64,000 nucleotides of DNA from Chloroflexota bacterium (lineage in GTDB: Bacteria > Chloroflexota > UBA11872 > VXOZ01): positions 931,448 to 995,447 of the forward strand of contig OZ253463.1 in NCBI GenBank assembly GCA_965261635.1. Direction: 5' to 3'. Of this stretch, positions 1-64,000 are shown in pieces. How positions within the stretch are numbered: the stretch's first letter is position 1; every line of letters starts with the position of its first letter. The position numbers and the translations under genes are program-made. Below the pieces are notes generated by a model, which saw only the letters and a list, made by a program, of their open reading frames with translations, made no database searches and was not told the DNA's origin.

Positions 1-462
1 CGGGAAGAGCGTAACCGCTTCTGTGGACGGATCGACGCGCACGATGGCGTTGAGGCCGCCGTCGGTGATCCAGGGCGCGCCGTCCGGCCCGACAATCACG
101 CCATGGGGCCGCGCGCCGCCGCCGAGATGAATGTGGCGCGTCTCGCCCGTGTTCGGATCCAGGATACCCAACGCTTCTTGGTGCTGGGCTGTGTACCAGA
201 CGATACCGTCTTTGCCGGCGGCAGGCGCGACGTCGTGGGGATGCGAACCATTGGGGACGGAGAATTCCTGCAACGTCACGTCTTCCGCCGCAGGCACTTG
301 CGGTGGTTCCGACGTTGGCAACGGGCTTGCCGCGGCCGCTGGCGTCGGCGGAGGGGTCCCGGGAACCGCTTCTATGTTTACTTCGGAATCCCCGCCGCAC
401 GCTGCCGCCAAGCATGCGCCAGCCGCTGTCAGACCCTGGCCGAGCAGCTTTCTTCTTGTCAT
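1..462 (-). CDS. Secreted beta-propeller protein, streptogramin (virginiamycin B) lyase-like; N-terminal part only, gene runs off left edge
   Basis: Own minus-strand translation (not in ORF track, no stop in window): MTRRKLLGQGLTAAGACLAAACGG (twin-Arg signal, lipobox-like), then blade-like motifs GKDGIVWYTAQ..LGILDPNTGE..GARPHGVIVGPDGAPWITDGGLNAIVRVDP. Frame is open from 462 to base 1. Confidence 0.6.
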   Translation of the reverse strand, partial: MTRRKLLGQGLTAAGACLAAACGGDSEVNIEAVPGTPPPTPAAAASPLPTSEPPQVPAAEDVTLQEFSVPNGSHPHDVAPAAGKDGIVWYTAQHQEALGILDPNTGETRHIHLGGGARPHGVIVGPDGAPWITDGGLNAIVRVDPSTEAVTLFP

Positions 463-607
463 AATTATTGGTTCGCTCCTTTGGAAGCGTGGCGGCATCA
501 CCGTGCCGGGCATCAGTTTGTCAAACGTTCCTAATTCCACCATACCGCAGACGTGAAGGGCTTGTGAATCAGCCACAGCGCTGCTCCCGCACACGGAAAG
601 CCGCTGC

Positions 608-1660
608 CTACTCTCTCGTCTCGCTGGTGGAGACGTCCAGCCAATCGCCAATTGGGTCTATATCGTTTCGCGCGCGGTGGAGGCGCTGCAGGGCGTTGTC
701 GATGAAGCGCCGGTCGTTGACCTGGATGCCGTAGAGCAACTCGATGAAGAGGATCCGTTTCGCGAGAAGCTCAATGCGGCGGCGCATGGCGGAGGAGACG
801 TCGTGCGTGTACGCGGCGAGCGCAGCTTCCAGGAACTCTCTGCCGAAACCCGCGAGCAGGGCGCAAAAGTCTCCTGCCGCATCGCCTTTCTGCCCGGCTT
901 CCTCGAAATCGATGATGCCGCTGATCATGCCCCGAGATTCATCATAGAGGATGTTAGAGCCATCAAAGTCGCCGTGGGTGAAGACGGGTGTGAGTTCCCA
1001 CAGGGCTTGATCCCTATTCGTCTCCTTGAAGAGGCGGCTCGTCCACGCTTGCTCCGCCGGACTCAGGAGCGGAAACGCCCGTGCCTTTACCTGGCGAAAC
1101 AGGTCGCGGGCGTTGGAACTCCCCACGATCGGCGGCGATGGGGGCTGCAACTCTGTCGGCAGTGCGGAGAGCGGTATGGCATGGAGGGCAGAGAGGAATT
1201 GACCGATTTGCCCGGCTGCGCGCCCACGCTCTTGCGGAGAAAGCGAACACGCAGACAAGCTGCGGCCGGGAAGCCTGTCGTAACCCGCCACCGGGTAGGG
1301 AAACTCGGCGCAGCCCGCGCTAAAGTAGCGGTAGCGCGGGACCGGCAGTGGAAGCCGTGACGCTATGCTGTCGTATACGCTCTTTTCATGCCAAAGAAAC
1401 ACGCCCTCGTCTTCATCTAGCCCGTCGCTTACAACGGAGCCGCCACCGTGAGGAAAGCGGAAGATAAGCATTTGGTTCACGGCGAACACCCGGCAGGTAC
1501 CGCCACCCAAGAATTGGATGTGCGAAACCTGGATATCAGGGAAGCACGTTTCAATGATGCGCTGGTAGAAGGCGTTGTCTATAGTCATTGCGGTCTCAAT
1601 GGCGCTGGTGGGCAAGCTGGCTGCCATACCCGTGATACCATGGGCATGACTGCGACCCAC
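608..1660 (-). CDS. Aminoglycoside/choline-kinase-type phosphotransferase (APH family)
   Basis: Catalytic loop HGDFDGSNILYD and IIDFEEAG metal-binding motif. Internal ATGs at 1627 and 1588 are alternative starts. Confidence 0.8.
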   Translation of the reverse strand: MGRSHAHGITGMAASLPTSAIETAMTIDNAFYQRIIETCFPDIQVSHIQFLGGGTCRVFAVNQMLIFRFPHGGGSVVSDGLDEDEGVFLWHEKSVYDSIASRLPLPVPRYRYFSAGCAEFPYPVAGYDRLPGRSLSACSLSPQERGRAAGQIGQFLSALHAIPLSALPTELQPPSPPIVGSSNARDLFRQVKARAFPLLSPAEQAWTSRLFKETNRDQALWELTPVFTHGDFDGSNILYDESRGMISGIIDFEEAGQKGDAAGDFCALLAGFGREFLEAALAAYTHDVSSAMRRRIELLAKRILFIELLYGIQVNDRRFIDNALQRLHRARNDIDPIGDWLDVSTSETRE

Positions 1661-1890
1661 TGTCCTGTCAGGCGGACATCAGCGGCCTATTCCCAAGGTG
1701 CGTCACTTTCGCAGCCTAGCAACTAGCTCGCAGAATCTTGCGATCGTCAGGTACAACAAACGGCACCCAACCGGTCTTTGCCGCTGGCGAAGCCAGCGTC
1801 GCTCCCGCTAGGGCGCGGTCTGCAAGGAGCACTGCGGTACGCGAACTAAGTATAGTACTTTGGCCGACCGGCAAGTAAGGAGAAGGAACC

Positions 1891-2559
1891 ATGGAACCGC
1901 GAGCGAGATTTACTTTAGAGCTGCGCGCCATTCAAGACGACGTGGTTTCTCTCGGACGCATGGTGGGTGTCGCCATCGACCAATCGGTAGAGGCGCTCAA
2001 AGGGCGCGACACTGGCTGGGCAAGAATGGTCATCCACAACGACATTGCCATCAATGCGCGGCGCTTTGCCATTGAAGAGCGGTGTATGAAGTTGCTGGCT
2101 ACGCGAGCCCCTCTCGCTGTGGACTTGCGTTTCATTGCCTCGGCCTTAAACATCATTACGGACTTGGAGCGGATGGGAGATCATGCGGAGGGCATCTGCA
2201 AGATCAACATCATGCTGGGCGAGGAGCCGCTCGTGAAGCCCCTCATCGACATACCGCGCATGGGCAGCCAAGGCGAACGACATGCTCAGCCGCTCGCTTG
2301 AAGCCTTGGTAGCGCGTGACGTTGAGAAAGCGAAAGCGGTTTCGCATGAAGACGATGAGGTAGACGCCTTGCACGATCAGGTCGTGCGCGAGCTCATTAG
2401 CTTCATGATCGAAGACCCGCGCACGATTAGCGGGCGCTCTACCTCACCTGGGTTTCACATAACCTGGAGCGCATTGCCGACCGTGTAACGAACATCTGTG
2501 AACGGGTGGTCTACATCGTCACCGGCGAGATGGAAGAGATCAACGCTTCGAAGTATTGA
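1891..2559 (+). pseudogene. phoU: phoU (phosphate-uptake regulator) interrupted by two compensating 1-nt indels
   Basis: PhoU-like sequence runs frame1 (1891-~2265, ..LAVDLRFIASALNIITDLERMGDHAEGI..IDIPRM), frame2 (~2264-2434, AAKANDMLSRSLEALVARDVEKAKAVSHEDDEVDALHDQV..EDPRTISG), then frame1 again (2434-2559, ALYLTWVSHNLERIADRVTNICERVVYIVTGEMEEINASKY*). Shifts sit in G runs at ~2262-2264 and ~2432-2434. Confidence 0.8.
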
Positions 2560-2604
2560 GACCCGATTTCCACTAGGGGATGGCACATAGCTCTCGCTAA
2601 CGTC

Positions 2605-3789
2605 CTAATTCTCCGAATTGACGAGCTGAACGCGGGTGATGCTGCGCCTGTCGGCTAGCAGTCGGTTGTTCTCGTGAATAACACCGATCCAGAGTTGGAC
2701 CGGTTCTTGTGGAAAGTCCTCATTCACTGATATTTTGCCTGTCACCGCGACGCTCTCACCGGGTGCGAGATCGCGCCCCAAGCTCCAGCGAAACGGAAAG
2801 GCAACCCCGCTGCGATTAAGAGAGAATTCCACGCCCCAGCGCACCGTACCGGTATCTGCCGTGAAGCGCAGTGAAGGGGCGTCCTCACCCCAGGCATACG
2901 TGGTTGGTCCCGGTGGCGCCGCTCGCAGTGTGACCGTGCCGTTGTTGATGATCGTTGCAGTGACTGTAATGGTCGTACCGGCCTGCACTGCTGTCGGTGA
3001 GATCTGAACGTCAGCTACTTGCACCTGTGGCGTGCCGGCCTCGCCGAGTGTAATGCCACGGCGTTGCACAGTACGATTGCCTGCCCGATCTTGGATTATG
3101 ACTTCCACCTCCGCCGGCCCCGCAGGCAAGTTCTCCACTGCTTGATTGAGCTGCGGCGCATGGCGCAACGGCGGCGGCCAGGATGCATGCACAGTGCCGG
3201 GGTCCGCAGCGGTGTTTCGCATCAGCCACCGCGTTTCGTCACCTGCAAAGAGGCGCACGTCCACGACAACATGCTCGGCAACGGTGAAGCTGATTTCCAA
3301 GCGATCGTCGACGCCGTCTTGATTGGGCGTGAAGAACTCAGGAGTAACTTGGAGACCATCGAGAGCGGGGGCCGTGGTGTCGGCGTTGGTGATCGTGAGC
3401 GGTTTTCGCAGCTCGACGTAATCGCTTGCCGTCGACTCCCGGGCAGTGGCGACTACCTCATACTGACCGTCCGGCAGTACGCGACCGTCCACAGCGCCTC
3501 TAAAGGCGAAGGAAAACGTACCGGTACCGCGCGGCACGCGGTCCCGCAAGACGAATGTAGTTTCATCGGCGGAGCGCAAAGCTAGGGTAACGACTGCTTC
3601 GCGGGCAACCTTATACTGAATGGTAACGGACCCATTGCCGTCCGCCTGTAGCAATGCCGGACTGACGCTGAGCTCGAGTAGGGCGCGAGAGTTGTCAGCC
3701 GAGGCACAAGCAGGCAGAAACAGGAATAACCAGAGGAAATACGGCAGGTAACGCCATGCCGGCGCCTTTCGTGCGTAATAAGTACGCAT
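2605..3789 (-). CDS. Secreted Ig-like repeat protein (FlgD-Ig-like and CARDB-like domains)
   Basis: Signal peptide LWLFLFLPACASA. FTPNQDGVDDRLEISF resembles the FlgD-Ig motif and ITVTATIINNGTVTL is CARDB-like. Starts 33 nt downstream of the rho stop, same strand. Confidence 0.6.
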   Translation of the reverse strand: MRTYYARKAPAWRYLPYFLWLFLFLPACASADNSRALLELSVSPALLQADGNGSVTIQYKVAREAVVTLALRSADETTFVLRDRVPRGTGTFSFAFRGAVDGRVLPDGQYEVVATARESTASDYVELRKPLTITNADTTAPALDGLQVTPEFFTPNQDGVDDRLEISFTVAEHVVVDVRLFAGDETRWLMRNTAADPGTVHASWPPPLRHAPQLNQAVENLPAGPAEVEVIIQDRAGNRTVQRRGITLGEAGTPQVQVADVQISPTAVQAGTTITVTATIINNGTVTLRAAPPGPTTYAWGEDAPSLRFTADTGTVRWGVEFSLNRSGVAFPFRWSLGRDLAPGESVAVTGKISVNEDFPQEPVQLWIGVIHENNRLLADRRSITRVQLVNSEN

Positions 3790-3822
3790 CTTCGGAGGCG
3801 CCGGGCGCAGCGTTCGCCGTGC

Positions 3823-5139
3823 CTAAACTGCGTCTGTGCTTAAACGTGACAGGAAGTCCGCATTTGATTTCGTGCGCTCCAGCCGATTGAGCATGGCCTC
3901 GTAGCCTTCGGTATTGCCGATGGCCGAAAGCATACGGCGCAAGGTGACTACTTTCTGGAGCGTCTCCGTCTCCAGCAGCAGTTCTTCGCGTCTCGTGCCG
4001 GAACGTCCCACGTCAATCGCCGGGAAGACTCTACGTTCGGAAAACTTGCGGTCGAGCCGCAGTTCCATGTTGCCGGTGCCCTTGAACTCCTCATAGATGA
4101 CGTCATCCATGCGGCTTTCCGTCTCGACCAGACACGTTGCAAGCATCGTCAGGCTGCTGCCATTGTCGATGTTGCGGCCTGCGCCGAAGAAACGTTTCGG
4201 GGGATAGATGGCAGCGGGGTCTAAACCGCCGGAGAGGGTTCTGCCGCTCGGCGGAATGGCTTGGTTGTAGGCCCGCGTCAGGCGCGTGATCGAATCAAGC
4301 AGCAACATCACGTCCTGCCCGCCTTCAACCATCCGCTTTGCACGTTCCAGGGCCAGTTCGGCGATACGGGTTTGGTTCTCCGGCACCTCATCGAATGTGG
4401 AAGCGACGACCTCCGCGCCGACGGTGCGCTCCCAGTCCGTTACTTCCTCAGGGCGCTCACCGATAAGCACCACCATGACGTGCACCTCGGGGTAATTTGC
4501 CATGACGGCGTTGGCAATGCTCTGCATGAGCATAGTCTTACCGGTCTTGGGCGGTGCGACGACTAATCCGCGCTGACCGCGGCCAATTGGCGAGACGAGA
4601 TTGATGAGACGACCGATAATACTGGGAGGAGCCGTCTCGAGATCGAGACGCTCTTCGGGGAAAATCGCCGTAAAGTTTTCAAAATGCGGGCGGCGCTTGG
4701 CTTCTTCCGGATCAAGGTTATTGACAGTCTCCACACGCAAGAGGCCGTAGTATTTCTCGCCCTCCTTCGGTGGACGCACTTGTCCCGCGATCATGTCTCC
4801 GGTGCGCAAACTTAAGCGGCGAATCTGCGTGGGGGCAACATAGACATCCTCCGCCCAGCCGGTATTCCAATACCGATGTAGGCGCAAGAATCCATAGCCG
4901 TCGTCGATGGTCTCGAGGAGGCCCGTGCGGTAGAGATTGCCCTGTTCTTCGGATTGTGCCTGCAGGAGCCGATTGACGAGTTCATGCTTCTTGAGAACTG
5001 AGTAACCGCTGATTTCCAGTTCTTTTGCACGCTCTCGCAACTCGGTCAGAGGTTTGGCTTCTAGATCTGCATATTGCACGCCGGGATCACTCCTTTGCTG
5101 GGTTGGATTGGATGAATGGTCGTTCCCATTACGTTGCAT
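3823..5139 (-). CDS. rho: Transcription termination factor Rho
   Basis: Rho_N (LTELRERAKELEISGYSVLKKHELVNRLL), CSD-like RNA-binding GYGFLR, Walker A APPKTGKT. Full-length conservation is recognisable. A possible CTG start at 5205 lies behind a strong AAGGAGGA. Confidence 0.97.
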   Translation of the reverse strand: MQRNGNDHSSNPTQQRSDPGVQYADLEAKPLTELRERAKELEISGYSVLKKHELVNRLLQAQSEEQGNLYRTGLLETIDDGYGFLRLHRYWNTGWAEDVYVAPTQIRRLSLRTGDMIAGQVRPPKEGEKYYGLLRVETVNNLDPEEAKRRPHFENFTAIFPEERLDLETAPPSIIGRLINLVSPIGRGQRGLVVAPPKTGKTMLMQSIANAVMANYPEVHVMVVLIGERPEEVTDWERTVGAEVVASTFDEVPENQTRIAELALERAKRMVEGGQDVMLLLDSITRLTRAYNQAIPPSGRTLSGGLDPAAIYPPKRFFGAGRNIDNGSSLTMLATCLVETESRMDDVIYEEFKGTGNMELRLDRKFSERRVFPAIDVGRSGTRREELLLETETLQKVVTLRRMLSAIGNTEGYEAMLNRLERTKSNADFLSRLSTDAV

Positions 5140-5507
5140 CCAATGGCGAGTAGAACGTTTGCGTCGGCGATTGCCACGGTTGCGAGAGGGTATTACTGTT
5201 GACAGCTTTGTCCTCCTTCAAGAGCAATACAACGAACCAATGCTATAAAGAGCATGGTAGGCGAGGTTCATTAAAAAGGGGCTATGATCTTCGCCTCTGG
5301 TGAGTTACCCTGTCGCGCCTTGTTTATGTGCGTTGCGCCCAATAGTGCGTATCGAAATGTGGGAGGTATAGAGCTTTGGGGGGCTAGAAGAGTCTAGGCG
5401 CTAATAAACAGTGATGGGTAACTTGGTGGGCTAGTAGAAAGATCAGAGCGTTGAAGCAGATACTTCTATCGTTATTCTAAGAGAAGGGCGTGCGGGAGTT
5501 TGGAAGG

Positions 5508-5536
5508 ATTATATAGAGATCACGCTTCTTAGTCAA
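5508..5536 (-). promoter_or_regulatory. Sigma-70 consensus-like promoter upstream of rho (TTGACT-N17-TATAAT)
   Basis: Minus strand reads TTGACT (5536-5531), a 17-nt spacer, then TATAAT (5513-5508). It lies ~300 nt upstream of the rho coding start. Confidence 0.5.
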
Positions 5537-5624
5537 GACTACCAAACGGCAAAAACCTTGTCAACCATTTATTTTATGGAATTAGTAAACTTATATTTCA
5601 TAGCTTCGCTGGGCAGCGTATCTA

Positions 5625-5745
5625 GTCATTCCAATCGCGCCGCAGCCCCATGCTTGACATGGGGGAGGAATATAGAAATCCTCGCACTTTAGGTTCTTTG
5701 TCGTGGAGTTTATCCTGAGCCTACCGAAGGGCTCCTCAGAATGAC
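5625..5745 (-). mobile_element. MITE-like element, copy A (121 bp, termini GTCATT...GGAATGAC)
   Basis: Its reverse complement begins gtcattctgaggagcccttcggtaggctcaggataaactccacgacaaagaacctaaag, near-identical to the first ~60 nt of copy B at 15841. Both end in ggaatgac. Confidence 0.65.
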
Positions 5746-6015
5746 AGATCAAGGAACCGCTTCGGGCGTGAGTACGTGCGATGTTTCGCATATCCGCTCG
5801 GTGTACGTCCAAACCTACTAATTCCGTATTTCTATAGAGTACGGTGAACAGATCGGTGCGGCATGTGGCGAACTGATGAACCGGCGGGATTGTTATACCT
5901 GTTTAGACTGCAACGAAGAGCAAACCGCTGCAGAATGCAAAGACAACACGGCAGCGATCTGCATGAGGTGTGCGGCCCCTGGTCGCGCTCGTAGCGTTTA
6001 CAATGTCAGCCGAAG

Positions 6016-6294
6016 CTAATTTGCGCTGCGATTCGTGAAACAGTCACTGCAATAGATAGGGCGATCATCGCGCGGTACGAACGGTACGCGAGCGACGCCA
6101 CCGCACTCTGAGCAGACTCCTTCGTGCATCTCCCGTTCACCGTGGCGCTCCCGCCGCCGGGTATTACGGCAGTCCGGACAGCGGCGCGGCTCGTTCATTA
6201 GACCCTTTGTCTGATAGAACTCCTGCTCACCAGCAGTGAATACGAACGACTGGCTGCACTCCACACAGACTATTGTGCGATCCTCGGCTGACAC
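6016..6294 (-). CDS. CxxC-x17-CxxC zinc-ribbon protein
   Basis: CVECSQSFVFTAGEQEFY..CPDCR and CSECGG..RPIYCSDC motifs. GTG at 6294 is preceded by AAGGAG; the ORF track extends to GTG 6333. Confidence 0.7.
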   Translation of the reverse strand: MSAEDRTIVCVECSQSFVFTAGEQEFYQTKGLMNEPRRCPDCRNTRRRERHGEREMHEGVCSECGGVARVPFVPRDDRPIYCSDCFTNRSAN

Positions 6295-6798
6295 TATGAA
6301 CTTCTCCTTGCACTGGTTCTCACCGCTCTTCACCTCACATCAAACAGAACCGTGTGGTACTGAAATCCTGGCGCCGAAGTACCACTCTCGCATTTGGCTC
6401 ACTCATGCATAGAGTACGCATAGTGTGCATTGATTGACCAAGTATACGAGACCATTTGCATCTATGCAAGCCCTCTAGATCGGTTTGCACCTAGTTGCAA
6501 GATTACGGGTGCAAGGTTCTCTGCCGGGACTCTCAGGGAACCGTAGAGCAATGGGGTATGGCGACCGCCAAGTGGCTCTGCCGCATGTGCTATAGTAAAT
6601 GTGCCAGTTCTTATTGTGGCGATAGCGACGAGCTCTATGCTGAGAGATGTAGACGATCTTTTCTGTAGGTTTCCTTCCAGTGCGCTTGGCACGTCCGACG
6701 GGTAGTGCACGTGGTCAGGCCGGGCTATCCCCTGCTATCGCTACTGAGGCCCGCAAGGGCAGTCGCCTAGCCGCGACACTTGCCGGTTAGCTCCATCC

Positions 6799-7998
6799 AT
6801 GAGCCGTCGCGTCTTTTCGCTCTTGCTGCCGGTGTACGTACCCAGCTTTCTGCTGGCCTTTACGCAGGGACTCCTGATTCCGACGCTGCCCCTGTATGCC
6901 ACGACCTTCGGCGTTTCATTTAGCCTGGTCAGCCTGGCAGTTGCGGCACGCGGCTTAGGCACGCTTGCGATGGATCTCCCTTCCGGCATCATGCTGGAGC
7001 GCCTAGGCCATCGCAACGTCATGTTGCTGGGCGTGGGCGTGGCGTGCCTATCCCTGGTGCTCATGGGAATCATCGAGAACTTCCACGTGCTCGTCTTGCT
7101 TCGGTTACTCTCCGGATGTGGCGCGGCAATGTGGATGCTCTCTCGCATGGCCTATATCTCGGACGTAATCCCCTTGGAAGTGCGAGGTCGGGCCTTGTCG
7201 GCGTTTGGCGGCGTGAGCCGGATCGGTGTATTTGCCAGCCCTGCGATTGGCGGATTCGTGGGAGCGAGTTTCGGTCTGCGCACGCCCTTCCTGCTGGCGG
7301 CGGCGCTGGCGGGGGTGGCCCTTGTCATTGCGCTCCTGTACGTGCCTGAGTCACGCCAAATTGCCAAAACCGAGCATCGCCGCCCCCACTGGCGGACCAT
7401 GGTGCAAATCGTGAGAACCTACCGCCGGGACTTGCTGACGGCTGGCAGCGCTCAAGTCCTCGCGCAAATGATTCGAGCAGGCCGCGAGATTATCGTGCCG
7501 CTATACGGGGGTACCGTGCTTGGCTTAGATGTCGCTGCGGTCGGCGTGATTCTCACAGTTTCCGCCGCGATCGATATGTCTCTTTTTGGAATCGCCGGAC
7601 TGCTGCAAGACCGCAAAGGACGCAAGTGGGCGTCGGTTCCTTCTATGATTATCCTCGGTGTGGGCATGGCTATGGTGCCGCTGACTGCCGGGTTTGCTTC
7701 ATTGCTCGCGGCGGCTGCAGTGATGGGACTAGGCAATGGCCTCGGCTCCGGTACGATGATGACCCTTGGGAGCGATCTCGCGCCACGGGATGCGATGGGT
7801 GAATTCCTCGGCTTGTGGCGGTTGATCGGCGATGGCGGAAATTCCGGTGGACCGCTGGTGGTCGGCGCGGTAGCAGACCTCACGGGCCTCGCCCTCGCGG
7901 CAATTGTGCTTGCAGGCGTTGGGGCACTAGCGGCAAGCAACCTGGCGTGGTTTGTACCGGAAACCCGGAATCAGCGCGAAAGACGCGCCTTGATGTGA
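6799..7998 (+). CDS. MFS transporter
   Basis: About 12 predicted TM segments and an MFS loop motif (SGIMLERLGHRNVMLLG). Confidence 0.8.
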   Translation: MSRRVFSLLLPVYVPSFLLAFTQGLLIPTLPLYATTFGVSFSLVSLAVAARGLGTLAMDLPSGIMLERLGHRNVMLLGVGVACLSLVLMGIIENFHVLVLLRLLSGCGAAMWMLSRMAYISDVIPLEVRGRALSAFGGVSRIGVFASPAIGGFVGASFGLRTPFLLAAALAGVALVIALLYVPESRQIAKTEHRRPHWRTMVQIVRTYRRDLLTAGSAQVLAQMIRAGREIIVPLYGGTVLGLDVAAVGVILTVSAAIDMSLFGIAGLLQDRKGRKWASVPSMIILGVGMAMVPLTAGFASLLAAAAVMGLGNGLGSGTMMTLGSDLAPRDAMGEFLGLWRLIGDGGNSGGPLVVGAVADLTGLALAAIVLAGVGALAASNLAWFVPETRNQRERRALM

Positions 7999-8186
7999 TT
8001 CTATCGCTTGAGGTGTGGTGAGCGATGGAGAAAGTCGCAGAGGACAGTCCCGGCCTGGAACAGGGCAATGGAAAGTAGCGGGAACGGGTCGGATGTGTAG
8101 GCGGAAAGTGGACAAGACGGCTAAAGCGTTGGCAAGCTCGGCCTGCCAGTCACGTGCGTAAACGATGGAGAGTGTTCGGTACTGCC

Positions 8187-8211
8187 TTTCCGGTGCATGC
8201 CGGAATCCATC
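8187..8211. repeat. REP-like hairpin, variant of family A (tttccggtgcatgccggaatccatc)
   Basis: Shares the ...ggaatccatc tail and a hairpin core with the elements at 60257 and 55852. Confidence 0.45.
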
Positions 8212-8270
8212 TCGCCAGCATCCCATGACCCGGACGCATTGCGGGTGCGGAACAGGCTTTCGGGGGTAGC

Positions 8271-8312
8271 GAAGAGATGTAGGGGCACGGCATGCCGTGC
8301 CCCTACATCTCT
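8271..8312. repeat. Perfect 42-bp palindrome (aagagatgtaggggcacggca|tgccgtgcccctacatctctt)
   Basis: Read directly; both 21-nt arms are exact reverse complements. Intergenic. Confidence 0.9.
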
Positions 8313-8527
8313 TGCAGTAAATTTCGGTTGCCGTGCTTCAGCCCCGGCCTGCGAATCTGCGCGGCCTTTGGCTGTTGTTTCTCCCGCGCATTAACGCCAC
8401 CAGACAACCTAGCGCACTCTTCCTCTTTGGTGAACAATCTGTCAGTGTAATACCTGAGACTTACAGGGATGACGGATGGCATATCTGCCGAGTCTGTCAC
8501 TGAAGTTATCGTGTAGGGTAGGTAGTA

Positions 8528-8935
8528 ATGCCAGTAGATTTTAGCCTCTTTACCATCGGTTGGCTCTTGCTCCTGCTGGGGGCAGTAATCCATTTCGCAC
8601 TAACCCTTGCAACGCTGGTAGGCTACGGACCGTATGGGAAGGTCCTCACACCGCGTCTTGGGGCAAGCGAACTACCGGAATTGCAGGCATTCTCGCGCCA
8701 CATCGCCCTGCACGTTCTCATCATGGGCGTGGCGTGGTGGGCGCTGGCCTTTTGGGGAGTCCGTGACGGCCATTGGTGGGCGTGGATTGCGCTCATGCTT
8801 ATGGGCCTCGCGCACTTTGCGGCGTTCGCGTGGACGGAGACGCGGCGCGGAGGAAGCCGGCATCCGCCGGACTGGCGGTGGTGGGGGTTGCTGGTCACGT
8901 TCGTCGTGGGCATGGTGCTGACGGTTCCGAGCTGA
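8528..8935 (+). CDS. Hypothetical 4-TM membrane protein
   Basis: Hydrophobic segments; Trp/His-rich. No family recognised. Confidence 0.5.
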   Translation: MPVDFSLFTIGWLLLLLGAVIHFALTLATLVGYGPYGKVLTPRLGASELPELQAFSRHIALHVLIMGVAWWALAFWGVRDGHWWAWIALMLMGLAHFAAFAWTETRRGGSRHPPDWRWWGLLVTFVVGMVLTVPS

Positions 8936-9093
8936 CCGCAGGTGTGTGCAACGTAGGGCGAAGACTTTCGGTTTCCACTGGCGAATCTGATGCTAGCCAG
9001 CGCCAGGTGTTTCCGCTACAATGGCTTCAATCTGCTGCGTGATTAAGGAAGAAGACGGATTTCGGCTTCCACCGGAATGACGGGAGAAGACTG

Positions 9094-9717
9094 ATGGATC
9101 TAGCGCTTGGCGCACCGATCTCTGCTGAAGATGGGGTCGCGCTTGGCACGCTTGGCGGCATTACCATCGATCCGCTTTCGCGTACCGTAAAGGCAATCGT
9201 CTTGCACCTTGATCAGGCCCTGGTCGTTTTTGCGCCGGTGGAGGTGAAAGCCGTGCGGGAGGGGCGCGCAACCACTCCATCGACCTCCGCCGAAGGGATC
9301 GTGCGCGTGCAGGTGCCCCTGGCGCTGGTGCGCGGAGTTTCCGGTAAGGAGATTACGCTTGCCCTCAGCCAATCGGCCCTGGGCCGAACCTTGTCCGCGT
9401 ATCCAGACGTAGACTCGATCGCCGGCGTGCCCCTGGTACTGCGTACGGGTGCGGATGGCAGCGTGTACGCGGCTGCGGCCGGGCTGCCGGACAGCTTTGT
9501 GCCCGATGCCGAACTGGATGGCAATACCTTTGTCCGGGATGTTTACGCCAAAGTGGGGTATTGGGACGAAATGCGTGTTGACCCATTCACGCATAAGCTT
9601 CAGAGCCTGCGAGTGGCCGGTACGCTTACGAACAGGAGAGCGGAAAGCCGCATTCCCGCACATGCCCTCGGCAGCATCCACCGCCGCTTCATTACGGTCA
9701 AGCTGCCGCTGTTTTAG
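9094..9717 (+). CDS. Hypothetical protein, possible PRC-barrel-like
   Basis: GAPISAEDGVALGTLGGITIDPLSRTVKAIVLHL resembles a PRC-barrel N-terminus. GGGAGAAG lies upstream of the ATG. An antisense ORF overlaps it. Confidence 0.5.
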   Translation: MDLALGAPISAEDGVALGTLGGITIDPLSRTVKAIVLHLDQALVVFAPVEVKAVREGRATTPSTSAEGIVRVQVPLALVRGVSGKEITLALSQSALGRTLSAYPDVDSIAGVPLVLRTGADGSVYAAAAGLPDSFVPDAELDGNTFVRDVYAKVGYWDEMRVDPFTHKLQSLRVAGTLTNRRAESRIPAHALGSIHRRFITVKLPLF

Positions 9718-9991
9718 GGCCCAGACCGGCAGGCAGCACTGCTTTCTCTGATTGGACTACTGAGCGACGCAGGCTGGAGGCCCTCTCATTCACACCGCTT
9801 GACGGTTCGCTCAAGGTCGAAAATTGCTGTGGCGAGGTAAGACGAGACCTCCACACATTGAAGCCGGCGCTAGCAGTCCTGATTATTGGCTGTTCCACCC
9901 TGGCGAGCCAGTCCGTAAGCATGGCGTGTGGTTTGCGGTAGCCCTGCCATGAAGTCTTCGTTACAATGAATTCTGCAGAATTTGTACTCAA

Positions 9992-11074
9992 GTGAAACGA
10001 CCTATGCTGGAACTTATCGCCGAACTTACAGCAGCACACTCCCCCGTCGGCAACGAACGGGAGATAGACGCTGTGCTCCGCAGGCATCTCGACCCCTTGC
10101 CTTGGGATGTTTGGCAGGATCCTGCCAATAACCTCATTGTCAAGATCGCGGGTGTAGCCAGCGATTGCCCGTTGATCCTGGACGCCCATAAAGACGAACT
10201 CGGTCTTATGATCAAGCGCATCGAAGACGACGGCAAGATACGGCTCGCCTCATTGGGCGGCACGTATCCTTGGAAGTACGGCGAGGGCCCGATGGACATA
10301 CTGGCAGATGAGGGCATTGTACCTGCCGTGCTTTGCTTTGGCGCGATGCACGTGACAGAAGAGAGCCCGATCCATGCCATCCGCGCCAATGGCGGTCGGC
10401 AGCTCAAGTGGTCGGATTGTTACCTTGATACGAAGCTCAGTAAGAGTGAGCTCTTGGCGCAAGGCGTGCACACCGGCAGCAAGGCGGTTGTCTCGCGTGA
10501 GCGCAAGCAGCCGGTGCGCATTGGTGACTACGTGGGCACGTATGCCTTGGACGATAAGGGCGCGGTTGCAATTCTCATTTCTCTGGCAACACTGCTTGCA
10601 GGCAGCCCTCCGCCGCAGGACGTGTACCTGGTGTTTTCGAGTACGGAGGAGAACGCCGGCGGCGGCGGCCCGTATGCGGCGCGTACGCTGCCGGGAGATA
10701 CCTACATTGCTTTGGAAATCGCGCCGGTGGCGGCGGAGTATGGCGTGGTGGCCGGCAGCGCCCCGGTACTGGTGTATAAGGACGCCTACAACGTCTACGA
10801 CGAGGGATTGCTCCGGCGCTTTGCCGCTTTGGCTAAGGAGCTCAATCTCGAAGTGCAACACGCCGCCTTCGACTCCTACGGCACCAACGCCTCGATAGCC
10901 CGCAAGGTAGCCGCAATCGGGCGGATCGCGGCGGTTGCTTTCCCGTGTGAGAACACCCACGGCTTCGAGATGATCCATCTCGACTCGCTGACGAATCTCA
11001 CGACGTTGCTGCTCGCGTTCATCAATCGCTGGCCGGCCATTCTTCAGGAAGAGCCGACGTCGACTGAAGCTTAG
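9992..11074 (+). CDS. M42 family metallopeptidase (FrvX/glutamyl aminopeptidase-like)
   Basis: MLELIAELTAAHSPVGNEREI, ILDAHKDELGLMIKRIEDDGKIRL, ALDDKGAV, SSTEE. Alternative start at ATG 10004. Confidence 0.8.
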   Translation: MKRPMLELIAELTAAHSPVGNEREIDAVLRRHLDPLPWDVWQDPANNLIVKIAGVASDCPLILDAHKDELGLMIKRIEDDGKIRLASLGGTYPWKYGEGPMDILADEGIVPAVLCFGAMHVTEESPIHAIRANGGRQLKWSDCYLDTKLSKSELLAQGVHTGSKAVVSRERKQPVRIGDYVGTYALDDKGAVAILISLATLLAGSPPPQDVYLVFSSTEENAGGGGPYAARTLPGDTYIALEIAPVAAEYGVVAGSAPVLVYKDAYNVYDEGLLRRFAALAKELNLEVQHAAFDSYGTNASIARKVAAIGRIAAVAFPCENTHGFEMIHLDSLTNLTTLLLAFINRWPAILQEEPTSTEA

Positions 11075-11212
11075 GGCGGTCGCCGCACCGGCTGCCGGTC
11101 CACCCGGCGTCGCTTGAATGGGACTCTTGTCCAACCTAGAATGGTGGCTAAGCAGTCCTAATCCACGTGGTCGGATTATGGCGAGAAGCCCACGCCGGAG
11201 AGCAGTGTCCCG

Positions 11213-13777
11213 ATGCCCAAAGCCTCCTCCCGGAGCATGACACCGATACAAGAACAGTACTACCGCATCAAGCAAAACTACCCTGATGCGCTCCTCTTCT
11301 TCCGCCTCGGCGACTTCTATGAACTCTTCGGCGATGATGCCAAAATAGCGTCTGAAACCTTGCAGATCGTGCTAACCGCGCGCGAATTCGGCAAGAGCGA
11401 AAAGATGCCGATGTGCGGCGTGCCCGCCCATGCAGCCGAAACGTACCTGGGTCGTCTACTCGCAGCCGGACACCGCGTCGCCATTTGCGAACAGGTCTCT
11501 GAGCCGGGGCGAGGGTTGGTGGAGCGGGCCGTAGTACGCGTTGCTACGCCGGGCACGATCGTGGACCCCGATCTGCTGGCGGCCAAGGAGAATACGTACG
11601 TGGCGGCCATCCTACACGATAAGAAGGGCGTAGGGCTGGCGTACGCCGATGTCAGCACGGGGGAGTTCGCTGCTACCGAGGTCCGAGAAGACATTGACGC
11701 TGTCCTTGCTGCTGAGTTTGGGCGACTGAAACCGGCGGAGTGCGTATTTCCCGATGGCGAGACTCCGAATCTTTCCTCCACTGCGCTCACCCCTTATGCC
11801 TCTTGGCACTTCGATTTGCGGGAAGCGACAAGCACGCTGCTGCGCGTGCTTGCGGTCGGCACGCTCGACGGTTTTGGCTGTGCCGACCTGCCGTTAGCGA
11901 CACGCGCTGCCGGTGGGCTGCTGGCGTACCTAGAAGAGACTCAGAAGTCGTTCCTTGGCGGCCTTGACGGGCTGCGCACCTATTCCCTTGATTCCTTCAT
12001 GGGCTTGGACCCCGCCACGTTGCGCAACTTGGAAATCTTGCGCAATAACCGCACCCAGCAGGAAGAGGGTTCGCTGCTCGGCGTCCTGGATGACACGCGT
12101 TCCGCGATGGGCGGACGCCTGCTCCGCCGGTGGCTCACGCAGCCCTTGGTGGAAGTGCCGGCAATCGAATCGCGCCTCGCGACGGTCGAAGCCTTGACGC
12201 AGAATCAGGTGCTGCTGGAGCGGATGCGTGAGCAGCTTGGAAAACTCGCTGATGTTGAGCGGCTTGCCCATCGCGCCCTGCAACGACTGGCAACACCGCA
12301 AGACCTGGCGCGCTTGGGCCGGTCGCTGGAGGCTGCAGCAAGGATTGAAGAACTTCTGAACGCGTCTTCGGCAGCCCCTATCCAGGATCGTGCGGCGCAC
12401 CTCGATCCGGCCCCTGAGGTGGCGGCATTGATCGCCAGTTCGATTGGTGCGGAACCGGGGCAATCACCAATCAAGCCGGGCTATAGCACGGAACTGGATC
12501 AACTCGTGCGGCGTGCACAAGAAGCGCGCGCCTTCATCGCAAGCCTGGAAGCGAAAGAACGGCACGCCACCGGCATCAAGAACCTTAGAGTCGGCCATAA
12601 CAGGGTCTACGGTTACTACCTCGAAGTGAGCAAGGGCGCGTTAGCCAACGTGCCGGAACGCTATATGCGCAAACAGACCCTGACGACGGGCGAGCGCTAT
12701 AGCACCACGGAATTGCAGGATGCAGAGTCCCTGACTCTAAATGCCGAAGAGGAACAGACCGCGCTGGAACAACAGCTCTTTAGCGGCATTGTGGTGAGTG
12801 TGGCGGCGGAGGAGCGGCGATTACGGAAACTGGCACATGTCCTCGCCGCGCTTGACGTCTTTGCCGCGTTCGCTAGGATCGCAGTGCGCCGCAACTACGT
12901 GCGTCCGGTGGTGGATGAGGGTGACTGTATCGAGATTATCGAGGGGCGTCATCCGGTGGTTGAGGCGACACTGGATGGCGCGCCGTTCATTCCCAACGAT
13001 GTGCGGCTAGATGCCGCGCAACAGATTGTCGTGCTTACCGGGCCCAACATGGCGGGAAAGTCCACCTACCTCCGACAGGTAGCGCTGACGGTGCTCATGG
13101 CTCAGGTTGGCAGTTTTGTGGCAGCTCGATCAGCGTGCATAGGCATCGTGGACCGCATATTTACGCGGGTGGGGGCGCAGGACGAGATAGCTTCCGGCGC
13201 GAGCACGTTCATGGTAGAGATGACGGAGACGAGCTACATCCTCACCCATGCTACGCCGCGATCGCTCGTGGTTTTTGACGAGGTCGGACGCGGCACCAGC
13301 ACCTACGACGGACTGGCAATTGCCCGTGCTGTGCTGGAATACCTGCATAATCACACAGGTCTCCACTCCAAGACCCTATTTGCTACCCATTTCCACGAGC
13401 TTGCCGAGTTGGAAGGTACCTTGCCTCGCGTGAGGAATTCCCGTGTGGATGTGCTGGAAGAGCAAGGAAACGTGGTCTTCTTACACAAAGTGGTGCCCGG
13501 CGGAGCGGACCGATCCTACGGGGTCAACGTGGCGAAGCTCGCCGGGTTGCCACGCTCGGTGCTGCGGCGCGCGGAGCAGGTATTGCATGAATTGGAAGAG
13601 AGGCATTTGCGCGGCGAAACTGCGCCAGGACCCCGATTGAACGGTACGGATCAACTGCCGCTCTTTAGCGGCCCGCACCCGGTGGTAACGCAATTGCAGG
13701 AACTCGACGTAGATGCCATGACCCCGCTGGAAGCGATTAGCACGCTGTACGAACTCAAGAGGCGGGCGGAAGAGTAG
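11213..13777 (+). CDS. mutS: DNA mismatch repair protein MutS
   Basis: TPIQEQYYRIK..FFRLGDFYELF mismatch-binding motif, Walker A GPNMAGKST, DEVGRGTSTYDG, ATHFHEL. Confidence 0.97.
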   Translation: MPKASSRSMTPIQEQYYRIKQNYPDALLFFRLGDFYELFGDDAKIASETLQIVLTAREFGKSEKMPMCGVPAHAAETYLGRLLAAGHRVAICEQVSEPGRGLVERAVVRVATPGTIVDPDLLAAKENTYVAAILHDKKGVGLAYADVSTGEFAATEVREDIDAVLAAEFGRLKPAECVFPDGETPNLSSTALTPYASWHFDLREATSTLLRVLAVGTLDGFGCADLPLATRAAGGLLAYLEETQKSFLGGLDGLRTYSLDSFMGLDPATLRNLEILRNNRTQQEEGSLLGVLDDTRSAMGGRLLRRWLTQPLVEVPAIESRLATVEALTQNQVLLERMREQLGKLADVERLAHRALQRLATPQDLARLGRSLEAAARIEELLNASSAAPIQDRAAHLDPAPEVAALIASSIGAEPGQSPIKPGYSTELDQLVRRAQEARAFIASLEAKERHATGIKNLRVGHNRVYGYYLEVSKGALANVPERYMRKQTLTTGERYSTTELQDAESLTLNAEEEQTALEQQLFSGIVVSVAAEERRLRKLAHVLAALDVFAAFARIAVRRNYVRPVVDEGDCIEIIEGRHPVVEATLDGAPFIPNDVRLDAAQQIVVLTGPNMAGKSTYLRQVALTVLMAQVGSFVAARSACIGIVDRIFTRVGAQDEIASGASTFMVEMTETSYILTHATPRSLVVFDEVGRGTSTYDGLAIARAVLEYLHNHTGLHSKTLFATHFHELAELEGTLPRVRNSRVDVLEEQGNVVFLHKVVPGGADRSYGVNVAKLAGLPRSVLRRAEQVLHELEERHLRGETAPGPRLNGTDQLPLFSGPHPVVTQLQELDVDAMTPLEAISTLYELKRRAEE

Positions 13778-13999
13778 GTCACGTAAGCCCTTGGGAAGCG
13801 TGCCGGTCCTGGTCAACCGGAATTTGGCGCCGCTTACGGCAACCGCTAGTATGGTGCGAATCCTATTTCCCGGTCCGGCGCGCGGTGCGTAGTTGCTCGC
13901 GGCCAGATAGCTTTAGACAGTTTGCTAGAGAATTGTGTTGCGTAGCTCTGCAGAATTCCCTGGTGGTGGCCTAGATTAGCAGCAGTCACCCTCACCCCG

Positions 14000-14035
14000 G
14001 CCCTCTTCCTCTTGTGTGGGAGAGGGCATTTTCAG
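14000..14035 (+). terminator. Hairpin plus T-tract downstream of mutS (also a REP-like family)
   Basis: gccctcttcc-tcttgtgt-gggagagggc (10 bp stem with one G-U) followed by attttc. Confidence 0.4.
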
Positions 14036-14197
14036 ACACTAGACAGAGAGAGCTTGCTTCGGCACATAGTTGCGTTTGGGGCAAAGTCATGCATCGGTCC
14101 CCGCGAGGAATTGCAACGGTCTCCTTGGGGAATTGCAGGGGTCTCTATGAGAAGAATGAGATACTCTAATTCCGATCAGGGCCAGGCGAGGGACTGC

Positions 14198-15595
14198 TCA
14201 AGGCAGTGGAAATGGTTCCCGCCCTGAAAGTCGGAAGAAGATGAAGGTATCGCCCCCAAAGTGGCGATTGAGGGATTCATCCAAGCGAATCGTCACCGGC
14301 TCTTGGCGGGCATCGAACTGCAACCTGCCATACGCGTCGTATCCTAAGTAACCGGGCGGCAGCGTTAGTTCTCGTGGCTGGCCCCGTTGGTCGTTCACCC
14401 ACACCACCCAACCCTCTAGGTCTTGTTCCTCATCGGGCATTAGCGGCGGACGGACGAACCGCACGGTAGTGAGACCGCTTTCGCGGTTAATGCTCGACCA
14501 AGCGCTGGCTCCTGCCAGGAGGCTTGTCATGAAGCGAAAGGCTGTCAGCGCCGGACGCGGAAGGATGCCGCCGACGTTATCTACGTACTCTGTCAGGCCT
14601 TTCCTGCTCTCGAATCCGGCGGCGCCAATGGTGTCGATGGCCCCAAAGTAGAAGGCTTGTCTGGCGATACTGGCCGTCGCGGAAGCGAGGAGTTGAGCGA
14701 CGGCGCGAGACTGTTCGTCCGGCGCAATGCGCTGCTCGTCCTCTGCTCCCTGGCGCACGATGGTTCCGTCCCCGGTCACGTCGCCGTAATGGCCAAGCTC
14801 CCCAATGATAAGCGGTAGATGGTTCTGCGTGATATTGCCCACGGCGACGCTGATCTCCGCCAGCCATGGTTGGAGCAGATCGGGATGATCGTAGAAGTGC
14901 ACAAGCAGCGCATCCGGCAGCACTCTTCGACCCAAAAGCAAGCCTAATACCACCTGCAGGAACGACCGCGTATCGCGCCAGGTGCGATATGCTTCGCCGT
15001 ACATGTAGACGCTCACTAGGGGATCGCGCTGTTTCACGGCGCGGTGGCCCGATACGAAGCGGTCTACGTACCATTGCATGCGTTGGATATCTTCGGTATA
15101 GATGTCGTGCAGATTTTCTTCATTGCCGATGATGATTGCGCTGGGCTCGAATTCGCCGGCGAGATTGCCGAGGTAACGTCCAAAAGGATCTGCGCCGATG
15201 TCTTTGGGAATTGGCACAACGAGGTGCTTTTGCCACCGGCCGAGTTGCGTTATTTCTCGGCGCAGACCGTAGAGGTTGGCGTCGGTGAGTTCCTCGAAAA
15301 TCCCTTCGCGCCTGCGCTCCAGGTAGAGGCCGGCTGTGGTGTCGACGGCCAATGCACCCGTGACAAAGCCATCGGGCGCGAGCATTCCGGGGTTAACGGT
15401 TATGCGGTGCGACAAGCGGTAGGCCATGGCCGCTGATGGGCGGTCAGTGAGGCCAAGCTTGATCAACTCCTGTCCCTGGCCGAGCCCGAGCCGAAAGTTG
15501 AGATTGGATTGCTTAACACGCCGATGCAGCGCCAGCAACTGGAAGTCTTGCGATGCTTGCGCCGGGTTAAAGAGCGATGCGGGGCGGAGACTCAT
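14198..15595 (-). CDS. Hypothetical protein, possible clan-A (TIM-barrel) glycoside-hydrolase-like
   Basis: IIIGNEENL (acid/base NE-like) and LIIGELGHYGD (nucleophile E-like) at a spacing typical of GH clan A. Assignment is tentative. Confidence 0.5.
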   Translation of the reverse strand: MSLRPASLFNPAQASQDFQLLALHRRVKQSNLNFRLGLGQGQELIKLGLTDRPSAAMAYRLSHRITVNPGMLAPDGFVTGALAVDTTAGLYLERRREGIFEELTDANLYGLRREITQLGRWQKHLVVPIPKDIGADPFGRYLGNLAGEFEPSAIIIGNEENLHDIYTEDIQRMQWYVDRFVSGHRAVKQRDPLVSVYMYGEAYRTWRDTRSFLQVVLGLLLGRRVLPDALLVHFYDHPDLLQPWLAEISVAVGNITQNHLPLIIGELGHYGDVTGDGTIVRQGAEDEQRIAPDEQSRAVAQLLASATASIARQAFYFGAIDTIGAAGFESRKGLTEYVDNVGGILPRPALTAFRFMTSLLAGASAWSSINRESGLTTVRFVRPPLMPDEEQDLEGWVVWVNDQRGQPRELTLPPGYLGYDAYGRLQFDARQEPVTIRLDESLNRHFGGDTFIFFRLSGREPFPLP

Positions 15596-15840
15596 AAGGG
15601 TGTGCCTTCCCCGATAACGGTGCTAATGCCCTAATGGAGGTGAATGGGAAGCGTACGTTCCAAACGGGAGAATTTCGTAGAGAGTAGGAGAACGGGAGCG
15701 CAACGGTCGGAACCGTACTTAATTAGTATACTGAATTCACGACCAAAGTGAAAGAAGATCGGGTTTTAGTAGTTTTGGGCTTAGATGGGTCACATGCAAG
15801 ACACTTGGCCGTACCCAGGCCTAAGCCAGATCCTAAAACT

Positions 15841-15953
15841 GTCATTGTAAGGAGCCCTTCGGCAGGCTCAGAATAAACTCCGCGACGAAGAATCTAGAGT
15901 CGGGAGCATTCTAGATTCCGCGAACTCTGGTTCGCCGCTGCACTCGGAATGAC
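15841..15953 (+). mobile_element. MITE-like element, copy B (113 bp)
   Basis: gtcattgtaaggagcccttcggcaggctcagaataaactccgcgacgaagaatctagag...cactcggaatgac. Matches copy A (5625-5745) in opposite orientation. Confidence 0.65.
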
Positions 15954-16241
15954 AAGAAACGCAGCCCCGCGAAGCTATCAAGTCCAGGTCTACTAATTCC
16001 GAAGGAGATAGCCTTGTATAGCCAGCATACTGCAATGTGATCGGGCTTCTATAAGTGAATGGGCAGAGTCGGTGGGAGAACAAGAGAATGTCCTCGGAGG
16101 CGGAATTGCAGAACCCCCGTGAGATGCCCTTATTTCTTGACAATGTGGCGTCCGCTGCACCATAGTCTTGGTAAGCGTGGGTGGTTTCCGCCAAGTGCTG
16201 TGAATCGGCAGGTGGCGGTGTAGCATGATGGAGGGAGCGTT

Positions 16242-17063
16242 ATGGCAGCGTTAGCGGTTTCAACACGGCGTATTGTTCATGAACCAAGTGCGCCGGATCT
16301 CCCTTTTCGCGAAGAACACTTCGGCTATCGCTTCAATGACCTGAAGGTGCCACCGGAGCAGGCCGGTATTGTGCTGGTTGATTGCTGGGACATCCACATT
16401 ACGGCGAGTCACGTGGAACGGACGTCTCAGATTTGCCGAGAGCGGATTAGGCCGGTGCTGGACGCCTGCCGCGAAATCGGTGTAACCGTTATTCACGCGC
16501 CCTCGCCAAATGTGGCGCACAAGTTTCCCCAGTGGCTGCGCTATGCAGGCGACAGCGAGTTGGCGCCACAACCGCAATCCGCGCCGGCCTGGCCGCCTGA
16601 AGACTTTGCGAAGCGAAAAGGGGAGTGGGCGCACTTGCGCGCCGATCGTACGGAAACGTGGGCCGATGAAATCGAGCAGATTAATCAGGACCGCTACATC
16701 GACGATTCGGTGTTTCCGCAACCGGACGACTTTGTGATCGCCAACGGCCATCAACTCCACCGGCTCTGTGCGCACCGTAAGATTCTCTATCTCTTTTACG
16801 TGGGCTTTGCCACCAATCTCTGTATACCGCACCGCGACTACGGCATGATTGCCATGCGCGAGCGCGGCTACGGCCTCACCCTGCTGCGCGATTGCACCAC
16901 CGGCATCGAAACAGGCGAGACAATTGACGGTCTCCTCAGCACGAACATTGCGATCCACGACTACGAGTTGCGGGACATTGCGGGAACGATAACGTCTGAC
17001 GAGTTTCTAGCCGCAGCACAGCCGTTGCGCACCGGCGCGGCAATTGGCGCGGAAGCTCAATAA
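16242..17063 (+). CDS. Isochorismatase-family cysteine hydrolase
   Basis: VLVDCWD (Asp) and FYVGFATNLCI (nucleophile Cys) motifs. Confidence 0.7.
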   Translation: MAALAVSTRRIVHEPSAPDLPFREEHFGYRFNDLKVPPEQAGIVLVDCWDIHITASHVERTSQICRERIRPVLDACREIGVTVIHAPSPNVAHKFPQWLRYAGDSELAPQPQSAPAWPPEDFAKRKGEWAHLRADRTETWADEIEQINQDRYIDDSVFPQPDDFVIANGHQLHRLCAHRKILYLFYVGFATNLCIPHRDYGMIAMRERGYGLTLLRDCTTGIETGETIDGLLSTNIAIHDYELRDIAGTITSDEFLAAAQPLRTGAAIGAEAQ

Positions 17064-17217
17064 ATGTCTGACCTTTCTAATTCTTACGGCGCTGTGGTGC
17101 GAGCTGCGCGCGAGTGATGCTCAAGCAGTTTTGAGATGGTTCTCGTCTCGCGAGGCTGGAATGACTGTTGAACATATGGGCAAACTGTCTACGGTCTTGA
17201 GATCAAAGGAATAGGTA

Positions 17218-18387
17218 ATGGATGAAATCCGGATTGGTGTGACCGGTTTGGGGGGTCGTGGCCTTCACTGGATACGCTTGCTGCAGAGTGTGCCGGGCTA
17301 CCGTATTGTCGCGCTCTGTGATCCAATCACTGCCACACACGAGCGTGCGCTCGCTGCCCTCAATGATAGCGACAGTGTAGCCACCTACGCGCAATACGAA
17401 GATATACTCGCTGATCCGAACGTGGAAGCCATCGCCTTGACTGTGCGCAGCCCGCGTCAGGGCGCGCTGGCGGCGCAAGCCCTTGAGGCCGGCAAGCACG
17501 TCAACGCGGAAGTGCCGGCGGCGCACTATATCGAGGACTGCTGGCGCATTGTCGTGGCCGCTGAGCGCTCCGGCAAGGTCTACCAGTTGGCGGAGCAGAC
17601 GCGCTACATGGGAGTAATGCAAGCCTGGCACGATATGGTGTCGGAAGGCCAACTCGGTAGGGTTACCTTTGTAGAGGGGCAGTATTTCCACTACTACGTC
17701 TCCCAATTTTTCTGGGAAAAGGAGACCGGCACGTTTTACGGCCCCACGGAAGTTCCCGATCACCCTGAGGCCGAGCCTACGTGGAGTGCGCTCATGCCCT
17801 CTATCCACTATCTGCCGCACGAGCTGAGTCCGTTGTTGTACGTGCTCGACGACCGGGTGGTGTCGGTTACGGGCATGAGTACGCAGGGCCCGAGCTACTC
17901 GCACCCCGTAATTCCCCAACCTGACATGCAAGTGAGCTTGATGAAGACGGAGAAGGACGCCATTTTGCGGTTGGCCGCGAGCTTTGCGCAGCCGCAACCG
18001 CCGCGGGACTACCACTGGTATCAAATCATGGGGACGCAGGGGTCCGTGGAATGGCGGCGGTCTGCCCGCGAGCGACCGAAGATGTGGCTAGCAAAGGCCC
18101 AGATGCACGATATGGCGGAGGTGGACTGGCAGTTCCAGCGCACGGATGCCCCTACTGAGGCGCGCGGCAGCGGCCACGGCGACGCCGATTACTACGTGCA
18201 CGCGGCGTTTCGGGATGCCGTGAGGGGCACGAGGCCGCTGGAGTTTGACCTCTATCGCGCGATGGATACCGCTGCGCCGGCAATCTTGGCCGCGGAGTCA
18301 ATTGCGCAGAATTCAAAGCTCTTGTCGGTACCGGACTTTCGGCCCAGTGCGGCGCGGCCTGCCGGCACAATGCCGTCGGAATCGTAG
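17218..18387 (+). CDS. Gfo/Idh/MocA family oxidoreductase
   Basis: N-terminal Rossmann motif IRIGVTGLGGRG, plus EKP-like 'AEVP' and a C-terminal alpha/beta domain. Confidence 0.8.
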   Translation: MDEIRIGVTGLGGRGLHWIRLLQSVPGYRIVALCDPITATHERALAALNDSDSVATYAQYEDILADPNVEAIALTVRSPRQGALAAQALEAGKHVNAEVPAAHYIEDCWRIVVAAERSGKVYQLAEQTRYMGVMQAWHDMVSEGQLGRVTFVEGQYFHYYVSQFFWEKETGTFYGPTEVPDHPEAEPTWSALMPSIHYLPHELSPLLYVLDDRVVSVTGMSTQGPSYSHPVIPQPDMQVSLMKTEKDAILRLAASFAQPQPPRDYHWYQIMGTQGSVEWRRSARERPKMWLAKAQMHDMAEVDWQFQRTDAPTEARGSGHGDADYYVHAAFRDAVRGTRPLEFDLYRAMDTAAPAILAAESIAQNSKLLSVPDFRPSAARPAGTMPSES

Positions 18388-18453
18388 GTGGACGGAGAAC
18401 TAACGCAAAATGGTGACGCAAAGAAGCTAGCGTAGCGAGGAGAAATATCGGTT

Positions 18454-19254
18454 ATGGAGATTCAGCTTGGATGCTTTACTCGCCCCTGGCGGGAATTTGG
18501 TGTTGAGGCTGCCGCTGCTGGGATGCGGGCAGCCGGATTCAAGTACTTCGGCCCCATGAGCATGGGGCCCACGCGCCTCGTTGACTACAATTCAACACCG
18601 GATGAGGTGGCGGCGATTGAGCGCACAGTGAGGGATGCCGGCCTTAAGTTCGCAATCATGATGGCTTCCTACCCTCTTACGAGCGTGGAAGAGGGCGTGG
18701 CAGCGCTCAACCGCGAGCTCGATTTCGTGGCACAGCTTGGTTTCCGTCACGTTATGACCGGTGGCGCTTCCGATCCCGCACAGTACGACACCTACTACGC
18801 CATCATGCGCGAGTGTGCTGAATATGCGTTGCACAAGGGAATCACCCTCATGCTCAAGCCCCACGGCGGCCTGAGCAATACGACGCGGGAAACCATCGAA
18901 TCGTGGAAGAAGGTGAATCACCAGAATTTCAAGATTTGCTACGACGCGGGTAACTTGCTCTTCTACGCCGGTGAGGACCCGCTGGCGCATATTCGCGAAA
19001 TCGCTCCAATCGTTGGCGCCATGTGCATCAAGGACGAAGTGGGCGGTCAGAAAGGCGACGTGATGGTCACTCCGGGTGACGGCCTAGTGAACTTTCCCGC
19101 GGTGTTCAGCGCGCTCAAGGACGCGGGTTTTGCCGGCCCGTGCGTGGTTGAGTGTTTGAGCGGCGAGGCCCTTGACGAGGTTAACCACCAGGCCAAACGC
19201 GCGCGCCACTTCTTGGAAGACACCTTGGCCGCGGTCGGGTATGCGGTAGACTAG
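18454..19254 (+). CDS. Sugar phosphate isomerase/epimerase (xylose-isomerase-like TIM barrel)
   Basis: Length and motifs (LKPHGG, CYDAGN, VECL) typical of the AP_endonuc_2 family. Confidence 0.75.
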   Translation: MEIQLGCFTRPWREFGVEAAAAGMRAAGFKYFGPMSMGPTRLVDYNSTPDEVAAIERTVRDAGLKFAIMMASYPLTSVEEGVAALNRELDFVAQLGFRHVMTGGASDPAQYDTYYAIMRECAEYALHKGITLMLKPHGGLSNTTRETIESWKKVNHQNFKICYDAGNLLFYAGEDPLAHIREIAPIVGAMCIKDEVGGQKGDVMVTPGDGLVNFPAVFSALKDAGFAGPCVVECLSGEALDEVNHQAKRARHFLEDTLAAVGYAVD

Positions 19255-19263
19255 GAGTTTCTT

Positions 19264-19890
19264 ATGGCGATTATCACCATTTCACGGCAACTTGGCACTG
19301 GCGAAGTCGAATTCACGGACAAGCTTACCGACGCGCTTGGCTACCCTCTCTACGATGACAGGCTCATCCAGCAAGTCGCCGCGGAACTCGAAGTACACAC
19401 GGGTGTGGTGAGGGCGTTCGACGAGCGGCTAGAGCCCAGCGCAATTCAAAGTGTGTTGTCCCGAATCACGGGAGGGAATGTGCGGCGCCAACTGTCGACG
19501 CGGCGTGAAGAGGGTGGCGTGCGGCCCGAGATTGTCCGCACAGCGTTGCGCTCGGTGGTTCGCGAGATTGCCCGGCGTGACAACGCTATCATTGTCGGAC
19601 GGGGCGCGGGCATAATCCTCGGAGACTTGCGCGGCGTGCTGAGACTGCGTCTTGTCGCTCCCCTTGAATTTCGCGCCCGTCATCACGCCAGGACGATCGG
19701 AATGAACCTCGGCGAGGCTGAGGAAGAAGCGCAGGGCTCCGATAGGGAGCGCCGCAATTACATTCGCCGCATGTTCAACGCGGATTGGGATGATCCGACC
19801 CTCTATGACTTTGTCATAAATTCGGCACGAACCGATAGTGACGCGGCCGTGAGGATCGTCTCCAAGATCATGGAAGAGAAGCAACTCTAA
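19264..19890 (+). CDS. Cytidylate-kinase-like family protein
   Basis: MAIITISRQLGTGE...LGYPLYDDRLI..IIVGRGAG is characteristic of the cytidylate kinase-like family. Confidence 0.7.
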   Translation: MAIITISRQLGTGEVEFTDKLTDALGYPLYDDRLIQQVAAELEVHTGVVRAFDERLEPSAIQSVLSRITGGNVRRQLSTRREEGGVRPEIVRTALRSVVREIARRDNAIIVGRGAGIILGDLRGVLRLRLVAPLEFRARHHARTIGMNLGEAEEEAQGSDRERRNYIRRMFNADWDDPTLYDFVINSARTDSDAAVRIVSKIMEEKQL

Positions 19891-20101
19891 GTAGCCGGGG
19901 GATTAAGCTAAGCACGGAGAAGCGGTTGATTTCCGCCATGTTCGTGTGACTGCCCCGGCGCGCCCGCGCCGGGCCCGTTCCCGTTGCGAGAACAGGCAAG
20001 CCCTACCGCGCCCGGCTGCTTAGGCGGGCCGTCCGGTGATGACCGCAGTGATGAATGCCGGCGCCTGGGCAGGCGCAGATTCGGTCGACGTGCGGCCCTC
20101 G

Positions 20102-20548
20102 TTACGAAGTCGGTTCGCGGTGCCGCTGCATAGCAAATCGCATGGCCCGCGTTACTGCGCTGCTGTCCACCTGACCCTTAACGAGGTAGTCTTGTGCACC
20201 GTTTCTGAGCGCTTCGAGCCCGGTCTCTTCATCGTTGAGACCCGTGAGCACGACTATGGGAATCGTAGGAGCGGCACTCACCATCGCGCGTATGGTATCC
20301 ATGCCGTGGCTGTCCGGCAGCGCAAGGTCAAGCAGGATAACGTCGTAAGGCTCTACTTTTGTCTGCTCGCTTGCCTCAGCGAGTCGCGTCACGTGCGTAA
20401 CATCGAACTGCATGTTCGGCACCTGAGCAAGCAACTCGTAGAGCAGTTCAGCGTCACCGCTATCGTCTTCCACAAGGAGGATTTCGAAGATATTCGTGTC
20501 CATACCGTCGTTGGCTCCCCTGATTGATTGGTGTGGTAGACTTGTCAC
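20102..20548 (-). CDS. Stand-alone response regulator (receiver domain)
   Basis: ILLVEDDSGD, phospho-acceptor DVILLDLALPD, VLTG, conserved K in YLVKG. Confidence 0.9.
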   Translation of the reverse strand: MTSLPHQSIRGANDGMDTNIFEILLVEDDSGDAELLYELLAQVPNMQFDVTHVTRLAEASEQTKVEPYDVILLDLALPDSHGMDTIRAMVSAAPTIPIVVLTGLNDEETGLEALRNGAQDYLVKGQVDSSAVTRAMRFAMQRHREPTS

Positions 20549-20584
20549 GTAAATGTAAGTACTACTCTAGCATACGCGGGCCGA

Positions 20585-21961
20585 ATGTGTGTCAGAGGGG
20601 GGCACTTGGGGCGCTCCCCTGTTTCAGTCCGTGCTTTAAATGCCACCGGCCGCTGGGAGCATAAGATGAGTGAGGCGTCAGGACAGGTCAGCACTTCTGG
20701 GCAGAGTTCGCCCGAGCAGCAAGCCACCGAATATGCGGTCTTGGCAGAGATTGGCCGCATCATCAGTTCAACCCTCAATATCGACGAGATCTACGAGCAG
20801 TTTGCCCACCAGGTCTCGCTCCTTATCGCTTTTGATCGTCTCTCTATCGCGGCCATCGATATGGAGGCGCACACCCTGCAGGCAGTCTACTCTGTGGGCG
20901 GAGATATCCCGGGGTGGGAACGGGGCAAGGTGAACCAACTTGTGCCCGGCGGTATCGGAGATCGTCTTTCCCGTGAGCGCCGAGGGCTCTTGTTCAGGAC
21001 GCCGGCTGAAGAGGAAGAAGCGGGGCAGCGACCGGCGCGCGAGCTTGGCGGCGACTTTCAAACGCGGATTGCCGTGCCTCTCGTTGCGCGCGGCGTGCTG
21101 GTCGGCACCTTGAATATCCGTTCGCTGCAGCCCTACGCATACGACGAGAATCACTTGGCCCAGGCGGAACGGATTGGCGCCCAGATCGCCGGTACGATCG
21201 CCAATGCGTTCGCATATGAGAAACTGGAAGCCGCTCAGCAAGCTCTCGAAAATGCCGTGACGGAGCTCCGCCGCTCTAACCAAGAACTCGCGCAGTTTGC
21301 CTACGTCGCGTCGCACGACCTCCAGGAGCCGCTGCGCAAGATCGCGAGTTTTTGCAGTCTGCTCGAGGCGCGCTACGCGGCCGATCTGGATGAAAGAGCG
21401 AATATCTACATCCACTACATCGTGGACGGAGCGACGCGGATGCAGGCGCTCGTCAATGATCTCTTGCTGTACTCTCGGGTAGCGACACGCGGCAAAGAGT
21501 TTGCCCCGACGGATACCGCAGTTGCGTTGCAGGAAGCCAAAGAGAACCTTGATCTTGCCATCGCGGAAAGTGACGCGCGTGTCACGCATGACCCGCTGCC
21601 GACGGTTACTGCGGACGCGACGCAGATGATTCAGTTGTTTCAGAATCTCGTTGCCAACGCCGTCAAGTATCGGGACGAGGAAGCGCCGCGCGTCCACGTC
21701 ACAGCGGCGAACGAGGACAATGAATGGGTCTTTTCTGTGCGTGATAACGGCATCGGGATTGCGCCGGAGTATACCGAGCGCATCTTTGTGATTTTCCAGC
21801 GGCTGCACACCCGTGAAGAATACTCGGGCACGGGTATCGGCTTGGCAGTGTGCAAGAAGATCGTCGAGCGTCACGGCGGCCGGATTTGGGTCGAATCAGA
21901 GTCAGGCGCAGGGTCCACGTTCTACTTTGCCTTGCCCAAGCGCCGGAGAGATGACGCATGA
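20585..21961 (+). CDS. GAF-domain sensor histidine kinase
   Basis: GAF region, H-box [17 protein letters not shown]-box [10 protein letters not shown]-boxes RDNGIGI and [12 protein letters not shown] 20666 (GGGAG upstream) is the more likely true start. Confidence 0.9.
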
Positions 21962-22404
21962 ATGCAAAACTTACCGGGAGACCGGTTGAGATTCTGCTCG
22001 TTGAGGATGATCCCGCTGACGTTCTCCTAACCCAGGAGGCTCTGCTCGGCAGCAAGATTCGAAATAACCTGCACGTAGTTGACGATGGTGTCGAGGCGCT
22101 CGCATTCCTGCGGCGGGAGGGTACGTATCGTGACGTGCCCCGCCCGGATCTAATTCTGCTCGATCTCAACATGCCGCGCAAAGACGGACGCGAGGTTTTG
22201 GCCGACATCAAGGAAGACCCAGGCCTCAAGGCGATCCCGGTTGCCGTGCTCACCACGTCATCGCAGGATGAAGACATTCTGAAGAGCTACGAATTACATG
22301 CGAACTGCTACATCACCAAGCCGGTAGGCTTGGAGCAGTTTGCCACCGTGGTGCAGTCGTTGGACGACTTCTGGTTCACTATCGTTAAACTACCGCCGAA
22401 GTGA
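21958..22404 (+). CDS. Response regulator (Rcp1-like receiver)
   Basis: [35 protein letters not shown] overlap with the kinase stop. Confidence 0.9.
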
Positions 22405-22469
22405 GTTCACGCTGGGACCTTGTGCACGTACGGCGCCGATCTTCGTGTGACAAGGTTCGAACGCTTCTC

Positions 22470-23423
22470 TTATGGCAGCTTAGAATCCTCCGCCTCCAAG
22501 TCTGTGATCAGGATGGCATGGTAGCGATAGCGCGTGCGCCGCAGGCGCTTGCCATACAGGCGGTCCGCTTCGTCCGGTTTGAAACACCCCTCGGGAAGGT
22601 CGTGGGGCCAAGCGTACGGTTCCAGGTCTTCCGGCGCGAGTTTGTGTCCGACCGGCAGCGGACGTCTGGCCACGAGGAGTTGCTGACCCGTTACCCTCAT
22701 GGCGGACGGGATATCGTCTTTCGCGTCGGGTGCGAATCCAAAGCTGCGCCGCAGGGCTTGTACAACCAAGAAGCCGACGGCAAACCCGCCCAGGTGCGCG
22801 GTGTAGGCAATGCCGCCCCCTCCGCCTCCCACCGAGCCCAACGAGCCCATGATCTGAAGCACCAGCCAGACGCCAATGACGATGAGGGCAGACACGTCAA
22901 ACGTCGGCGGGCGCCGCTCACCTTGCCCGACGAGAAGGCCGAGCGCCCAGATGACGAAGACGTGTATGGACAAAATGCCGATGGGCGACAGTGGAAAGAG
23001 TACGAGATACGCACCGAGGACTCCGGCGATGGCGCCGCTCGCGCCGATGCGCGGTATCGTGTCGCTGGCAAAGATCGCGGACTCTATGATGCCCGCGCCC
23101 AGCCCGCAAAAGAGGTAGAAGGCGGCAAATCCCAGATGACCCATCTCATCTTCAACATTGGCGCCAAACACCCAGAGAAAGAGCATGTTGCCGGCTATGT
23201 GGAGCAAGCCGAAGTGGAGAAAGGCGGCGAGTAGGAGGTTGCGAAGTTGGTCGATTTCGCCCGCCCAGAGCCCGGCGGGACGCAGACCGTATTCTTGTGC
23301 GCTCCAACCAAGGGAATGCGCCACCACGAACATGCCGATGTTAATCGCCACCAGAGTGACGGTGACAATGGGGCGACGCAGCCGCTGATCCTCGGGCGCG
23401 GCCTCGATGGGTATGAGTTGCAT
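22470..23423 (-). CDS. Rhomboid intramembrane serine protease with C-terminal SAF-like domain
   Basis: GASGAIAGVLGAY (catalytic Ser) and AHLGGFAVG (His). The last ~75 aa (LLVARRPLPVGHKLAPEDLEPYAWP..LPEG..YGKRLRR..ILITDL) resemble a SAF domain. Confidence 0.85.
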   Translation of the reverse strand: MQLIPIEAAPEDQRLRRPIVTVTLVAINIGMFVVAHSLGWSAQEYGLRPAGLWAGEIDQLRNLLLAAFLHFGLLHIAGNMLFLWVFGANVEDEMGHLGFAAFYLFCGLGAGIIESAIFASDTIPRIGASGAIAGVLGAYLVLFPLSPIGILSIHVFVIWALGLLVGQGERRPPTFDVSALIVIGVWLVLQIMGSLGSVGGGGGGIAYTAHLGGFAVGFLVVQALRRSFGFAPDAKDDIPSAMRVTGQQLLVARRPLPVGHKLAPEDLEPYAWPHDLPEGCFKPDEADRLYGKRLRRTRYRYHAILITDLEAEDSKLP

Positions 23424-23554
23424 TTGTAGCCCTTGGCCTTCCTAACCGCTGCGTTCGATCACAAACGTATGGGCAGCCGTGGGTGGGCCTATCCAAAACC
23501 GAAACACAAGCCCGTGAGCGGATCTGATGGCAAGCCCAAAGCAGTTAATTTGCG

Positions 23555-23776
23555 CTAGGCTGCTCGCACCTTGCCTTTGCCGTCACACTTGGGGCAACTG
23601 CCCTTGAGTTCGTGCCATCCGCTCGGTTCATCGGGATTGGGCCATCTCTCATCCACCGCGCCGGAGCCCTCGCAGCGTGTGCAAATCATCTGCGGATGGG
23701 GAAAGATGCGGGGAACAATGAGCCAAGCGCTAATGATGAGGACTCCAACGATCAGGAGTATTCCAAACTGATCCAT
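23555..23776 (-). CDS. Small membrane-anchored DnaJ-type zinc-finger protein
   Basis: MDQFGILLIVGVLIISAWLIV (TM), then CTRCEGSG and CPKCDGKG. GGAGAGAGG precedes ATG 23776. The longer track ORF (to 24055) is unlikely. Confidence 0.6.
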   Translation of the reverse strand: MDQFGILLIVGVLIISAWLIVPRIFPHPQMICTRCEGSGAVDERWPNPDEPSGWHELKGSCPKCDGKGKVRAA

Positions 23777-24124
23777 ACCTGTTACCTCTCTCCGCGTGCC
23801 ACGAGACCCTCCTACTGACAGTGTAAGCCATTGCAGCGGAAAGTCGAAAGAGTGCCAACGGAGAAGGATGCCAGGAGGACCTACGGTTACGCTCGCTGGC
23901 CCGGGGGACTCTTGCTCGCGCAGAGTGTGAGTGGGTTTGCGGAACAAAGCGAAGCGCCTTGCTAGGGGCGGGAATCTGGCCCTGAAGGATTGGTGCGCGC
24001 AGCCTCGGCAGAGGACAATCTCCGGCGCGGCGTGATTTACACATGGGACGGTCATGGCTCAGACAGGGCTTGGGAAGGAGCGAGGTGCGGGAGCGGCAGG
24101 TCTGTCAGTGTTGATCGGGAACTG

Positions 24125-24145
24125 GCGCAGGTTTGAAACCTGCGC
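24125..24145. repeat. REP-like palindrome gcgcaggttt-g-aaacctgcgc
   Basis: Exact 10-bp arms. Intergenic. Confidence 0.6.
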
Positions 24146-24278
24146 TACCGGAAGTAGACGGAATCGCGGTTCCTTTTTGGGAAATCTAGGTGGGTTGAAG
24201 GGTGCGTATCTTGGATCGGCCTGCAACGTCATGCCAATAGGATCAGGCAGAAGAAGCAAGGGTGATCCGGAAATGAAG

Positions 24279-24312
24279 ACGCGCCTGCCGTACAATCGTA
24301 CGACAGGCGCGT
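24279..24312 (-). terminator. Strong hairpin downstream of the DegT-family gene
   Basis: acgcgcctgccgtac-aatc-gtacgacaggcgcgt (14 bp, one mismatch). On the minus strand it is followed by cttcatttcc. Confidence 0.45.
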
Positions 24313-24437
24313 GATGCCTTCTCTTGATCTCAGCCAGGCATTTCCCCACGAGTTTGGCTACCGACGCCAGGATGTCCCCGTGGTCCTAACCTGAAAAGTC
24401 CGCTGACGGTCACTGGACTTGCTCGGCGCCTTCACAG

Positions 24438-25772
24438 CTACGCCGGAGTAAAGAACCGCCACGTGCCAATGTTCTCCCCGCTGCTGGAATCGTCTTCCAG
24501 CAGTTCCTCGTAGTTCTCGGCGGCTTTGCGGTACGCAGTCGCGTACTCTTCGATAACCTGCGGCCGAAACTTCTTGAACCACGGAATGCTGAAAGACCGG
24601 TTGCCGATTCCCTCGCTGACCGGCAGACTGCCCCTGGGCTGGCGCAAATCCCGATTGGAATTCGCAATGACAGTGGGCTTGCCGTGGCCGTAGACGTCCG
24701 CCTCGTGGAAGAGCGGATGCAGGTGGAGGGGATTATTGGTGCCCGGCCCGCAGCGAGCGCCTTCTGCAGACACTGCCTGCGCAAAGCGCGAGATCGAAAG
24801 ACCGCCAACCTCTTCCGAACGATAGAGCCCCCGAGCCGCGTACCAGCCGCCCATGGTGCTGCCGGAGTCCTTGGCAGGACGATGCGGCGCGATGCCGGGT
24901 ACGCCATCCAAGAGGTCCCAGAAGTAGTTCATGGCCTCCTGGATTTCTGCTACGTAGCCGTCGTAGTACTTCAGCGTCACCCTGCCCATGGCGGAGCTGA
25001 GCTGGTTTACGCGGAATTTGTAGCCGCCGAGCGGCAAGCCGGCCCAGGGCTTGAGATACTCGGTCTCCAGGTTTTCTTCTGAATACAGGTCGTAGTGGCC
25101 GAACGCCAGCGCGCGGTCATAAATCTCGCGGTCGTTGGTGGTCATAATGCCCGCTTCGCCGGTGGCAAACGACTTGCCGCTCATGAGCGACATGGCGCCC
25201 ACGTCACCGATAGCGCCCACTGTTCTACCCTTGTAGCGCCCGCCGTGGGCGTGGGAAACATCCTCAATGACCTTGACGTTGTGCCTGCGCGCGATCTCCA
25301 GGATGGGGTCCATGTCGGCAGGGTGACCGCAGTAGTGCACGGCAACGATGGCCTTGGTACGCTCGGTGATGCGGTGCTCGATGTCGTTGGGATCGATGCA
25401 GAGTGTATCTGGGTCGATGTCTGCAAAAACGACGGTTGCGCCCAAGGAAAAGGCCGGCAGGCACGACGCCCAATACGTCACGCTGGGGGAAATGATCTCG
25501 TCACCCACGCCCACGCCGCAACCAAACATCGCCCCCCGCAGCGCCTCAGTCCCCGTATTTGCGCCGAGCGCATACGTCGTCCCAACCCAGTCCGCGTACT
25601 CTCTCTCGAATTTCCGGGTCACGTCCGTGCCGGACATGCCGCCCCGGCGCAGCACTTCCAAGACGGCTTCTTCATGTTCCGGGGTTACGATGGGCCAGGT
25701 AAAGATGTTGCCGGGTTCGCTTTGCACCGACTTAGGGCCGCCCAGCAACGCGAGCTTCGACTTAACTTGCAT
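24438..25772 (-). CDS. DegT/DnrJ/EryC1/StrS family PLP-dependent aminotransferase
   Basis: LALLGGPK N-terminus, AIVAVHYCGHPADMD, and SLMSGKSFATGEAG containing the PLP lysine context. Confidence 0.85.
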   Translation of the reverse strand: MQVKSKLALLGGPKSVQSEPGNIFTWPIVTPEHEEAVLEVLRRGGMSGTDVTRKFEREYADWVGTTYALGANTGTEALRGAMFGCGVGVGDEIISPSVTYWASCLPAFSLGATVVFADIDPDTLCIDPNDIEHRITERTKAIVAVHYCGHPADMDPILEIARRHNVKVIEDVSHAHGGRYKGRTVGAIGDVGAMSLMSGKSFATGEAGIMTTNDREIYDRALAFGHYDLYSEENLETEYLKPWAGLPLGGYKFRVNQLSSAMGRVTLKYYDGYVAEIQEAMNYFWDLLDGVPGIAPHRPAKDSGSTMGGWYAARGLYRSEEVGGLSISRFAQAVSAEGARCGPGTNNPLHLHPLFHEADVYGHGKPTVIANSNRDLRQPRGSLPVSEGIGNRSFSIPWFKKFRPQVIEEYATAYRKAAENYEELLEDDSSSGENIGTWRFFTPA

Positions 25773-26029
25773 GCCGCCGTTTCCTTTCCTGTCTACTGAT
25801 AGCTAACGTGCAATCGGTTTGTGCTTACACGGTAGGATAGCACGAACCGGCGGTGCTAAGCATGTTGGCTAGACCAGGCTGTGTCCAGACACGGCTCATC
25901 CTAGTCGCTTCGCCATGGGCTCGGCCGGATGCCGCGCGCTAAGGATGCAAGTCAGCACACCGAAGCTTACTCCTCTATACTGGCAGGGGAGCCGCAGCGA
26001 TTACGTGCCGTGAGTGGCGAAATCGACGT

Positions 26030-26611
26030 ATGTCAGTTCTCAGCGACCGCACAATTTCTGAATTGATCGCAGCCGGACGATTGCGCGTCGAGCCGTTTGC
26101 AGCGGAACACGTGCAGCCGTCCAGTGTAGACCTGCGGCTGGGAAGGCATTTTCGCATCTTCCAACACAGCCGCTACACGCACATTGACGTACGTGAGCCG
26201 CAGCCCGATCTCACGCAAAGTATCGAGGTAGAGGAGGACGAGCATTTCGTGCTCCATCCGGGCGAATTCGCTCTAGGAACGACCTTGGAGCGCGTGGGAT
26301 TGCCCGATGACTTGGTGGGTCGCCTGGAAGGCAAGAGTTCACTGGGGCGGCTCGGTCTGATCATCCACTCGACGGCGGGCTACATCGATCCCGGTTTCTC
26401 CGGCACGATCACCTTAGAGCTCTCCAACGTCGCGAAGCTCCCTATTCCGCTTTATCCGGGCATGTTTATCGGGCAGATATCTTTTCTCACAATGACCACA
26501 CCGGTGGACCGGCCCTACGGTTCGCCCGGCTTGGGGAGTAAATACCAAGATCAGGAGCACCCAACCGAGAGCAAAGTGCACCAGGATTTTAAGCCGCGCG
26601 ACGGCAGGTAA
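26030..26611 (+). CDS. dcd: dCTP deaminase
   Basis: LSDRTI..LI..G.L.VEPF, SSVDLRLG, GRLEGKSSLGRLGL, IDPGFSG.ITLEL. Confidence 0.93.
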   Translation: MSVLSDRTISELIAAGRLRVEPFAAEHVQPSSVDLRLGRHFRIFQHSRYTHIDVREPQPDLTQSIEVEEDEHFVLHPGEFALGTTLERVGLPDDLVGRLEGKSSLGRLGLIIHSTAGYIDPGFSGTITLELSNVAKLPIPLYPGMFIGQISFLTMTTPVDRPYGSPGLGSKYQDQEHPTESKVHQDFKPRDGR

Positions 26612-26772
26612 GGCTCCGGGAACCGACGGCGGCAGACCGGCGGGGGCAGAGTATTGTAAGGGGAAGCAAACGGGTTATGGGCCTGACTTTCTATCGAGTG
26701 GCTCTGCAAGCCAAGATTAGGATGCCCAAAGAGCGCTGTGAATTTACATAATTATTCAAGAATGAGATAAGC

Positions 26773-27507
26773 ATGAGGTTATACATCATCCGCCACGGCC
26801 ACGTGACGTACCGACGCGGCATACCCTTGGATAGTATGCCGCCGGAAGAACGGAGCTACCTACCCGATCCCGCGCTCACTGAAGTTGGCCGGAAACAGGC
26901 CGTATTGCTTGGTGAGCATCTTAGTAGAAGATTGACTCCGGAGGACCAACCGCAGCCGCTGCCCATGGATCGATCGGGCTTCGCGATTACGCGCCTCTTC
27001 TGCAGCCCGATGCGGCGGGCGCTCCAGACGGCGCAGCCCGTGGCAGCCGCGCTTGGCCTCAGGGCAGAGATTTGGCTGGACCTGCACGAATTGGGCGGTA
27101 TACGGCACGACGAAGGTGACGGTCAAGGCGCGCGCGGATTTCCGGGGCTCTCCCGCGCGGAGGTGGAAGAGCAGTTCCCCGGCTTCATCACTCCAACAGA
27201 CTTCTCGAATGCCGGTTGGTGGAACCGTCCGCCCGAGCAAGAGGTTGAGTATCTCCCACGTTTGGTGGGCGTGGCGCAAGCCTTACGCACCATGGCAAAG
27301 AGCAAAGATGAGCACGTTGCCATCATTACTCACGGTACCGCGGCCAGTCATATCTTGCATGCCTTGCTCGGCAGTCAAGAACATGAATGCTTTTACTTCA
27401 ACCATTCCAATACCGGCATCACCAGCCTGACTTTCAGAGAGAACGAGATCGTTCTCCGCTATCTAAATCGTCTGGAACATTTACCAGATGAGCTAGTTAC
27501 GGTCTAG
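26773..27507 (+). CDS. Histidine phosphatase (phosphoglycerate-mutase-like) family protein
   Basis: LYIIRHGH catalytic RHG motif and ITHG near the C-terminus. Confidence 0.8.
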   Translation: MRLYIIRHGHVTYRRGIPLDSMPPEERSYLPDPALTEVGRKQAVLLGEHLSRRLTPEDQPQPLPMDRSGFAITRLFCSPMRRALQTAQPVAAALGLRAEIWLDLHELGGIRHDEGDGQGARGFPGLSRAEVEEQFPGFITPTDFSNAGWWNRPPEQEVEYLPRLVGVAQALRTMAKSKDEHVAIITHGTAASHILHALLGSQEHECFYFNHSNTGITSLTFRENEIVLRYLNRLEHLPDELVTV

Positions 27508-27948
27508 CGGCGTCGTTTGCTAGGGAGAAAGTGGAGCGATCCGGTTTCAGATTGCAAGGCAGCTCTTATCTCTTGCTGTAGCACTCACTGCAAAGCCACA
27601 GATATGGGATAGCCGCTGACGAACTTGTCACACCCTTTATGGGTGTACTACATTAGACGTGGATGCTTGGGAGTGGATAAGACCGACTCTGGGGGGTGGT
27701 TAGAGTTGCTTTCAGGCGGCTAGGAAACTTGTGTGTTGGTTTCCGCCAGACTACTCGGAAAACTCACTAATACGTGACGCTGTGCCAGCGGGAAGGCTTG
27801 TAACTTGTGAGGCATGTAACTCGATGTTTTGGCGCCTTTTGCTTGGTGGCAAAGCTACAGAACTCGACCCTACGTACCTTATTTAGTAAGTTCTACTGGG
27901 GCTGAATTCGGCGGCGTTTTGCATTCTTACCTAGTGAAAAGAGATAGC

Positions 27949-28359
27949 ATGAACCGATTTCGAGTTTCATTTAAGCACGTAGCGCTGCTGGGTCTAGTTG
28001 TGGTCTTACTCGTCGGCGGGTGCATCCCGTTCATTGGCAATGACAATGGAGAAGAGGCCACTCCCACACCCTCGCCGACCATCACCATTATTCGGCCGAG
28101 CGCTACGCCAGATACGGAGCCCACGGCGCCGCCGGCTGAAGAGACCATGTATACGGTAGAGTCCGGAGACACATTAAGTACCATAGCCGATAAGTTTCCG
28201 GGCGTGACGTGGCAAGAGATCGCCAATGCGAACAATCTTCAGGACCCCTACGCTCTTTCCATCGGCCAGAAGCTGATCATTCCCCCGCCGCCGGGCCAAG
28301 TACCCACGCCCACGCCGGCGGGGCCCACGGTGGTGCAGACGCCGGAGCCGAAGAACTAG
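27949..28359 (+). CDS. LysM-domain lipoprotein
   Basis: Signal/lipobox LLVGGC, Pro/Thr linker, LysM YTVESGDTLSTIADKF..W.EIANANNL.....IGQKLIIP. ATG 27949 chosen over the track start 27829. Confidence 0.8.
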   Translation: MNRFRVSFKHVALLGLVVVLLVGGCIPFIGNDNGEEATPTPSPTITIIRPSATPDTEPTAPPAEETMYTVESGDTLSTIADKFPGVTWQEIANANNLQDPYALSIGQKLIIPPPPGQVPTPTPAGPTVVQTPEPKN

Positions 28360-28385
28360 CAGAGCTTCAACGGACGTAGGCACTG

Positions 28386-29657
28386 CTAAAGGGGCCGAAT
28401 GTCGCCGTCTCCGTAGATGATCCACTTGTACGTGGTCATTTCTTCAAGCGCCATAGGACCGCGGGCGTGGAGCTTCTGCGTGCTAATGCCCACCTCGGCG
28501 CCGAGACCGAACTGCGCGCCGTCAGTGAATTGAGTCGAGGCGTTCCAGTAGACGGCAGCGGCGTCCACCTCGCGCATGAAGCGCTGTCCCGCAGTATAGT
28601 CTTGCGTAACGATCGCCTCGGAGTGGCCGGACGTGTAGGTGTGGAGGTGCTCCATAGCGGCGTCGAAATCATCCACCACCTTCACTGCCATGGTGAGCGC
28701 CAGAAACTCCTTGCCCCAATCGTCGTCAATGGCAGGTAGTACGTGAGGGGACTCTCCGAGGATAGCGTGGGTGCGCGGACAGCCGTGAATCTCCACGTCG
28801 GCCGCAACGAGATCGGGAAAGAGGTTGGGGAGAAACTGCTGTGCGACGTCTGCGTGCACCAGCAGCGTGTCGAGTGCGTTGCAGATCGAATACCGTCGGG
28901 TCTTGGCATTCACCACGATCCGCTGCGCCTTCTCCAAGTCGGCGTGGGCATCCACGTAGGTATGACAGACGCCTGCTCCGGTCTCAATAACGGGTACCGT
29001 CGCATTCTCGACGACGAAGTTGATCAGACCGGCGCCGCCGCGGGGAATTACGAGATCAATCTCCCCCTTGGCTTGGAGGAGACGGTGCACGAGAGCGCGG
29101 TCGGAATCTTCGACGAGCTGCACCCAATGCATGGGCGCTCCGGCGGCGATCCCGGCGTCGTGAATCACGTGGGCGAGGGCGACATTCGAGTATATGGCCT
29201 CCGAGCCGCCGCGCAGCACAACGGCATTGCCTGACTTGAAGCAAAGACAGGCGATGTCCGCCGTCACATTTGGCCGCGACTCGTAGATCGCGCCGACAAC
29301 GCCGAAGGGCACCCGAATCCGACCCACCGTGATCCCACTCTCGACTGTGCGCATCGCGGTAACAGCGCCCACCGGGTCTTCGAGAGCGGCTACTTTGCGG
29401 ACATCGCCGGCAATCCCCGCGAGGACCTTTGGCGATAGCGTAAGACGGTCTATCGTGTAGGGATCAAGCCCGGACCGGGTGGCTGCAGTGATGTCTTTGC
29501 TGTTCTTCGCAATGAGGAATTCAGCCTCTGACTCGAGGGCATCGGCCACTGCCAGGAGCACTGAATTCTTGGCCTTCGTTGAAAGTTGCGCAACGGCGCG
29601 GGATGACACACGCGCCTGAGTCAGTATCTCGGTCAACAAATCTATCGTTATACTCAT
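28386..29657 (-). CDS. proA: Glutamate-5-semialdehyde dehydrogenase (gamma-glutamyl phosphate reductase)
   Basis: Family-wide similarity including catalytic Cys context YSICNALDTLLVH. GGAGGA precedes ATG 29657. Confidence 0.93.
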   Translation of the reverse strand: MSITIDLLTEILTQARVSSRAVAQLSTKAKNSVLLAVADALESEAEFLIAKNSKDITAATRSGLDPYTIDRLTLSPKVLAGIAGDVRKVAALEDPVGAVTAMRTVESGITVGRIRVPFGVVGAIYESRPNVTADIACLCFKSGNAVVLRGGSEAIYSNVALAHVIHDAGIAAGAPMHWVQLVEDSDRALVHRLLQAKGEIDLVIPRGGAGLINFVVENATVPVIETGAGVCHTYVDAHADLEKAQRIVVNAKTRRYSICNALDTLLVHADVAQQFLPNLFPDLVAADVEIHGCPRTHAILGESPHVLPAIDDDWGKEFLALTMAVKVVDDFDAAMEHLHTYTSGHSEAIVTQDYTAGQRFMREVDAAAVYWNASTQFTDGAQFGLGAEVGISTQKLHARGPMALEEMTTYKWIIYGDGDIRPL

Positions 29658-29793
29658 TGAATTTCCTCCGCCGTCTGCTCCAGGAACGTGGTATTCTTGT
29701 ACCAACTTTTCCTAATCGCGTAGATATGAATTGCTCAACTGCTTGAGCATATGGCTTAAGTATAGTTACCCGGTGTGGGTGACTGCAAAAGAG

Positions 29794-30300
29794 ATGAATC
29801 GCGATCGCATGAAGCAGCGTACCAGGGGACCGAAACCACCGCAGCGCAACCGCAAACGGTCACGGCGCATGCAGAAAGAGCATTCTGCGGGCGGCATTGT
29901 GTTCCGCGAGGAAGACGGACGGATTGCGGTGCTGGTTACGCAGAGCAGCGCTCACGACGGCTGGATATTCCCAAAAGGCCACTTGGAGCAGGGCGAGACC
30001 TCAAGCGATGCTGCGGTGCGAGAGGTAAAGGAAGAAACCGGAGTGGATGCGCGGATCGTGGAGCGTGTCGGCACGATCCGCTATGCCTTTCGCGCGCGGG
30101 GCCGGCAAATTGCGAAAACCGCGTTGTTCTACTTGATGGAATATGTCGGCGGCAATACCAGCGACGAGAGTCCGGAAGTGCACGCCGTAATCTGGGTACC
30201 GCGGGGCCAGGTAGCAGAGACCTTGAGTTTTGCCAATGAAGCCGGACTGTGGGCTAGGGCGCAAGGTCTCCTAGAGCAGCGGCTAGTGCGCTCCGCTTGA
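29794..30300 (+). CDS. NUDIX hydrolase
   Basis: Nudix box GHLEQGETSSDAAVREVKEETG. Start uncertain (29731, 29794 or 29869). Confidence 0.8.
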   Translation: MNRDRMKQRTRGPKPPQRNRKRSRRMQKEHSAGGIVFREEDGRIAVLVTQSSAHDGWIFPKGHLEQGETSSDAAVREVKEETGVDARIVERVGTIRYAFRARGRQIAKTALFYLMEYVGGNTSDESPEVHAVIWVPRGQVAETLSFANEAGLWARAQGLLEQRLVRSA

Positions 30301-30883
30301 GCGCGCCTTCCCGGAGGATTTGAGCGGGATCTACCGTGCAGTCAATGACGGTGGAAGGTGTGTTGCCGGACGCGGGCCCGCCATCGAGGATCATGTCTAC
30401 CGAGTTCCCTAATTGCTCTCGCACCTCTTGAGCGGATGTTGCAGCCGGTTTGCCGCTTCGGTTGGCGCTAGTGCCGGTGAGGGGAAAGCCTGCAGCCTCG
30501 AGCAGGGCGACAGTTGCCGCATGATTGGGTTGGCGCACGGCCAGCGTGCTTTCGCCTAGCAGCGGGGAAAGTCCCGGTTGCTTCGGCAAGACGATTGTGA
30601 GCGCCCCCGGCCAGAACGCCTCTATCAGCCGTTCCGCGCTTGGCGGAACACGTGTGACCAGTTTCCGCAGGTGGTCGCGGTCTGCAATCAGGACCGGCAG
30701 AGACTTTTCATCCGGTCGTTGTTTGGCATCCATCACCTTTTCAAGCGCCTGCGGCAGAAAGACGTTGGCGCCAAGCCCGTACACAGTATCCGTGGGAAAG
30801 GCGACGATGCCGCCTTCACGCAGTATTGCCGCGGCGCGCGAGATTGCGGATGGATCGGATGCGGTGAAGATTTGTTTGGTCAT
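30254..30883 (-). CDS. tsaC: L-threonylcarbamoyladenylate synthase (TsaC/YwlC, Sua5 N-domain type)
   Basis: GGIVAFPTDTVYGLGAN, ..K.RP..K.L, TSANRSG. Confidence 0.88.
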   Translation of the reverse strand: MTKQIFTASDPSAISRAAAILREGGIVAFPTDTVYGLGANVFLPQALEKVMDAKQRPDEKSLPVLIADRDHLRKLVTRVPPSAERLIEAFWPGALTIVLPKQPGLSPLLGESTLAVRQPNHAATVALLEAAGFPLTGTSANRSGKPAATSAQEVREQLGNSVDMILDGGPASGNTPSTVIDCTVDPAQILREGALKRSALAAALGDLAP

Positions 30884-31037
30884 TGATTTGAGGGATTCGG
30901 AGTGAGACTACAAGGCAAGCAGCCAAACTTGGCCGCATTTCAGTACTGAGGTCGCGCCTGTGGAAGTAATCCAGCCGTCCTAAGGCACTGGCGTCCGGGC
31001 GATGATACATGCGCCGGTTATCACTTCTACGCGAATC

Positions 31038-31105
31038 GTCACTTCCGCGTAAGCGGGAGTCCACGTGTCCAGGAAAAGATGGATTCCCGCGCAAGCGGGA
31101 AAGAC
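31038..31105. repeat. Inverted doublet of family-A REP hairpins (REPIN-like)
   Basis: gtcaCTTCCGCgtaaGCGGGAGtccac (31038-31064) and gatggaTTCCCGCgcaaGCGGGAAagac (31078-31105) face each other across 13 nt. Confidence 0.7.
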
Positions 31106-31286
31106 GACAAGCTTGCATTCCGCGTCAGAGTGCGCAAACAGGCCCTCGTCCAAGATTCCTACGCGAGCTGAAGTCCTGAGGCAAGATGCACAGAGACTCT
31201 GCAATCACGTTGCTGATGATATCCCGGAAGGCCCCCTGTCGGTGTCCGCAATTCAAGAGCGCAATCCTGAAAACCCGCGTTGACTA

Positions 31287-32105
31287 TCAGGCGCGCAGTA
31301 CGTGCTTCTCGATAGCCACAGCGACACCATCCTCTTCATAAGTGGCAGTTACAAAGTCTGCCGCCGCCTTTACGCGTGGATCGCCGTTTCCCATCGCTAC
31401 GCCGAAACCGGCAGTCTCGACGAGGCTGAGGTCGTTCAGATTGTCTCCTATGCCAACTGTCTGGCCGAGTGAAATATCGAGCACGTTGGCAAGTTGCTTG
31501 AGGGCACGCCCCTTGGATACGTCCGGATGAATTGCCTCGGTGTAGTAGGCATGAGACTTCGTGATCCCTAGGTGCTTGCCGAAATGGTCGGTGAGTTCCT
31601 CGACGAGGCGGTTCGTCTTACTCTCATCGAGATTCACGAGCACGAGCTTGGTTGAGGGGCTATCTTGCAAAAAGGCCGCGAGGTCCGGCACGACGGTCGC
31701 CTCCACACGCGCCAGACGCATGTAAGCTTCCGCTTCGGCGGTCAACGTTTCCACGTGCAAACGGTCATTGACGAAGGCATTGATCTGGATGCCTCGCGTG
31801 CGAGCCAGAGCGACGACTTCCCGCGCTTGCTCCACCGGCACGGCCAGGTGAAAAATGGTCTCTTCGGTCACGGGGTGACGCACGAGACCGCCCTGGTAGC
31901 AGATGAGGGGCGCTTCAATGTTGAGCTCTTGGGCAAACGGCACCATAGCGGCAAACATCCGACCGCTCGCAAGTGTAACCGTGACCCCTTGCGCCTGGGC
32001 GGCTGCGATCGCCTGTTTCACCCGTGGCGCCACCGTGAGCCGATGGTCGATGAGCGTGCCGTCCAGGTCGATGGCGATGAGCTTATAGTCGGAGCGCGGG
32101 CTCAT
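31287..32105 (-). CDS. Cof-type HAD-IIB phosphatase
   Basis: IAIDLDGTL (motif I) and GDNLNDLSL (motif IV). Confidence 0.85.
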   Translation of the reverse strand: MSPRSDYKLIAIDLDGTLIDHRLTVAPRVKQAIAAAQAQGVTVTLASGRMFAAMVPFAQELNIEAPLICYQGGLVRHPVTEETIFHLAVPVEQAREVVALARTRGIQINAFVNDRLHVETLTAEAEAYMRLARVEATVVPDLAAFLQDSPSTKLVLVNLDESKTNRLVEELTDHFGKHLGITKSHAYYTEAIHPDVSKGRALKQLANVLDISLGQTVGIGDNLNDLSLVETAGFGVAMGNGDPRVKAAADFVTATYEEDGVAVAIEKHVLRA

Positions 32106-32938
32106 GCTAATAGCCCCCGCACAATGTCCATATTGGCTTGATCGGGTCCTTTATCATCAAATCCCGGCACTTCCAACACGGCCGGAATGCCGGCAAGCGC
32201 CCTATGGTTGACTATGTACCGAAACGCTTCCAAGCCGATGTAGCCTTCGCCGATATTCTCATGGCGGTCCTTATGGGAGTCGTAGGGCACTTTTGAGTCG
32301 TTTAGGTGGAAGGCCGCTAGGCGATCCAGCCCAAGATTCTCATCAATTTCCGCGAGCATAGCGTCGAATCCTGCGGCTGTCTCGACGTGGTAGCCGGAGG
32401 CGAAGGCGTGGGCCGTATCGACGCAGAGCTTTATGCGTTCGTGGTTGCCGCAGGCGCGGAGGATGGTGCCCAATTCCTCGAAGCTCGAGCCGATGTTGCC
32501 GCCGGAACCGGCGCTGTTTTCCAATAAGAGCGGCACGGTTTCGGAGGCGGCCAGCGCATCGCTAATTGCGGCCTCAATCCGAGGCAACGCCTGGTCCAGG
32601 CCGTCGCCCATGTGACTGCCGACGTGCGTGACTACGCCGGCAGCGTTGAGCAAGTCGCCTGTTTGCAGTTGGAATTTAAGCGTCATCACCGACTTGTCGT
32701 AGTTATCCGGCTTGGGCGAGCCGGTGTTGATGAGATACTGCGTGTGGAAGAGAGCGGGCAGCGGCGTCTCCGCTTGTGCGGCAGTGAAGGCGGTTATGTG
32801 CTCTTCCTTGGGCAACGCGCGCTGCCAGCCGCGCGGGTTTGCGCTGAAGATCTGCAGGCATTCGCACCCCAGGTCTTGTGCCCGGGCAAAAGCGGTAGCG
32901 ATGCCGCCAGTGGTGCGCACGTGGGCGCCAAGTTGCAT
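32102..32938 (-). CDS. nfo: Endonuclease IV (deoxyribonuclease IV)
   Basis: GAHV, LQIF..NPRGW, THVGSH, LLEN.AG, FHLNDSK. 4-nt overlap with the downstream Cof gene. Confidence 0.92.
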   Translation of the reverse strand: MQLGAHVRTTGGIATAFARAQDLGCECLQIFSANPRGWQRALPKEEHITAFTAAQAETPLPALFHTQYLINTGSPKPDNYDKSVMTLKFQLQTGDLLNAAGVVTHVGSHMGDGLDQALPRIEAAISDALAASETVPLLLENSAGSGGNIGSSFEELGTILRACGNHERIKLCVDTAHAFASGYHVETAAGFDAMLAEIDENLGLDRLAAFHLNDSKVPYDSHKDRHENIGEGYIGLEAFRYIVNHRALAGIPAVLEVPGFDDKGPDQANMDIVRGLLA

Positions 32939-33174
32939 CGAAAAAATCCCTTCGTGAGCGTTGCTGGAGGGAGGACGGTCGGGCAGTGAATTGTGACTAT
33001 TATAGCAAAGCCGGCGGCCGGTGCGCGTGCTGCCAAGCGTGCCGCGCGCCTCCTACTCCCCGCCTAGCAATTCTTACCTTATTCTTAGAAAAAGTTATTG
33101 ACAAATCGCAGACGCAGTAGGACACTGGAATTAAGGTGGGAGAACGTACTCCTAGCAGCGAAAGGAGAGGCGAG

Positions 33175-33273
33175 ATGGAACGGTTTCGGCGAGGCCAGCG
33201 CGCCATGCTGACAGTCGTGGTGACGCTGGCCTCACTTGCTCTTGCCGCCGCGCCGGCCGCACGCGCTGGCTGA
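33175..33273 (+). CDS. 32-aa ORF consisting only of a signal-peptide-like sequence
   Basis: AAAGGAGAGG lies 5 nt upstream of the ATG. Product MERFRRGQRAMLTVVVTLASLALAAAPAARAG*. May be a leader peptide or a gene remnant. Confidence 0.3.
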   Translation: MERFRRGQRAMLTVVVTLASLALAAAPAARAG

Positions 33274-33320
33274 TGGCGGTGTGCTGTGCGACTAGTGTAC
33301 ATGCATGAAGGAGGAGTACA

Positions 33321-33854
33321 ATGTTTAGCCGACAGCTTGTACGACGCACAGGAGTAACCGCCGCGCTTGTAGCGGTGGGTATGGTTCTCCTCACAATGCC
33401 GCTGCTTGCCCACTATTTTCTGGGCCATAGCGCCGTGGACGATGGCCCCGACGGACGCGAGATCCGCTGGCTGGACTATACCCAGTACGACGATGCGCGT
33501 CAATGGGCGATTGACCAGTGGCACGCGGAAGGCAAGGTGGCGATTCTGCCCCAAGCCGCCGGGCACATCGTAGACCTCGAATGGCGTGACTACAATGACT
33601 GTGAGCCAGATGCCTGGATTGGATACTATCAATACTATCGGTTTGGCATAGACAAGATATACCTGAATACGTGCAAGATGAACAGCAAGACGGCGGCGCA
33701 GAAGCGGGCCGTGGCGGTGCACGAGCAGGGCCATGCCCTGGGGCTGGCGCATAATCCGGATGATGACCAGATAATGTATGAGTATCCCGCGTCAACAGGC
33801 GACACCACGCCACAGCCGCATGACCTCCAGGATTATCATGAACTTTGGCCCTAA
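33321..33854 (+). CDS. Small secreted metzincin zinc protease
   Basis: HEQGHALGLAH (HExxHxxGxxH) followed by Met-turn DQIMY. N-terminal hydrophobic signal and GAAGGAGGA RBS. Confidence 0.85.
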   Translation: MFSRQLVRRTGVTAALVAVGMVLLTMPLLAHYFLGHSAVDDGPDGREIRWLDYTQYDDARQWAIDQWHAEGKVAILPQAAGHIVDLEWRDYNDCEPDAWIGYYQYYRFGIDKIYLNTCKMNSKTAAQKRAVAVHEQGHALGLAHNPDDDQIMYEYPASTGDTTPQPHDLQDYHELWP

Positions 33855-33933
33855 GAGGCCAGATCTGGGGAAGATGCGGGGCGCTGCTAGCGCTCCGTAC
33901 AAGATCAAATGTAGTTGAAGGAGAGTAGGTGCG

Positions 33934-34536
33934 ATGAAAGCCTCTACACGAAGCGTACTTCTGCTCTTGGGGACACTCCTCTGCGTTCTCGTCGTCGCGG
34001 GTTGCGGCGCGGCCGGCGGGCAGATGACTGGCGCGCGGTCGTTCGTTCACGAGGACATACGCAAGGTCGTAGGTGCCTCTACCCACATATTCGTCGGACG
34101 GGTGGTGGCAGTGGTGGGTAATGAAGGAATACCAACGACAGGGCCAGGGAATGAATCCATTCCGCGGACGCAATTCTCCGTGGAAGTGCTGGAGAACGTC
34201 AAGGGCGAGTTGTCCGGGACCGTGACCGTGAACCAGATGGGCGGCGCGGACGACGGCGGCATTAACGTAGAACTCGAAGGAGATACACTCCTCGAAGCTG
34301 GCAAGACCTACCTGCTAGCCACATGGTATAACTCAGATAAGAGTTGGTATAGCATCGTTGCCGAAGGTTACGGGAACGTGCAGGTCAAGGATGCGCAGAC
34401 GCGGACGCGCGAGGTAGAGCGCTTTCGCGCGGTCATAGCGCATCAGATCTTGCCGTCGTCATCTGAGTTTGAAAAGGTGGGGCCGGTGCCGGCGCAGTTC
34501 AAGCTGCCGCCGGCCAGCGAGCGGACTGCGCGCTAA
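33934..34536 (+). CDS. Lipoprotein of unknown function (OB/beta-barrel-like pattern)
   Basis: Lipobox LVVAGC. HIFVGRVVAVVG...TQFSVEVLENVKGELSGTVTVNQMGG...LEAGKTYLLATWY. Confidence 0.65.
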   Translation: MKASTRSVLLLLGTLLCVLVVAGCGAAGGQMTGARSFVHEDIRKVVGASTHIFVGRVVAVVGNEGIPTTGPGNESIPRTQFSVEVLENVKGELSGTVTVNQMGGADDGGINVELEGDTLLEAGKTYLLATWYNSDKSWYSIVAEGYGNVQVKDAQTRTREVERFRAVIAHQILPSSSEFEKVGPVPAQFKLPPASERTAR

Positions 34537-34609
34537 GCGCCGCTAAGAGAGAGGGTCGCCCTCATGCCCTCTTGTTGGCTTGGCTTCGCTCTTCGAGCAC
34601 AAGAGGGAT

Positions 34610-34646
34610 GGAAAGGGACGCGATAACCGCGTCCCTTTCCCTTTTC
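34610..34646 (+). terminator. Rho-independent terminator after the lipoprotein gene
   Basis: ggaaagggacgcg-ataac-cgcgtccctttcc (perfect 13-bp stem) followed by cttttct. Confidence 0.75.
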
Positions 34647-34810
34647 TCCCAGCGGCCGCGACAGGCTCAATCAAACCAGGGCGCTAGGCCCGTCCCACCA
34701 CAGATACGCTTGGCGCACTGCCGCTCAGCGCAGGTGAAGCGGGCCTCGCCCGCGAGGACATCCGTAATGACGCTATAATGTGGGATGAAAGAACACCTGA
34801 CGCCGCGGCG

Positions 34811-34843
34811 CCAAAAGGCGGGGGACAAGCCCCCGCGCTACAA
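34811..34843. repeat. REP family B hairpin (ccaaaaggcgggggacaagcccccgcgctacaag)
   Basis: Near-identical to 55903-55931 (ccaaagcggggggcaagcccccgcgctac). Confidence 0.7.
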
Positions 34844-34910
34844 GCTTTCGCTGACAAGGAAGCATTGACCGAGTCGAAGCGCTGAGAACACAAGCGAGAG
34901 ATGCGGACGC

Positions 34911-37409
34911 ATGCGGAATATCCTGAGCGGGCTCTTGGGCGGTCGTGATGAGGAGGAGCAACCTGCGATCCGCCCAAAGCAACGCGACGCTGCTGACTCC
35001 GGCGGTTTGCTGCATGACCTGGGTGGCGGGGTGCTGCTCTATGAGGACGCCTTCGTCCTTGGCAACATCACCTACGGACGCCGTCAGCCGCCGCTCTCAC
35101 TCTCCTTAGAGCGCAGCGCTGAAACGTCCTACAGCGAGATACCCAGCCAGTTTGACGGATGGGATGGAGCGCGGAGCTTTGCCGGCGCCGTTCCCCAAGA
35201 TCACGAGGTGTTTCGGCATTGCACGGCGAGCATGACGGCGACGCTCAGGCAGATGGCGCACGTGATGCGCAGCGACTCCGCGACTTCGACGCAGTCGGCG
35301 TCTTCGATGAAGTCGGCGTCTGCGACGAAGTCGTCCAACCCTTCTATTCTGCTTACCGGGCCTACCGGCTGTGGCAAAACGACCCTGGCTAAGACCTTCT
35401 GCTACCTGGCAAATGAACCGTGTGTTGAGATTACGTTCAGTGGCGATACCGCGCTCAGCGACTTCTACCAGTCGGTGGAGGTTGTCACCCAGGCCGGCAG
35501 CCAGGCGCACAGTACGGCCACGGTGCTCGGTCCGGCCGTGGATGCAATGCTCACCGGCAAGAAACTGCTGCTCAACGAAGTAAACATCATCCCCCAAGAC
35601 CTGCTGAGCGTCTTCACACAGGCGCTCGACGCCCGCCAGGTGGTGCTTTCAGGCAGCGAATGGGGCAATGTGACGGTGCCGGTGCACCCGCAGTTTGGCG
35701 TGATTGCCACGGCCAACCCCGACTACACCGGCACGCTGGAGATCGGCGTCACATGGGAGCGACGGTTCGGTCACGGCACGGGGAACGTGGCTATGGACTT
35801 CCTGCCGTCGGCAGAAGAGGCTGAGGCGATTCATCACGAGCTACGGCGCGTAGCCGTTTTGGACCGTATAGAGGCGATGCCGCCGCTGGAGGCGTGCACG
35901 GCAGTTGCAGCGGTGGCGGCGGAATTGCGCAGCCATCCGGAACTCGGCGGGCTCATGCGCGACCGCGTCTCGACCCGTTCGCTGGTGCACTGGCTCAGCG
36001 TGTGCAGCCTTACCGGTTTTCCCTTGGCCGCGGTTGCAGTGGAGGCCATTCTGACGTTGGTGCCGCCGGAAGCCCGCCAAGAGGCTGCCGAGCTTGTCGA
36101 AAAGATGCTGCGCGCAGTTGCCTGGCCGGCAAGAACGCATCGTCGCGTGAGCGGCGTGCTGCTACCGGAGATTACGGTGCCGGAGGAAAGCGTGGTTGCA
36201 TTGGCGAGTGTTGCGCAAACGCCACTGCCTATGTCACATGGGGAGGAGACCGAAAGGCGAACGGGCGGCTTGGAGAACGAAGTGTACCAGCCGCTGGAGA
36301 GCGATTCGCCGGGCAAGCAACCGGCACTCGCCCGTTACGAGTGCACGCTGCCGGACGGCACGCGGCTGCAATTGCAAGAGCCGCTCTACACGTGGGCGGG
36401 AAACTCGATGGCTTTGGGGCTACGCCTGCGAGCCTGGGATGGAAGTGGCTTCGAGATTACGGACCCGGCCCGGCTGGAGTCGTTTGAATCGGTATTGGGC
36501 GCAGAATATGGCATCACCGTGCCCAGACCTGTCGGCACCATACCGTCCGGTGATGTGGCGCTCCCTTGTTTTACGCGCTCAAGTTGGTCGGCGCTGCGTC
36601 TGCTGGAAGCGGCGCTCGTGCTTGACCGTCCGGTGTACATCAAGGGTCCGCCGGGGAGCGGAAAGTCGGCTCTGGTGCGCACGCTGGCGCGGTTGCGCCA
36701 ACTTCCGTTGGTAGAACTCACGTTTACTGGCGAAACATCCAAGCACGATCTTCTCGTCAGCCGCCGCCTGAGCACGGGAGAGACCCAATGGACGGTGCAA
36801 GCATTTCTCGAAGCTGTCATAAAAGGCTATTTGGTGCTCATAAATGACTATAATCTCGCCTACTCGGACGTTCACTCCTTGTTGAACAGTCTCTTCGACA
36901 AGGGTCGACGCCTAACGCTGCCTGACGGGCGAATGGTAACGGCTCACCCGCGCTTTCGGTTGGTGGCAACCGGGCAACCGGAGGGCCCGGGAGTGAAGCC
37001 GCTCAACGAAGGAGTGGAGAATCGCTTTGGCGCAATTCTCGAGCTCGCATATCCTTCCTCCGGCGAGGAGCTCGCGATACTCCGCAGCGTTGGGCAGAGT
37101 TTGCCGGTTCCGGTTCTCCGGTCGCTGGTTGACTTCGTCGGTCAGTGCCGGCGCTGGTCGGCAGGCGCGGTGCCCGCAGACTTGGAGCAGGAAGCGATTT
37201 GGCAGGATGCCGTCTCGCCCGAGTTGATTGCCGCGGTAGCCGCGGCCGGCAATTGGAGTACGGCGGAGCTTGTGGGAGTGGTGCAGGGCGTGGATGATGC
37301 CGGTGTCTTAGTGGAGCGGTTCCAGGAGGGAGTGCTATCGGCCGCCGCCCCTGCGGCCCGCCGCGTCTTGGAAGCGCTCCTTCTTCAATACAACGTAACA
37401 GTAGCCTAG
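34911..37409 (+). CDS. Tandem AAA_5 (MoxR/dynein-type) ATPase, 832 aa
   Basis: Walker A GPTGCGKT (35358-35381) with LLLNEVN. Second Walker A GPPGSGKS (36645-36668) with LVLINDYN. FGVIATANP and FRLVATGQP sensor-1-like strands. Confidence 0.85.
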   Translation: MRNILSGLLGGRDEEEQPAIRPKQRDAADSGGLLHDLGGGVLLYEDAFVLGNITYGRRQPPLSLSLERSAETSYSEIPSQFDGWDGARSFAGAVPQDHEVFRHCTASMTATLRQMAHVMRSDSATSTQSASSMKSASATKSSNPSILLTGPTGCGKTTLAKTFCYLANEPCVEITFSGDTALSDFYQSVEVVTQAGSQAHSTATVLGPAVDAMLTGKKLLLNEVNIIPQDLLSVFTQALDARQVVLSGSEWGNVTVPVHPQFGVIATANPDYTGTLEIGVTWERRFGHGTGNVAMDFLPSAEEAEAIHHELRRVAVLDRIEAMPPLEACTAVAAVAAELRSHPELGGLMRDRVSTRSLVHWLSVCSLTGFPLAAVAVEAILTLVPPEARQEAAELVEKMLRAVAWPARTHRRVSGVLLPEITVPEESVVALASVAQTPLPMSHGEETERRTGGLENEVYQPLESDSPGKQPALARYECTLPDGTRLQLQEPLYTWAGNSMALGLRLRAWDGSGFEITDPARLESFESVLGAEYGITVPRPVGTIPSGDVALPCFTRSSWSALRLLEAALVLDRPVYIKGPPGSGKSALVRTLARLRQLPLVELTFTGETSKHDLLVSRRLSTGETQWTVQAFLEAVIKGYLVLINDYNLAYSDVHSLLNSLFDKGRRLTLPDGRMVTAHPRFRLVATGQPEGPGVKPLNEGVENRFGAILELAYPSSGEELAILRSVGQSLPVPVLRSLVDFVGQCRRWSAGAVPADLEQEAIWQDAVSPELIAAVAAAGNWSTAELVGVVQGVDDAGVLVERFQEGVLSAAAPAARRVLEALLLQYNVTVA

Positions 37410-37411
37410 GC

Positions 37412-39412
37412 ATGACTTCTGCGACATTGACGAACACAGCAGCTCAGGCTGAAGCGCGCGTGCGCAGTACACGCTATACGCATGGCGAAGTAGTGGCGCT
37501 CGCGCGGCTCATTCTCCGCGATTCACGCCTGAACGTCGTGTCGGGCAGCGATTGGGCATATATAGCACGCGGGCACACGCTAACGTATCCAACGCGTGTG
37601 CTGCACACCTGGCCCGGCACAAGCATCGTTGGCGCTATCTGCCAGCAGATGGGTGAAGCCCAGCACACAGGCGTGATGGGCGAGCGGGCGTTGCAGAGCT
37701 TTTCCCGCATCGCCCCGCTGGCGTTCGACGCCGTCATGCCGTTCGCGCGTTTTGTGAACGAACTGCGCGTAAACCGCATGCATTTGGCGCGTTACCCCGG
37801 CTCGGCGCGATTCCTGCGGGCGCTCTATGCCGACAATCCGCAGTGGTCTTCCGGCAGGCGGCGCAGCACACCCCTCAGGGAGCAAGTACAGCAAGGCCTA
37901 TTGGATCGGTGGCTCCATGAAGTATGGCCGGAAAGTGCGCGCCCGATGCACATTGGGAGTACGGCCAATCGTTACGTCGACGTCCTCTGGCCCGGCGTGC
38001 GGGACGCGCTGATCCGAGACTCCATGCCGCAGATGCTGGACATCCTGGCCCGGCGGATGCTGCCCATTCTGCACGACCTCGTGGAAGAGGATGCTCGATT
38101 GTCGCAGAGGCGGCCGGAAGAGGAACGGCCCATTCCAGAAGATGATGCCACTGCCGAATATGACGACGAGGCCCTAGGGGAATTGCATATCGAGGCGGGC
38201 AGCGCCGATGATACTGAATCGTCGTCACGCGAAGATGGCGATGGTCAGATGAACGAATCTTCAGCGCCCCGATCGGACGTAGATCCCATTCCTGTGTCTG
38301 CTGATGAAGAAGGCGGCCCCGCCAAAGTAGAGAGCAGCCCCAACGAGCAGGCCGAACTCCGGCAAGATGGCGATGCGGGTTCACCACAGCAACCCAAAAT
38401 CGAGGTTCCCCCGCGACTAATCGACCCAAGCATGTTCAAAGCGCATCCCGGCGCACTCAATCCAATGCCGCGTACAATCGTGCAGGGCTTGGGCGATCGT
38501 CCGGCCGCGCCGAAGACGGACTATGAGAACTTCGACTATCGCAGGACGGTGCGGCGGCTGGAGCCCGCGATCCTGCGCTCGCTTAACGGTGAATCGGGGC
38601 GGAGGGGCCTCAAGGAGATCATGATGCGGCGCCGTTTTGGAACGCTTGAACTGGGCCGGCGACCTCGCCGCCGCCGGGGCGGCGATAGTGGCGAGATCGA
38701 TACCGATCACGTGGAGCGCCTGGTTGTTGCGCCGGAACAAGCGTTCCTCAAAGGCGTGCGCACGCCGCGAGCCGATCATCAAAAGGACTTTGCTGCTATC
38801 ATCCTCATGGATATCAGCGGTAGCATGGTAGCCAAGGGGTACTCGACCCGCAAGTTCGACCACACTGTGGATGCTGCCGTGATTTTCGCCGAGATTCATG
38901 AACGATTGCGGATTCCCTATCAGATGATGGCGTTCTCGGAGGAAGTCTGGCGAATGCGCTCGTTCGACGAGTGTACTTTCTCAACTCAGGTGGTCGCCAA
39001 CGAGCGGACCTACACGCCCAAAGACCTGAGCAGTGTATTCCGCACCATGTATGAGCAGCCGCACAAGAAGACGGACGATGCCGGAGCGATGCGCCAGGCG
39101 GTGCAGGACATGCAACCGCATAAGGGATTCAAGACCATTTTGGTCTTGACGGACGGTATTTCGTCTCAACGGCGAAAACTGCGGGAAGTTCTGCTTCAAG
39201 TGGAGCGGCGCAATGGCATGGTTGGTTCCGGGGACGCAATGGGTATTATCGTGTTTGGAATTGGCGTGCCCGGCGATGCGCTAAACGAATCTTACATAGT
39301 ACAAGCGGAAGGCCGGTTCTTGCGCTGCTTGCAGACGGTGGTGGTGCCTGACGTGGCGCGGCTGCCCCGTATGATCCAGACGACGATCGAGCGCCGCATT
39401 CGCGGTGTTTAA
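37412..39412 (+). CDS. VWA/MIDAS-domain protein with helical N-domain and acidic linker, 666 aa
   Basis: MIDAS DISGS (38810-38824) and ILVLTDG. D/E/S-rich stretch at residues ~225-325. Start is 2 nt after the upstream stop. Confidence 0.85.
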   Translation: MTSATLTNTAAQAEARVRSTRYTHGEVVALARLILRDSRLNVVSGSDWAYIARGHTLTYPTRVLHTWPGTSIVGAICQQMGEAQHTGVMGERALQSFSRIAPLAFDAVMPFARFVNELRVNRMHLARYPGSARFLRALYADNPQWSSGRRRSTPLREQVQQGLLDRWLHEVWPESARPMHIGSTANRYVDVLWPGVRDALIRDSMPQMLDILARRMLPILHDLVEEDARLSQRRPEEERPIPEDDATAEYDDEALGELHIEAGSADDTESSSREDGDGQMNESSAPRSDVDPIPVSADEEGGPAKVESSPNEQAELRQDGDAGSPQQPKIEVPPRLIDPSMFKAHPGALNPMPRTIVQGLGDRPAAPKTDYENFDYRRTVRRLEPAILRSLNGESGRRGLKEIMMRRRFGTLELGRRPRRRRGGDSGEIDTDHVERLVVAPEQAFLKGVRTPRADHQKDFAAIILMDISGSMVAKGYSTRKFDHTVDAAVIFAEIHERLRIPYQMMAFSEEVWRMRSFDECTFSTQVVANERTYTPKDLSSVFRTMYEQPHKKTDDAGAMRQAVQDMQPHKGFKTILVLTDGISSQRRKLREVLLQVERRNGMVGSGDAMGIIVFGIGVPGDALNESYIVQAEGRFLRCLQTVVVPDVARLPRMIQTTIERRIRGV

Positions 39413-39426
39413 CCAACAAGGAGCAC

Positions 39427-40197
39427 GTGGTGAAGTCCAGATCGCAGCGTTCTGACACCGAAAAGCTTCCCTGGGGTCCGCCCGCGGTGATTGTGGTGTG
39501 GGTAATTTGGCTCGTGTTGGCGCACCTAAGCCGGGCGGTCCTTGACTTTTACACAGCGATTTCCCCATTGCGCTACTTGGGCGCCGCGAACGTGCCGAAT
39601 CTGCGCAACTTGATCTTTGCCCCCGGCATGCTGGTGGCTGTCGCCCTGCTGGTTCCCGTTCTTATCGCGGCCGGCATTGCTTTCCGCATAGTAGCCTCCC
39701 GCTATCGGGGCGCCCCCATGGAGGCACTTGCATTTACCCGGCAGAGCCCTGTCTGGATGCTGGCGGTGGTAGTGCTCTTTGGTGTCTTGCTGACGTTTCT
39801 TCTGCAGTTCGCCCTTGGCTGGTCCAATTACCCGCTGCCGTTTCTTGAACCCAACGCTGGATTCCCCTCGCCTCTTGATCTGGTGCTGTACGCCGTGAGC
39901 GTGCCGGTGACGGCTCTTTTGGCGGGAATACTCGTGTTTGGATTCTGCTATCCCATCCTGGTGGCAGGCTTGGGCAGATGGGTGGGAGGGCTTCTTTGCG
40001 CCGTATGCTTTGCCTTGCCACAACTTGCTATGCAGGGCGTCTATTGGCAACCGGCGGTGGCCTTGCTGGTAATGGGCATCTACCTGACAGCAGTACGGAT
40101 GCGGACAGAATCGGCCTATACCGCTACGCTCGGCTATACCGGCTTTTCGATTTACATCGCCCTATCGGTAGTCTTGGCAGAACTAGCCATTGCTTAG
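39427..40197 (+). CDS. Polytopic membrane protein, CPBP-like fold without catalytic residues (tentative)
   Basis: 7-8 hydrophobic segments. MEALAFTR, CFALPQL and GIYLTAVRMRTESAYTATLGY line up with CPBP motifs 1-3, but EE, H and H/N are missing. AAGGAG at 39418; GTG 39430 may be the real start. Confidence 0.6.
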   Translation: MVKSRSQRSDTEKLPWGPPAVIVVWVIWLVLAHLSRAVLDFYTAISPLRYLGAANVPNLRNLIFAPGMLVAVALLVPVLIAAGIAFRIVASRYRGAPMEALAFTRQSPVWMLAVVVLFGVLLTFLLQFALGWSNYPLPFLEPNAGFPSPLDLVLYAVSVPVTALLAGILVFGFCYPILVAGLGRWVGGLLCAVCFALPQLAMQGVYWQPAVALLVMGIYLTAVRMRTESAYTATLGYTGFSIYIALSVVLAELAIA

Positions 40198-40269
40198 AGC
40201 TGCCGGTAGGTTTGGGCCGGAGCAAGCCTACTGCGCCAAGCACGGCCACGTCTTGGGCACAGACACCAC

Positions 40270-40296
40270 CACGCCCTGCATGCATTGCAGGGCGTG
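40270..40296. terminator. Hairpin between convergent genes (cacgccctgca-tgcat-tgcagggcgtg)
   Basis: Perfect 11-bp stem with no clear U-tract on either strand. Confidence 0.3.
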
Positions 40297-40501
40297 CGGG
40301 CGAGAGAGGGCAGCGTGTCTTTGCCGCCGTGCTGGAGGCTAGCAGGCTGAGACAGAGACGTGCTGCCGGCCTGAGAAGGGATCGCTCAGTTGGCCAGAGT
40401 GTCTCCACTTTCGAATCAACTTAACGAACTAACACCAAGTTTGGCATACCGCAATCATCAAGAACCTTGCGGGAGACCGGTTCCTCGTCCTCGCGGCCGC
40501 A

Positions 40502-40924
40502 TCAACTGTCGGTGTCGCTCCACAGATACCGCCCGGTTACACTCGAGACTAAAACTATGATCACATCAACAAACGCCCAAATGACCTGATTAGCGGTCGA
40601 CTCGCCCTCTATACCGAAATTCAGAAAGTTGAACCAATTTGAAAAGAACCAGAGAGCCAGCATGACCGTAATGTACGTTGCCAAGTTGACTTCCAGATAT
40701 TCACGCGTAATCGCCCCATCCGAACCCCGGCTCAAAGCACGTTTGCGCTGATAGTTGACGACCAATGCGATCACAATTGCCAGGGCAATCGGCCAATCCA
40801 AGATGCCCCACACATCGACGGTACCCAGCGCATTTCGATAGAAGGAATTAAACACAAAGTGCACCGCCACTACGAGCGCGACGCCAATGAGGAAAACCGA
40901 CAAGAGCTTCTTGACTGCTCCCAT
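40502..40924 (-). CDS. Hypothetical 4-TM membrane protein
   Basis: Hydrophobic profile and GGAGAAAC-type RBS region. No family recognised. Confidence 0.55.
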   Translation of the reverse strand: MGAVKKLLSVFLIGVALVVAVHFVFNSFYRNALGTVDVWGILDWPIALAIVIALVVNYQRKRALSRGSDGAITREYLEVNLATYITVMLALWFFSNWFNFLNFGIEGESTANQVIWAFVDVIIVLVSSVTGRYLWSDTDS

Positions 40925-41402
40925 GAGAGTTTCTCCTTCTAACTATGTGAGATGCTAACGATCCGTTGGGATGAGTTGCTGGTAGCGTGCATATTCATTT
41001 GCGCATGGCCGACGCTTACAGTGAAGTGCGACGGCACAGATTGATCAACTGCTTCATTCAGGGTCCTCTTGCACTAGCCTAAAGGCTACGCGCTAGTTCA
41101 GGTCCCGTCTGCCGGCGTGTGGCGCGCTGTATCGCAGCAATGGAGTGGTTGGGAGAATGTTAGTCAAGGTGTTGTGTGAGGATCGTGTGGTGGGTCGAGC
41201 ACTCAAGGGAGCACACGTGCTGAATCTACAGGCCGACGGGTAGCTTACTTGAGTTAGGATTGCAGGCATTAATCCGTTCTCTTACGCTTTCTCTTCGCCG
41301 GGCCATCAGCTCAATTATGCGATGCTGCGCCACCCTACGTTTGCGCCTAGATTAATGTTTCCTGCAGCCACATCCTCCTATCCTTGCTGCCTAGCTACAA
41401 AG

Positions 41403-41440
41403 CTGCACCGGCGCCGAAATCTCTAATGGCACCGGTGCAG
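41403..41440 (-). terminator. Hairpin downstream of nrdJ
   Basis: ctgcaccggcgcc / ggcaccggtgcag (13 bp, one mismatch), 32 nt after the stop. On the minus strand it is followed by cuuugu. Confidence 0.35.
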
Positions 41441-41471
41441 TTGCAGGAGGCCTGGGATCCTTAAGAGGGAG

Positions 41472-43892
41472 TTAGCAACGTGAGTATCCGCAGACGAGGC
41501 ACTTCTCGCAGCCTTCTTCGTAGACGACACCGGCCGCGCCACAGTCCGGGCAGATCTCGCCATGCCGCGACTCGTGGCTCGGGCTTGCGGACCGCGCACC
41601 GGACAAGCCGAGTTGCACTACTGACGCCTCTTCGGCGGCGGCAGCGCCGTTAATGCCGTTCGCGCCTGTGGAAATGTTGTAAATCTCGGCGATCACCTGT
41701 GCAATCGCATCGGGTATCGAGAGGATGCGGTTGGGGCCGATACCCATCACGTCAACCGAGCCGATGCCGCGCAAGTGCTTGTGATACTGCTTGATCGGAA
41801 CGCCGCTCCGCAGACCGAGCGTGATCGAGCGCGCCAGCGCCTCCAAATATGCTTGGTCTGCCGTACCGGCTTTGCCGAGGGTAAGGAAGATCTCGATGGG
41901 ACGGCGATCTTCGCCTTCACCGGTGGAGTTGATGGTCACGTAGAGGTCGCCACGCGCCGTAACCTTCTCCACAGTCACGCCTGACACCACGGCCGGTCGC
42001 TTACGCGGGTGCATTTCTACCGGCACCGCCGCGCTGTTTGCCTCTTGTTTGTCCGCGCCTTTGTCAACGGCCTCTTCCTTCTTCTTCTCCACGCGAGAGA
42101 GCACCGGTGTGCGTGAGCCGTCGCGGAAGAAGGTGATACCCTTGCAGCCAAGGTCGTAGGCAAGGGTGTAGAGCTTATCGACGTCGGCTATCTCATAAGA
42201 ATTCGGCGCGTTGACGGTTTTCGAAATGCTGGAGTCCGTATATTCCTGGATGACGGCCTGCACGCGCACGTGGTCCTCCGGACGCAGGTCGTTGCTGGAG
42301 GCGAAGTAGTCCGGCACGGGCTCGCCGTCATGCGCATCTTGCCACTCTTTGAAAAGCGGGTGGTAGAGGATGTGTTCGCCGGTGCGGTCGACGCGCTTCA
42401 TGGCAAAGTCAAACACCGGCTCAATGCCGCTTGAAACGCCGGAAAGCAGTGACGTGGTGCCGGTAGGCGCCTGCGTGAGGATTACACCGTTGCGGACGCC
42501 ATGCGTGGCAATCTGCTCTTGCAACGCCGCGGGCAACTGCCGGATGAACGAGCCTTGCATGTACTTTTCACTGTCGAATTGCGGAAAAGGCCCTTTTTCC
42601 TTGGCGATCTCCATAGATGCGCTATAGGAAGCATCGCGGATGGTCCGGTAGATGCGTTCGACGATGGGCATCGACTGCTCACTGCCGTAGCGCACCCTCA
42701 TCTTGATGAGCGCATCGGCGAGACCCATAGTGCCCAGGCCCGTCCGGCGCGTGCCGTTACGCTGTTGCTGCTCGTTTTCCTCGATGAAGTACGGCGTTGC
42801 ATCGATGACGTTATCGAGAAAGCGAATGGCGACCTTTGATGTCTTGGCCAGCAATTCGTAGTCCATCACGCCGTCTTCCACGAATGCCGAGAGGTTGATG
42901 GCTCCGAGATTGCACACGCCCCATGCGGGCAGCCCTTGCTCGCCGCAAGGGTTCACGCAGCGGATTTTCTCGAAATACCAGGTGTTGGAGCGCTTCTGGT
43001 AGCGCTCCATGAAGACCAAGCCGGGCTCTGCCGAGCGCCAGGCAGCTTCGCAAATCTTGGCCCAGATTTCACGCGCCTTGAGCGTGCGATAGACCTTGAC
43101 GGGCTTGCCGCGAGCGCGCCAGGCGGCCAAATCGCCGTTCCACAACTCGTCGTACTCCGGATCGGTCGTGTCCGGAAAAACCAGATCCCAGGTGCCGTCT
43201 GCCTTAACTGCCTCCATGAAAGAGTCGGAAGCGCAGATGGAAAGGTTTGCGTGGTTGATGCGGGAGAGATCGGTCTTGACCGTGATAAGCTCTTCGATGT
43301 CCGGGTGCCAATCGTCCAGCATGAGCATGAGTGCGCCGCGGCGCGAGCCGCCCTGCTGAATCACATCGCCGGTGGCTACCGAGTACAACTCACCCCAGGA
43401 GCACGGCCCGCTGGCGGTACCGTTCACTGATCGAATGTAAGAGCCGCGCGGCCGAAGACTGGAAAGATTGATGCCCACGCCGCCGCCCCTCGCCATGATC
43501 TCCGTCATGACGCTGAGGTTCTCCAGAATGCCGCCGCGGCTGTCCTGCGGCGAAGGAATAACGTAGCAATTGTAAAACGTGACCTCATGGCCCGTGCCCG
43601 CGCCCGCCAGGATGCGCCCGCCAGGCACGAATTTGAAGTCCTGCAGCGCCCGGTAGAATTTTTCTTCCCATGCAATGCGGTTTTCTTCTCCTTCTTCCGC
43701 GGCGGCAATGCCGCGCGCGACGCGACGCCACATCTGCTCCGGGTAGTGCTCCAAAGCGGCGCCGGTCTCGTCTTTGTTGGAGTACCGGTCGGCAAATACC
43801 TTCTGCCGGATGCCGTCGAGCATGGTGCCGGTTTCGGGCTCCGTTATCGGCTGCCCGTTGGTGCTTCTGCCGTTGGTATGAATGACTGCCAT
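41472..43892 (-). CDS. nrdJ: Class II (adenosylcobalamin-dependent) ribonucleotide reductase
   Basis: FYNCYV, CVNPCGEQGLP active site, SKTVNAP, C-terminal CPDCG...CEKCLVCGYSRC zinc finger. Confidence 0.95.
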   Translation of the reverse strand: MAVIHTNGRSTNGQPITEPETGTMLDGIRQKVFADRYSNKDETGAALEHYPEQMWRRVARGIAAAEEGEENRIAWEEKFYRALQDFKFVPGGRILAGAGTGHEVTFYNCYVIPSPQDSRGGILENLSVMTEIMARGGGVGINLSSLRPRGSYIRSVNGTASGPCSWGELYSVATGDVIQQGGSRRGALMLMLDDWHPDIEELITVKTDLSRINHANLSICASDSFMEAVKADGTWDLVFPDTTDPEYDELWNGDLAAWRARGKPVKVYRTLKAREIWAKICEAAWRSAEPGLVFMERYQKRSNTWYFEKIRCVNPCGEQGLPAWGVCNLGAINLSAFVEDGVMDYELLAKTSKVAIRFLDNVIDATPYFIEENEQQQRNGTRRTGLGTMGLADALIKMRVRYGSEQSMPIVERIYRTIRDASYSASMEIAKEKGPFPQFDSEKYMQGSFIRQLPAALQEQIATHGVRNGVILTQAPTGTTSLLSGVSSGIEPVFDFAMKRVDRTGEHILYHPLFKEWQDAHDGEPVPDYFASSNDLRPEDHVRVQAVIQEYTDSSISKTVNAPNSYEIADVDKLYTLAYDLGCKGITFFRDGSRTPVLSRVEKKKEEAVDKGADKQEANSAAVPVEMHPRKRPAVVSGVTVEKVTARGDLYVTINSTGEGEDRRPIEIFLTLGKAGTADQAYLEALARSITLGLRSGVPIKQYHKHLRGIGSVDVMGIGPNRILSIPDAIAQVIAEIYNISTGANGINGAAAAEEASVVQLGLSGARSASPSHESRHGEICPDCGAAGVVYEEGCEKCLVCGYSRC

Positions 43893-44027
43893 GGCGGGAT
43901 TCTCCCTATATCCTCCCTAGTTCTTCCTAGATGTAAGCGACAAAGCACAGCTTGCGCAAAGGAAGAAATGAACAAGAGGCCAATGTACTTGCTATACGTC
44001 GGAGCGATAACCCTATCTGTTACGACG

Positions 44028-44081
44028 CACAGTATATCTTGGTGTAGAGGAAATTACAAATTACAAGATATGGGGTTTCAA
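44028..44081 (-). promoter_or_regulatory. Putative nrdJ promoter (TTGAAA-N17-TGTAAT) with two NrdR-box-like sites
   Basis: Minus strand: TTGAAA (44081-44076), spacer containing ACCCCATATCTTGT, TGTAAT (44058-44053), then CACCAAGATATACTGTG (44044-44028). Both sites are imperfect versions of the ACAC-ATAT-GTGT NrdR palindrome. Confidence 0.35.
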
Positions 44082-44353
44082 GGGATTACTAGGGTATTTT
44101 GGCAGTTTTTTCGCCTCTTTGCAAATAATGTCTCGCGGCGGGTTGACATGCGCAACGATAGGTATATATGTAGCATACCACACGCCCCTGAATTGGTGAT
44201 TAAGAGTCCAAATCGGAATTCACGAGGGTGCCAGATTAGGCGGCGTTGGGAAGGGGAAAATGAAAAGGGAAAAGGGGCTTAAGTAACGTTCAGCGACTAA
44301 GATATTTAGGTCAAAAAATTGTCGTTCTGCTGGTCACAGAGCGGTGATAGACT

Positions 44354-44914
44354 CTAGCACCCCTTTTGCTCCGCCGTAGGGTTCTCCCTATCGCACTCCC
44401 ACCGCGCCGGGTTGTCGTGGATGTACTGGCGAATCTTTGTCAGAGACTCTTCGCTGCGCACAACGTGCTCGAAGTAATTCCGTTGCCAGAGGGGTCTGCC
44501 GGAGAGCCCATGCGCAGAATTGACCCGTTTCGTGCTGACGGTCTTGAATGCGCCAATCAGACGTCCCAAGGGCTTACGTTTGCCGTCCGGTGAGGCCGCT
44601 CCGGTAGGGGCGGTTCGCGAACCGCCCCTACGCGTGTCGTCAGTGATCATGATGATGCCGTGGAGATGGTTCGGCATGACGACGAATTCGTCCAACACTA
44701 CGTAAGGGTATTGGGTCCCCAGCCACTGCCAGGCATCGGACGCCAATAGGCCTGTATTGTTCAGGCACATATTGCCATCTACTATCTCACCGAACAGACA
44801 CGCCCGTCCTTGGACAACCACGGTCACAAAGTAAGCGCCCACCTGCGAATAGTCGTAACCCTTTAGGCGGATAGAACGCCGACGCCGGCTGTCTGGAGCG
44901 TAGGGGCTACTCAT
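44354..44914 (-). CDS. REP-associated tyrosine transposase (RAYT; IS200/Y1 HUH family), apparently intact
   Basis: RLKGYDYSQ.GAYFVT, HUH motif MPNHLHGII, LGRLIGAFKT.STKRVN, WQRNYFEHVVRSEESL..IRQYIHDNPARW. Confidence 0.85.
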   Translation of the reverse strand: MSSPYAPDSRRRRSIRLKGYDYSQVGAYFVTVVVQGRACLFGEIVDGNMCLNNTGLLASDAWQWLGTQYPYVVLDEFVVMPNHLHGIIMITDDTRRGGSRTAPTGAASPDGKRKPLGRLIGAFKTVSTKRVNSAHGLSGRPLWQRNYFEHVVRSEESLTKIRQYIHDNPARWECDRENPTAEQKGC

Positions 44915-44973
44915 CGCAATCTCTCCCTTTGCTCAGAGGATGGCCAGCGCAACGCCGGCCCGGGTGAGGGTGG

Positions 44974-45393
44974 TTATTGAAAGTCCCAGGGACTAATGAC
45001 AGCTACTTCCACGTAGTCGAAGTCGCGGACGTTGCGCGTTGCGATCGTCAGGACATTGCTCTGTGCTATTCCTGCAATGAGGGCATCGCCGAGGTCGAGA
45101 GGTCTGCCCATGCGGCGGGCCTGCGCTCGGAGACGGGCAGCACTTTCCGCCGCAGGCCTGTCCAAAGCGAGAATGCGGTCGGCGTATGTCGAAATGATAT
45201 TCGTTAGCAGGGCTTGTAAGTGGTCGCGGCGGCGCCCTTGCGGGAGCAATTGAACGCCGTATTCCAACTCGTGTACGACCAACGACGGCAGCCAGAGGTC
45301 TTCTTGCTCGGCCAAGAACGCGATTACACCCGGGTGCGGAACTTCTCGCGTCATTTCCGAGAGCACGTTTGTATCCAGGAGAAAGCCGCTCAC
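44974..45393 (-). CDS. vapC: PIN-domain toxin VapC
   Basis: FLLDTNVLSE, HELEYG, DLGDALIAGIA, TRNVRDF acidic-residue pattern. 4-nt overlap with the antitoxin gene. Confidence 0.88.
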   Translation of the reverse strand: MSGFLLDTNVLSEMTREVPHPGVIAFLAEQEDLWLPSLVVHELEYGVQLLPQGRRRDHLQALLTNIISTYADRILALDRPAAESAARLRAQARRMGRPLDLGDALIAGIAQSNVLTIATRNVRDFDYVEVAVISPWDFQ

Positions 45394-45668
45394 TCAGTGT
45401 CTCCGCAAACGAACGGAATCTCCCGACGGGAATCGCGGTCGCGTGGGATTTCGAGGTTCGCGCCCCGCGGGACGTTCTCTATCAGCCACTGCCCCAGCGG
45501 CTTGCGTGGGGATGTCTTCTCGTACCAGGTGTCGGCGGGCACGATGACACAGGGATTGCGGATGCCGATATGCTGCGGCCCCTCGGATTCCGCGAGCCGC
45601 AGGATCTCAGAGAGCCGCGCCTTAGCCTCGGCCACGGTCCAAACGCGATGGGTATCAGATCCTTTCAC
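45390..45668 (-). CDS. Phd/YefM-type antitoxin
   Basis: VWTVAEAKARLSEILRLAESEGPQHIGIRNPCVIVPADTW. AAGGAG lies 8 nt upstream of GTG 45668. Confidence 0.8.
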   Translation of the reverse strand: MKGSDTHRVWTVAEAKARLSEILRLAESEGPQHIGIRNPCVIVPADTWYEKTSPRKPLGQWLIENVPRGANLEIPRDRDSRREIPFVCGDTE

Positions 45669-45687
45669 GTGTAAGACTCCTTAAGAA

Positions 45688-45730
45688 TATAGACTAGTCT
45701 AGTATAGACTAGTTAGAGGAATAGATGCAA
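45688..45730 (-). promoter_or_regulatory. TA promoter (TTGCAT-N18-TATACT) overlapping a direct-repeat operator
   Basis: TATAGACTAGT occurs at 45688-45698 and 45703-45713, separated by CTAG. On the minus strand TTGCAT is 45730-45725 and TATACT is 45706-45701. Confidence 0.5.
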
Positions 45731-45828
45731 GTGCTTAACGCAGACACAGACGAACCGCGCGTGCCACTAGCCGCTAGCGAATACTCGGGCAAGCGGTCCC
45801 GGATCGGCATTGGTTCCTGCGGAGGTAG

Positions 45829-46366
45829 TCATAGACCTTCCGGCGCTTGTTGCACCACCCTGGGGTTCTCCCTATCGAACTCCCACCGCGCCGGGTTATC
45901 GTGGATGTCTGGCGAATCTTTGTCAGAGACTCTTCGCTGCGCACGACGTGCTCGAAGTAATTCCGCTGCCAGAGAGCCCATGCGCACAATTGACCCGTTT
46001 CGTGCTGACGGTCTTGAATGCGCCTATCAGACGTCCCAAGGGCTTACGTTTGCCGTCCGGTGAGTCTGCTCCGGTAGGGGCGGTTCGCGAACCGCCCCTA
46101 CGCGTGTCGTCAGTGATCATAAGGATGCCGTGGAGATGGTTCGGCATGACGACGAATTCGTCCAACGCCACGTAAGGGTATTGGGCTTCCAGCCACTGCC
46201 AGGAATCGGACACCAATCGGCCTGTATTGTTCAGGCACATATTGCCATCCACTATCTCACCGAACAGACACGCCCGTCCTTGGACAACCACGGTCACAAA
46301 GTAAGCGCCCGCCTGCGCATAGTCGAATCCCCGCAGGCGGATCGACCGGCGTCGCCGACTGTTTGA
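45829..46366 (-). pseudogene. Decayed second RAYT copy
   Basis: Strongly similar to 44354-44914, but has a 13-nt deletion (ccagag|gggtctgccggag|agccc in copy 1), a 1-nt deletion (gtactgg vs gtctgg) and no ATG upstream of ..RRRRSIRLRGFDYAQAGAYFVT. Confidence 0.8.
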
Positions 46367-46411
46367 AAGCTGGCTGAAAGAGCTTACTTAACTCTGTTCT
46401 AACTCAGATTG

Positions 46412-46618
46412 TCACTGGATGGAATGCGGCCAAACCGGGACCTCCCATCGGGATTCGCAGTTGTGGGGAATCACTAGGTTCGTTCCAGACGGGATGTTCT
46501 CTACCAGCCACTGCCCCAAGGGCTTGCGCTGCAGCCTCGTGGCGTTCAAGTCCTTCGCAGGCGCGACGCGGAAGGACTGATGCCGCCGAATTCTGAAGTT
46601 TGGAATTCTGGGCAACAA
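46412..46618 (-). pseudogene. C-terminal remnant of a second Phd-type antitoxin
   Basis: ..RKPLGQWLVENIPSGTNLVIPHNCESRWEVP aligns with RKPLGQWLIENVPRGANLEIPRDRDSRREIP of 45390-45668. The N-terminal ~35 aa and the partner toxin are missing. Confidence 0.65.
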
Positions 46619-46655
46619 TATTGATGGTATGCTGTCCTACCTCGTAATACTCCGG

Positions 46656-48392
46656 CTACGGGCGATACTCCAAAAGCGCCGATCTGCCAACGATAGCAAC
46701 GATTCGTACTATTACCTCCCTTCCATCGGCATCCGTTAATCGCAGGATTTCGCCTGGCACAAAGTTGACCGGCTGCTGCTTCCCTTCGTTGATGGAGACA
46801 TTGGAAGCGTATAGATACGTCCGGTCATGAGTATCGCGAATAGGGTTCAGCCTACCCTTGAGCCCCGGTATGTAACCTGTGGCCTCAGAGAAGATGACAC
46901 TTCCACCCTTGATGGCTTTAAGCTCTACTGCTAGTGCCCCCTGGTACGGCAGCCATTCGTGTTCCAAGTGTGCGGCGTAGCCGGGGGCAGAGGCGAAAAC
47001 GGTCATAGGAAGATGGGTCGTGTAAAGGTCTATATTCGCTTCACCGTTTTCGTCAGTGGTTGCATTCTTCCAGGTCTTGTCGGGATAGAGGGCTAGCAGG
47101 TTTGCGCCAGGTAAGGGCTGTCCCGCAGACCGCACAGTGATGACAGCAATGGCGGGGCTTTGCTCTTGCACTGCCGCAGGGATAGTAAGGCACACTTCAG
47201 AGTTATCGATCAATCGGTATTCGGGGAGCATTCCAGTAAGCTCCCTTGTCTCGCGCAGGATGATCGGGACACCGTCTCCCCGCCGTTCCATGTAGTATTG
47301 TCTTTGCTCCGAACCACGAACTCTGCCTACCGGCATTTTCCCTAACACAGAGGTCAGCACTTCGTTGCGAGTCGCTTGTCGCTCCGCCATGCTCTCCACA
47401 GTTAGGTTGTTTGGCAATGAGCCTGGCGATTGAATCTCTAGGCGGTCCTCGAATATCGAAAAGCGAATCTTGCTTCCGCGTATTGAGTAGTCGCGATGTG
47501 CAACGGCGTTTACTAGAGCCTCGAACAACGCCATCTGGCTGTACTGTGGAATATCCACGCGCGCTGGCACCTTGCGGGCAGCGACATGCATGTTCCTGGT
47601 CGCGAAAGCCATTGCATTGGCGACTTGTAGATTAAGCGGGCCAGTAATCTCTTGCGCGTCAATTTGCCCGGAAGCTCGGTGGCTTCCTCTGTAGCGGGTC
47701 GCCGTGATGCAAGCATTGGGGAGCCAAGTCTCAGGATTCTGGGTACACAGCAACACTCCAGCCACCGTGGCACGTAGGATCCCGGCCTCGTCGTTGGCCA
47801 GGAGCGCCAACTTTTCGAGCGCAGACTCAGGCCTTGCAGCGCCTTCCGCGCTCAAGAGGGGTTTCCAAAGCGTTTCCTCCAGAGTGTTGAATCCTGTATT
47901 CTGAACGGTCTGTTCATCGAATGACGGAAACCGCGCCTGTCCCCTGCGCTGTGCCAAACGCAGACGCTCGTCACTCGTCATCTTGCGTTTAGAGCCGCCA
48001 ACACGAACATAACTCTCTCCGCGGGTCTCGTGTTGAGCATCTCCTTCCGGAACGGTGACCAGTAAGAAGGACTTCCCATCAGCGAGTTGTCTATGATAGG
48101 TGCTGATTCGGACAGCCGGCTTGATTGCGTCCGAACTAACCTCGACCAGGAGGGAATCCAACGCGACGATCTGTTCTCGCGACATGCCCTGCACTTGGCC
48201 GTCGTCTGTGACACCGCATAGCAACACTCCGCCATTCGCATTGGCGAACGCTGCGATTTCGTCTGCCCAGTCGTCGCGAGCGGGGCTTTTCGGATGATTG
48301 CCGGCGAATTCTACGGACTTGAATTCCCAGGTGCTATCCTCGCCCAATTTCAGCTGACGCTGGATGTCTTTGTTGCTGTATGCCATTGGCAA
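46656..48392 (-). CDS. AlbA_2 (Schlafen-type) + HATPase_c_4 protein with extra C-terminal beta domains
   Basis: STWEFKSVEF..ADEIAAFANANGGVLLCGV.DDG.V.G (AlbA_2), FEALVNAVAHRDYS..GSKIRFSIFEDRLEIQSPGSLP (HATPase_c_4), then ~175 aa with VITVRSAGQPLPGANLLA..TTDENGEANIDL..ASAPGY (CarboxypepD_reg-like). Confidence 0.8.
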   Translation of the reverse strand: MPMAYSNKDIQRQLKLGEDSTWEFKSVEFAGNHPKSPARDDWADEIAAFANANGGVLLCGVTDDGQVQGMSREQIVALDSLLVEVSSDAIKPAVRISTYHRQLADGKSFLLVTVPEGDAQHETRGESYVRVGGSKRKMTSDERLRLAQRRGQARFPSFDEQTVQNTGFNTLEETLWKPLLSAEGAARPESALEKLALLANDEAGILRATVAGVLLCTQNPETWLPNACITATRYRGSHRASGQIDAQEITGPLNLQVANAMAFATRNMHVAARKVPARVDIPQYSQMALFEALVNAVAHRDYSIRGSKIRFSIFEDRLEIQSPGSLPNNLTVESMAERQATRNEVLTSVLGKMPVGRVRGSEQRQYYMERRGDGVPIILRETRELTGMLPEYRLIDNSEVCLTIPAAVQEQSPAIAVITVRSAGQPLPGANLLALYPDKTWKNATTDENGEANIDLYTTHLPMTVFASAPGYAAHLEHEWLPYQGALAVELKAIKGGSVIFSEATGYIPGLKGRLNPIRDTHDRTYLYASNVSINEGKQQPVNFVPGEILRLTDADGREVIVRIVAIVGRSALLEYRP

Positions 48393-48707
48393 CCTAGTCC
48401 ATAAGGCGAAGGCCTCTTAGTTTCCCTTACTATGTGTCCTATTTCCCAGCTTCCTGTCCCGAGACTGAGATGGCCTTCGGTTTGGCAGAACCAGCCAAGT
48501 ACTCTTATGAGAGGGGAACAAGATGAACAAACGTCACCATGAGTTAGATGCGCAACACACGAATTACACATCCATGCCGATGTATCAACAGCCATAGAGC
48601 GCGCTGCCAGCAAAATGCCTGTCGTGTTGCAGGATCACTTCACCTTGCGCCGAGAGGCGACGCTTCCATTCATGTAACAGCGATACTCCGTTAGGTTCCT
48701 GTGGCTC

Positions 48708-48944
48708 CTATGCCAAGTGCCTTAGTACCTCGTCGTGGTCGGGGAAGCGGCCTGCTTGGTGTTTGGAGAAGATGACGTTGTTATCGAGGGTTACTTCGAA
48801 GGCGCCGCCGCCGGAGGGGATGAGTTCCAGGCTCTCCAGATCGTGTTCGTATTCATTCAGCACTTTTTCCGCCAAACTGACGGCTTTCGGGAGGTAGCCT
48901 CACGAGGTGCAGTATTCGATGCTGAGACGATGCTTCTCGGCCAT
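48708..48944 (-). CDS. SelW/Rdx-family protein with in-frame TGA (putative selenocysteine, CxxU)
   Basis: Own translation: MAEKHRLSIEYCTS-U-GYLPKAVSLAEKVLNEYEHDLESLELIPSGGGAFEVTLDNNVIFSKHQAGRFPDHDEVLRHLA*. TGA at 48902-48900 replaces the second Cys of the Rdx CxxC motif. AAGGAG RBS is upstream of ATG 48944. Confidence 0.75.
48869..48883 (-). other. Candidate SECIS apical hairpin for the SelW-like gene
   Basis: mRNA CCGUC-AGUUU-GGCGG starts 16 nt after the UGA. Short 5-bp stem, weak on its own. Confidence 0.3.
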
Positions 48945-49693
48945 TGAGATGCTCCTTCTATTGCGGTATTGGATTTGTCGTTTCGTCCTTCTCAGTATGA
49001 CTCTCCGGGTGCACGTGGGTCAATGGTGCGGCTGAGATGGAGACTTATGTCATTGCGAGCGAACGCGAGAATTCTCAAGCGGTTACGAGGGCATTAGCGC
49101 CGCCGTCCTTCTAGGAGTGATAGTAGGACGAATTGAAAGATGGCAAATTGTGTGCATGGGTGCACGCTGCCCTGCAGTGCGACTCTGTCTGGTGCTTCAG
49201 GGAAGAGATCTTCGGCTTGCGTGGGCAATGACGTACGTTGTGGTCTCGGTAGAGTGGCGAACCTAGAATAGCGGACTAGATTTCGGCTTGCGCCGGAGTG
49301 ACGGGCGATTCTGGTTATCTAGTCGTCTCTCCCGTGAAAACGGGAGTCTATTAGGATCGGGAGGAGCGAGACACCCGTTTGCGTGGGAATGACGATAGTA
49401 GTGCCCATTGGGTTTGTTTTCGTTTGTGCGCAAATGACGGTTAACTATCTCTTGGAGAGGGATTCTTGCCGGTATAGTATTGACACACATCTAGTCAACT
49501 GGTTTTTGGTGCGCCTGTGGCAGTGACAATCCAATCAACGAGGCGCAATTCAGGGCCAAAGGCTTGCGTGGGCTACCTCGGCTTGGTACCCTGTCCTTGG
49601 CTACTGTGGGGTTGGTGTTGCGATCCTGAAGCTAGGCTGCTTCGGTCCACAGCAATGCGCTGCCGGTAACTTCAGGGAGGACGAAGAGTAGTC

Positions 49694-50944
49694 ATGAGCC
49701 AAGCGAAGTATGATTCGCGGGAAAGTTCTGTGCCTGTCGACGGCCAGGTGCGCGTAAGCGTGCGTGGTTTGTGGAAGGTATTCGGCCCGGCCGACGGCCC
49801 TGACGTGGGGGAAACGCTCGAGGGCAAGACCAAAGACGAGGTGCAGGACGAGTTGGACTCGGTGCTGGCGTTGCACGACGTGAGCTTCGACGTCCATCAG
49901 GGCGAGACCTTCGTGGTGATGGGCCTATCAGGCAGCGGCAAGTCTACGCTGGTGCGTTGTTTGAATCGCCTCATCGAACCGACGACCGGCCAGGTCATCG
50001 TGGATGGGGAGGATATTCTCAGCTATACCGAGGAGCAGCTAAACCAGGCCCGGCGTCAAAAAACCGGGATGGTATTCCAGTATTTCGGACTGTTGCCCCA
50101 CCGCACGGTGATCGACAATGTCGCCTGGGGCTTGGAAGTGCAAGGAGTGCCCCGGGAGGATCGGCGTGCGCGAGCGGCCGAACTGCTGGGGATTGTCGGT
50201 CTGGACGGCTGGGAGGAATACCGACCGGTGGCCCTCAGCGGCGGGATGCAGCAACGTGTCGGTCTGGCGCGTGCACTGGCGTGCGATCCCGAAATCCTGC
50301 TGATGGATGAGCCCTTCAGTGCCCTTGACCCGCTTATTCGGCGGGACATGCAGGATGAACTCATCCGCCTGCAGCAGCAGATGAACAAGACCATCATCTT
50401 CGTCACCCACGATCTCACCGAGGCAACAAAGCTGGGCAGCCGCATTGCTATCATGCGCGACGGCGCCATAGTCCAGGTCGGCACGCCTGAGGAGATCTTG
50501 GCAAGTCCGGCGGACGACTACGTGGCTGACTTCATCCGCGACGTTCGCACGTGTTCTATTGTTACCGTCGGTTATATGATGGAGCCCTGCGCTATCCAGT
50601 TGTGCGCGGGGATTTCTCCGCAAGAGGCGCTTGCCGCGCTGGAGGCGGACGGCGCCGAAGCGGTGTATGTGGTCTTGGCGGATGGCGTATTTGGGGGCGA
50701 AATCTCCCGCGCGGAGGCACAGCACGCTGCCGCACGCGGCGATGCCACCATCGAGGGCGTTCTGTCCCGCCGGTGCGAGCCGGTGCGTGCGCACCAGTCA
50801 ATCGAGGATGCGCTTGCGAACGCCTGGTCTTTCGCGGGTAGTATTCCCGTAGTTGACGAAGCGGGGCGATTAGTAGGGGTCGTGGAACGCGATGCCCTTG
50901 CCCATGCAGTGTTTTCAGAAGAACGCGTGGAGGCCGGCGTGTAG
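49694..50944 (+). CDS. proV: Glycine betaine/proline ABC transporter ATPase with tandem CBS domains
   Basis: Walker A GLSGSGKST, signature LSGGMQQR, Walker B LLMDEPFSALD, plus a C-terminal CBS pair. Confidence 0.9.
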   Translation: MSQAKYDSRESSVPVDGQVRVSVRGLWKVFGPADGPDVGETLEGKTKDEVQDELDSVLALHDVSFDVHQGETFVVMGLSGSGKSTLVRCLNRLIEPTTGQVIVDGEDILSYTEEQLNQARRQKTGMVFQYFGLLPHRTVIDNVAWGLEVQGVPREDRRARAAELLGIVGLDGWEEYRPVALSGGMQQRVGLARALACDPEILLMDEPFSALDPLIRRDMQDELIRLQQQMNKTIIFVTHDLTEATKLGSRIAIMRDGAIVQVGTPEEILASPADDYVADFIRDVRTCSIVTVGYMMEPCAIQLCAGISPQEALAALEADGAEAVYVVLADGVFGGEISRAEAQHAAARGDATIEGVLSRRCEPVRAHQSIEDALANAWSFAGSIPVVDEAGRLVGVVERDALAHAVFSEERVEAGV

Positions 50945-50956
50945 CCGGAGCATGCA

Positions 50957-51958
50957 ATGGCAGTAATGACGCGCCTAAAAGAAACAACCGAGGGCATTCG
51001 GGAAGCGACTCGCAATGGTGCGTCAGCGCCCTCCAGGGCCGCAATCATCCTTGGCGGCTTTCTTGCCTTCTTCGTCGTGATGGTTGTGGTGTGGGGGCCC
51101 AGGACCGAGTTTCCCCTCGACTGGAGCCGCGGCATTAGCCGTCAGATCAATGAAGGGGTAGAAACCATCACCGTCTCTTGGGGGCCGGTGCTCGACCTTA
51201 TTTCTGACGCAGTGCTGCGGTTCTTGCTTAAGATCGAAACGGCATTTCTCTGGACGCCCTGGCCGGTGGTCATCGTAGGTGCGGCCATCATCACCTGGGC
51301 CACGGTTGGCTGGAAGTTTTCCGTTTTCGCGGTGCTTGCTCTGCTTACAACCGGAGTATTCGGCCTTTGGGAGAGCGCGATGGAGACGATGGCGCTCATC
51401 GTCGTCTCGGTCTTTCTCTCCATATTGGTGGGAATACCAATCGGGGTGCTCGCCGCGCGCAGCAATGCGTTCGATGCGGTCCTGAAGCCGCTGCTCGACG
51501 GAATGCAGACGATGCCGTCGTTTGTGTACTTGGTGCCAGTGGTCATGTTCTTCGGCATCGGCAACGTTCCCGCCGTTTTTGCCACAATCATCTATGCTGC
51601 GCCGCCGACTATCCGGTTCACCAATTTGGGAATCCGGGAGGTCAGCCCGCAGGTAGTCGAGGCGGCACGCTCGTTTGGCACGACACCCCGCCAGTTGCTA
51701 TTCAAGGTTCAGGTGCCGATGGCGCTACCGACGATCATGGCCGGCATCAATCAGACGACAATGATGGCGCTGGCGATGATGGTCATTGCTTCGCTCGTCG
51801 GCGCTGGCGGCTTGGGTGAAGACGTACAGCGGGCGCTCTCGCGTGCGCAGCCGGGACAGGCGCTGCTAGGCGGGCTGGGGATTGTCTTCTTGGCAATCAT
51901 TATTGACCGCATAACGCAAGCCTGGGCCAAGATCCGACAAGAAGCGCTAAAGATGTAG
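50957..51958 (+). CDS. proW: Glycine betaine/proline ABC transporter permease
   Basis: BPD_transp_1 EAA-type loop (VVEAARSFGTTPRQLLFKVQVP), about 6 TM. Confidence 0.9.
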   Translation: MAVMTRLKETTEGIREATRNGASAPSRAAIILGGFLAFFVVMVVVWGPRTEFPLDWSRGISRQINEGVETITVSWGPVLDLISDAVLRFLLKIETAFLWTPWPVVIVGAAIITWATVGWKFSVFAVLALLTTGVFGLWESAMETMALIVVSVFLSILVGIPIGVLAARSNAFDAVLKPLLDGMQTMPSFVYLVPVVMFFGIGNVPAVFATIIYAAPPTIRFTNLGIREVSPQVVEAARSFGTTPRQLLFKVQVPMALPTIMAGINQTTMMALAMMVIASLVGAGGLGEDVQRALSRAQPGQALLGGLGIVFLAIIIDRITQAWAKIRQEALKM

Positions 51959-52053
51959 GAGGTCTTGGGAAAGGATGCGGTAGACTGCAGACTGAGACTC
52001 GCGGCATCGTAGTGTTTAAGCTTTACATACATTAGTGGGAGGTTCCCGAAGTT

Positions 52054-53115
52054 ATGAAGATTCGTACTTGGAAGATACTAGGTGGCATGTTGGCGATTAT
52101 GTTCGCCTTCATGCTTACGCTTACCGCGTGCGGCACGCCACAGATGACGCCTGCCGAAGGGGAAGCGGCACAGATGGAGGAAAAGTCTGAAGACGCGGAG
52201 ATGATGGAGAAGCCGACGATCGTCTTTGCCGACCTGAGTTGGGATAGCGCGCAGATTCAGAACGCGGTAGCGCGGTATATCCTTGAGAATGGATACGGCT
52301 ACGAGACCGACGCGGTCTTTGGCGACACCCTACCCTTGTTGGTCGCTCTCCGCGCCGGTGACGTCAACGTCAACATGGAAATCTGGCTGCCAAATCAGGA
52401 AGAGCCCTTCTTGCTGGCGTTAACAGAAGGCTCAGTTGAAGTCGTGGGCAAGAGCCTGGAGGATAACTGGCAGTCGGCATTCATCATTCCGCAGTATACA
52501 GCGGACGAGAATCCGAACTTGCGGAAGGTGGAAGACCTTAGGGACCACATGGAACTATTCGTGACGCCGGAATCGAATGGCAAAGCGCGTCTCATTAACT
52601 GCCCTCCCGGCTGGGCGTGCGAGGGAGTGAATACAAATAAGGTAGAATCCTACGGCCTTTCGGACGTGGTTGAATTGGTCAATCCTGGCTCGGGTTCGGC
52701 TCTGCAAGCCGAGGTTCACGCGTCTTTCCTCAAGAAAGAGCCGGTGCTCTTCTACTATTGGGGTCCGACGACGTTTTCCTTCCAGATGGAAACCGAACTC
52801 GGCGGCTACTACATTCTCGAAGAACCAGAGTACAACGAGGAATGCTGGGCCAATAACAACGCTTGCGCATACCCCTTGGCTGAAGTTGTCATCGCCGTCC
52901 ACACGGATATCAAAGAGGGCGCTCCCGATGTAATCGAAATGCTCGGGAAGTGGGACTGGAACTTCACCAATCAGCGCTCAGCCGAGACATACTTCGCGGA
53001 GACCGGTGCTGAGTACGCCGAAGTCGCCGTGTGGTGGCTGCAGAACAACGATGCGTGGCGCGAGTGGGTAACACCCGAAGCCGCGGAGAAGATCGCTGCT
53101 GCCCTCGCCGAGTAG
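52054..53115 (+). CDS. proX: Glycine betaine-type ABC substrate-binding lipoprotein
   Basis: Lipobox LTLTACG. OpuAC-like content (W-rich aromatic box residues: DLSWDSA.., ..YYWGP..). Confidence 0.8.
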   Translation: MKIRTWKILGGMLAIMFAFMLTLTACGTPQMTPAEGEAAQMEEKSEDAEMMEKPTIVFADLSWDSAQIQNAVARYILENGYGYETDAVFGDTLPLLVALRAGDVNVNMEIWLPNQEEPFLLALTEGSVEVVGKSLEDNWQSAFIIPQYTADENPNLRKVEDLRDHMELFVTPESNGKARLINCPPGWACEGVNTNKVESYGLSDVVELVNPGSGSALQAEVHASFLKKEPVLFYYWGPTTFSFQMETELGGYYILEEPEYNEECWANNNACAYPLAEVVIAVHTDIKEGAPDVIEMLGKWDWNFTNQRSAETYFAETGAEYAEVAVWWLQNNDAWREWVTPEAAEKIAAALAE

Positions 53116-53205
53116 AGTAATGCCCGAGGTAAGTGTCACCGCTCCGCGTGAAAGTGGTTCGCCTCAAGATCGTGGAATGGGAACATCGGCCTAAAGCGAT
53201 AGACA

Positions 53206-53236
53206 AGAGGGGCGCACAAACGTGCGCCCCTCTTTG
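53206..53236. terminator. Bidirectional rho-independent terminator between proX and the sulfatase gene
   Basis: agaggggcgcac-aaac-gtgcgcccctct (perfect 12-bp stem) followed by ttgattc. Confidence 0.75.
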
Positions 53237-53325
53237 ATTCTCGTCTTGTCACGGAAATTGGCGCGTCTAAGGCGGCCCTTTTGATTGACAGCGTGAAGAA
53301 CTATTGGCCGTGACGCGCCACTCTT

Positions 53326-54735
53326 CTACCAGCGGCGCACCGGCTTTTCGCTATTGAGCAAGTGCTGGAGCAGCAAGTCTTCGTGCTGGCGGACGAGATC
53401 GCGGGCACCGGGGTCACGGGCCAAGTTCCGCATTTCGAGTGGGTCCTCTTCCATGTCGTAGAGCTCTTGGCCGTCCTCGGTGTTCCAGAAGGCGTACTTA
53501 TAGCGGTTCGTGGTGACTGACTTGCCGCGAATGACTTGGTTGTTGTCTTCGTACTCGCAGAGCGCAATGCCCGGGGCATCCGCAGTGCCTTCCACCACGG
53601 GCTTGAGGCTGGTAGCCTGCATCTCCTTTGGAATCTCTACGCCCGCATAGTCCAGGATGGTGGAGGCGACTTGGAACGTCTCGATGACGCCGTCTACGTG
53701 CGGCACCCGCGGCATGTTGCTGGGCGGCGCGACGATGAACGGTACACGTGTGGAACCCTCCCAAAACGTCCCCTTCCCGCCCCGGGACCAATCGCCCATG
53801 TGGTCGCCGTGGTCGCTGGTGAAGATGATGAGGGTGTTATCCGCCTTGCCGCTCTCCTCAAGAGTCTGAAAAAGACGCTCCATCATGTCGTCGATATAGG
53901 TGCAGAGACCCCAATAGTACGCCGTTACGCGTCGGATCAGGCTGTCGTCCGGCTCTTTGGCAAAGCGACCGCCCTTGTTCTGCAGATGCTTGGGCTTGTC
54001 ACTGTCGTCCGCGAGATACGTCGGTGAGATGTCCACGTACTCTGACGGATACATGCTGTCATACGGCATTGGCGGGTCGAAGGGGCCGTGGGGCCCGCAA
54101 ATCCCGCACCACGCGAAGAAGGGTTGATCGTGGTCGCGAGCCACAAACTCCCGCGTATTCTCAGTGATCCAGGTATCAATGTACTCTTCCAGCGGTAGCA
54201 CGTTGGTGATGGCGGTCATGTACTTGCGGTATTCGGGCTCGCGGCGCTGTTCGTAGATGAGTTCGTAGCCGCCGGGATGCACGGAATCCAGCCAACGCGC
54301 ATACACGGGGCCTAATGGGCCGGGGCCAAGCGGCGAGCCATACGATTGCATCCAACGTGAACCCTTGCCGCCGGTAAGTTGGGTCTCGTTGAAGCCCTTT
54401 GGCGGCATCATGTGAATTTTGCCGAAAGCGGCGGTTACGTAGCCCGCGTCCTGCAGATGCTCCATGAAGGTTGGTTCCCAGGGCGGGAGTCCGGGCGTGC
54501 TATCTACGGCCGCCTCCATGTAGGAAACGCCGTGCTGATGGGTGTAGCGCCCGGTCTGGAGGCAGGCGCGCGCCGGAATACAGACCGGATTCTGGTTGTA
54601 GGCTTTGGCAAAGAGGGTTCCCTTGGCTGCAAGAGCGTCCAGAGTGGGTGTCTTGACCTTCCGGTTGCCGTAGCAGCCAAGCGTGTCCCACCGCTGTTCG
54701 TCGGTTGTAATCAGAATGATGTTCGGACGATCCAT
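53326..54735 (-). CDS. Formylglycine-dependent sulfatase
   Basis: NIILITTDEQR, FGly motif CIPARACLQTGRY (CxPxR), FTSDHGD. ATG 54735 (MDRPN) preferred over track start 54852. Confidence 0.88.
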   Translation of the reverse strand: MDRPNIILITTDEQRWDTLGCYGNRKVKTPTLDALAAKGTLFAKAYNQNPVCIPARACLQTGRYTHQHGVSYMEAAVDSTPGLPPWEPTFMEHLQDAGYVTAAFGKIHMMPPKGFNETQLTGGKGSRWMQSYGSPLGPGPLGPVYARWLDSVHPGGYELIYEQRREPEYRKYMTAITNVLPLEEYIDTWITENTREFVARDHDQPFFAWCGICGPHGPFDPPMPYDSMYPSEYVDISPTYLADDSDKPKHLQNKGGRFAKEPDDSLIRRVTAYYWGLCTYIDDMMERLFQTLEESGKADNTLIIFTSDHGDHMGDWSRGGKGTFWEGSTRVPFIVAPPSNMPRVPHVDGVIETFQVASTILDYAGVEIPKEMQATSLKPVVEGTADAPGIALCEYEDNNQVIRGKSVTTNRYKYAFWNTEDGQELYDMEEDPLEMRNLARDPGARDLVRQHEDLLLQHLLNSEKPVRRW

Positions 54736-54908
54736 GTGCTTCTGCTCCCTGCTGTTTTTACCTATCGCCGGTGCCTGCCATGTAAATCCTGTGGTGGTCT
54801 CCGGAGACCGTCGACGTGCCCGAAAGCCCGTCTGCCTATTGTAGCATTGCAATGAAAGCTGGCGGGCACACAGCTTTCGTTAGCTTCCCACTGAACGCAA
54901 TGCAGGAC

Positions 54909-55757
54909 CTATAAACCCGCCTCTTGTGCAAGCTTTTTCGTGTATTGCAGGTCCTGCTTTACCTGGGCGAGCAACTCGGTCTGGCCCATGTCCTTGAAAC
55001 TGTTGGCCCCTCGATACTCAGCTTGAAATGAGGCGTAACCAGCGTACCCGATTTGCTTCAGGTACCCGAAGGCTTCGGGAAACGGCACGAACCCCCGGTC
55101 AAACGGCACGACCTTGGTCTGCCAGCGCGCGGCGCCAGTATCCGGGTCTTCTATGCGAAACTGGGCGACGTTTTCGAGGGCAAGCATTGCGATCCGGTCC
55201 GCAAGCAGGTCTAGGCCGTGGATCCAGCCGCCGAAACTACCTTCGATGCCCATGTGCCCGAGATCGGGATAGTAGCAGAGGGCGGTGGGATCGAAGTCTT
55301 CCAGGAGCAGCGAGACCACGTGGGTGGTGGCGGAGAGTGTCGGCCCATAGTGCGCATGGACACCGGCCTGCATGCCGTACTTGTGGCAGAGTCGCTCGAT
55401 GCCGTGCAACTTTTCGCGTACCTCGTCGATCTGGCGGCGCATAGCGCCAAAACCGGCGTAGCGGTAATAACCCAGCTTGAACTGTTTGATGCCCAGGTTG
55501 GAGGCGGTAGCAATGATCTCTTCAGCGTGGGGCGAATCCGCGCTCTCGATGGCCGTTGTCAACCAACCGATTTCCAAACCACGGCTGCGTATGGCCTGCG
55601 ACGCCTTGGGCAGATCGGTCTTCACGCGCTCCGGCAAGACATGACCGGGCGAACGCACCGTGAGGTCGACGCCATCCATGCCCAGGTCGGCGACAGTGTC
55701 GGCAAGCTCGGGGTAGGAGAGGTTTTCTAGGGGCTTTGAGAGCATCAGGTACTTCAT
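54909..55757 (-). CDS. Sugar phosphate isomerase/epimerase (TIM barrel, AP_endonuc_2 family)
   Basis: Family-typical length and motifs (GVHAH, YPDLGH, ALEN). Confidence 0.75.
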   Translation of the reverse strand: MKYLMLSKPLENLSYPELADTVADLGMDGVDLTVRSPGHVLPERVKTDLPKASQAIRSRGLEIGWLTTAIESADSPHAEEIIATASNLGIKQFKLGYYRYAGFGAMRRQIDEVREKLHGIERLCHKYGMQAGVHAHYGPTLSATTHVVSLLLEDFDPTALCYYPDLGHMGIEGSFGGWIHGLDLLADRIAMLALENVAQFRIEDPDTGAARWQTKVVPFDRGFVPFPEAFGYLKQIGYAGYASFQAEYRGANSFKDMGQTELLAQVKQDLQYTKKLAQEAGL

Positions 55758-55851
55758 AGTTTTTTCCTAATTGGGTCAGAGGCTTGACACGCATGGAGTT
55801 GAGTGTTTTGAAATGCGTGCCACAAATTCGCTGAGGGGCAATACGCTATCC

Positions 55852-55931
55852 GTCATTCCCGCTTTCGCGGGAATCTATCTTATATGCAACAGCAGGCTCC
55901 GTCCAAAGCGGGGGGCAAGCCCCCGCGCTAC
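55852..55931. repeat. Adjacent REP family A (55852-55875) and family B (55903-55931) hairpins
   Basis: gtcaTTCCCGCtttcGCGGGAAtc and ccaaagcggggggcaagcccccgcgctac. Further degenerate gtcatcctgac / aaatgac remnants occur up to ~56045. Confidence 0.7.
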
Positions 55932-56135
55932 GTTCCTTGACCTGAATGTCATCCTGACCTGCCCAAGAAACCTGCAATGCCTTCGACCAAGCGATGTGTT
56001 TCTATGCAAGGGTTCTAGATTCCTCACTTCGTTCGAAATGACAGAAGAGCACTTGCACTTTTAAGGAATTCGAGAGTGTATCATTGGCTGCTGAGCAGGC
56101 AAAGACGCGAGATAGTATCCTAACCACCGATACAA

Positions 56136-56960
56136 TCACTGTCGTGTGCTGAGCAGCCGTTGCATGGTGCCGCCGAGAATCTGCTTCTTCTCGTCGTCGG
56201 TAATGGGAGCCAGGAGGATGCGCCCAATCTGGTGCGTGGGACACATCCAGGGGAAGTCGTCTCCGAAAAGAATGCGACCAGCCCCTACTGTATTCACCAA
56301 CTGAGCAAACGCGCCATATGGCGCAACTGAGCCGGCCGTGTCCAAATAGACGTTCGGTTCTTCTAACGCGACTTGGTTGATGGCATCTCCTCGCGTGCGT
56401 CTGCCTCCCGCACCGGCGTGCGCCACGATGAAGTGGGCGTTGGGATACGCGCGCGCGGTGCGGCGCAGCACGTCAGGTGAGTCCACGCCGTGGCTGATTA
56501 GCGGGAGGCGGTGCTTGTCTGCCAGCTCAAAGGCCGGGACATACGCCGGCCCGGCAAAAGGATACTCATGTATCCCGGTATGAAACTTAATGCCGCGCAC
56601 ACCGGCGTCGACGCAGCGCTGCATTTCGTCGCGCACCTGGCGGGCAAGGTTAGGGTCGGGAACGGCATAGGCCAGCAGACGGCCAGGGTGCCGCTGTGCC
56701 GCTTCCAGGTTCTTGTCGTTGCCGGTGCGCATGTCGGCCGTAATCGCCAGGCTTGAAAAAACGCATGACTGATCGATACCCACACGGTCCATGGTCCGCA
56801 CAAGGGAATCTGCATCCGGTGCGGGCTGGGCGAATCCGTAGTACAAACCAAGGTGACTGTGGTTGTTCACTATGAACGTGTCGGTGAGCGGTACGCCGCG
56901 CAGGGCGGCCTCGCGCAGTGTCATGTTTGTACTCTCGGTTGCTGAAGCTACCTGTGCCAT
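56136..56960 (-). CDS. Amidohydrolase_2 family metal-dependent hydrolase
   Basis: NNHSH N-terminal metal motif, GIKFH, ISHG, FGDDFPW. Confidence 0.75.
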   Translation of the reverse strand: MAQVASATESTNMTLREAALRGVPLTDTFIVNNHSHLGLYYGFAQPAPDADSLVRTMDRVGIDQSCVFSSLAITADMRTGNDKNLEAAQRHPGRLLAYAVPDPNLARQVRDEMQRCVDAGVRGIKFHTGIHEYPFAGPAYVPAFELADKHRLPLISHGVDSPDVLRRTARAYPNAHFIVAHAGAGGRRTRGDAINQVALEEPNVYLDTAGSVAPYGAFAQLVNTVGAGRILFGDDFPWMCPTHQIGRILLAPITDDEKKQILGGTMQRLLSTRQ

Positions 56961-57019
56961 GTCATCACGCCTTTCTATATCATTAAGCTAGGAATCGGAG
57001 TGTGTCTCGTTGGACGCGG

Positions 57020-57802
57020 TCAGACGATGCAGTTGTCAATTAAGCGTTGCAGGCTGCCAGCGGCAACGGTATCGCGCTCCTCGACAGAGAAGCTGGCGTA
57101 CGTGAGCCCGGTGATGGCCATGCCCGGGTCCCACACCGGTACGCCGGTGCCAAAGACTAGACGTTCCGCACCCCAGCGACCGGCAATGAGGGCAATGGCA
57201 TCGTGACCCTGCATATAGGAGGTCTCCAGATATAAGTTGGGATAGCGCTCCATAAGCGTAAAGAGCGTGCGAAAGTTCGACGGCGGCTCACGCAAGAGAA
57301 CGAGGGGCAGCGTGGGATACGTGCGGCACGCCCACTCGATGAAAGCCCATGGACGCGGCTCGCTCCAATGGCGGATGTTTGAATCAAGGAACAGCGGCAC
57401 CCGACGTTCGGCCAAGGCTTCGAGCAGTGTATCCACTTCCCAGGGCTCCAGCGTAAGCCGGTTGATGCCCGTGCAGAGTCGTGCCGCCCGCGCGCCGGAA
57501 TCCAGCAACTGGGCGACCTGCTCGCGTTCCGGCGGCATCTCTCCGGCGACGGACGGCATGACGACCCAGCACGGCGCGAGCCGGTCTACACCCTTGGTTT
57601 CTTCGATCACGAGCCGGTTGCCTATGGCGGGATGCTGCCACTTGGCGAGGCCGTGGGTGACGAGCGCGCGGCTGATGCCGTTTTCGTCCATCACGGCCAG
57701 CAACCGAGGGACGTCATCGGGGGTGTCGTCGTGGCGGAGGGGTATGGGCCCCAGAAATACGTTGGAGTCGAAGAGGTGCGGGAGAGCGGCGTTCGGATCC
57801 AT
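57020..57802 (-). CDS. Amidohydrolase_2 family protein (paralogous type)
   Basis: TIM-barrel hydrolase pattern (LVFGTGVPVWDP at C-terminus). N-terminal HxH is not obvious (DSNV). Confidence 0.65.
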   Translation of the reverse strand: MDPNAALPHLFDSNVFLGPIPLRHDDTPDDVPRLLAVMDENGISRALVTHGLAKWQHPAIGNRLVIEETKGVDRLAPCWVVMPSVAGEMPPEREQVAQLLDSGARAARLCTGINRLTLEPWEVDTLLEALAERRVPLFLDSNIRHWSEPRPWAFIEWACRTYPTLPLVLLREPPSNFRTLFTLMERYPNLYLETSYMQGHDAIALIAGRWGAERLVFGTGVPVWDPGMAITGLTYASFSVEERDTVAAGSLQRLIDNCIV

Positions 57803-58287
57803 TGTGCTCCTCCATGTGTGCTAAGTTTGTATTGACCTGATTATACAGTAGAGAAGATGAGGGATACGCTAGTTGCTTTAGGTGTCCCGCTGGTGCACGG
57901 TGCCAAGTCGTCGGGGGGGGGGAGTGAACGGTTGAAGAAGGGTTGGTACTCGTGTAGATACGTAGCGCGGGAGCGTATTCGCCAACCTTTGCCCCAGCAA
58001 CCATACTGACCGGGGCAGGGTATGCGCTCCGTGGGACTATGAGGACTGTACACGGTACTATCTTCGAGTTGAAGGTTGCCGCTAAGCCCGGGGATCACGC
58101 TCTCTCACGTATCGACGGTCGCTTAGGGTCACCACCAGCACAAGATGGTGCTATTCTGGCGCAGAGCATATGAGCAATGAGTGCATCAGGTGACGGACGT
58201 GAACCATCGTCTTGGATTGGAGGGAGCTATATAGCCTACTACGCCATATCCGGGGTACTATATACTTGAGGTACTTTGGACTAGACG

Positions 58288-58731
58288 GTGTACGTTGGGA
58301 TCGAGGGATTTTTGAGGTTTGTTGACGCCACAACCGCGCTAATAGGGACAGCCCATGTCTTGTCCTGGGTTGCTGGTGCCTGGTTTGCGTTGGGGCCGGT
58401 GTATCAGAGTGTGTCAATGGCTGCGACAATCCCTGGTGAGCCTGCCGGAGAGGTTAGTCGGTCTACTGCTACGCTCCTAGAAGTGAATGGACTGCATGGA
58501 GCTTTGATGCTGCTTGTGCCCGTTATACTGACCGGGATCGCATTGTTGACCATTCAACTCACTAACAAGAGTCAGGCAAGTCGCGCAGTGCTTCTTTGGG
58601 GTCCCGTTGTTCTACTTCTGGGGTTCTGTTTTGTAGCGATACTCTCCATCGGACTGTTTTACCTGCCAGCCGCGCTTGTGCTCCTTGTTGCAGCTTTGAC
58701 CGATTTCAATCGCCAGGAAGCCAATGTGTAG
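58288..58731 (+). CDS. Hypothetical 4-TM membrane protein
   Basis: Hydrophobic profile. GTG start from the ORF track. Confidence 0.5.
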   Translation: MYVGIEGFLRFVDATTALIGTAHVLSWVAGAWFALGPVYQSVSMAATIPGEPAGEVSRSTATLLEVNGLHGALMLLVPVILTGIALLTIQLTNKSQASRAVLLWGPVVLLLGFCFVAILSIGLFYLPAALVLLVAALTDFNRQEANV

Positions 58732-58840
58732 GCAGGACTAATGACCGAAAGAAGCGAGGTTCACGATTGTAGCAGTCCATGACCGTCTGCAATATTTCCA
58801 GGTAGGGGTAGCGCGCACGTGTATTACGCCTAAGGTAGGC

Positions 58841-60133
58841 ATGCCGTATCTTGGGTACGGCTGGGACCGGCAGGACCCGTTTCTGGGTGTCAATGACGAT
58901 CTGTGGGCGAAGGCGCTTGTGATAGACGACGGGGAACGGGTGGCAGCGCTCATTGCTTGCGATATGATCGGGTTTCCACCGGCAGCGTTCGCTGCAGCGG
59001 TGCGCGCCCAGGTGGCGACTCATACCGCCATCCCCGGCGAACACGTGATGCTCAGCGCCAGCCACACCCACAGCAGTCACGCCTCCATTGACCTCTCCAC
59101 CCTCGATCTGGAATGGCCGTGGGTGCAAGACCTCTTACAAAGCCTGGCGGGGGCAGCGATTGCCGCGTGGCAGCGGCGGGAGCCGGCATCGATCAAGGTG
59201 CGTTCCGGTGAAATCCATGGCATTTCAGAAAACCGGCGGGTAGTACGGAGCGACGGCAAAGTGTACCGCAATTGGGATCGAACCGCATCTGCTGAGGTGG
59301 TGCGGCGCGGCCCGATAGACCCGGAGGTGGGCGTGCTGCTGGCCCAGCGCCCTGATGGATCGCCCCTGGCGGTGCTCTGCAACTTTACGGCACATCCCAT
59401 TTGCGCCATGAGCCAGCCGCTCGTGTCGGCGGACTTTCCGGGCTTTGCGACGGCTGCGGTGGAGGCGGCCTTGGGGCCGGGCGTGACGGCGTTGTTTACG
59501 CAAGGCGCGTGCGGCGACGTCAATCCGCCGGTGGTGCGGCGCAACGTTCGCGATGCGCGCGAGATCGGGTTGCAGCTTGCCGGAGAGGTGCTGCGCGTGG
59601 CGGGTTCATTGTTACCGGAGGAAGTATCGCCCGTTGAACGGCGCGTTCAGATTGCTTCTAAGCACGTGAATTGGGCCTACCGCACGGATTTGCCTCCGCA
59701 AGACGAGGCAGCGCGCGCCTATGCCGCAGCGACGGCTGAGATTGAGCAACTGAGGCGTGATGGTGCAGCGGAAGCAGACATTCGCAGGAAAGCGAATGAG
59801 CACCGCTTGGTGCGGGAGCAATTCGGACTCACCCGCAACGTTGCGCGCCGAGAAGAGGGCGAGATTCAGCTCTTAGCGATCGGGGATAGTGCGTGGGTGG
59901 GAGTGCCCGGTGAGTTGTTCTGCCAAATTGGGCTCGACATAAAGGAACAATCACCCTTTGCCCACACGTATGTCGTTGGCTACGCGAACTGCTACCAAGG
60001 ATACTTCCCAACGCCAATTGCCTACGAGGAAGGCGGCTACGAGGTGAACATGGGCCGCTGGAGTCGCTTCACCGCCGCCGCAGGCGAGAGCGTGCAGGAG
60101 ACTGCCTTAGACCTCCTGCACAAGATTGGCTAA
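58841..60133 (+). CDS. Neutral/alkaline ceramidase-like N-terminal-domain hydrolase
   Basis: GYG...G.NDDLWAKALVIDDGERVAALIACDMIGF, SASHTHS. Family-like sequence QVGVARTCITPKVG continues in frame upstream of the first ATG, so the start is unresolved. Confidence 0.75.
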   Translation: MPYLGYGWDRQDPFLGVNDDLWAKALVIDDGERVAALIACDMIGFPPAAFAAAVRAQVATHTAIPGEHVMLSASHTHSSHASIDLSTLDLEWPWVQDLLQSLAGAAIAAWQRREPASIKVRSGEIHGISENRRVVRSDGKVYRNWDRTASAEVVRRGPIDPEVGVLLAQRPDGSPLAVLCNFTAHPICAMSQPLVSADFPGFATAAVEAALGPGVTALFTQGACGDVNPPVVRRNVRDAREIGLQLAGEVLRVAGSLLPEEVSPVERRVQIASKHVNWAYRTDLPPQDEAARAYAAATAEIEQLRRDGAAEADIRRKANEHRLVREQFGLTRNVARREEGEIQLLAIGDSAWVGVPGELFCQIGLDIKEQSPFAHTYVVGYANCYQGYFPTPIAYEEGGYEVNMGRWSRFTAAAGESVQETALDLLHKIG

Positions 60134-60256
60134 TTGCTGTTGCCCTACATACTGGGCCAAGCTGGCACTCAATGTCATTCCTGTAAGTGTTGACTAACTC
60201 GTTGACAGAATCGTCAAAGCGGCTTATACCATGGAAAGTGAGACATGTTCGGCTCC

Positions 60257-60284
60257 GTCATTCCCGCGAAAGCGGGAATCCATC
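60257..60284 (+). repeat. REP family A hairpin (gtcaTTCCCGCgaaaGCGGGAAtccatc)
   Basis: Perfect 7-bp stem and GAAA loop. Inverted partner at 60630-60657. Confidence 0.8.
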
Positions 60285-60629
60285 TTCGCTACATCCCCTG
60301 GATCCCGGCTTCCGACGGAGTGTGGATTGTAGTGCCGCCTACCATGTTCGTCTTTGATGCATGAGTTTTCACTACTCTTGACAGAACTACCTAATGGGTA
60401 AGGCAGCCGATAGATAGCCATCAGTGTCTTGGCCTTTCATATTCCCATTCTGTCAGCGAATTGCCTGACACTTATAATTCCAAGCGAAAGCGACCAATCT
60501 CAAGTGTTTGTAGGGGATACAGGCTTGCTTTGCTTCTCGAGGCTGTTTCGGACAGCAAAGTAGCAAAGAAGACGTGAGCTCTTGGCTGCTCGCCACCCTG
60601 TGTTGTAGCATGAGCCGGCATTGCGTGAA

Positions 60630-60657
60630 GATGGATTCCCGCCTGCGCGGGAATGAC
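60630..60657 (-). repeat. REP family A hairpin, inverted orientation (gatggaTTCCCGCctgcGCGGGAAtgac)
   Basis: Reverse complement matches the 60257 element outside the loop. Confidence 0.8.
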
Positions 60658-60777
60658 GGTCAAGTGTCAGCACGACCATGGCGAGGGGGCATCTGTATCT
60701 TACGCGTAGAGTTAGCAAACCATGGCAACTGACTCAGTGCGTGAACGCGCGTGCCTGCGGTTAATCAAGCTGGAAGC

Positions 60778-61209
60778 TCACTCCTGCACCACGTCCAACT
60801 CGGTAAGAATAGTTGGGCCGCCTGCGAGCGTGCGATGTACCGGGCAGCGCTCGGCAATTTGCAGGAGCCGCTCGCACTGTGCCGCGTCCAGCACGCCGGT
60901 GACGACGATGTAGCGCCGTATGAGGTCGATCTTAGACTTGCTCTGGTCTTCGCACTCTTCGCAGTCGCGGGCGTGCACGCGCTCGTGACTGAGTTCCACC
61001 TTGACCGCTTGGAGCTTCCACTCCTTCCTGTCGGCATACAGCCGCAGCGTCATTGCCGTTCAGGTACCCAGCGCGGCCAGCAGGAATTCATAGGGGTTGG
61101 GTCCGAGATTTTCGCCCTCAGGCGCAGGCTCGTCCGCAATTAGGGCGTGCGAATCGGTGACGACGACGTGTTGCAGTCGTTCGAGACTCTTGATTGCTAC
61201 CGTCTGCAT
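60778..61209 (-). CDS. OsmC-family peroxiredoxin-like protein with in-frame TGA at the first catalytic Cys (putative selenoprotein)
   Basis: Own translation: [66 protein letters not shown]...AERCPVHRTL... TGA at 61062-61060 is in frame with both halves. AGGAGG lies 8 nt upstream of ATG 61209. Confidence 0.75.
61028..61047 (-). other. Candidate SECIS hairpin for the OsmC-like gene
   Basis: mRNA CUGCGGC-UGUAU-GCCG(A)CAG (7 bp with one bulge) begins 12 nt after the UGA. Confidence 0.4.
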
Positions 61210-61281
61210 GGCATATCCTCCTGATCTGCATCTGTTTCCGTGTCGTTGGGCCTTGGAGCAAAATTGGGAGGTGCACGAGGC

Positions 61282-62550
61282 TCACATGGCGGACATGAGC
61301 TTCGTGCCGAACTCCTCAGGATCGCTTCGTTCAATTACCAGGTCTGTCGCGTCATGGAACCGCATGAAATCGCGCATGGCGCGGGCAACCGACGCCGCAA
61401 GCCGATCGCTCGGCTTTACGCCTGGTTCGAGATAGACCGCCTTCAGCCGGAGCAGACCGGTCTTTCGTTCAACCTTTGGATCGAAGCGGCCGACCAGCCG
61501 CCTCTTGTTCAAGATTGGCAGGCAGAAGTACCCCCATTTTCGCTCCGGCGCGGGCACGTAGCATTCCAACTTCTGATGAAAGTTCCACATGGCGCGGTCG
61601 CGGCCTCTGGCCCAAAAGAGACTATCGAATGGATTAAGAAACGTCGTCCGACGAACGCGCAGGGCGCCATCCGCCGCAGCATCCAGCAGCGGCAGGTGTT
61701 CACGGTGCACCAGGAGTTCGTGCGTTTCCCCGTCTGCCAGTTGGGCTTGGATGGTGACGAACGTGCCGTCCGCGATCAGCGCCGCCACTAGTGGCTTTGC
61801 TACGGTAGACTTCAGCTTGAGGTAGTTGCCGACTTGGCCCGGTGCGCAGACGCCGAGCGCCCGCATGGAAATCTCCAGCAAGCGCTTTAGAGCCTTCTCT
61901 TCAGACGGCTCTTCTCGTTCAACCCAGGATGGCAGCACACGCTCACGGATGTCGTAGATGCGCTGGAAATTCACGCGGTTGGAAATAGCGAGTTCGCCAG
62001 TGTTGTAGAGGTGTTCCAGGACAACCTTCGCGTCATCCCAGTTCCACCATGAACCGGGCGCTCGCTTGCCGGTGCGAAAGTCCGCCGGTCGGGAGCCCCC
62101 GCGGTCCCGCACTGCTTCGTAGATGTTTTCGACCAACTGCTGTTTCTCAGGATTTGCAACCCAATTCTTATACCACTTATTGTTGCCCGGCCTGTGACTG
62201 CGCATGCGCGGCGTAAAATACGGGTAGAGGTTCAAGGGGATGATGCAGGCCGCGTGCGCCCAGTACTCGAACAGGCGACGGTTGTTGTCGGGCGACGTGT
62301 TGCCGTCATCGAAAAGCAGCTTATCGAGCAGGTTAGTGTCGTAACTGCCCAGCCTGCTCCAGAGCGTGAGGTATTGTGCACGGTTGACGACTTGCAGCGT
62401 GTCGATCTGTACCCAGCCCACACGCTCTATCGCCGCGTAGACATCCTCGATTCCCGGCCGGGAGCCTCCGCCCAGCGACCGGCCCAGTCCTTGGGCATGC
62501 AGTGCGAGCGTAAGAACTGCATACAGCGGATAGGGCGACCGCGCACTCAT
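61282..62550 (-). CDS. Winged-helix DUF1006 protein (YcaQ/AlkZ-type interstrand-crosslink DNA glycosylase family)
   Basis: VGWVQIDTLQVVNRAQYLTLWSRLG, FEYWAHAACIIP, FDPLFW-like NPFDSLFWAR, WEVY-like WNFH..ECYVPAP. Confidence 0.75.
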   Translation of the reverse strand: MSARSPYPLYAVLTLALHAQGLGRSLGGGSRPGIEDVYAAIERVGWVQIDTLQVVNRAQYLTLWSRLGSYDTNLLDKLLFDDGNTSPDNNRRLFEYWAHAACIIPLNLYPYFTPRMRSHRPGNNKWYKNWVANPEKQQLVENIYEAVRDRGGSRPADFRTGKRAPGSWWNWDDAKVVLEHLYNTGELAISNRVNFQRIYDIRERVLPSWVEREEPSEEKALKRLLEISMRALGVCAPGQVGNYLKLKSTVAKPLVAALIADGTFVTIQAQLADGETHELLVHREHLPLLDAAADGALRVRRTTFLNPFDSLFWARGRDRAMWNFHQKLECYVPAPERKWGYFCLPILNKRRLVGRFDPKVERKTGLLRLKAVYLEPGVKPSDRLAASVARAMRDFMRFHDATDLVIERSDPEEFGTKLMSAM

Positions 62551-64000
62551 GAGCGGGGCATTGATTCCGGCAGTGAGCGTGCCGCGACATCATCTGGAAG
62601 GCCGTTTGTGGATGGGTCGGCCTCGCGCGCGTAGAGCGACAGCACGCCGACCTCATGTTTCCGCGCCGGCGGCCGCCAATGTGCTCGACGTTCCTCTAGG
62701 ATTCGCTCGATTTCCTCAGGAGACCGCCGCTCGCCTCGGACGCCCACAATCGCCAACGAGCGCGCTGGCACGTCAATCGAGATGAGGTCGTCACTTTCCA
62801 CCAATGCGAGCGGACCCCCCAAGGCGGCTTCGGGCATTACGTGACCGATAGCCGGGCCTTTAGCTGCGCCGGAGTACCGTCCGTCGGTGATGATGGCGGT
62901 GCTGGCTTCCAAGTCGGGCCGGGCAGAGATAACGGTGGTGCAGAAGTACATCTCCGGCATGCCGGAAGAACGCAGCCCTTCATAGCGGATAATCATGATG
63001 TCGCCCGGCTTAATCTCGTCACTCTTCACGCCTGCGATGGCGTCGTCCTCGCAATCATAGGGCACCGCGCGTCCGACCATCTGATGGGTGCGCGGATCGG
63101 CGGCAACATGCTTCATCACCGCTCCCTCAGGCGCCAGGTTGCCGGTGAGCACGGCAATCGTGCCGCCCGACTTGTAGGGCCGCTCGATCGGATAGAGCAC
63201 TTCGTCCTTGCGCAGACCGTGGTTCTCTAAATAGCCCGCAATTTCGTCAAACCAGCCGGATTGCTCCAGGTCTACGAGGTTCTCACCGATGGTTTTGCCG
63301 GTCACCGTGAGGCAATCAAGGTAGAGAAAGTCTTTAACTTCCTGCATTAACGCCGGCACGCCGCCGCAATACCAGACATATTCCACCGGATGGGTGCCGT
63401 AGGTCTTCACGTTGGTCAGCACCGGCACCTTCCTGCCGATCTCGTCAAACTGCTGCGGGCGGATTTCGATGCCCACTTCTTGGGCAATTGCCGGCAGGTG
63501 GAGCAGAAGGTTGGTGGAGCCGCCGACCGCGGCGTGAAGGACGAGGGCATTATGGAACGCCTCCGGCGTCAGGATGTCGCGGGGCCGGATGTTCTTCTCC
63601 AGCAAGGTCATCACCTGCTCGCCCGCATCGCGGGCCATGCGGGTGAGTTCGCGCAGCGGGGCCGGAATGAGCGCGCTCCCGGGCAGCGCTAGACCCAATG
63701 CCTCGCTAATCACCTGGTTGCTGCTGGCGGTTCCCATGAACTGACAGGAACCGGGTGTAGGACAGGCGTGCTTCTGCTTGGCAATCAGCTCTTCCTCGGT
63801 GATCTGTCCTTTGTCGCGCATAATGCCCAGCGGATACATCAGTTCGGAGGACATGTTGCAGGGGCCGTTGGTCTGCGTGCCGCCGGGGATGTGGATTGCC
63901 GGGAGGTTCACGCGCGCCATGGCCATCAGGTGGCCGGGCACGGCCTTATCGGCAGTGGAGATGCAGACCATGGCGTCGTGCGGGTGGGCCAGAGCGTGAA
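62547..64000 (-). CDS. IlvD/Edd-family dehydratase (divergent), N-terminus beyond right edge
   Basis: ADKAVPGHLMA (signature 1 with Cys->Ala), PGSCQFMGTA, GGSTN, IITDGRYSGAAKG. The frame stays open to base 64000. ATGA overlap with the downstream gene. Confidence 0.85.
   Translation of the reverse strand, partial: HALAHPHDAMVCISTADKAVPGHLMAMARVNLPAIHIPGGTQTNGPCNMSSELMYPLGIMRDKGQITEEELIAKQKHACPTPGSCQFMGTASSNQVISEALGLALPGSALIPAPLRELTRMARDAGEQVMTLLEKNIRPRDILTPEAFHNALVLHAAVGGSTNLLLHLPAIAQEVGIEIRPQQFDEIGRKVPVLTNVKTYGTHPVEYVWYCGGVPALMQEVKDFLYLDCLTVTGKTIGENLVDLEQSGWFDEIAGYLENHGLRKDEVLYPIERPYKSGGTIAVLTGNLAPEGAVMKHVAADPRTHQMVGRAVPYDCEDDAIAGVKSDEIKPGDIMIIRYEGLRSSGMPEMYFCTTVISARPDLEASTAIITDGRYSGAAKGPAIGHVMPEAALGGPLALVESDDLISIDVPARSLAIVGVRGERRSPEEIERILEERRAHWRPPARKHEVGVLSLYAREADPSTNGLPDDVAARSLPESMPRS

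Follow-up and report, generated by a model that had tools for sequence, protein, structure and literature searches.

Within the window, by which we mean the whole 64,000-nucleotide stretch of Chloroflexota DNA that was analysed, lie three consecutive genes (g1, g2 and g3). The reading that we favour, with moderate confidence, is that g1 and g2 encode a MoxR AAA+/VWA co-chaperone pair of the NorQD/CbbQO type that is phylum-specific, vertically inherited and built around an internally duplicated ATPase, three chains of which would form a six-module ring, with g3 as an accessory. Pairs that work in this way are already known (NorQ-NorD, CbbQ-CbbO); what is new is the internally duplicated ATPase, with its two AAA modules per chain. 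The conserved unit is the g1+g2 pair and not the triad: the original prediction had expected all three genes to be conserved as a neighbourhood, but only g1 and g2 were conserved across 75 genomes, g3 being found in the window's clade only.

Organization of the locus and its two core proteins

The three genes run in one direction on the forward strand, g1 at 34911..37409, g2 at 37412..39412 and g3 at 39427..40197, with spacers of 2 nt and 14 nt, and both of the boundary structures that had been proposed along with this arrangement are present. An intrinsic terminator at 34610..34649 (+), belonging to the gene at 33934-34536, forms the 5′ boundary of the unit; the terminator scan gave a 13-bp stem with nine GC pairs and a 5-nt loop at 34610-34640, followed by the T-rich tail CTTTTCTCCC. 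The downstream hairpin (40270..40296, +), with a perfect 11-bp stem located 73 nt 3′ of the g3 stop, is the palindrome CACGCCCTGCA-TGCAT-TGCAGGGCGTG and has g3 and 40502-40924(-) converging on it from either side; it was not called by the terminator scan because it has no T-run. A TATAAT hexamer at 34774..34779 (+), 132 nt 5′ of the g1 start, is a possible, weak candidate for a −10 box, read from the sequence only and not called in the consensus promoter scan since it has no −35 match. Purifying selection acts on g1, g2 and g3 alike (dN/dS 0.08-0.22); these are real genes, not chance ORFs. Their flanking genes in the window are housekeeping genes (Sua5/YciO, a HAD hydrolase, an AP-endonuclease-fold protein, class II RNR, MutS and Rho). 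A Schlafen/AlbA_2 gene and an IS200-like fragment were also observed 4-8 kb downstream of the locus.

As had been predicted, g1 (832 aa) has tandem MoxR/dynein-type (AAA_5) modules, matching Pfam AAA_5 (5e-36, 124 bits) in two stretches at approximately aa 141-277 and 575-706. Its PDB profile matches were midasin, CbbQ, NorQ, CobS and dynein, and its AF2 model, which is of moderate confidence (pLDDT 74, pTM 0.77), aligned over ~800-900 columns to dynein motor domains in Foldseek (E 1e-18), including fragments of the consecutive modules AAA1-3 and AAA2-4; no p97, ClpB, NSF or other type-II double-ring ATPase was among the top 50. Both modules have H2-insert and pre-sensor-1 hairpins in the model. 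Motif states were read from an alignment of 26 sequences. Module 1 (35331..36110, +; aa 141-400), an AAA core with a helical lid, has the full motif set: its Walker A is GPTGCGKT, constant but for the P-loop Cys, which is present in 25 sequences and replaced by Ser in one, and Walker B (hhhhN222-E223), sensor-1 (TAN269P), R284/R285 and sensor-2 (S-T-R356) are invariant in all 26. Its beta-hairpins are modelled at 187-206 and 243-257. Module 2 (36576..37388, +; aa 556-826), also a core and lid, retains an intact Walker A (GPxGxGKS), a Walker B of N645-[E/D]646 and an invariant R705; its sensor residues are degenerate, the position of the sensor-1 Asn being variable (Q/F/Y/A and others) and an invariant A785-E786 standing in place of the sensor-2 Arg. 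The Walker-B Asp is replaced by an invariant Asn in both modules, which is unusual and could mean a slow or switch-like ATPase instead of processive remodelling.

AF2 models the ~290 residues between the modules, in which no motif had been recognized, as four parts: module 1's helical lid (aa 300-400), then disorder, then a small beta domain of four strands and a helix (36324..36509, +; aa 472-533), and finally the helix that precedes Walker A in module 2. Family-invariant residues occur in the beta domain (G483, L529) and just past it (G542). The two modules arose by internal duplication: hhalign related them with a probability of 99.8% (E 2e-27), and a family-specific N-E Walker B and an F(S/T)G(D/E)T motif are common to both. 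Homologues of g1 numbered 102, and those for which a source gives a name were called Chloroflexi/Chloroflexota in all but two cases, an “uncultured bacterium” and a plant midasin that is only distantly related (3e-11).

The domains proposed for g2 (666 aa), a helical N-domain, an acidic linker and a VWA domain whose MIDAS is intact, were recovered in its AF2 model (pLDDT 68, moderate confidence), its invariant residues and Foldseek. The N-terminal domain (37412..38107, +; aa 1-232) is modelled as helices with a small sheet, and none of 19 members gave a Pfam match to it with the limit relaxed to E<=10; it has invariant residues (E82, N116/R119/V120/N121) and a motif that reads QQxxE in the window protein vs HExxE in distant orthologues. 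A linker of ~135 aa (38108..38515, +; aa 233-368) follows that is predicted to be disordered, with a pLDDT of ~25 that is below 50 over 235-367. Residues 225-325 are 32% D/E with a net charge of -24, but the acidity of the linker is clade-specific and not conserved, its net charge being -19 in the window protein and 0 or -2 in distant orthologues, in which it is Pro-rich instead. Next is a conserved pre-VWA segment (38516..38788, +; aa 369-459), which includes the invariant Arg-rich stretch GRRPRRRRGGDSGEID and in which R416, R417, P418, R419, R422, G424, G427 and D430 are invariant; AF2 confidence is low here (<50 at 412-429 and 446-457), and a weak VWA_CoxE match covers 419-479. By analogy with NorD, the Arg-rich stretch is a candidate pore-inserting “finger” (PMC13036017). 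In the VWA domain itself (38789..39409, +), which has a conserved basic C-terminus (ERRIR), the MIDAS residues D467-x-S469-x-S471, T554 and D581 are invariant in 19 homologues. All 19 matched Pfam VWA_2 (best 9e-7), the window g2 being below threshold (E 8e-4). Foldseek confirmed the fold, with Rea1/MDN1 MIDAS domains at the top (4e-7) and the NorD VWA at 3e-5 (rmsd 3.9-4.7 Å); the g2 profile gave nothing better than E 0.5 against PDB sequences, and no NorD chain was among the matches.

Conservation of the pair and the restricted occurrence of g3

Our survey covered 75 species-level genomes, one locus each, all from uncultured Chloroflexota. g2 is directly 3′ of g1 in 66 of the 75 loci, and six of the nine loci without an adjacent g2 are clearly at a contig end or have a partial g1 match only. 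The pair is retained down to ~40% identity with syntenic flanks, and this, together with the housekeeping nature of those flanks, indicates vertical inheritance and not a mobile island. The window's own clade (L001-L015) was defined by a g1 at least 80% identical to that of the window. L003 stops within g2; the other 14 loci of this clade continue beyond g2, and every one of them has g3 3′ of it, with a spacer of 18 to 512 nt; in some close relatives it is 181-512 nt and filled with G-rich repeats. The remaining 51 g2-bearing loci, all outside the window's clade, have no g3. In a second clade, of 18 loci, its position is taken, in the same orientation, by an unrelated protein of 285-329 aa with 5-6 TM segments that is homologous neither to g3 (hhalign 0.1%) nor to CPBPs (1.2%). 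What follows g2 in at least 29 loci is soluble or convergent (rpsA and a Clp ATPase gene, BNR/sortilin-like, solute-binding protein), and the flanks of other clades contain either rpsA and a Clp ATPase gene or GT4 and GH57. In 16 loci of one clade the genes that come directly after g1 and g2, in the same direction, are rpsA (ribosomal protein S1) and the Clp ATPase gene. A polytopic membrane protein gene is next after g2 in 33 of the 66 loci (g3 in 15, three by tblastn only, and the unrelated family in 18), and the membrane link of g1 and g2 may be more general than our best explanation assumes. Among the 75 loci no other gene family accompanies the pair from clade to clade, and the neighbourhoods, which vary between clades, point to no particular client.

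What kind of protein is g3? It encodes 256 aa from a GTG start at 39427, although translation more likely begins at a second GTG in the same frame, at 39430, judging from the GGAG 6 nt before it and homologue lengths of 255-256 aa. The Pfam Rce1-like match was below threshold (19.8 bits, cut-off 22.4). However, an exhaustive profile search found remote relatives, the ten tested being bona fide CPBPs (10/10), and hhalign aligned the g3 family to these with a probability of 99% (E 6e-18). In that alignment the catalytic positions are all replaced (EE by A166/G167, R by F171, H by Q199, H by Y237 and N by S241). On this evidence g3 is a true CPBP (Rce1-like) homologue that is catalytically dead, as had been proposed, with six TM segments by a crude hydropathy count and not the proposed seven to eight. 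It is under purifying selection in its own right (dN/dS 0.17-0.22). Among non-catalytic CPBP/Abi proteins, a precedent for a scaffold role is Staphylococcus aureus SpdC, which likewise has the CPBP fold and is a polytopic membrane protein: its complex with SagB is independent of an SpdC residue that CAAX proteolysis requires, and mutants of SpdC without putative catalytic residues look wild-type (10.1101/2020.05.21.109470), making SpdC a non-catalytic scaffold for SagB. Unlike SpdC, g3 is replaced at all five catalytic positions, and any partner of it would be a cytoplasmic AAA+/VWA machine and not an extracellular hydrolase. g3 is most likely a non-catalytic membrane scaffold or tether, or a mere co-transcribed neighbour.

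Comparison with NorQD and CbbQO and a proposed mechanism

The scores of the individual modules, the non-conserved acidity of the linker and the NorD-like layout of g2 lead to the conclusion that the closest known systems are the NorQD/CbbQO-type MoxR-VWA pairs (MoxR “CGN” subfamily; cNOR maturation and rubisco activase). Module 1 of g1 scored 36 bits with CbbQ vs 30 bits with the best single midasin module, and module 2 scored 54 bits with NorQ vs 50 bits, so that no solved relative of either module scores better than NorQ and CbbQ. As in these systems, an AAA_5 ATPase gene is followed immediately by the gene for a partner of ~600-770 aa, the H2-insert and pre-sensor-1 hairpins are predicted in the ATPase, and the P-loop Cys is conserved in module 1 too (PMC13036017). 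NorD consists of an NTD (1-241), an unresolved linker (242-393) and then a VWA domain that has a finger as well as a functional C-terminus (PMC13036017); the N-domain, long flexible linker and C-terminal MIDAS-bearing VWA of g2 follow the same layout, and its conserved pre-VWA segment and C-terminus match the positions of NorD's two contact elements. The differences are considerable: g1 is a fusion of two modules, one degenerate, to which an N-domain and, between the modules, a beta domain are added, its Walker B is Asn-Glu and not Asp-Glu, and beyond the generic VWA fold no resemblance in sequence could be detected between g2 and NorD or CbbO. We found no nor or cbb genes near g1 and g2, and g1 fell short of NCBIfam/Pfam family models (GvpN 67 bits vs a cut-off of 267; the window protein has no CbbQ_C). 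In line with the original prediction, searches of Pfam, NCBIfam, PADLOC, PDB sequences and the literature covered gave no characterized family with the g1-g2-g3 architecture.

How might the pair work? We infer that three g1 chains form a single six-module ring, like the consecutive modules of dynein and midasin, in which the complete sites of module 1 would alternate with module 2 sites that are probably nucleotide-binding but sensor-less. By analogy with NorQD, the g2 VWA domain would dock onto this ring, its Arg-rich pre-VWA segment inserting into a pore lined by the invariant acidic residues D179, D184, E190, E608 and D613, and its basic C-terminus would also touch the ring. A client held by the MIDAS site and/or the N-domain of g2 could then be remodelled as ATP drives the VWA with its finger to shift against the N-domain and the ~135-aa linker is stretched. 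g3 would be a non-core membrane protein, gained by the window's own clade.

Alternative readings

The locus was originally described as a “split mini-midasin” and, as an architectural analogy, this is fair. Like midasin (Rea1/MDN1; eukaryotic 60S biogenesis), g1 has concatenated AAA_5 modules of the same clade, some degenerate, the MIDAS follows a long disordered linker, acidic in the window's clade, and the midasin MIDAS fold is the top structural match of the g2 VWA. The specific relationship did not stand, and it seems to us very unlikely that the pair is a bacterial relative or precursor of midasin acting on ribosomal particles via MIDAS-ligand binding. The summed PDB profile score was indeed highest for midasin (6e-66), plant midasin is the sole g1 match not attributable to Chloroflexota, and 16 loci have the pair directly upstream of rpsA and the Clp ATPase gene. 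However, the sum comprises up to nine stretches of a six-module target, and NorQ/CbbQ score at least as well as single midasin modules; the mutual likeness of the g1 modules and their common Asn-Glu Walker B point to a lineage-specific duplication; Foldseek ranks the midasin MIDAS domains little above the VWA domains of TRAP, integrin and NorD; and linker acidity fades, the rpsA synteny is confined to one clade and the family to one bacterial phylum. Also, g1 has two modules and not six, the MIDAS is on a separate polypeptide, and linker and tail domains are absent. It is hardly probable at all that the genes form a vWA-MoxR system for phage defence or other conflict with g3 as membrane effector or sensor, although MoxR-vWA cores serve in such systems (Kaur, Burroughs, Iyer, Aravind 2020; PMC7159879), in which a vWA protein is likewise encoded together with a MoxR-type ATPase, and the Schlafen/AlbA_2 gene and IS200-like fragment would fit. 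The PADLOC matches of g1 (mad8, IetA, TRIP13) are weak and span the P-loop region only, mostly 20-60 residues, and g2 and g3 had none; PADLOC and the flanking genes gave no defence signature at the locus, which has no effector or VMAP-like third component, has a tandem ATPase, lies in a housekeeping, syntenic and vertically inherited context and has an unremarkable GC content (0.59-0.62 vs ~0.59 for the window).

Two further readings are each unlikely, to a similar degree. One makes g3 an obligate third component, g1 and g2 acting at the membrane on or through it, for example to extract or assemble a membrane or envelope client, with a non-homologous membrane partner in other clades. The retention of g3 under purifying selection throughout its clade, its co-directional position with its own RBS after a 14-17-nt spacer without a terminator-like site, and the membrane protein in the same place and orientation in the second clade all favour this reading. 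It has to contend with the 51 loci without g3, the lack of relationship between the two membrane proteins, the soluble or convergent genes in g3's position elsewhere and the long, repeat-filled g2-g3 gaps of some close relatives; moreover, two independent clade-level events have no statistical meaning. The other concerns ring geometry. Most bacterial tandem-AAA proteins stack rings, and g1 might do the same as a type-II style hexamer of two stacked rings (like p97 or ClpB), its partner and function unchanged; the ~150 residues between lid 1 and module 2, including the extra beta domain, would allow either geometry. Nevertheless, the known concatenated members of g1's AAA clade, dynein and midasin, have their consecutive modules side by side in one in-plane ring (PMC3495828), the best full-length Foldseek matches of g1 are fragments of consecutive dynein modules, and the alternation of complete and degenerate sites suits an in-plane heteromeric ring.

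Conservation of the ATPase-VWA gene pair

The three genes lie on the forward strand of the window as open reading frames for an ATPase of 832 aa (g1, 34911-37409), a VWA/MIDAS protein of 666 aa (g2, 37412-39412) and a CPBP-like membrane protein of 256 aa (g3, 39427-40197). We reproduced the spacers of the original prediction, 2 nt between g1 and g2 and 14 nt between g2 and g3, the latter becoming 17 nt if g3 starts at its second GTG (39430), a start that fits better given the GGAG at 39420 and homologue lengths of 255-256 aa. The flanking terminator (a 13-bp stem at 34610-34640, then a T-rich tail) and the downstream hairpin, a perfect palindrome at 40270-40296, are likewise both present in the sequence. 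Housekeeping genes are spread over the whole window, which is chromosomal DNA with ~59% GC; among their products are Rho, MutS, IlvD, a sulfatase, Sua5/YciO, a HAD hydrolase, a histidine kinase, a DegT-type aminotransferase, an AP-endonuclease-fold protein and a class II ribonucleotide reductase. The dN/dS values against five relatives (g1, 0.08-0.13; g2, 0.09-0.20; g3, 0.17-0.22) indicate purifying selection on all three genes.

Scanning 185,579 species, each represented by one genome, we obtained 75 distinct g1 loci, all in Chloroflexota assemblies, nearly all of which are MAGs; many of the isolate names suggest sponge, coral and marine sources. Similarly, a search of 5.8 billion proteins returned 102 g1 homologues, and the named ones are all from Chloroflexi/Chloroflexota except for one "uncultured bacterium" and a distant plant midasin. 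By tblastn and ORF clustering g2 is directly downstream of g1 at 66/75 loci, and six of the nine loci without an adjacent g2 clearly run off the contig end or hold a partial g1 match. All-against-all ORF clustering of the 75 loci identified no third conserved gene, as clades had no ORFs in common other than g1, g2 and the shadow ORFs of these two. We conclude from this adjacency, and from the lack of any other conserved family, that the conserved functional unit is the g1-g2 pair.

The observation behind the original prediction was confirmed, and its interpretation was partly supported. The arrangement of all three genes is limited to one clade: g2 adjoins g1 across clades, whereas the slot that g3 occupies varies outside the clade of the window (L001-L015, with g1 at least 80% identical to that of the window). 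Within this clade g3 follows g2 at 14/15 loci, the exception being L003, which ends inside g2, and the g2-g3 spacer ranges from 18 to 512 nt. Expanded spacers of 430-512 nt occur in L014 (12510-12990) and L011 (12502-12932), with the g3 RBS/start context kept; that of L014 is filled with degenerate G-rich repeats (GGTGGCTGGTG...AACGGATG...). At 18 loci of another clade the gene directly downstream of g2, on the same strand, encodes a protein of 285-329 aa with 5-6 TM segments (for instance, L033 12275-13141) that has no Pfam match. We rejected the possibility that it is a diverged g3 or CPBP, as hhalign gave probabilities of just 0.1% and 1.2%, and the occurrence of unrelated membrane proteins at one position in two clades could be either coincidental or meaningful. 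In a further clade (~16 loci, such as L020 12417-16339, L076 10403-13662 and about 14 others) rpsA, encoding ribosomal protein S1, comes next after the pair and in the same orientation, and then a gene for a Clp-type double-AAA ATPase, and at other loci convergent BNR/sortilin-like or solute-binding-protein genes lie beyond g2.

A two-module ATPase

The tandem AAA_5 arrangement proposed for g1 was borne out by Pfam, with a match of 124.2 bits (cut-off 22; 5e-36) over two stretches. We used 26 diverse homologues to build an AF2 model (pLDDT 74, pTM 0.77). It starts with a small beta/alpha region, followed by the core (aa 141-295) and helical lid (aa 300-400) of module 1; after a disordered stretch come an inter-module domain of four beta strands and a helix (aa 472-533) and then the core (aa 556-711) and lid (aa 717-826) of module 2. 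By this layout, the ~290 aa in which no motif had been recognised correspond to lid 1, the linker, the small inter-module domain and the helix with which module 2 begins. Beta-hairpins in helix 2 and before sensor 1 are typical of the MoxR/dynein/midasin clade, and the model predicts both in module 1 (helix 2 insert 187-193/200-206; pre-sensor-1 243-249/252-257) and in module 2 (616-621/624-629 and 667-669/675-677, respectively); g1 belongs in this clade of AAA+ proteins. The two modules match each other strongly in profile-profile comparison (hhalign probability 99.8%, E 2e-27) and share family-specific features, from which it follows that the tandem arose by internal duplication.

An alignment of 26 sequences allowed us to compare the state of the ATPase motifs in each module. 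Module 1 has the Walker A motif GPTGCGKT (with the Cys in 25/26) and invariant residues at Walker B (N222-E223), sensor 1 (N269), the Arg position (R284/R285) and sensor 2 (R356). In module 2 Walker A is intact (GPxGxGKS), Walker B is N645-(E/D)646 and R705 is invariant, while the sensor 1 position is variable and sensor 2 is replaced by an invariant A785-E786. Judged by this loss of its sensor residues, module 2 is probably a weak ATP hydrolase. The position of the Walker-B Asp is an invariant Asn in both modules in 26/26 sequences (window 35574-35579 and 36843-36848), and alignments with midasin place N222 and N645 opposite that Asp; in addition, module 2 of the window's clade has D646, that is, an Asp for the catalytic Glu. 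We consider the invariant Walker-B Asn a biochemical oddity that merits testing.

Two cysteines of module 1 are also strongly conserved, the P-loop residue C154 (window 35370-35372; 25/26 sequences) and, ten residues on, C164 (35400-35402; 24/26), with C171 found in 13/26. The P-loop of NorQ can form a disulphide (C46-C68) that prevents ATP from binding in a reversible manner (PMC13036017), and by analogy a redox switch of this type in module 1 of g1 is conceivable.

A short g1 relative, P0097 (553 aa), was considered as a one-module ancestor and rejected, since its g1 gene is frameshifted just after the module-2 Walker A and the remaining 230 aa are encoded in an overlapping ORF. Several long assemblies (contigs >1 Mb; L076/L077 6001-8312) have g1 split into overlapping ORFs of 553 aa and 230 aa, with the break just after the module-2 Walker A; the cause is a frameshift, which is a sequencing artefact or else marks a pseudogene.

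The VWA/MIDAS partner and the membrane protein

For g2, an AF2 model (pLDDT 68) predicts that aa 1-232 form a helical N-domain, that aa 233-368 are a disordered linker and that there is, in agreement with an alignment of 19 sequences, a C-terminal VWA domain (aa 460-666). Between linker and VWA domain is a strongly conserved segment of low AF2 confidence (aa 369-459) that holds the invariant GRRPRRRRGGDSGEID. The MIDAS site is intact, as originally predicted, with D467, S469, S471, T554 and D581 all invariant in the alignment, and the C-terminus is conserved and basic (ERRIR). The best Foldseek matches of g2 in the PDB were the MIDAS domains of Rea1/MDN1 (4e-7), followed by TRAP, integrin I-domains, factor B and the NorD VWA domain (3e-5, rmsd 3.9-4.7 A). 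The linker that had been noted as acidic is strongly so in the window's clade, with a net charge of -19; in distant orthologues (0 to -9) it is Pro-rich and approaches neutrality.

The idea that the N-domain is DUF2201/metallopeptidase-like gained no support: no Pfam family covers it in any of the 19 orthologues, even at E<=10, and the HExxE motif of distant orthologues is QQxxE here. In distant orthologues, g2 aa 77-82 (window 37640-37657) read H-E-x-x-E in a helix after a small beta-sheet, a zincin-like arrangement; in the window's clade they read Q-Q-M-G-E, so that E82, the final Glu, is the one invariant residue of the motif. A site that once bound a metal or peptide may have degenerated here.

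The homology of g3 to the CPBP family was established by hhalign together with an exhaustive profile search. In Pfam itself g3 scored below the Rce1-like (PF02517) threshold (19.8 vs 22.4 bits) and a profile search of PDB sequences found nothing, whereas 14/19 members of the g3 family match PF02517, the best at 2e-4. An exhaustive profile search of 1.84 billion representatives gave 26 matches and reached true CPBPs at E 2e-8 to 1e-3. All ten of the remote matches that we tested were genuine CPBPs (PF02517 at 1e-18 to 1e-21), and hhalign of the g3 family against those ten gave a probability of 99% (E 6e-18, 225 columns). The CPBP catalytic motifs are EExxxR, FxxxH and HxxxN. By alignment every catalytic position is replaced in g3 (EE by A166/G167, R by F171, the two H by Q199 and Y237, and N by S241), and the replacements are themselves conserved, Q199 and Y237 being invariant within the g3 family and G167 at least 90% conserved. 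Judged on these residues, g3 is a conserved, catalytically dead CPBP, a pseudo-enzyme member of the family, as the original prediction had it.

Relationships and a possible mechanism

MoxR-VWA pairs occur widely, yet a mechanism or client is known for only a few of them. The ATPases of MoxR proper and CGN (CbbQ-GvpN-NorQ) have a single AAA module in a chain of about 260-380 aa that forms a homohexamer. With its VWA/MIDAS gene next to the ATPase gene, at a spacer of 2 nt in the window, g1-g2 is such a pair, but g1 differs in carrying two modules in one chain of 832 aa. It scores below the NCBIfam cut-offs for GvpN (TIGR02640, 67.4 vs 266.8) and CobS (TIGR01650, 29.2 vs 558.6); CbbQ_C (PF08406) is absent among the best 25 of 59 Pfam families (E<=1) for the window's g1 and appears in the precomputed domains of only a few g1 homologues. 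Our literature searches turned up nothing relevant on MoxR proteins with two domains or in tandem, nor on this family in Chloroflexi, and no resource that we searched contains a characterised family in which a duplicated MoxR ATPase has a separate VWA partner.

In its layout g2 resembles NorD. A 2026 cryo-EM study of NorQD described NorD as an N-domain (1-241), an unresolved linker (242-393) and a VWA domain; a finger of NorD reaches into the pore of NorQ, its C-terminus touches the post-sensor-1 loops and the linker is stretched and twisted, so remodelling the client (PMC13036017). Like NorD, g2 has an N-domain, a long unstructured linker and a C-terminal VWA domain with an intact MIDAS, and it has conserved elements at corresponding positions, a candidate Arg-rich segment (407-459) and the C-terminal ERRIR. 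In contrast, there is no sequence similarity beyond the VWA fold: the g2 profile matched nothing better than E 0.5 among PDB sequences and no NorD chain, although such chains are present there (9qhe_G and 9qhg_G were Foldseek matches for g2), and neither Pfam nor NCBIfam assigned g2 to the NorD, CbbO or CobT families.

We favour, with somewhat better than even confidence and by analogy, a remodeller that works in the manner of NorQD/CbbQO. All the parts are of known kinds, and a shared mechanism is likely. Three g1 chains would form a ring of six modules, with a degenerate module-2 site after each competent module-1 site. The g2 VWA domain would dock on this ring with its Arg-rich pre-VWA segment in the pore, which, as proposed, is lined by invariant acidic residues of g1 (D179, D184, E190, E608 and D613), the MIDAS site and/or N-domain would hold the client, and ATP-driven motion would pass through the long linker. 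In this scheme g3 would be a lineage-specific accessory, either a membrane tether or scaffold, much as the CAAX-like protein SpdC is a scaffold of SagB without proteolysis (10.1101/2020.05.21.109470), or equally just a co-transcribed neighbour. An obligate, membrane-coupled complex of all three proteins appears unlikely, because g3 is confined to L001-L015 and other clades have unrelated genes after g2. We regard an assembly of g1 in stacked rings, a question of geometry judged separately, as unlikely too: no stacked type-II ATPase was among the top 50 Foldseek matches of g1, whereas the full-length protein matched dynein motor fragments of consecutive modules, which fits, but does not prove, modules placed side by side in a single ring.

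The "mini-midasin" of the original prediction fared less well. Midasin gave the highest score of the g1 profile against PDB sequences (6e-66) and Rea1/MDN1 MIDAS domains were the top Foldseek matches of g2, but we do not take the former as decisive because it sums up to nine stretches of a six-module protein. The best single midasin stretch scored 30.5 bits with module 1 (CbbQ, 36.4; NorQ, 24) and 50.5 bits with module 2 (CbbQ, 47; NorQ, 53.9); as midasin scores no higher per module, g1 is in the clade yet not specifically midasin-like. Midasin/Rea1 also carries six AAA modules and a C-terminal MIDAS in one chain, while g1 has two modules and the MIDAS is on a separate gene product, and the acidity of the g2 linker appears to be clade-specific. 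A special kinship with midasin is consequently very unlikely. Nothing pointed to a chelatase role, as in BchI/BchD or CobS/CobT: g2 matched CobT_C at just 0.049 and in 3/19 members, g1 is far below the CobS cut-off and no CobN/BchH gene is among the annotated neighbours. That the genes serve in defence, as the vWA-MoxR conflict systems do, seems to us scarcely credible: those systems have a third VMAP/effector component and a variable island, whereas the flanks of g1-g2 are housekeeping, syntenic and lack such a component, and scanning with NCBIfam and PADLOC led to no assignment at family level or to defence (PADLOC matched g1 at the P-loop level only and g2 and g3 not at all).

What, then, does a fused two-module MoxR protein, with labour divided between its modules and a separate VWA/MIDAS partner, mean when it is fixed in a whole bacterial lineage? 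In the literature consulted, the concatenation of MoxR-like modules into one chain is taken to be an early eukaryotic event that led to dynein and midasin (PMC3495828), whereas the two-module g1 is bacterial. The family offers a small, expressible model for the evolution of ring concatenation and site degeneration, as well as a test case for whether the finger-in-pore twisting mechanism of NorQD generalises, and it implies a conserved housekeeping function in Chloroflexota that is still to be found. The boldest reading would be that MoxR modules were concatenated independently in bacteria to give g1; that it forms a single three-chain, six-module ring with competent and degenerate ATP sites in strict alternation and a non-canonical Asn-Glu Walker B; that it represents a living, tractable "half-way" grade from homohexameric MoxR to single-chain midasin/dynein; that, with its MIDAS partner, it is a core housekeeping remodeller of a conserved complex in Chloroflexota, perhaps with a link to the ribosome or envelope; and that in the window's clade this remodeller is tethered to the membrane by the dead CPBP g3. 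Taken jointly, these proposals are rather doubtful.

Several neighbouring features of the window were also recorded; an Rfam scan of its whole length gave no match. Between the AP-endonuclease-fold gene and g1 are two ORFs without a family match, 33000-33752(-) of 250 aa and 33934-34536(+) of 200 aa. By tblastn both are present in L005/L006 (83-91% identity), but L001/L002, which are closest to the window with g1 96-97% identical, match neither ORF and have a gap of ~0.7-0.85 kb here in place of ~2 kb; the difference looks like a small indel or insertion. Convergent to g3 is a 140-aa ORF with ~3 TM segments and no family match (40502-40924(-)), which is found at 13/15 loci of the close clade with 43-98% identity. 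Further downstream, the match of a 186-aa ORF (44354-44914(-)) to the IS200-like Y1 transposase model (E 1.3e-5) is limited to the C-terminal third of the protein and the last half of the model; this ORF is probably a transposase remnant or divergent relative, and 46656-48392(-) encodes a 578-aa protein with Schlafen/AlbA_2, HATPase_c_4 and CarboxypepD_reg-like domains.
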